DNA from: a virus
Strand: one strand, 5' to 3'
IMG/VR virus record: IMGVR_UViG_3300045988_000096
Location: 1-5,756 of that record
DNA length: 5,756 nt
Shown here: positions 1-5,756 of the stretch, in pieces
How the letters are laid out: each line of letters starts with the position of its first letter
How positions within the stretch are numbered: the stretch's first letter is position 1
Notes under the pieces: model-generated
What the model was told of the DNA's origin: nothing
The model's input: only the letters and a program-made list of their open reading frames with translations
Database searches by the model: none
Made by a program: the position numbers and the translations under genes

Positions 1-119
1 CCTCCTTTCTTTCCATATTTGTGTGCAAATAGAAGGTTTCTGACAGTGGAGGCAGAGCATTCCTCCTTTACATTTCGCTGCCAGTCCCCTCATGTCAATT
101 TTACCAAAAAAAAAAAAAC
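1..119. repeat. Direct terminal repeat, copy 1 (identical to 5638..5756); assembly overlap of a circular genome
   Basis: Base-by-base comparison shows 1..119 equals 5638..5756, including the A13 tract (106..118 and 5743..5755). Position 120 continues with unique sequence. Implied unit length is 5,637 nt, within the Microviridae size range. Confidence 0.95.
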
Positions 120-146
120 GCAAGGTCAACTTTCGTCAACCTCACG
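106..146 (-). terminator. Rho-independent terminator on the minus-strand transcript, downstream of the 52-aa ORF
   Basis: The minus-strand RNA reads CGUGAGGUUGAC-GAAA-GUUGACCUUGCG (119..146). This is a 12-bp stem (8 Watson-Crick plus 4 G-U pairs) with a GNRA (GAAA) tetraloop, followed directly by U13 (plus-strand A13, 106..118). The wobble pairs become C-A mismatches on the opposite strand, so the structure works only for minus-sense transcripts. It starts 10 nt after the stop codon at 156..158. Confidence 0.8.
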
Positions 147-155
147 ATTTTTGGT

Positions 156-314
156 TTATCTTTCGTATTCTTTGAGTTTTTCACAGATTGCGTTTGTCCA
201 TTCGTCATCCATTTTGTACTCTTCTTTTATCTGCTCTCGGTCTTCGCTTCTCCATCCACCGTCGTATAGTGCTGCTGCGCAGTTTTCAACTTCTTCTTCA
301 TAGTAGCTTTTCAT
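156..314 (-). CDS. Hypothetical small acidic protein, 52 aa: MKSYYEEEVENCAAALYDGGWRSEDREQIKEEYKMDDEWTNAICEKLKEYER
   Basis: Hand translation, ATG at 314..312 and TAA at 158..156. AGGAGG (comp 326..321) lies 6 nt upstream of the ATG. A consensus promoter lies upstream and an intrinsic terminator 10 nt downstream. By hand count, 16 D/E versus 8 K/R. No family recognised. Not in the ORF track (below 60 aa). Confidence 0.7.
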   Translation of the reverse strand: MKSYYEEEVENCAAALYDGGWRSEDREQIKEEYKMDDEWTNAICEKLKEYER

Positions 315-333
315 GGTGTGCCTCCTAGTTTGT

Positions 334-384
334 GGTGTGCTCTTCTTACACCTTTATTATACACCTAAAACATGCACTTGTCAA
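334..384 (-). promoter_or_regulatory. Promoter P1 (perfect sigma-70/sigma-A consensus) plus downstream palindromic operator candidate
   Basis: Minus strand reads TTGACA (comp 384..379), a 17-nt spacer, then TATAAT (comp 361..356). Three nt later comes the inverted repeat GGTGT-N9-ACACC (334..352), then 7 nt, AGGAGG, 6 nt and the ATG of the 52-aa ORF. Confidence 0.8.
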
Positions 385-413
385 GCAGAACTTTGTCTAG
401 ATGGCCGTCAGGT

Positions 414-447
414 CGGCGCTGGTGCGCCGGATGAAAATGACGGCGCA
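414..447 (-). other. GC-rich three-segment element able to form two mutually exclusive hairpins
   Basis: On the plus strand, CGGCGC (414..419) pairs with GCGCCG (424..429) across a 4-nt loop. Alternatively, TGCGCCG (423..429) pairs with CGGCGCA (441..447) across an 11-nt loop. The middle segment is shared. No U-tract follows on either strand. Confidence 0.45.
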
Positions 448-479
448 GCTTTCCGTGACTACGTCGTCCTGTCCTTTAT

Positions 480-500
480 TGGCCGTTCTCCCCCCGGCCA
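480..500 (-). other. Hairpin immediately downstream of the Rep stop codon
   Basis: TGGCCG (480..485) pairs with CGGCCA (495..500). The stem is 6 bp with a 9-nt loop, 1 nt from the Rep TAA (502..504). No U-run follows on the minus strand, so it is not a canonical intrinsic terminator. Confidence 0.4.
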
Positions 501-501
501 C

Positions 502-1680
502 TTATATTTCATCTCTTCTTAATTTGGAGAACTTTTCTTGATTTTTCGTGTCGATGTTGTTATAATGTTCTTGCAGACTATAGCCGTGTTGTGCGAGCTG
601 AGCAAATAGAGCGTCGTTGGCGATTTTCCGTCGCTTTCTCTTTATTTCCTTGAGTTCGTCCGACTCGGCTTTTATTATTAGAGCTTCGTAATCCTTTTCT
701 GTTTCGGCGTTTAGTGGTTCGCTGTTGCTGTGTTCAAGATCAAAGAGCTTGTCGAAGTATGCTGGCGGTTTACATCTTTTTCCTTTACTCAGCTGGATAC
801 TGTCTTTTTGATATATCTCGTCTTTATGGTCTTCGTAGTATCTCCAGCCGATTGATGGTTTTGTGCTGATTCTGCTATCTTCTTCCTCGATACACATATC
901 GAGGAATTTTTCTTTTGCTTCGCCATATGCTTTCTTGGAACAGTATGCTGCTGTATATGCCATGTCGTTCCATTCTGCCACTCCGATAATTACGAAGCCT
1001 TTTCCCCATATCTGGTTGAGCCATGCACAGGTGTAGTATACTCTGCCTTTCTGTTTTTTATACACCTTCAGTTCTTTCGGGTCTATGTATAAGCTGTACA
1101 CGATCGCGTGATAATGCGGTCTGTGCGTTTTCGTGCCGTATTCTCCTCCAGCGTAGTACATGAGTTTATTTTTCATGCCTACTTTTTCATCATAGACTTG
1201 GTACATTCTTTCGTGATACTCTGTCCATCTTCTCAGCCTTTTCCAGAATGCCGTTAAATCATCATAGTCTAGTGTTAGGTTCGTTGTATACTCTCCGCTT
1301 GGAGCTTTCAGCACTCCGTTTTTGTCGATGCCTTTGCCTCTTTCGATGTTGATTGGAACGTGCTTGTTGTCGTACGTCAATGTTAAGAACCAAGCCTGAT
1401 CGTGATACGGTAATTCCATCTCCATTCGATTTGCCCAGCTCTTTCGTCTATCCAAAATGCATCCTTGGCAATGTTTACAAGGACATATTACAATTTCGCC
1501 GGTTTTGATTTTTGCTTTGACTTCTCGTTCTCTTCTGCGCTGCGTTGTTATGTCGTCAGCTGGCGCTGTGTTCGGCTTGTTCGACATTCCGTATTTGATA
1601 TAGCGTTCTAGTGAACTAAAAAAATCGTCTCCGTTTTTCTTCGCTCCGAAGATTCTAATGTTGGGTCTGCCACATGGCAT
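502..1680 (-). CDS. Replication initiation protein VP4 (HUH rolling-circle endonuclease, phiX174 gpA family), 392 aa
   Basis: Motif I is FLTLTY (aa 98-103). The HUH motif is RPHYHAIVY (H189-Y190-H191, nt 1108..1116). The two-tyrosine motif is AYTAAYCSKK (Y242, Y246), matching the YxxxY spacing of phiX174 A protein. The N-terminal MPCGRP and the cysteine cluster CPCKHCQGC (aa 66-74) are typical of Microviridae VP4. GGAGGTG lies 8 nt upstream of the ATG at 1680. Confidence 0.93.
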   Translation of the reverse strand: MPCGRPNIRIFGAKKNGDDFFSSLERYIKYGMSNKPNTAPADDITTQRRREREVKAKIKTGEIVICPCKHCQGCILDRRKSWANRMEMELPYHDQAWFLTLTYDNKHVPINIERGKGIDKNGVLKAPSGEYTTNLTLDYDDLTAFWKRLRRWTEYHERMYQVYDEKVGMKNKLMYYAGGEYGTKTHRPHYHAIVYSLYIDPKELKVYKKQKGRVYYTCAWLNQIWGKGFVIIGVAEWNDMAYTAAYCSKKAYGEAKEKFLDMCIEEEDSRISTKPSIGWRYYEDHKDEIYQKDSIQLSKGKRCKPPAYFDKLFDLEHSNSEPLNAETEKDYEALIIKAESDELKEIKRKRRKIANDALFAQLAQHGYSLQEHYNNIDTKNQEKFSKLRRDEI

Positions 1681-1703
1681 GGATGTTTCACCTCCCGGGG
1701 TCG

Positions 1704-1746
1704 CACTGGGGGGAAATGTCCCTCTTGATTACATTTCCCCCCAGTG
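1704..1746. other. Perfect 16-bp inverted repeat with an 11-nt loop in the RHH-Rep intergenic region
   Basis: CACTGGGGGGAAATGT (1704..1719) is the exact reverse complement of ACATTTCCCCCCAGTG (1731..1746). The loop is 1720..1730. The element ends 24 nt upstream of the Rep ATG on the minus strand. No T-run follows on either strand. Confidence 0.85.
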
Positions 1747-1829
1747 ACACAAAAATGCGTCTGACGGTTACTGTCGGGCCTGTATTTTTGTTGCATTCAG
1801 TTTGCACGGCGAAGCCGTCAAACGGCTCC

Positions 1830-2006
1830 TTAACGCACTTCTTTCCCTGTTATTTTTTCGCTGTAGTATACTATCGCGTCCCGGATAATGTCGGATGTGT
1901 TTGCTTTCCAGTTCCGGTTTGTATACTCTTTCGTCAGGTTTTCCAGTGCATCGTTTTCCGCTTTGGTCAAGTTGATATTAAATCTCTTTGTGATCTGCGT
2001 TCTCAT
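1830..2006 (-). CDS. Ribbon-helix-helix (CopG/Arc/MetJ-like) DNA-binding protein, 58 aa: MRTQITKRFNINLTKAENDALENLTKEYTNRNWKANTSDIIRDAIVYYSEKITGKEVR
   Basis: Hand translation, ATG 2006..2004 and TAA 1832..1830, with AGGAGG (comp 2017..2012) 5 nt upstream. The sequence pattern fits an RHH fold: an N-terminal beta strand (KRFNINL), helix A (TKAENDALENLTKEY), and a helix B cap of the x-S/T-x-S-D/E-hydrophobic-I-R-D/E-A-I type (NTSDIIRDAIVYY). Not in the ORF track (below 60 aa). Confidence 0.7.
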   Translation of the reverse strand: MRTQITKRFNINLTKAENDALENLTKEYTNRNWKANTSDIIRDAIVYYSEKITGKEVR

Positions 2007-2024
2007 GCTAGCCTCCTATAGCTA

Positions 2025-2075
2025 AGTGTGTGATTGGTACACTCATAATATACACCTCTTTTCTCCACTTGTCAA
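2025..2075 (-). promoter_or_regulatory. Promoter P2 (near consensus) plus palindromic operator candidate; paralogous to P1
   Basis: Minus strand reads TTGACA (comp 2075..2070), a 17-nt spacer, then TATATT (comp 2052..2047). Three nt later comes AGTGT-N9-ACACT (2025..2043), then 7 nt, AGGAGG, 5 nt and the ATG of the RHH gene. Spacing from -35 to SD is identical to P1. Confidence 0.75.
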
Positions 2076-2080
2076 CTATT

Positions 2081-3019
2081 TTATGGTAACATTGGAAGAC
2101 CCGGTAGTAAGCTGAACTGGCCTTTTGCTCCAAGGCCTGCGTCAAGTCGCCCTTCGTTTTTGAACTCGTGACCTTTGGTTTCTTGCTCCTGTTGCGTGGT
2201 GCTGTCCATCCGCTCGCCCAGCTGGCCCACGGTTTTTGCGCTGCTGCTTACGGTTTGCTGTTGCATCTGCTCGAGGTGCTCAGCTGTCCAGTAGTCAGAA
2301 CTTTGTTTCGCGTTGTTGATGGCCGTTTGAAAGTTCTGCACGATCTGTGCCGTGTTGTTGCCGTAGTCATACATTGCCTGCATGGTCGCGTTTTTGGCTG
2401 CTGGTGCTGCCAGAGCCTGAGCGTGTGCGAAGGTCTGACCGCCACCGAGGCTTCCATAGCCTCCCGATGGCGTCTGTGCCCCATAGCCGTTATAGGCTGC
2501 TAAGATAGGATTCAATCCCGCTGCTTTGAGGTCTGCCACGCCTCTCTGATAGCTGGTATTTGCCATTCGCTCTTGCCAGGCTCTTTGTGCTTTGGCCTCA
2601 GCTGAGTTATACCGCATTGCGCTGGTTTGGCTCGCTGCGCTCATTGCGTTGGATGCTAGAGCGTTTCCCATGTTGAGAAGATTTCCCATCATCCATGTAC
2701 CGGTCTGCAAGTCGTTGGCAGTTTTTGCGTTTGCTGTGTTGAAGTCTGCTGCGTCTTGAGCGTTGTTGCCTGTCGGAGTTCCGAGTGCTGTTGCCAGCAG
2801 ATTTCCCAGTGCGCTTGTGTTGCCGGTCTGGACGCTCCCACCTGCGCTTGTAGTGTTTTGTGCGGTGCTTCCCATGGTTGTACCGCTTTGGATTGTGTTT
2901 TGCATTGTGCCCTGCTGTTTTGCGCTGGACGTGCTCCCTTTTAAGCTGCTGTATATGCTGTATAATGTGTTTGCTAGAGTTATGCCGCCTTTGATAATAC
3001 CCATTAGCCCGATTGCCAT
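2081..3019 (-). CDS. Minor capsid / DNA pilot protein VP2, 312 aa
   Basis: Sits immediately downstream of VP1. The N-terminus is hydrophobic ([20 protein letters not shown]). The central region is long and rich in Q/T/S/A/G/N. It carries the motif I recall as characteristic of gokushovirus VP2, [27 protein letters not shown] overlaps the VP1 stop, 7 nt before the ATG at 3019. Confidence 0.85.
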
Positions 3020-3031
3020 TGCGCTTCCTCC

Positions 3032-4654
3032 TTAGATGGTATCAAGGCCTGGGATGCTGTAGATCGGCATTGCCCTTGTCCACGTCTGGTCGAAGTAGAA
3101 GTTGCAGATAAATTGGTGGTTGTTCTGGCTTTCTACCGCGATCGTTCTATCAATGTTCTGTCTTCCCTCTTTAATCCATTCGCTGGAGAGAGTCGGCAGA
3201 CTCGTGTATTTATCGGCATAGTGCCAAGCATCCAGTGTCTGCGCGTAGGTGCTGCGCATTTCGCCTGTGATCATGTTTGTCCGGTATCGGTAGTCTGCCC
3301 AAGCTTCCTGATAGCCGAATACTTCTTCGTCCTTTGCGTTGCCCTGTGCGTAGATTTCCTGATTGAGCACCGCTTGCTCACCGAGGTTTGCAAGCATCGG
3401 GTCATAGTAGGAAAAGCGTGTGCTGCGTGTCCACAGCCGGGACAGGCCCTGCTGATAGCTGTGATCAACTCGCACCGCTGCCAGACCGATGATGAAACCA
3501 TGTTCCGTTGCGCTGTATGTTGCCATGTTCCGGCTCATCGTGGTCATGGAGAATGCTGCAGTGTTGCCCTGTGGACTCGTCGCGTCTGTGCTGGACGTCT
3601 GAATGACCTGATTGATGTTGATAGGCAGTCTGTAGCCGCCGATGTATTCCGAGCGGTCAAGTCGTGCATCCGGACTCGTTACACCCCAAGCACCCTGTAA
3701 GATTTCCTTGTACCGTGTGCCGGTGCGTGCATCTCTTTCCATAATGTGTTGCACAGCGATGGCCTGTCTCAGTTCGTTGATGGTTGCGGCTGTTACGTTG
3801 CTCATGTCTGCGCCAAGTACTGGGTGTAAGCTTTCGTCTCTTTCGGTGTATACCTGTGCTGGTTTCGCTCCGCTTACATCGTCTCCGTTTACGCCTGCAA
3901 AGTAAGGGATGAAGTTTGTCATTATGCTTAGATCTGTGCTGTCCAGTTTTTCTTTGAGGCTTGCTGTGCCGTATCCATAAATCGGTGCCGCTCCTGTCAT
4001 CGGCAGCGTCACAGCCTCGCCTTTCTGAGGACTCGGCAGGCAGCTTGTGAAGTAGTCCTTGTACTTACAGACTTTGAGCGGTAGCCCTCCGGCTTCGGCG
4101 TCGGTCAGTGCTGTTCCTGCGTTGCTTCCTGCGGTCGTGGCGTCCGTCTTGCTCATCGTGACAGGCTGCTGTAAATTTTCGTCTCGAAACCATTCGTTCC
4201 AGATTTTGACATATGCCCGGAAAGGCAGGCTGTTCACCTGAAGGTTTTCTATGCCGGTCGGAATGCCGAAATAATCCGCCAGTGTGCCTACGTTCCAGCC
4301 GCCAGTTGGTGCGGTTGTTTTCGGAGTTGTGTATTCTACTTTTTCGGCCCAGAAGGTCGAGTCGTTCTGACCCATGAGGTTTTCGAAATGCTCCCACAGC
4401 AGCCGCGACGGTACGAAGAAGAAGTAAAAGTCACAGTAACAGTTATCCATGACAGGATACAGCGGTGTGCTCATGCGCATAAGTGCATTGAGGTCAATCT
4501 TTGCTGTGTCTGCCGGTAATACCTCGTCACAGTAGATCGGGACTAGATCGCCTTCGTTTATCGTGGTTAGCAGGCTATAATCTCGTTTGAATCTTGCGCG
4601 CGGCACGTTTGCATGAGGTACTTGGCTGTAATGCTGTTCAGCGTTTCGGTTCAT
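3032..4654 (-). CDS. Major capsid protein VP1 (Microviridae F-like jelly-roll capsid), 540 aa
   Basis: Size is typical for the family. The N-terminus HYSQVPHANVPRARFKRDYSLLTTINEGDLVPIYCDEVLPADT matches the conserved family pattern (RS-F-...-TT-...-G-L-PI...E-LPGDT). The start overlaps the VP3 stop in ATGA (4651..4654). Confidence 0.95.
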   Translation of the reverse strand: MNRNAEQHYSQVPHANVPRARFKRDYSLLTTINEGDLVPIYCDEVLPADTAKIDLNALMRMSTPLYPVMDNCYCDFYFFFVPSRLLWEHFENLMGQNDSTFWAEKVEYTTPKTTAPTGGWNVGTLADYFGIPTGIENLQVNSLPFRAYVKIWNEWFRDENLQQPVTMSKTDATTAGSNAGTALTDAEAGGLPLKVCKYKDYFTSCLPSPQKGEAVTLPMTGAAPIYGYGTASLKEKLDSTDLSIMTNFIPYFAGVNGDDVSGAKPAQVYTERDESLHPVLGADMSNVTAATINELRQAIAVQHIMERDARTGTRYKEILQGAWGVTSPDARLDRSEYIGGYRLPININQVIQTSSTDATSPQGNTAAFSMTTMSRNMATYSATEHGFIIGLAAVRVDHSYQQGLSRLWTRSTRFSYYDPMLANLGEQAVLNQEIYAQGNAKDEEVFGYQEAWADYRYRTNMITGEMRSTYAQTLDAWHYADKYTSLPTLSSEWIKEGRQNIDRTIAVESQNNHQFICNFYFDQTWTRAMPIYSIPGLDTI

Positions 4655-5148
4655 TCCTTATTTTCTCCTTTCTGCACAACTTTTTCAGCTGCAGCATCGA
4701 CCTTCTCTTGTGCATCCTGCTGAGTTTTGATGCCCATTTTGTTGAGCCACTCTTTTTCACCGGCTGTTGCTATCCAGTTTTCGAAGTTCATACCGAAAGC
4801 CTGACGCACACTGAGTGGAAGCTTATTGAACTGCTCCCGTTTCTCGTTCATCATGTTCATGTACTCGGTGTAGGTCTGTGGCAGCTTGCTGGTGTCGATG
4901 TACCAGCCCGGTTTTGCCAGTACGCTTTCGTCGCCGGCAGCGTACCGGCTCAGAATTGCCATGACGTCGCATTCGTCCTTATAGCTTTGGATTTTCTCGT
5001 AGGTGTCCACTTCGCCGACCTTTTCCAGGTACGGCTGCCCTCGGTCGTCATACCGCTCTTTGTACTCCGGTTCAAACCGGTTGCCCGGTTCGTTCGGCAG
5101 TGCCAGCGGTTTTTCGTCCTCGTAGGGCTTAAAGATTCTTACTCCCAT
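4651..5148 (-). CDS. Internal scaffolding protein VP3, 165 aa
   Basis: Sits directly upstream of VP1 and is translationally coupled to it. The segment IQSYKDECDVMAILSRY and the later FNKLPLSVRQAFGMNFENW resemble conserved blocks of gokushovirus/chlamydiamicrovirus VP3 scaffold proteins. AAGGAG lies 7 nt upstream of the ATG at 5148. Confidence 0.85.
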   Translation of the reverse strand: MGVRIFKPYEDEKPLALPNEPGNRFEPEYKERYDDRGQPYLEKVGEVDTYEKIQSYKDECDVMAILSRYAAGDESVLAKPGWYIDTSKLPQTYTEYMNMMNEKREQFNKLPLSVRQAFGMNFENWIATAGEKEWLNKMGIKTQQDAQEKVDAAAEKVVQKGENKE

Positions 5149-5392
5149 TGAGCTGCTCCTTTTTCATGAGTTCGATGTTGTACATGAGCATCGGCAGCGC
5201 TAGCGGCTTGATCTGGCCGCTTTCGTTGTCGTACTTGCCCAGAAGATAGACTCGCTTATCCTCGCAGTCGGCTTTCTCCATCTCCTGTGCCATCCATCTG
5301 AAGGTGCGGTTGGCCACCTTTTCATTGACCACCATCAGATTGCCGAAGATGCCAGACAGTTCGTCTTTTACTGCGTATACCTGAAATTCCAT
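5129..5392 (-). CDS. Small conserved Microviridae non-structural protein (VP5/ORF5-like), 87 aa; function uncertain
   Basis: AAGGAG lies 7 nt upstream of the ATG at 5392. The ORF overlaps the VP3 start by 20 nt. The sequence (EFQVYAVKDELSGIFGNLMVVNEKVANRTF...YLLGKYDNESGQI) resembles the small protein I recall upstream of VP3 in gokushoviruses. That family assignment is from memory and unverified. Confidence 0.65.
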   Translation of the reverse strand: MEFQVYAVKDELSGIFGNLMVVNEKVANRTFRWMAQEMEKADCEDKRVYLLGKYDNESGQIKPLALPMLMYNIELMKKEQLNGSKNL

Positions 5393-5404
5393 GATGATTC
5401 TCCT

Positions 5405-5524
5405 TTATAAACGGATGCCGCCGCGCGACGGCTTCGGATTGACGTTGATTTTTTTCGTCTTCTTTGCGGTATTGGTGAAGACTTTCTTATCCTTTTTCGG
5501 ATTGACCGGCATTCGATGTGCCAT
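5405..5524 (-). CDS. Small basic DNA-binding/packaging peptide (phiX174 J / gokushovirus VP8-like), 39 aa: MAHRMPVNPKKDKKVFTNTAKKTKKINVNPKPSRGGIRL
   Basis: Hand translation, ATG 5524..5522 and TAA 5407..5405. AAGGAGGAG lies upstream, and the ATG is 1 nt after the stop of the preceding ORF. The peptide is highly basic (K/R rich). The F-x-x-T-A core and C-terminal RGGIRL ending match what I recall from small Microviridae DNA-binding proteins. Not in the ORF track. Confidence 0.75.
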   Translation of the reverse strand: MAHRMPVNPKKDKKVFTNTAKKTKKINVNPKPSRGGIRL

Positions 5525-5525
5525 A

Positions 5526-5630
5526 TTACTCCTCCTTATCCAGTCCCATGGCGTGGTAAATCTTGTCCAGCATCGCAAGGATCTTCCTCAGCTGATTAAA
5601 AATCCCGCGGATGTCTTTCACAGTAATCAT
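5526..5630 (-). CDS. Hypothetical 34-aa peptide: MITVKDIRGIFNQLRKILAMLDKIYHAMGLDKEE
   Basis: Hand translation, ATG 5630..5628 and TAA 5528..5526, with AGGAGG (comp 5643..5638) 7 nt upstream. It is coupled to the next ORF (TAAtATG). It is predicted to be mostly one amphipathic helix, with no transmembrane segment and no recognised family. Confidence 0.5.
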   Translation of the reverse strand: MITVKDIRGIFNQLRKILAMLDKIYHAMGLDKEE

Positions 5631-5637
5631 GGCAACA

Positions 5638-5756
5638 CCTCCTTTCTTTCCATATTTGTGTGCAAATAGAAGGTTTCTGACAGTGGAGGCAGAGCATTCC
5701 TCCTTTACATTTCGCTGCCAGTCCCCTCATGTCAATTTTACCAAAAAAAAAAAAAC
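5638..5756. repeat. Direct terminal repeat, copy 2 (identical to 1..119)
   Basis: See copy 1. It contains the SD of the 34-aa ORF, candidate promoter P3 and the A13 tract. Confidence 0.95.
5685..5735 (-). promoter_or_regulatory. Candidate promoter P3 for the structural gene block (weak -10), with downstream palindrome; a second copy lies at 48..98
   Basis: Minus strand reads TTGACA (comp 5735..5730), a 17-nt spacer, then AAATGT (comp 5712..5707; only the A2 and T6 consensus positions match). Three nt later comes GGAGG-N9-CCTCC (5685..5703). This geometry matches P1 and P2. The T13 and AAAA just upstream of the -35 could act as an UP-like A/T tract. It is the only TTGACA between the terminator and the first structural-block ORF. 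Confidence 0.35.

Follow-up and report, generated by a model that had tools for sequence, protein, structure and literature searches.

The window, by which we mean the whole 5,756-nucleotide stretch of DNA analyzed here (IMG/VR record IMGVR_UViG_3300045988_000096), holds a complete gokushovirus-like microvirus genome of 5,637 nt. Our interest is in one small part of it, positions 106 to 384, where a gene for an acidic 52-residue protein, ORF52, is set between a consensus promoter and an intrinsic terminator, all on the minus strand. This slot takes up about 5% of the 5.6-kb genome. Neither an integrase nor any further hint of lysogeny is seen in the genome (open reading frame list and Pfam), and no lysis gene is recognized (Pfam and PHROGs). 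Since the record is of a virus only, the host and its defense systems are unidentified, which limits any anti-defense reading of the locus. The features, taken in the direction in which the gene is read, are as follows.

404..444, minus strand: GC-rich stem-loop, placed after the Rep stop codon and before the promoter, GCCGTC..GGCGC-ACCA-GCGCC..GACGGC (direct read).
356..384, minus strand: promoter P1, with TTGACA at 384..379, a 17-nt spacer and TATAAT at 361..356 (12/12 consensus matches).
347..384, minus strand: left conserved arm, from the promoter to approximately the predicted transcription start, common to genomes with other cargos.
159..346, minus strand: exchangeable segment (cargo-specific 5'UTR, Shine–Dalgarno sequence and coding sequence), unalignable to the related genome L047.
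321..326, minus strand: Shine–Dalgarno sequence AGGAGG, 6 nt 5' of the ATG (direct read).
156..314, minus strand: ORF52, a 52-aa acidic protein of the LYDGGWR family, predicted to have three helices (open reading frame list); stop codon at 158..156.
119..146, minus strand: intrinsic terminator stem-loop, CGUGAGGUUGAC-GAAA-GUUGACCUUGCG, with a 12-bp stem that includes G-U pairs and a GAAA loop.
106..118, minus strand: T13 tract of the terminator (direct read; a run of 9-16 T in all relatives).
98..106, minus strand: extended -10-type promoter candidate for the structural operon, TGGTAAAAT, which together with the terminator makes up the right conserved arm.

The first-pass annotation, made without database searches, had claimed a perfect TTGACA-17-TATAAT promoter, an AGGAGG Shine–Dalgarno sequence, a 52-aa ORF with a charge of about -8 and a GAAA-loop terminator with U13. 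All of these held, on the minus strand. Patterns of the P1 type, allowing at most one mismatch, are found twice in the window, where shuffled sequences would give 0.03, and P1 and P2 (2075..2047), both of the -35/-10 type, are the two strongest promoters of the genome. P1 is kept as TTGACAAGTGnAT..AGrTGTATAAT in 22 IMG/VR contigs and in GenBank relatives; that it serves as the gene's own promoter there and here is inferred from sequence alone. A gene for a small RHH DNA-binding protein of 58 aa lies 1.6 kb upstream of the slot, behind a promoter paralogous to P1, and regulation of P1 by this protein is no more than an inference. P1 and P2 have a GGTGTA-N7-GTGTA element in common. The stem-loop at 404..444 is the outer portion of the slot's conserved left flank, and relatives have an equivalent hairpin with different stem sequences.

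The terminator hairpin can be folded on the minus strand only, with a free energy of -20.3 kcal/mol (z = -4.4), and 0/200 shuffles were equally stable. In relatives its stem carries compensatory changes at 5/10 consensus pairs, the mark of covariation, and the stems of L008, L016 and L030 are wholly different. There is no other strong terminator on the coding strand. The one at 106..146 likely also stops transcripts from the upstream RHH-Rep promoter and so is not private to the unit. The annotation's description of a self-contained unit holds with that exception. Immediately after the T-run, all relatives have an element of the form TGnTAnAAT (TGGTAAAAT, TGATAGAAT or TGATAAAAT), even where the sequence downstream of it differs. 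Its activity as the structural-operon promoter is inferred.

Promoter, terminator and position are kept in more than 25 related microviruses, and the 5'UTR and ORF between them are swapped for unrelated small genes. We distinguish at least eight unrelated cargo ORF families (types A and B, c3, c4, c5, AcrIC5-like, c7, c8 and a long form of LYDGGWR), of 50-85 aa, usually as one small ORF and occasionally as two. Profile searches found no annotation for most of them. One case is L047, which is 90.5% identical to this genome overall and 95% identical in VP1 and carries an unrelated cargo: the left arm matches at 97% identity across its first 38 nt, then similarity ends, and nothing aligns across 159..346. 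The converse is also found, the same cargo on different backbones, where the slot is more similar than the rest (L047 and L028, for example, share 94.8% in the slot vs ~76%). When cargo labels are mapped onto a VP1 tree, they change 12 times, with a minimum of 9 and a shuffled mean of 12.6, so they are scattered like shuffled labels. In L032 the signals are kept and the cargo is reduced to a 13-codon remnant; every other relative has an intact ORF and Shine–Dalgarno sequence. L032, the sole cargo-less genome, is a metagenomic contig whose viability is not established.

Exchange and dispensability of the cargo are thus shown. The slot is a constant of the whole clade and is not peculiar to this genome, and the earlier view that such a unit is unexpected in a 5.6-kb genome has to be corrected. 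Among close relatives the signals persist and the ORF is replaced or disrupted in some, which is the outcome that the first-pass annotation had named as refuting its reading. Loss of the ORF with the signals kept speaks for dispensability and exchange, and not for a non-coding element, because dN/dS for ORF52 is 0.09-0.29 (11 pairs). With a confident AlphaFold fold besides, ORF52 is a real gene under purifying selection.

The protein itself has a net charge of -8. Its AF2 model is a three-helix bundle with a pLDDT of 95.6 and predicted helices at 4-18, 23-32 and 37-51. It has 19 close homologue clusters and belongs to a larger family that we call LYDGGWR, which comprises 326 clusters when grouped at 50% identity and 1,024 or more when grouped at 90%. 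The family is unnamed, missing from Pfam, PHROGs and NCBIfam, and has members in tailed phages too. ORF52 fits its signature of about 45 aa and three helices, with the motif A..LYDGGWR..D and a core of I29, Y33, A42-I43-C44 and L47, and Y.GGWR is present in 181/241 retrieved homologues. The YDGGWR turn, with its Trp and Arg, is the best-conserved feature, and we infer that it resembles a specific protein-contact site more than an array of charges. Acidity is a family trait (median net charge -10 among 155 small members). Variant B, a close allele found in L002, L030 and L031, carries a neutral or basic net charge (+1 to +2) and is without the YDGGWR motif. Acidity is therefore not indispensable in the slot.

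Profile and structure searches on the 52 residues gave no named family. Nothing significant was found in Pfam (no match at E<=1), PHROGs, NCBIfam or PDB sequences, and Foldseek against the PDB returned only a weak, non-significant match to Ltp. The structural matches of substance, in BFVD, are to uncharacterized phage proteins (TM 0.81, probability 1.0 in Foldseek). Searches of GTDB genomes with family patterns found no relative. With a family member as the tblastn query, plasmids yielded no match and the GenBank phage collection yielded a microvirus only. Where family members are fusions, neither Pfam nor PHROGs annotates their N-terminal parts. As to neighborhoods, peptidase M15 directly follows the ORF52 homologue in L001 and L009, one family member sits in an element with PcfK, PcfJ, LPD29 and the DNA polymerase III beta subunit, and stand-alone LYDGGWR genes of siphovirus-like contigs lie in a small-gene region between the lysis genes and an HTH regulator.

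A clue to function comes from the company that ORF52 keeps. One alternative cargo is a homologue of the anti-CRISPR AcrIC5 (PF22147, E 2.7e-26, 91.9 bits against a cut-off of 27; E 1e-11 against PDB 7yhr), which fills the slot, between the same flanks, in L034, L042 and L051-L053, from independent samples. This is the sole cargo family with an annotation. That just one family in about nine is a known Acr counts against the functional reading. The inhibition of type I-C systems by AcrIC5 is validated and broad in range; the protein is highly acidic, blocks binding of target DNA and has homologues in Firmicutes and Actinobacteria (PMC7913775; bioRxiv 10.1101/2025.06.06.658234). A second link comes from tailed phages. 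In contigs L054 and L056 an AcrIC5 homologue is followed, 51 nt downstream, by a gene with a LYDGGWR-type domain at its end (E 8.5e-11), and the AcrIC5 homologues of L055 and L057 occupy the same kind of location as the stand-alone LYDGGWR genes of siphovirus-like contigs. Gut Microviridae are targeted by CRISPR, as a study of 766 genomes documents (PMC8530359). In the full-text literature searched we found no paper linking microviruses with anti-CRISPR genes and none containing the motif YDGGWR. ORF52 was also considered as a member of the AcrIC5 family (PF22147) and rejected, there being no sequence, profile or fold match; hhalign gave a probability of 0.3% for remote homology, and 7yhr was absent from the Foldseek returns for the ORF52 model.

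The explanation we favor, by a modest margin and as a joint claim, is that 106..384 is an exchangeable accessory slot of a clade of gut gokushovirus-like microviruses and that ORF52 is a candidate anti-defense protein. The slot would consist of two conserved arms: on the left a consensus sigma-70/sigmaA promoter, on the right an intrinsic terminator fused to the structural-operon promoter. Between them the cargo, with its own 5'UTR, Shine–Dalgarno sequence and small ORF, would be swapped between genomes that circulate together, with homologous recombination in the arms as the most likely, though inferred, mechanism. Once the single-stranded DNA had been converted to the double-stranded replicative form, host RNA polymerase would transcribe the cargo strongly, giving an early, monocistronic transcript of ~240 nt (expression, too, is inferred). 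ORF52 would then most likely bind and block a component of host immunity, as an anti-CRISPR or another kind of anti-defense protein. It is a candidate because an AcrIC5 homologue occupies the same slot in sister genomes and because LYDGGWR genes sit beside AcrIC5 in tailed phages. This is inference by association, and no activity has been shown. With no homology to AcrIC5 or to any named family, the functional claim rests on guilt by association, a form of argument that often fails.

How does such a slot compare with systems already known? Morons, the concept of Hendrix and Juhala, are autonomous insertions of promoter, gene and terminator in lambdoid and other tailed phages, and the first-pass annotation had proposed a moron-like cassette. 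That likeness is supported: a small, dispensable gene that has a promoter and a terminator of its own sits between core modules and is present, absent or replaced in relatives. The differences are that here the signals are conserved and the gene alone is swapped, that the setting is a 5.6-kb single-stranded DNA microvirus and not a temperate double-stranded DNA phage, and that expression from a prophage, the usual moron trait, is not expected. The slot also recalls acr-aca loci and motif-marked early anti-defense genes (PMC7913775; PMC11065993), where one fixed position behind a strong early promoter is filled in turn by small acidic genes unrelated to one another; AcrIC5 is among the alternatives here, and the RHH protein stands behind a paralogous promoter as an Aca-type repressor might. 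Unlike those loci, the slot has no aca-type regulator in its operon, only cargo, and is closed by an intrinsic terminator, and ORF52 shares no homology with a validated Acr. AcrIC5 itself (PF22147; 7yhr) is comparable to ORF52 in size (60 vs 52 aa), in being helical and in charge (-10 vs -8), besides sharing the identical slot in sisters. Accessory hotspots (bioRxiv 10.1101/2023.04.06.535777) likewise hold variable, horizontally exchanged genes, enriched in counter-defense, between conserved flanks. The slot differs as a minimal case, usually of a single gene, whose arms are a promoter and a terminator instead of conserved genes. An integron-type cassette was considered and rejected, on the grounds that there is no integrase in the 5.6-kb genome, that the junctions lie in the promoter and terminator and that there is no attC-like repeat.

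The rival that survives best, and which remains possible, is that ORF52 is an accessory host-interaction protein with no immunity role, acting in superinfection exclusion, in competition between phages or in modulating, to the advantage of the phage, a host process such as replication or SOS/ssDNA handling. An exchangeable slot is compatible with this, and most cargos are unannotated. The family member in the PcfK/PcfJ/LPD29/DNA polymerase III beta subunit element also fits, as does the best, if weak, PDB fold match, Ltp of phage TP-J34 (4eqq, TMq 0.60), a superinfection exclusion protein made of three-helix repeats, which shares with ORF52 a three-helix HTH-like module for protein binding. 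However, the Ltp match is not significant (E 9.5, 13% identity). Ltp is secreted, as a lipoprotein built of tandem repeats; ORF52 is a cytoplasmic protein of one domain that begins MKSYYEEE, with no hydrophobic leader, signal peptide or lipobox. The sole annotated cargo is an anti-CRISPR, a LYDGGWR gene adjoins AcrIC5, and superinfection exclusion would bring little evident benefit to a phage without an integrase or sign of lysogeny.

Two further rivals seem to us unlikely. One is that ORF52 is a DNA mimic blocking restriction-modification or other DNA-binding defenses, the form in which the first-pass annotation had cast its anti-defense guess, from precedent only. Anti-defense in general now has associative support through AcrIC5, with activity still inferred. 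For mimicry speak the charge of -8 in 52 residues, the family median of -10 and the acidity of the sister cargo AcrIC5, which prevents target-DNA binding. Against it, no known mimic, Ocr and ArdA included, resembles ORF52 (Pfam, PHROGs, NCBIfam and PDB), a three-helix bundle of 52 aa is small unless it oligomerizes, variant B keeps the scaffold and is not acidic, and the conserved YDGGWR turn looks like a protein-contact site. The other is that ORF52 is a regulator, for example a binder of RNA polymerase or sigma that silences -35-dependent early promoters in favor of the extended -10 structural promoter. It is small, acidic and placed exactly at the early/late junction, and P1 and P2 are of the -35/-10 type whereas the element after the terminator is only TGnTAAAAT. 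A core role is nevertheless at odds with near-identical genomes in which an unrelated protein, an Acr or a mere remnant stands in its place, and the family is spread widely among tailed phages that are unrelated; we rejected a core regulator on the grounds of replaceability and the Acr cargo.

A lysis function is very unlikely. Single-gene lysis typically involves small, unrelated, rapidly replaced genes, as in ssRNA phages, no lysis gene is recognized in this genome, and peptidase M15 comes right after the ORF52 homologue in L001 and L009. But neither ORF52 nor most cargos have a hydrophobic segment, a consensus early promoter is the wrong timing, and members of the family are common in tailed phages equipped with holin and endolysin genes; we rejected this reading, too, on replaceability (L032 is cargo-less) and the existence of the AcrIC5 cargo. 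Finally, a non-functional passenger between signals useful in themselves (as Rep-transcript terminator and structural-operon promoter or UP element), suggested by the only strong coding-strand terminator and by signals without an ORF in L032, is all but excluded by the confident fold, more than 1,000 homologous clusters and an ORF and Shine–Dalgarno sequence intact in all relatives but one, and dN/dS rules out a non-coding spacer.

Returning to the exchangeable slot with an anti-defense candidate, there is a bolder version of it, which as a joint claim we lean against. On this account minimal single-stranded DNA gut phages would have a dedicated one-gene anti-defense socket whose promoter and terminator double as recombination arms. 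LYDGGWR, whose clusters number over 1,000 and come from microviruses, tailed phages and other mobile elements, would be a new, widespread anti-CRISPR or anti-defense family, some six other unannotated cargos would be further inhibitors, and the RHH protein would be an Aca-like repressor of the paralogous promoters.

ORF52 makes a good candidate for a new bacterial-immunity inhibitor, and the slot is a natural discovery device, as the genes between its arms are short, easily synthesized candidate inhibitors, with the LYDGGWR domain foremost. The clean promoter and terminator could be used as parts for engineering the genomes of small phages. Microviruses are seen as nearly accessory-free and genetically isolated. 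Their accessory repertoires have been described as limited, with only methyltransferases and lysis peptidases listed (PMC9239249), and to our knowledge no accessory hotspot of this type has been known in Microviridae. A swappable slot that bears an AcrIC5 homologue in sister genomes means that even a 5.6-kb phage sets aside about 5% of its genome for an exchangeable counter-defense gene.

We find that the slot, the conserved promoter-to-terminator segment at 106..384 on the minus strand, is a fixed socket for a small gene, its cargo, which is exchanged horizontally, and that one such cargo belongs to an anti-CRISPR family. The window holds one complete circular Microviridae genome, 5,637 nt long (positions 1-119 recur at 5638-5756), whose minus strand carries every gene. 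Its closest GenBank relatives, gokushovirus-like gut genomes from pig and human faeces, share about 80% identity with it across the structural genes. The promoter, Shine-Dalgarno sequence, ORF and terminator listed by the first-pass annotation were all found, on the minus strand.

Features of the window
5526-5630 and 5405-5524, minus: 34-aa micro-ORF (MITVKDIRG...) and 39-aa basic J/VP8-like ORF (PHROG 10695)
4654..3032, minus: major capsid protein VP1 (Phage_F, E 3e-164)
minus: VP2 pilot protein
minus: VP3 scaffold
minus: ORF5-like protein
2075..2047, minus: promoter P2, TTGACAAGTGGAGAAAAGAGGTGTATATT, near-consensus and paralogous to P1, ahead of the RHH gene
1830-2006, minus: RHH-like protein, 58 aa, upstream of Rep, with weak CcdA and repressor matches
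1680..502, minus: Rep/VP4
384..356, minus: slot promoter P1, TTGACA-17-TATAAT, 12/12 consensus matches
326..321, minus: ribosome-binding site AGGAGG, 6 nt ahead of the ATG
314..156, minus: ORF52, encoding MKSYYEEEVENCAAALYDGGWRSEDREQIKEEYKMDDEWTNAICEKLKEYER, net charge -8
146..119, minus: terminator, 12-bp stem and GAAA loop, then T13
98-106, minus: TGGTAAAAT element, directly abutting the T13 tract

Three side observations belong with this layout. The two micro-ORFs are tightly coupled, stand first in the structural operon and are kept in relatives. Just upstream of the Rep Shine-Dalgarno sequence, at 1704-1746, is a perfect 16-bp inverted repeat (CACTGGGGGGAAATGT / ACATTTCCCCCCAGTG, 11-nt loop, no T-tract), possibly an origin or a translational-control element. 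A GC-rich stem-loop at 404-444 separates the Rep stop codon from P1. Its equivalents in relatives have other stem sequences, which points to conservation of the structure itself; it could be a complementary-strand origin or a weak Rep terminator.

With one mismatch allowed, a search of the window for TTGACA-17-TATAAT returns two matches, P1 and P2, where 0.03 would be expected. P2 and the RHH gene are conserved in all relatives, and P1 and P2 have in common TTGACAAGTG and AGGTGTATA, plus a second GTGTA 13 nt downstream. Judged from sequence alone, AGGTGTATA and the second GTGTA may form a common operator, and it is conceivable, as a lead only, that the RHH protein represses both promoters in the manner of Aca proteins. 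The terminator (-20.3 kcal/mol, z = -4.4) has a stem that includes G-U pairs and so forms only in minus-strand RNA. Compensatory changes affect 5/10 of its consensus pairs, and some relatives have entirely different stems. It is the sole strong terminator on the coding strand and probably also ends transcripts from the RHH-Rep promoter, so it is not exclusive to the cassette, a qualification to the first reading of a self-contained unit, which otherwise holds. The adjoining TGGTAAAAT is kept as TGnTAnAAT in all relatives, including those without TTGACA at 98..93. We infer that transcription of the structural operon likely starts from an extended -10 promoter, to which the T-run contributes an upstream A/T element.

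We compared the slot across GenBank relatives, 14 IMG/VR loci obtained by protein query and 22 IMG/VR contigs obtained by the promoter pattern alone. The promoter (TTGACAAGTGnAT..AGrTGTATAAT), the terminator and the TGnTAnAAT right after the T-run are conserved in all of these; the sequence between promoter and terminator varies, with one junction just past the -10 hexamer and the other at the stop codon.

Contents of the slot (L-numbers are related loci or contigs)
Window: cargo A, the LYDGGWR protein
L002, L030, L031: cargo B, a basic allelic variant with N- and C-terminal ends kept and the YDGGWR turn replaced
L038, L041: long LYDGGWR forms, 72-84 aa
L026, L043: MTEIEKIKK..., 60 aa
L027: MKMTIYEKEDL..., 64 aa
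L028, L047, L048: MTLKSYRIEM..., 53 aa
L034, L042: MKYVIDQNGNNIDYEAAVNLMD..., 60 aa
L035, L046: MKQWKFLAY..., 56 aa
L036: MTNKQYFKLEK..., 54 aa, then a second gene
L032 (rotated positions 1-120): promoter joined to what is left of a type-A gene, its last 13 codons, then an intact terminator

Contig L047 shows the exchange: it shares 90.5% identity with the window across 5.4 kb (VP1 95%, promoter 97%, terminator region 94%), yet nothing in it corresponds to window positions 346..159. Where the same cargo sits in different backbones, the slot is more alike than the rest of the genome: 94.8% against ~76% for L047 and L028, and 88.9% against ~63% for L047 and L048. Mapped on the VP1 tree, the cargo labels require 12 changes where the minimum is 9, no improvement on shuffled labels (mean 12.6), and type A alone requires at least 4 across well-supported branches. 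Conserved signals around differing, horizontally shared cargos make the slot a fixed socket with dispensable, exchanged content; the cargo-less L032 suggests dispensability if that contig represents a viable genome.

Two-gene versions also occur. In L036 (rotated positions 55-560), two successive small genes of 54 and ~100 aa precede the usual terminator, and the second of them is a relative of the 64-aa protein in L027. In L001 (54-621) and L009 (3302-3900), no terminator follows the LYDGGWR gene, which overlaps a 132-aa Peptidase_M15_3 (lysis-type) gene at its start and lies behind a rebuilt TTGAAA-16/17-TATAAT promoter.

One alternative cargo, the 60-aa protein of L034 and L042, is unambiguously a member of the AcrIC5 anti-CRISPR family. 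It matches Pfam PF22147 over the full model length (E 2.7e-26, 91.9 bits, cut-off 27) and PDB 7yhr ("Anti-CRISPR protein Type I-C5") at E 1e-11, and it forms five clusters, 73-100% identical, on contigs of 4.2-5.8 kb (four at 5.65-5.8 kb). Three contigs from three independent sequencing runs, with two distinct alleles, carry it between Rep and the 34-aa/39-aa/VP5/VP3/VP1 block, with the same promoter before and the same terminator after. AcrIC5 is a validated type I-C inhibitor that blocks target-DNA binding, works against I-C systems from Pseudomonas and from the gut actinobacterium Eggerthella, and has homologues in Firmicutes and Actinobacteria (PMC7913775); it is highly acidic (bioRxiv 10.1101/2025.06.06.658234). 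CRISPR targeting of gut Microviridae is known from 766 genomes (PMC8530359). No annotation was found for the remaining cargos.

ORF52 is a real gene. Its close homologues form nineteen 90%-identity clusters, nearly all on 5.5-6.0-kb contigs, and type-A alleles show pairwise dN/dS of 0.09-0.29 at dS up to ~2. AlphaFold2, with a 19-sequence alignment, predicts a three-helix bundle (helices 4-18, 23-32 and 37-51; mean pLDDT 95.6). When 1.8 billion representative proteins were searched with a profile, 326 clusters fell in the LYDGGWR family at E<=1e-3; a word-seeded profile search gave at least 1,024 at 90% identity. The consensus is aAaaLYDGGWRaeDReqLieEY.L..eeAdaICe.L.eYe. Some members stand alone at 45-70 aa, others are tandem duplications, and others again form the C-terminal domain of a larger acidic protein; strong acidity characterises the family (median net charge -10 in 155 small members). 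No family in Pfam, PHROG, NCBIfam or PDB covers the domain, and no relatives turned up in plasmids or, by pattern scan, in one-per-species prokaryote genomes. In a more distant microvirus (L003 3610-3939, MG945868.1), a 109-aa protein consists of two tandem LYDGGWR-type domains, its gene lying after VP1, not after Rep.

The family extends to tailed phages. On siphovirus-like contigs of ~40 kb, stand-alone members are found with other small genes that lack annotation, in the stretch that separates the lysis genes from the HTH-regulator/early region; in L023-L025 they lie within a short block transcribed opposite to its neighbours. AcrIC5 homologues occupy the same kind of place in other tailed-phage contigs (L055, L057), beside small HTH_3 (aca-like) genes. 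In two further contigs from two samples, an HMM scan across every fetched locus detected an LYDGGWR-type domain (E 8.5e-11) at the C-terminus of a 214-aa protein (P0288, L054 6240-6884; counterpart L056 3833-4477) whose gene begins 51 nt downstream of the AcrIC5 homologue. There are thus two connections between the family and AcrIC5: the two alternate as alleles in microviruses and are neighbours in tailed phages. The 214-aa protein has an unannotated 160-aa N-terminal part and the motif LYGSDWR, and three or four genes further downstream there is a small HTH_3 gene. One further member resides on a 52-kb element with PcfK, PcfJ and LPD29 genes.

What does ORF52 do? Two identities were rejected: kinship with AcrIC5 (profile-profile alignment probability 0.3%; 7yhr not returned by Foldseek) and Ltp (4eqq), the best PDB fold match, which is not significant (TMq 0.60, E 9.5), ORF52 having no signal peptide. 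An anti-defence function is the leading reading, about as likely as not, resting on association only with the host unknown; an anti-CRISPR role specifically, on the same footing, is rather unlikely. That it is some other host-interaction or exclusion protein also seems unlikely. DNA mimicry, a sub-form of the anti-defence idea and the first-pass guess, is weakened and now very doubtful: no similarity to Ocr/ArdA-type mimics was found, variant B is non-acidic and the conserved turn is rich in Trp/Arg. More doubtful still are a phage transcription factor, at odds with cargo replaceability, and, less likely again, a lysis protein, given the absence of a hydrophobic segment, the wrong promoter timing, an Acr among the cargos and the cargo-less L032. 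A non-functional passenger is contradicted by dN/dS and all but excluded.

Morons, acr loci and accessory hotspots are already known kinds, and microviruses are reported to have limited accessory repertoires (PMC9239249). A promoter/terminator-bounded, single-gene exchangeable slot with Acr cargo in Microviridae was undescribed in the literature searched. The signals and their conservation, coding constraint, exchange, dispensability and the Acr as alternative cargo are shown; the course of events is inferred, with no transcript data. Once incoming ssDNA is converted to the replicative form, the consensus promoter would give a burst of ~240-nt monocistronic mRNA ending at the terminator, which would insulate the structural operon, itself restarted at the adjacent TGGTAAAAT extended -10 element. 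Co-infection would let homologous recombination in the two conserved arms swap the cargos, and co-occurrence of the relatives is plausible because most come from a single metagenome dataset. On the anti-defence reading, we think it most likely that ORF52 would bind a host immune protein through its invariant YDGGWR turn.

Follow-up and report, generated by a model that had tools for sequence, protein, structure and literature searches.

Conserved start-site dyad ahead of a putative ribbon-helix-helix gene and rep in gut gokushovirus-like microviruses: a candidate autorepressed replication operon

Introduction

In the textbook view, microviruses rely on constitutive promoters and have no regulator of their own, and to our knowledge the classical members of the family encode no transcription factor. 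The genome described here raises the question of whether some microviruses nevertheless control their replication gene. It is taken from IMG/VR virus record IMGVR_UViG_3300045988_000096 (positions 1 to 5,756; this whole stretch of 5,756 nt is referred to as the window), and it contains two similar promoter cassettes, P1 and P2, each with a GTGT-N9-ACAC inverted repeat over the expected transcription start. P1 heads a 52-aa accessory ORF; P2 heads the gene of a 58-aa putative ribbon-helix-helix (RHH) protein, behind which lies the gene of the HUH replication initiator Rep. An earlier note on this DNA proposed that one regulator, most simply the RHH protein, co-controls both cassettes. The comparative analysis presented here makes this proposal plausible for P2, whose dyad is conserved, but not for P1, whose dyad is not. 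Literature searches turned up no description of an RHH regulator, or of any repressor or other regulator, in Microviridae; the class of RHH-autoregulated rep operons is itself already known.

Results

Genome organization

The first and last 119 bases of the window are identical, which gives a circular genome of 5,637 bp. The genome is that of a circular gokushovirus-like microvirus: all genes recognisable with Pfam and PHROGs lie on the minus strand (Table 1), and the closest matches in GenBank (75-78% identity) are faecal gokushovirus-like genomes of pig and human origin. The 52-aa ORF has no family match in Pfam or PHROGs, and an Rfam scan of the window gave zero matches at E <= 1. The strong AGGAGG ribosome-binding sites and the consensus promoters suggest a Firmicutes-type host, probably one of the Clostridia.

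Table 1. Features of the window, with their main sequence elements
Feature	Position	Strand	Elements or basis
P1 cassette, heads the 52-aa ORF	312..384	-	TTGACA(384..379)-17-TATAAT(361..356)-AAA-GGTGT(352..348)-N9-ACACC(338..334)-N7-AGGAGG(326..321)-N6-ATG(314..312); GTGTA on the expected start site, 351..347; promoter scan, core conserved in 29 relatives
P2 cassette, heads the RHH gene	2004..2075	-	TTGACA(2075..2070)-17-TATATT(2052..2047)-ATG-AGTGT(2043..2039)-N9-ACACT(2029..2025)-N7-AGGAGG(2017..2012)-N5-ATG(2006..2004); invariant ATG at 2046..2044; promoter scan, conservation in relatives
52-aa accessory ORF behind P1	156..314	-	ORF list
58-aa putative RHH protein	1830..2006	-	strand KRFNINLT, helix SDIIRDAI
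Rep (VP4), HUH replication initiator, second gene of the P2 operon	502..1680	-	PF23343, phrog_942
DNA hairpin between RHH and Rep genes, candidate Rep origin	1704..1752	-	covariation, conserved
VP1 major capsid protein	4654..3032	-	Pfam/PHROGs
VP2 pilot protein	3019..2081	-	Pfam/PHROGs
VP3 scaffold protein		-	Pfam/PHROGs
ORF5/VP5		-	Pfam/PHROGs
Small basic J-like protein		-	Pfam/PHROGs
Predicted late promoter with preceding terminator	98..146	-	terminator hairpin 146..119, T-run 118..107, extended -10 TGGTAAAAT 106..98; conserved; duplicate copy at 5735..5756 and beyond
Late-leader two-tier hairpin	40..84	-	outer stem CTGGCAG 84..78 / CTGTCAG 46..40; inner stem GGAGG 66..62 / CCTCC 52..48

P2, the RHH gene and the rep gene follow one another in this order in the window and in all relatives, and a promoter and terminator scan of the coding strand between the RHH and rep genes found no promoter-like or terminator-like site. 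The arrangement is that of a cop-rep operon, in which a small repressor-type gene lies directly 5' of a co-oriented HUH rep gene and both share one promoter. Between the two genes lies a conserved DNA hairpin with a TTGTGTCA flank, a stem of 12-16 bp and the invariant loop ATCAAGAG; compensatory changes occur in 14 of its 16 pairs and wobble in none. We also considered an antisense RNA over the start of rep, comparable to RNAII of pMV158, and dropped it: plus-strand promoter-like and terminator-like sites occur only in the subclade of the window.

Two homologous sigmaA-type promoters

On the minus strand, P1 and P2 read exactly as the earlier note gave them, with identical element spacing from the -35 to the Shine-Dalgarno (SD) sequence and 41 of 64 positions identical in an ungapped comparison, as it had stated. 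Both have sigma-70/sigmaA hexamers (TTGACA/TATAAT, 16-18 bp apart) with a 17-bp spacer, matching the consensus at 12/12 positions in P1 and 11/12 in P2; they are the two best promoter matches of the window, where no other site exceeds 10/12. Outside the three hexamers (-35, -10 and SD) 24 of 46 positions match (binomial p 1.8e-4), which is the top value among all 5,637 genome offsets, with a chance tail that reaches 22. This excess of similarity within a single genome is modest, and the comparative evidence is stronger, since relatives with RHH and Rep proteins of just 40-50% identity also carry both cassettes. P1 and P2 are thus real, homologous, near-consensus sigmaA-type promoters, as had been proposed, with transcription starts predicted about 7 nt after each -10.

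Distribution among relatives

The 58-aa ORF used as query retrieved 28 IMG/VR microviruses, further relatives were added by DNA-pattern scans, and a scan with a Rep profile gave 80 loci; removal of duplicates left a working set of 51 distinct genomes. The clade comes from pig, human and lemur faeces and consists of widespread gut gokushovirus-like phages. In each of the 28 relatives from the homology search, a P2 cassette precedes the RHH gene. Likewise, all genomes with a Rep of at least 45% identity have an RHH-like ORF with a P2 cassette 5' of it, including three genomes picked by no DNA pattern. Neither the RHH gene nor the cassettes occur in any of the 28 more distant microviruses of the scan (Rep <= 36% identity) or in two GenBank outgroups. 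Their co-occurrence is that of a single clade, i.e. one evolutionary event. Early pattern matches in large phage contigs were set aside as near chance level by a rough estimate.

Conservation of the P2 dyad

Among 36 distinct P2 sequences, the stretch AGGTG-TATAWT-ATG-RGTGTA-nnAATCnn-ACACY is mostly invariant or nearly so. Numbered along this stretch, the dyad arms are invariant at G16, T17, G18, T19 and A20 on the left and at A29, C30 and C32 on the right; within the 9-nt spacer, A23, A24 and C26 of the AATC are invariant and T25 is conserved in at least 90%. The surrounding coding DNA cannot be aligned between clades, and the RHH proteins are down to 29-40% identity. With +1 counted as the 7th base after the -10, RGTGT-N9-ACACY spans roughly -3 to +16 of P2. 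The palindrome therefore lies over the expected start site and is kept in every relative examined, which bears out the expectation that it would be conserved wherever the promoter is.

The dyad has a gap of 9 bp between GTGT and ACAC (13 bp centre to centre) and forms a 17-bp element overlapping the start site. It does not have the Arc/CopG-type geometry of two inverted 4-bp boxes 5 bp apart. At its outer pair, 16 sequences have A-T, 10 have G-C and another 10 have G-T, and A/C does not occur; this covariation was matched by only 1 of 500 shuffles. A dif-like reading of TGTATATTATG in P2 was rejected: the XerD arm is unmatched beyond TTATG, and P1 does not have the sequence.

The putative RHH protein

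The 58-aa ORF and its homologs match no families other than RHH ones, in every case short of the curated cut-off: CcdA (E = 0.007), RHH_1 (CopG) in 4 of 20 members (best E = 6e-4), aCcr1 in 11 of 20 and ORF56 in one. A homologue with 92% identity has been named an Arc/MetJ-type RHH regulator by JGI. In the alignment R8, N10, L13, T14, S38 and R42 are invariant and N12 is kept in at least 90%. The N-terminal K-R-x-N-x-N-L-T segment has the pattern of an RHH strand, with the polar R8, N10 and N12 kept and variable hydrophobic residues at the x positions; the helix listed in Table 1 is the second conserved RHH helix. This strand presumably resembles QFNLRW of Arc and HFNFRM of Mnt, and if it is aligned with the Arc strand, R8, N10 and N12 would fall on one face; we take both points as leads only. 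In one relative (L054) N12 is replaced by F and the dyad arms are unchanged.

Structure prediction was not informative. An AlphaFold2 monomer built from a 24-sequence alignment has helices at 15-30 and 37-53, a low-confidence pLDDT of 66 and an N-terminus modelled as helix, and a Foldseek search of the PDB with this low-confidence model returned only noise at E > 2. A PDB profile search gave a sole match at E = 0.33, and a tblastn search of plasmids with the RHH protein gave no match. The 58-aa ORF behind P2 is a plausible RHH protein, as had been proposed, and its gene is followed by rep.

P1 has a conserved core and a transplanted leader

Of the 51 genomes, 29 have a P1-type promoter; none was detected in the other 22 by a GTGTATAWT search, which decayed copies may escape. 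The conserved part is TGC-TTGACA-AGTGTAT-nnTTT-AGGTG-TATAAT-AAA-GGTGTA-GAAAGGA, and in most relatives P1 consists of three 13-nt-phased GTGTA units, i.e. tandem 13-mers A(A/G)GTGTAT(A/G)(A/T)T(A/T)(A/T) with the third at +1, leading directly into the SD. The P1 of the window has two GTGTA copies and a GTGCA after the -35. The conservation of the dyad seen for P2 fails here: most of the 29 P1-type relatives run GGTGTA straight into the SD, the right arm ACACC at N9 is confined to the window and its closest relatives (L009, L010, L050, L052), and in L009 the left arm is mutated.

The origin of the P1 dyad is indicated by its leader, which is identical at 36 of 44 positions (82%) to the P2 leaders of two relatives, L021 and L022, and at 28 of 44 (64%) to the P2 leader of the window itself; the core is identical to other P1 cores at 31 of 32 positions. 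The P1 of the window is thus a P1 core with a recently transplanted P2-type leader. The identical spacing of the two cassettes, which had been read as a sign of joint control, reflects this transplant and is no evidence of joint design. The small genes behind P1 are unrelated from one genome to the next, and two genomes have only a remnant or the terminator there. In the best explanation, P1 is a portable strong promoter serving the variable slot for accessory genes that lies between rep and the single terminator. Binding of the RHH protein to the dyad, should it occur, would in this genome damp the 52-aa gene as well; such co-control of P1 is at best a local, recent consequence of the leader transplant, not a conserved design.

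The GTGTA boxes are common in unrelated promoters

The GTGTA boxes shared by P1 and P2 might also suggest a shared operator. The pattern TTGACA-N13-GGTGTATAWT-A-NN-RGTGTA has 25 occurrences in bacterial genome contigs, 5' of unrelated sequences; most of these contigs are Clostridia MAGs, in agreement with a Firmicutes-type host. We then examined 78 distinct unrelated phage promoters, chosen as TTGACA-N14-GTG-TATAWT with GTGTA at most 12 nt downstream. After the -10, GTGTA lies at offset 4 in 23 of them, at offset 2 in 17 and at offset 0 in 9, and offset 4, the modal value, is that of the cassettes themselves. Of 163 unselected near-consensus promoters of the same loci, 8 have GTGTA, always at offset 4, and 8 have GTG at -15..-13; the preferred bases around the start are T(-1) R(+1) T(+2) A(+3). 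None of the proteins downstream of the unrelated pattern-bearing promoters matches the RHH profile; by eye, the genes there include Hsp20-like, HicA-like and tRNA-synthetase-like ones.

GTGTA on the start site is thus a generic start-site context in Firmicutes-type promoters, and it is weak evidence for a shared operator. A clade-specific RHH operator array of 13-bp-phased GTGTA boxes, which we had considered, was downgraded for the same reason, and the left arm of the P2 dyad may itself be ordinary start-site sequence. Particular to the clade are the GGTG directly next to the -10, in place of the usual TRTGn, the GTGTA behind the -35 of P1, and the ATG, the AATC and the inverted ACACY of P2.

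The late promoter and its leader

A third cassette, P3, had been put forward as a candidate late promoter with a palindrome of its own. Its geometry, TTGACA(98..93)-17-AAATGT-AAA-GGAGG-N9-CCTCC, is indeed present in the window, but it is not a conserved promoter: relatives have TTAACA, TTAACG, TTGAAA or TCGACA at the -35 and AAAACG or AAAAAG at the -10, and the stretch is absent altogether from most genomes. Common to all 51 genomes are instead the terminator hairpin, the T-run and the extended -10 G[GAC]TAAAAT/GATAGAAT (TGGTAAAAT in the window), in most genomes with an SD within about 10 nt after it. The late role was therefore misassigned to P3; the predicted late promoter is the T-run with the extended -10.

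The P3 palindrome can be placed as well. The subclade of the window has an insert of about 100 nt whose core folds, in per-sequence folds, as a two-tier hairpin. Its outer stem varies among CCAGCACC/GGTGCTGG, CCGGCGCC/GGCGCCGG, CCAGAG/CTCTGG, CCGGCG/CGCCGG and the CTGGCAG/CTGTCAG of the window, and its inner stem is GGAG(G)/(C)CTCC. The arms of the P3 palindrome are the apical stem of this larger, covarying leader hairpin.

Discussion

Based on the comparative evidence presented here, we consider autorepression of P2 by the RHH protein through the start-site dyad to be the best explanation, at about even confidence. The presence of the P2 dyad in every relative makes autoregulation similar to that of copG-repB in pMV158 the best reading of the locus. 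In this scheme P2 would give one transcript with the RHH gene, the structured hairpin (candidate origin) and rep; RHH dimers would bind the dyad as candidate operator and block RNA polymerase, which would exert negative feedback on the dosage of both RHH and Rep. Several observations speak against it: the RHH family matches are sub-threshold, the 9-bp gap between the boxes is unusual beside the 5 bp of Arc and CopG, the absence of A/C from the outer pair points more to strand pairing, the left arm may be generic start-site sequence, N12 is replaced in L054 under unchanged arms, and the co-occurrence of gene and cassettes counts as one event.

Instead of being a protein site, the dyad may work at the level of a single strand, as a hairpin in RNA or in viral ssDNA. 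Such a hairpin could form near the 5' end of the RHH-Rep message and serve in its stabilisation or processing, or it could be part of late transcripts that read through. The pattern of arm covariation speaks for such pairing: G-T (G-U) intermediates are common and the mirror A/C is absent, an asymmetry expected of paired strands more than of a symmetric protein site, and the third pair has changed from T-A to T-G in two sequences from two lineages. Two P1 variants (L012, L023) also retain GTGT and ACAC tracts at other spacings, and the late leader of the same genome has a clearly structured hairpin. However, the stems have just 4-6 bp and the loops 7-9 nt, and the predicted RNA energies are weak, at -2.3 kcal/mol (z = -1.2) for P2 and -3.7 kcal/mol (z = -2.45) for P1, with no clear gain over shuffles and short of a stable 5' stem-loop; an RNA stability hairpin thus explains the dyads poorly. 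Moreover, a start 7 nt past the -10 falls within the left arm, so that the P2 RNA would be missing part of it, and the invariance of the AATC spacer and of the arm sequences goes beyond structural need. The neighbouring true DNA hairpin behaves differently, with many double changes and zero wobbles. We regard a strand-level function as unlikely.

P1 and P2 could also be merely two duplicated strong promoters, similar through common descent and selection for strength and for a preferred start-site context, with an incidental inverted repeat. Start-site GTGTA and GTG beside the -10 each have a frequency of about 5% among unrelated near-consensus promoters, most relatives do without the P1 dyad, and the within-genome similarity outside the hexamers is modest, all of which would be expected in this case. 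What makes it improbable is the region from +6 to +16 of P2 (AATC and ACAC) and the discriminator ATG, which are near-invariant at 40-50% protein identity and are unneeded for promoter function.

That same ATG suggests another possibility, namely that P2 holds a short uORF which couples or gates translation of RHH and Rep in transcripts reading through from the late promoter, so that part of the conservation of the dyad would stem from this element. In P2 the spacer has an SD-like AAAGAGGTG at its end, and the invariant ATG lies 6 nt further on, opening a uORF of 9-13 codons that ends 1-14 nt before the RHH start or overlaps it. The ATG is present in 51 of 51 relatives, the spacers are purine-rich with a GGTG end, in 49 of 51 genomes the frame ends close to the RHH ATG, and the terminator scan found no terminator between VP2 and P2. 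The constraint on the codons is nucleotide-wise and not peptide-wise, however: GTA, ATC and CAC show no synonymous variation, and in codons 4 and 6 positions 1-2 change but the third base does not. P1 retains AGGTG but has AAA in place of the ATG, and the whole idea depends on presumed read-through. We find this reading improbable too; should the uORF be used, what counts is that read-through transcripts are translated there and not the peptide made.

A combination of these functions, which we consider quite improbable, would make P2 an RHH-repressed promoter on DNA and a translation unit in read-through late transcripts. The same 70 nt, with the spacer SD, the invariant ATG and the 9-13 codon uORF, would then couple RHH and Rep synthesis to late transcription. 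The RHH protein of some relatives ends in an SSB-like acidic tip, EEEDLPF, which could in this combination bring host replication proteins to the adjacent origin hairpin. If this were true, a small protein would join transcription control and replication in a microvirus.

Finally, it is very unlikely that the GGTGTA repeats are read by RNA polymerase itself, as a sigma-dependent promoter-proximal pause element, or by Rep, as iterons: P1 does consist of three tandem 13-mers, the third of them at +1, and the cassettes do flank the RHH-origin-Rep module, but the downstream unit has no T at the last position of its -10-like hexamer, and we know of no iteron binding by a microvirus Rep.

Autorepression of P2 by the RHH protein has its closest parallel in pMV158, where CopG is co-transcribed with repB from Pcr and represses Pcr, thereby setting the dose of Rep (PMC2724298). 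The two loci share a strong promoter, a small RHH gene (45 aa for CopG, 58 aa here), an HUH rep gene and a hairpin origin adjoining the operon (a candidate origin here), and Pfam RHH_1, the CopG family, is among the weak matches of the 58-aa ORF. They differ in that the replicon here is a virus, an antisense RNA was not found, and the similarity to CopG is below the family threshold. The operators differ as well. That of CopG, 13 bp long with its centre at the -35, has TGCA boxes separated by 5 bp, and about 50 bp are contacted; the P2 dyad has arms of 4-5 bp, 9 bp apart, and is centred near +7.

Phage-encoded RHH repressors whose operators overlap promoters are known from the immI region of phage P22, with Arc and Mnt. 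The Arc operator has TAGA boxes between the -35 and the -10, spaced 5 bp apart as are the 4-bp boxes of CopG (PMC2724298). The Arc family is not among the Pfam matches of the RHH ORF at E <= 0.05-0.1, and the Arc/Mnt phages differ in being tailed dsDNA phages with a lysogeny circuit. The box arrays of the cassettes, three in direct orientation in P1 (-> -> ->) and two direct and one inverted in P2 (-> -> <-), are also reminiscent of Omega (ParB) of pSM19035. Omega, a single RHH protein, controls several promoters through short repeats. These repeats are non-palindromic and are recognised in direct or inverted orientation (PMC9499535). Omega heptads are, however, contiguous with a 7-bp period and at least 2-4 of them are needed, whereas the microvirus boxes have a period of 13 bp and two of them coincide with generic promoter features. 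Phages of the phiX174 type belong to the same virus family and have several constitutive sigma-70 promoters with read-through transcripts; the present clade differs from them in having an RHH gene and a conserved dyad in the promoter of that gene.

A clade of gut gokushovirus-like phages thus has a plasmid-style module composed of a strong promoter, a small putative RHH gene, an origin-like hairpin and rep. The comparative set assembled here provides ready-made natural variants with which the module can be tested. If the RHH protein represses P2, these viruses would control the dosage of their replicase as rolling-circle plasmids control their copy number, which bears on microvirus persistence and carrier states, on the plasmid-virus continuum of HUH replicons, and on the design of minimal regulated ssDNA vectors.

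The intergenic hairpin as a candidate replication origin

Between the genes for RHH, a putative ribbon-helix-helix protein, and Rep, the HUH replication initiator, all 51 related microvirus genomes carry a long hairpin with a conserved flank (TTGTGTCA), a stem of 12-16 bp and an invariant loop, (A/G)TCAAGAG. Compensatory double changes are found in 14 of the 16 stem pairs, and one-sided (wobble) changes in none of them (0/16). This pattern points to a structure at the DNA level and makes the hairpin a candidate origin for Rep. Reps of the pC194 type have CTTGATA as their nick core (PMC10378824), and the complement of the loop, CTCTTGAT, matches it at six of seven positions; however, this CTTGATA-like sequence of the hairpin sits on the non-coding strand.

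Features of the window and their coordinates
Feature	Position	Strand	Location
Terminator (146..119), then T-run + TGGTAAAAT	98..146; copy 5735..5756 and beyond	minus	
Two-tier covarying hairpin	40..84	minus	late leader
GC-rich stretch	385..501	minus	between Rep stop and P1
Short ORF	2007..2046	minus	invariant ATG directly 3' of P2 -10
Long hairpin	1704..1752	minus	between RHH stop and Rep start

Promoters, leaders and the accessory slot

In P2, the promoter of the RHH-Rep operon, an SD-like AAAGAGGTG within the promoter spacer precedes the invariant ATG of a short ORF of 9-13 codons (MSVPITHLAIGG in the window). In 49 of 51 genomes this ORF ends 1-14 nt before the RHH ATG or overlaps it, and its variation is of the nucleotide type rather than the peptide type. 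A set of 163 near-consensus promoters, unselected and drawn from unrelated loci (L136-L258) in phage and bacterial contigs of Firmicutes type, favours T(-1) R(+1) T(+2) A(+3) in the start region, with TRTGn extended -10s in 60% of the set. GTGTA follows the -10 at an offset of exactly 4 in eight of these promoters and lies at other offsets in none.

The sole strong terminator of the window runs directly into the T-run and extended -10 of the late promoter, and this junction, kept in 51/51 relatives, stands at the head of the late (structural) operon. Among the relatives, the two-tier hairpin of the late leader is restricted to the subclade of the window. A 48-kb ENA contig (L093) joins a related microvirus to non-viral genes (FtsX/ABC transporter, HTH, DUF5720, ALP_N) within such an element (L093 6150..6215), whose outer stem there lacks its left half; the join reflects either integration at this point or a chimeric assembly.

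Between Rep and the terminator lies a slot (window 156..314) that holds differing small ORFs, or just remnants, across genomes, and the 52-aa protein encoded there in the window has no family match. In one genome (L022) the -10 of P1, the promoter of the 52-aa gene, is fused to that gene's 3' end; in another (L038) P1 leads directly into the terminator. The GC-rich stretch contains several short hairpins (e.g. GGCCG..CGGCC and CGGCGC..GCGCCG), and relatives keep the motif GCCGACC(G/T)GACGGCC immediately upstream of P1. This stretch could be a complementary-strand origin.

Exchange of modules between lineages

The C-terminal tip of bacterial SSB is acidic, and the EEEDLPF, EEDELPF or DDDDLPY ends of eight of the 47 distinct RHH homologues (L001-L007, L057, L061) resemble it; the RHH protein of the window lacks such an end. 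Rep of one relative (L063) is 99% identical to that of the window, whereas its RHH, compared through a near-identical homologue (L052 type, alignment A1), is only 43% identical. Conversely, another relative (L001) shares 89% identity in RHH and 47% in Rep. Lineages thus exchange modules, and the conserved P2 cassette and the RHH-Rep hairpin are likely the junctions of this swapping.

Follow-up and report, generated by a model that had tools for sequence, protein, structure and literature searches.

A small gene ahead of the replication initiator gene of a gokushovirus codes for a ribbon-helix-helix (RHH) protein, which is probably the first dedicated, if putative, regulator seen in the microvirus family. 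It was found in a viral stretch of DNA of 5,756 nt (the window), which has its genes exclusively on the minus strand. The analysis established that the gene is real, that its product has a predicted RHH fold, that its order relative to the neighboring genes is fixed, that its promoter and leader are unusually conserved, and that this promoter (P2) shares its design with a second one (P1). We give an even chance to the reading that the RHH cassette is a CopG-like autoregulatory module which doses Rep.

Microviruses are textbook minimal phages whose gene expression is regarded as governed solely by the strength of promoters and terminators and by mRNA stability. In a global survey of microviruses, the accessory genes were methyltransferases and lysis genes only, with no regulators (PMC9239249). 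A literature search for such an RHH regulator in microviruses found no paper, and three microvirus records in GenBank contain the RHH gene without an annotation. Survey, literature and records thus agree with the initial annotation, according to which the described microvirus gene set is not known to include a dedicated RHH repressor. If the proposed function is correct, the protein would be the first candidate for a phage-encoded transcription factor in this family, and it would provide a simple timing of Rep synthesis in gokushoviruses that are abundant in the human and pig gut.

The RHH gene and its product

The RHH gene (2006-1830, stop codon included) codes for a 58-aa protein (MRTQITKRFNINLTKAENDALENLTKEYTNRNWKANTSDIIRDAIVYYSEKITGKEVR) and has a ribosome-binding site (AGGAGG, 2017-2012) 5 nt ahead of its ATG. 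Its 5' neighbor is VP2 (3019-2081). It is followed by the gene for Rep (VP4, 1680-502), an HUH replication initiator of 392 aa (Pfam REP_ORF2-G2P, 2.3e-13; phrog_942, 1.8e-82), with a ribosome-binding site that was read directly from the sequence (GGGAGGTG, 1696-1689). The ORF had been placed directly upstream of VP4. This is correct for the order, but the genes do not abut. They are separated by a 149-nt spacer with two hairpins, one of which is a highly conserved element (see below). The suggested survey for small ORFs ahead of VP4 revealed the RHH gene in the VP2-Rep gap of all 31 related genomes first fetched, with the order VP2, RHH, Rep on the same strand.

With 70 ORFs of at least 30 aa in the window, an ORF of 58 aa does not stand out by its length alone. 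It is a real, conserved gene because it is under purifying selection (dN/dS 0.05-0.27) and shows strict synteny in the 31 related genomes; the ORF call is accompanied by clusters of homologues and by an AlphaFold2 model. The homologues form at least 175 protein clusters and are encoded on contigs of at most 6 kb, except for one assembly of 48 kb. The cassette, consisting of promoter P2, the leader and the gene, is self-contained and is found in one clade of gut gokushoviruses. A tblastn search for relatives in 72,556 plasmids (E up to 1) gave none, and two scans of 185,579 representative genomes detected no relative. On the 48-kb contig, a related virus is found beside bacterial or ICE-like genes. 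Its virus end runs into an Illumina adapter (AGATCGGAAGAGC) and 92 nt of the circle are missing, so that the contig is likely a chimera, and its interpretation as a prophage was rejected. The carrier or pseudolysogenic state that had been considered thus finds no backing in the genome scans or in this lone contig, and lysogeny is unsupported by any evidence in the analysis.

A first AlphaFold2 run, which used close homologues only, yielded an all-helical model of poor quality (pLDDT 67). It was superseded by a run with a deeper alignment of 42 sequences (pLDDT 89, pTM 0.68), which predicts an extended segment (residues 1-14) and two helices (residues 15-30 and 37-53). This monomer model has the strand-helix-helix topology that had been anticipated for the 58-aa protein, and its unpaired N-terminus has the appearance expected for one monomer of an RHH dimer. 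The five best Foldseek matches in PDB are RHH chains (NikR, two of CdbA and two of ParD2), with E-values of 2-4 and TM-scores of 0.46-0.55, which are not significant. Matches in BFVD (E=0.5-4) include phage proteins named as RHH and CopG. Searches of PDB sequences with the single sequence or with the close family returned nothing meaningful.

The RHH assignment rests on family-level evidence and not on the profile scores of the window protein itself, which reaches the threshold of no curated RHH family and has no RHH_1 match; its best Pfam match is CcdA (17.2 bits versus a cut-off of 22.4; E = 0.0069). Among the 42 family members, 16 match Pfam RHH_1, one of them above the cut-off (P0070, 22.4 versus 20.5 bits). 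NCBIfam matches at the family level, all of them weak, are to aCcr1, NikR and the ORF56 copy-control family, the latter in four members (best E = 1e-4, below the curated threshold). Further weak family-level matches are to Ta1207, CcdA, DUF6290 and RHH_3. In the 42 sequences, which diverge down to about 35% identity, R8, N10, T14 and R42 are invariant, while N12, D39, I41, A44 and I45 are conserved in at least 90%. R8, N10 and N12 are predicted to face the DNA, and the start of helix B (S-D-I-I-R) is likewise conserved down to about 35% identity. At the sequence level, the family therefore has the pattern typical of RHH proteins, with alternating polar or basic strand residues that would read the major groove and a conserved N-terminus of helix B that would contact phosphate. 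Together with the predicted topology and the recurring weak family matches, most of which are to RHH families, this supports the RHH pattern recognized in the initial annotation and points to a putative DNA binder.

The CcdA match, and ParD among the weak PDB matches, could also indicate the RHH antitoxin of a toxin-antitoxin pair. We find it barely credible that the gene codes for an antitoxin or, as a further option, is an unexpressed chance ORF. The antitoxin reading is contradicted by the gene content, as the next gene codes for Rep and not for a toxin. In addition, the protein ends 5 residues past helix B and lacks a C-terminal toxin-binding extension. A chance ORF is excluded by the dN/dS values, the consensus promoter and the strong ribosome-binding site.

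Promoters P1 and P2 and the candidate operator

Promoter P2 (2075-2047) has a -35 box TTGACA (2075-2070), a 17-nt spacer and a -10 box TATATT (2052-2047). It matches the consensus at 11 of 12 positions and is surpassed in the window only by P1 (TTGACA-17-TATAAT, 384-356; the complete element spans 384-335), which matches at all 12. The RHH gene does have its own near-consensus promoter, as had been proposed. Sites with at least 11 matches are expected only 0.04 times (500 Markov simulations), compared to the two observed. P1 precedes a small acidic ORF of 52 aa (314-156). Downstream of this ORF is the one strong terminator (146-119, with a T-run).

It had also been stated that the RHH gene and Rep have no convincing promoter between them, and this was corroborated. 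The best minus-strand sites near there have 9 of 12 matches and are located inside the RHH ORF (1894-1865) and from the Rep start codon onwards (1680-1652). A scan for minus-strand terminators between the RHH ORF and Rep found none; a very stable hairpin is present but lacks a T-run. On the plus strand, there is a promoter-like site with 10 of 12 matches (1465-1494), and there are two terminator-like sites (1707-1727 and 1759-1779).

The candidate operator (2056-2026) was delineated by conservation. It consists of GGTGTA (2056-2051) over the -10 box, GTGTAC (2042-2037) at about +1 and an inverted ACAC (2029-2026). The GTGTA units are spaced by 13 bp, and an inverted repeat AGTGT-N9-ACACT covers the -10/+1 region. 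P1 has the same design, with three GTGTA units at a 13-bp spacing and GGTGT-N9-ACACC. A repeat search with 6-nt seeds at P1 and P2 gave nothing useful, being blind to these units because they are only 5 nt long. Among 51 distinct homologous P2 promoters, TTGA and GGTGTATA are invariant, and the GTGTA and inverted-repeat blocks are invariant or nearly so. From the -35 box to the ATG, mean identity to the window is 81%, whereas the RHH coding sequence reaches 62% and the flank upstream 57%. An operator-like conserved promoter design that is common to P1 and P2 fits autoregulation.

The motif and the RHH gene occur together in 59 of 79 microvirus loci and are both missing in 17, while three loci have only the gene and none has only the motif; this distribution is confounded by phylogeny and by the way the loci were fetched. 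In two RHH-less relatives, inspection of the gap between VP2 and Rep showed no promoter of this kind. An IMG/VR scan for GGTGTATAWTAWRRGTGTA also matched promoters of unrelated large phages, in about the number expected by chance for a collection of this size. As GGTGTATAAT...GTGTA is thus not unique to RHH-bearing microviruses, the promoter motif alone says nothing about RHH binding. The short inverted repeat in the leader tolerates T-G in some genomes, as would suit a 5' stem-loop of the RNA better than an operator. An upstream short ORF starting from a conserved ATG after the -10 box (MSVPITHLAIGG) was considered and rejected: its codon positions 1 and 2 vary while position 3 is fixed, and its ATG is upstream of the expected transcription start.

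In the proposed autoregulation, the incoming ssDNA would be made double-stranded, and a host RNA polymerase of the sigma-70 type would then fire P2. A single mRNA would carry the RHH gene followed by Rep. RHH dimers would build up and bind to the GTGTA units and the inverted repeat over the -10/+1 region of P2, and also to the matching units of its twin, P1. Binding would shut both promoters, so that Rep and the small acidic P1 product would be made in an early, self-limiting pulse. The logic of this scheme is that of CopG-RepB in pMV158. We infer cotranscription, binding at the GTGTA sites and repression. Control by P2 may be only partial, since there is no terminator between VP2 and P2 and read-through from VP2 would reach Rep. 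One objection is that GTGTA units at a distance of 13 bp are not on one helix face, unlike the four sites of CopG.

The RHH coding sequence was found swapped between flanks that are otherwise 92-99% identical, and the junctions coincide with its start and stop codons. Alleles with just 49% identity are flanked by the same promoter and Rep, which is a second objection to autoregulation. By these comparisons, the cassette behaves as a mobile module, with RHH alleles that are exchanged independently of Rep. Such mobility would fit a protein that acts mainly on the host, on the phage's late (structural) genes or, in exclusion, on a phage that co-infects the cell, in which case its place before Rep merely reflects where the cassette could insert. 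That P1, with its shared design, drives an unrelated small acidic protein points in the same direction. We nevertheless regard targets of this kind as distinctly improbable. The cassette was confined to the VP2-Rep gap in the 31 genomes first fetched, and no other non-coding DNA is as conserved as its own promoter. Within the window, GTGT-N(8-11)-ACAC is present only at P1 and P2, and no other promoter on the gene strand scores above 9 of 12.

Spacer hairpins and the C-terminal tail of homologues

The smaller of the two spacer hairpins (AGCCGT-ttg-ACGGCT, 1827-1813, minus strand) is GC-rich and is located just past the RHH stop codon. Relatives have an analogous hairpin (GCCGGG-gaga-CCCGGC). 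As it is devoid of a T-run, it is not a canonical terminator.

The larger stem-loop (1746-1704, minus strand) had gone unnoticed in the initial annotation. Together with its conserved flank (TTTTGTGT), the element spans 1755-1704; its 16-bp arms (CACTGGGGGGAAATGT / ACATTTCCCCCCAGTG) form a perfect inverted repeat around the loop AATCAAGAGGG. The loop may also be written as ATCAAGAGG; the coding strand is the virion strand. There are 31 distinct combinations of arms and loop, each perfectly complementary, with a conserved loop (A/G)TCAAGA. Compensatory double changes were found for 14 of the 16 pairs, with no one-sided change and no G-U among 304 pair-cells. The folding z-scores are -5.6 as DNA and -3.7 as RNA. 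Covariation that is purely Watson-Crick suggests that the element acts as DNA. A role in the RNA, as terminator or attenuator, was considered and is unlikely, given the lack of a T-run and of any G-U pair.

Most of the 17 RHH-less genomes scanned have a perfect repeat of at least 12 bp around a CAAG loop. Two loci (L114 and L115) have the hairpin and Rep but no RHH gene, and the repeat is, by eye, upstream of VP4. The hairpin is thus not specific to the RHH cassette, and its stem sequence tracks the Rep type and not the RHH type. Judged from its sequence, it is probably the replication origin of this gokushovirus group, as a candidate for a rolling-circle origin or a Rep recognition hairpin. 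Its presence in RHH-less gokushoviruses, with a stem that follows the Rep type, implies an origin that works without the RHH protein.

Many homologues have a C-terminal tail that had also escaped attention. Among 95 homologues checked, 52 have an acidic-[LI]P[FY] end, e.g. EEEDLPF or DDDDLPF, preceded by linkers which differ widely in length. It resembles the SSB-Ct hexapeptide DDDIPF (PMC5872125) and hints at a hijacking of the host SSB interaction network. A plain repressor has no need for such a tail, which is a third objection to autoregulation. The window protein and its closest relatives lack it, so that it does not belong to the core function. In one relative (L032), a second RHH-like ORF ahead of Rep ends with NDDLPF.

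The tail and the origin-like hairpin open up another reading, in which the protein is a replication accessory or adaptor. It would bind phage DNA near the hairpin or the promoter and aid the HUH Rep, in the way that relaxases are assisted at oriT by RHH accessory proteins, or recruit host replication and repair proteins via its tail, with transcriptional effects being secondary. The RHH gene is directly 5' of the conserved DNA hairpin with its conserved loop, the second RHH-like ORF of L032 carries the tail as well, and RHH auxiliary proteins of relaxosomes form an established class (PMC5675868, PMC4175270). We consider this function rather doubtful, because the tail is missing from the window protein, the hairpin is independent of the RHH gene, and RHH alleles are swapped independently of Rep. 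Furthermore, a search for RHH sites beside the hairpin found nothing common to all genomes except TGTCA, which is also present in RHH-less genomes.

It is tempting to speculate, with similarly low confidence, that the RHH family is a sequence-specific DNA anchor that goes beyond repression and carries, in most lineages, a tail (…EEEDLPF) imitating the C-terminal tip of host SSB. Host proteins that interact with SSB (PriA, primase, RecQ, RecJ, polymerases) would then be tethered or titrated at a defined site beside the phage origin, and the shut-off of Rep transcription would be coupled to the recruitment of host proteins for replication. The window allele, which has no tail, would be a derived, repression-only form.

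Comparison with known systems

The RHH accessory proteins of HUH relaxases (TraY, TrwA, NikA, MobC, and Aux1/Aux2 of pLS20) are similar in that an RHH protein gene is found by an HUH nuclease gene and a hairpin-type nick region. Here, however, sister genomes have the hairpin and Rep but lack the RHH gene, and no RHH site was found adjoining the hairpin loop. The SSB C-terminal tip (DDDIPF) is matched by the many homologues that end with [DE]n-[LI]-P-F after a flexible linker (PMC5872125). Their tail is, however, attached to a predicted dsDNA-binding RHH domain and not to an OB-fold ssDNA binder, and the window protein is devoid of it.

Arc and Mnt from P22, omega from pSM19035 and ORF56 from pRN1 have the same fold and size, and regulation at promoter-overlapping repeats would be expected as in these systems. 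None of them is from a microvirus, and the matches are below curated thresholds.

The CopG-RepB system belongs to a plasmid, while the replicon studied here is that of a lytic ssDNA phage. In pMV158, an antisense RNA that acts on rep translation is a second control, whereas no antisense RNA is evident here. CopG uses a 13-bp element on the -35 box and has its four sites on a single face of the helix; the candidate sites described here are at -10/+1 and have a 13-bp spacing. The microvirus locus also differs by its origin-like hairpin between the RHH and Rep genes, by its second promoter of the same design (P1), and by the SSB-tip-like tail of many homologues. Of the pMV158-like arrangement that had been proposed, gene order, strand and a single strong promoter hold. 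No sequence relation to CopG beyond the RHH superfamily was detected (none by plasmid tblastn or RHH_1). CopG is a 45-aa RHH protein which is cotranscribed with repB and has an operator that spans the -35 and -10 boxes (PMC2724298). The window protein is similarly small (58 aa), its gene is immediately 5' of, and on the same strand as, that for an HUH rolling-circle initiator, a single strong promoter precedes the gene pair, and conserved symmetric or repeated DNA covers the core promoter.

The small gene between VP2 and Rep

The DNA represents a circular gokushovirus-type microvirus genome, and its closest GenBank records are gut gokushoviruses of human and pig (~80% identity). All genes are encoded on the minus strand: a 57-aa basic ORF (5578-5405), VP5 (5392-5129), the VP3 scaffold (5148-4651), the VP1 capsid (4654-3032; Phage_F, 3e-164), the VP2 pilot (3019-2081), a 58-aa ORF (2006-1830), the HUH initiator Rep/VP4 (1680-502) and a 52-aa acidic ORF (314-156). 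The only strong intrinsic terminator in the window (146-119 plus T-run, minus strand) follows the acidic ORF. An exact terminal direct repeat of 119 nt (1-119 = 5638-5756) is an overlap from circle assembly, so that the genome is truly 5637 nt long, not 5756 nt. The repeat contains the T-run of the terminator, then a TTGACA (98-93 / 5735-5730) without a recognisable -10. The last 39 residues of the 57-aa ORF (MAHRMPVNPKKDKKVFTNTAKKTKKINVNPKPSRGGIRL) match phrog_10695; it is probably a VP8/J-like DNA-packaging protein, with an internal ATG as the probable true start.

The initial annotation described the 58-aa ORF as a ribbon-helix-helix (RHH) regulator directly upstream of VP4 and cotranscribed with it. 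The ORF and its promoter (P2, TTGACA-17-TATATT, 2075-2047, minus strand), together with an AGGAGG ribosome-binding site, are at the claimed positions. The gene order is also correct; direct adjacency is not, as a structured spacer of 149 nt separates the ORF from Rep. A minus-strand scan of the region between ORF and Rep found promoter-like matches of 9/12 only, in agreement with the claimed lack of a convincing promoter, and no terminator. The two genes may be cotranscribed.

By the sequence comparisons, the ORF is a genuine gene. Comparison with 10 relatives gave a dN/dS of 0.05-0.27 at a dS close to 1. In 31 related IMG/VR microvirus genomes, the homologue is without exception located between VP2 and Rep, on the same strand. 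A word-indexed search yielded 61 close homologue clusters, an exhaustive profile search 38 representatives at 50% identity, and a profile search of a 5.8-billion-protein set at least 175 clusters, for which all listed contigs are ≤6 kb except a likely chimeric one. That the ORF arose by chance or encodes an antitoxin is highly improbable, being contradicted by selection and gene content. Three GenBank microvirus records contain the gene, and none annotates it. Names for homologues stem only from automatic pipelines ("Arc/MetJ-type RHH regulator" and "DsrC/TusE", the latter an evident mis-call). No paper was found that describes a microviral RHH or CopG-like protein, and a global survey of microvirus diversity names no accessory genes other than those for methyltransferases and lysis (PMC9239249). 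This is a real, previously undescribed RHH-encoding gene family of microviruses, arranged as promoter-RHH-(origin)-Rep. In some relatives, the first RHH gene and Rep flank a further RHH-like ORF or a protein of two modules; examples are an ORF of L032 (~4165-4550), which precedes Rep and ends in NDDLPF, and the proteins P0074 (125 aa) and P0075 (104 aa).

Fold, tail and allele exchange of the RHH protein

We are highly confident that the 58-aa protein has an RHH fold. An AlphaFold2 model (42-sequence alignment; pLDDT 89, pTM 0.68) has the expected RHH monomer topology, with residues 1-14 extended and helices at 15-30 and 37-53. The top five hits of a PDB fold search are RHH chains (NikR, CdbA twice and ParD2 twice), and BFVD yields phage proteins labelled "RHH" and "CopG"; for a query of this length, the E-values do not reach significance. 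On its own, the protein has only sub-threshold matches (CcdA, E = 0.007; phrog_876 "transcriptional repressor", E = 0.0085). Among 42 family members, 16 match RHH_1 (CopG family), one of them over the full domain and above the Pfam gathering score (22.4 vs 20.5 bits). Other recurring matches are mostly to named RHH families (CcdA, RHH_3, 56B_RHH, aCcr1, ORF56 plasmid copy-control, NikR), along with Ta1207 and DUF6290. Strand residues R8 and N10 are invariant, N12 is at least 90% conserved, and the start of helix B (S-D-I-I-R-x-A-I) is kept down to ~35% identity.

Many homologues carry a C-terminal tail, an acidic run with [LI]-P-[FY] at the very end (52 of the 95 family sequences compared, among P0008-P0060, P0075, P0086, P0088, P0090, P0091, P0096 and P0098 and at loci L097 and L103). 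Examples are EEEDLPF (35 times), DDDDLPF, EEDELPF and PDDLPF, and it follows linkers of very different length in proteins of 58-114 aa. Firmicute SSBs end in DDDLPF. The tail also resembles the C-terminal hexapeptide DDDIPF, with which SSB recruits numerous proteins of replication and repair (PMC5872125). As the tail would be superfluous in a simple repressor, it keeps alive the reading that the RHH protein is an origin accessory or host-factor adaptor, which we consider unlikely. No such tail is present in the window protein and its six closest clusters, where the C-terminus reads TGK(E/K)VR.

Two pairs of relatives indicate that RHH alleles change places within conserved flanks without regard to Rep. 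L024 and L025 share with the window the promoter (92-93%), the downstream spacer and Rep (97-99% amino-acid identity), but in the RHH protein, identity drops to 49%, and the junctions coincide with the start and stop codons. In L004 and L005, the RHH protein is 89% identical but Rep only 45-47%. Such exchange speaks against a specific partnership of the RHH and Rep proteins and is consistent with a protein that may read the invariant promoter through its invariant strand.

Twin promoters and the hairpin before Rep

Matches of ≥11/12 to the sigma-70 consensus occur at just two places in the window (0.04 expected from simulated sequences), namely P2 and P1 (384-356, minus strand, 12/12), which drives the acidic ORF. 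Both are intergenic and on the gene strand, with a ribosome-binding site and an ATG downstream of each. Within the RHH cassette, conservation is highest in the promoter/leader: mean identity of 29 relatives to the window is 81% from -35 to ATG, 62% for the RHH coding sequence and 57% for the DNA just upstream. Invariant blocks among 51 distinct P2 sequences are TTGA, GGTGTATA (overlapping the -10), TATG, GTGTA (at about +1) and AC-C. The GTGTA units recur at 13-bp intervals, and the last one pairs with ACAC as an inverted repeat (AGTGT-N9-ACACT in the window, GTGTA-N7-TACAC in L015 and L016). P1 is built alike (TTGACAAGTG...GGTGTATAAT-AAAG-GTGTAA-N6-CACACC...AGGAGG); its consensus has three GTGTA units 13 bp apart, the first being GTGCA in the window. 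Its product is a very acidic, Trp-containing protein of 52 aa (MKSYYEEEVENCAAALYDGGWRSEDREQIKEEYKMDDEWTNAICEKLKEYER) for which no family match was found; in relatives, this slot holds other small ORFs. A similar spacing is seen in L088 (IMGVR_UViG_3300022212_000150, 4598 nt), where a 13-nt unit (GGTGTATAATAAA) occurs in three tandem copies upstream of a non-RHH ORF.

Among 79 microvirus loci, 59 have both promoter motif and RHH gene, 17 neither, three only the gene and none only the motif; phylogeny and the way of collecting loci are confounders here, so the counts are read as a linked cassette, not as binding. The 19-nt motif also occurs in unrelated large-phage promoters, at about the chance frequency for IMG/VR. 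That the RHH protein regulates other targets is quite doubtful.

The spacer before Rep contains a hairpin overlooked in the initial annotation (1746-1704; with its conserved flank 1755-1704, minus strand: TTTTGTGT-CACTGGGGGGAAATGT-aatcaagaggg-ACATTTCCCCCCAGTG). Every relative has a homologous hairpin, with 31 distinct arm/loop combinations, all perfectly complementary over 12-19 bp. The loop (A/G)TCAAGA(G/A) is conserved, and ATCAAGAGG is invariant in the loci compared (L004-L143). Across 19 aligned sequences, compensatory double changes occur at 14 of 16 pairs and one-sided changes or G-U pairs at none, which points to an inverted repeat in DNA more than to an RNA helix. The lack of a T-run rules out a canonical terminator. 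The RHH-less gokushoviruses MN379640 and KT264785 have a comparable hairpin directly upstream of VP4, and 16 of 17 RHH-less genomes have a perfect repeat of at least 12 bp around a CAAG loop (whole-genome scan, any position). The stem sequence varies with the type of Rep and not with that of RHH, and the hairpin is outside the RHH cassette. By analogy with other HUH replicons, in which nick sites are located in hairpin loops, the hairpin is probably a Rep recognition site or rolling-circle origin; to our knowledge, the origin of this group has not been defined experimentally.

Proposed control of Rep and comparison with known systems

The best reading, which we hold with even confidence, is CopG-like negative feedback by the RHH protein. 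P2 would fire on the double-stranded replicative form and yield an RHH-Rep mRNA. RHH dimers would then occupy the inverted repeat and the GTGTA units that cover -10/+1 at both P2 and P1. Shutdown of both promoters would result in an early pulse of Rep and the P1 product. The analysis establishes the fold, the order of the genes, the quality of the promoter and the conservation, while cotranscription, binding and repression are inferred.

A carrier state, as suggested initially, and lysogeny are without support: the virus has no integrase, and a search of 185,579 genomes found no relative. The 48,421-nt contig L001 (ENA ERZ27281030 k141_41694) combines 5664 of 5756 nt of a related microvirus with bacterial or ICE-like genes (FtsX/ABC transporter, HTH, DUF5720, ALP_N). 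It was rejected as a prophage and is likely a chimera, because the virus end runs into an Illumina adapter (AGATCGGAAGAGCACACGT).

The observation behind the initial annotation is confirmed, and its interpretation as a CopG-RepB-like module partly supported. The RHH protein CopG of pMV158 (45 aa) shares its transcript from Pcr with repB, and its operator spans ~50 bp across -35 and -10 (PMC2724298). This is functionally the closest system; membership in the CopG family is not supported, as the window protein lacks an RHH_1 match and a plasmid search found no homologue. The plus strand has a promoter-like site (10/12, 1465-1494) within the 5' portion of Rep and, beyond the Rep start, hairpins with T-runs that resemble terminators (1707-1727 and 1759-1779); an antisense countertranscript resembling pMV158 RNA II is conceivable. 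Compared with pMV158, the microvirus module differs in having its candidate sites at -10/+1 with 13-bp spacing, a putative origin hairpin between the RHH and Rep genes, a twin promoter, and a tail on many of its RHH homologues.
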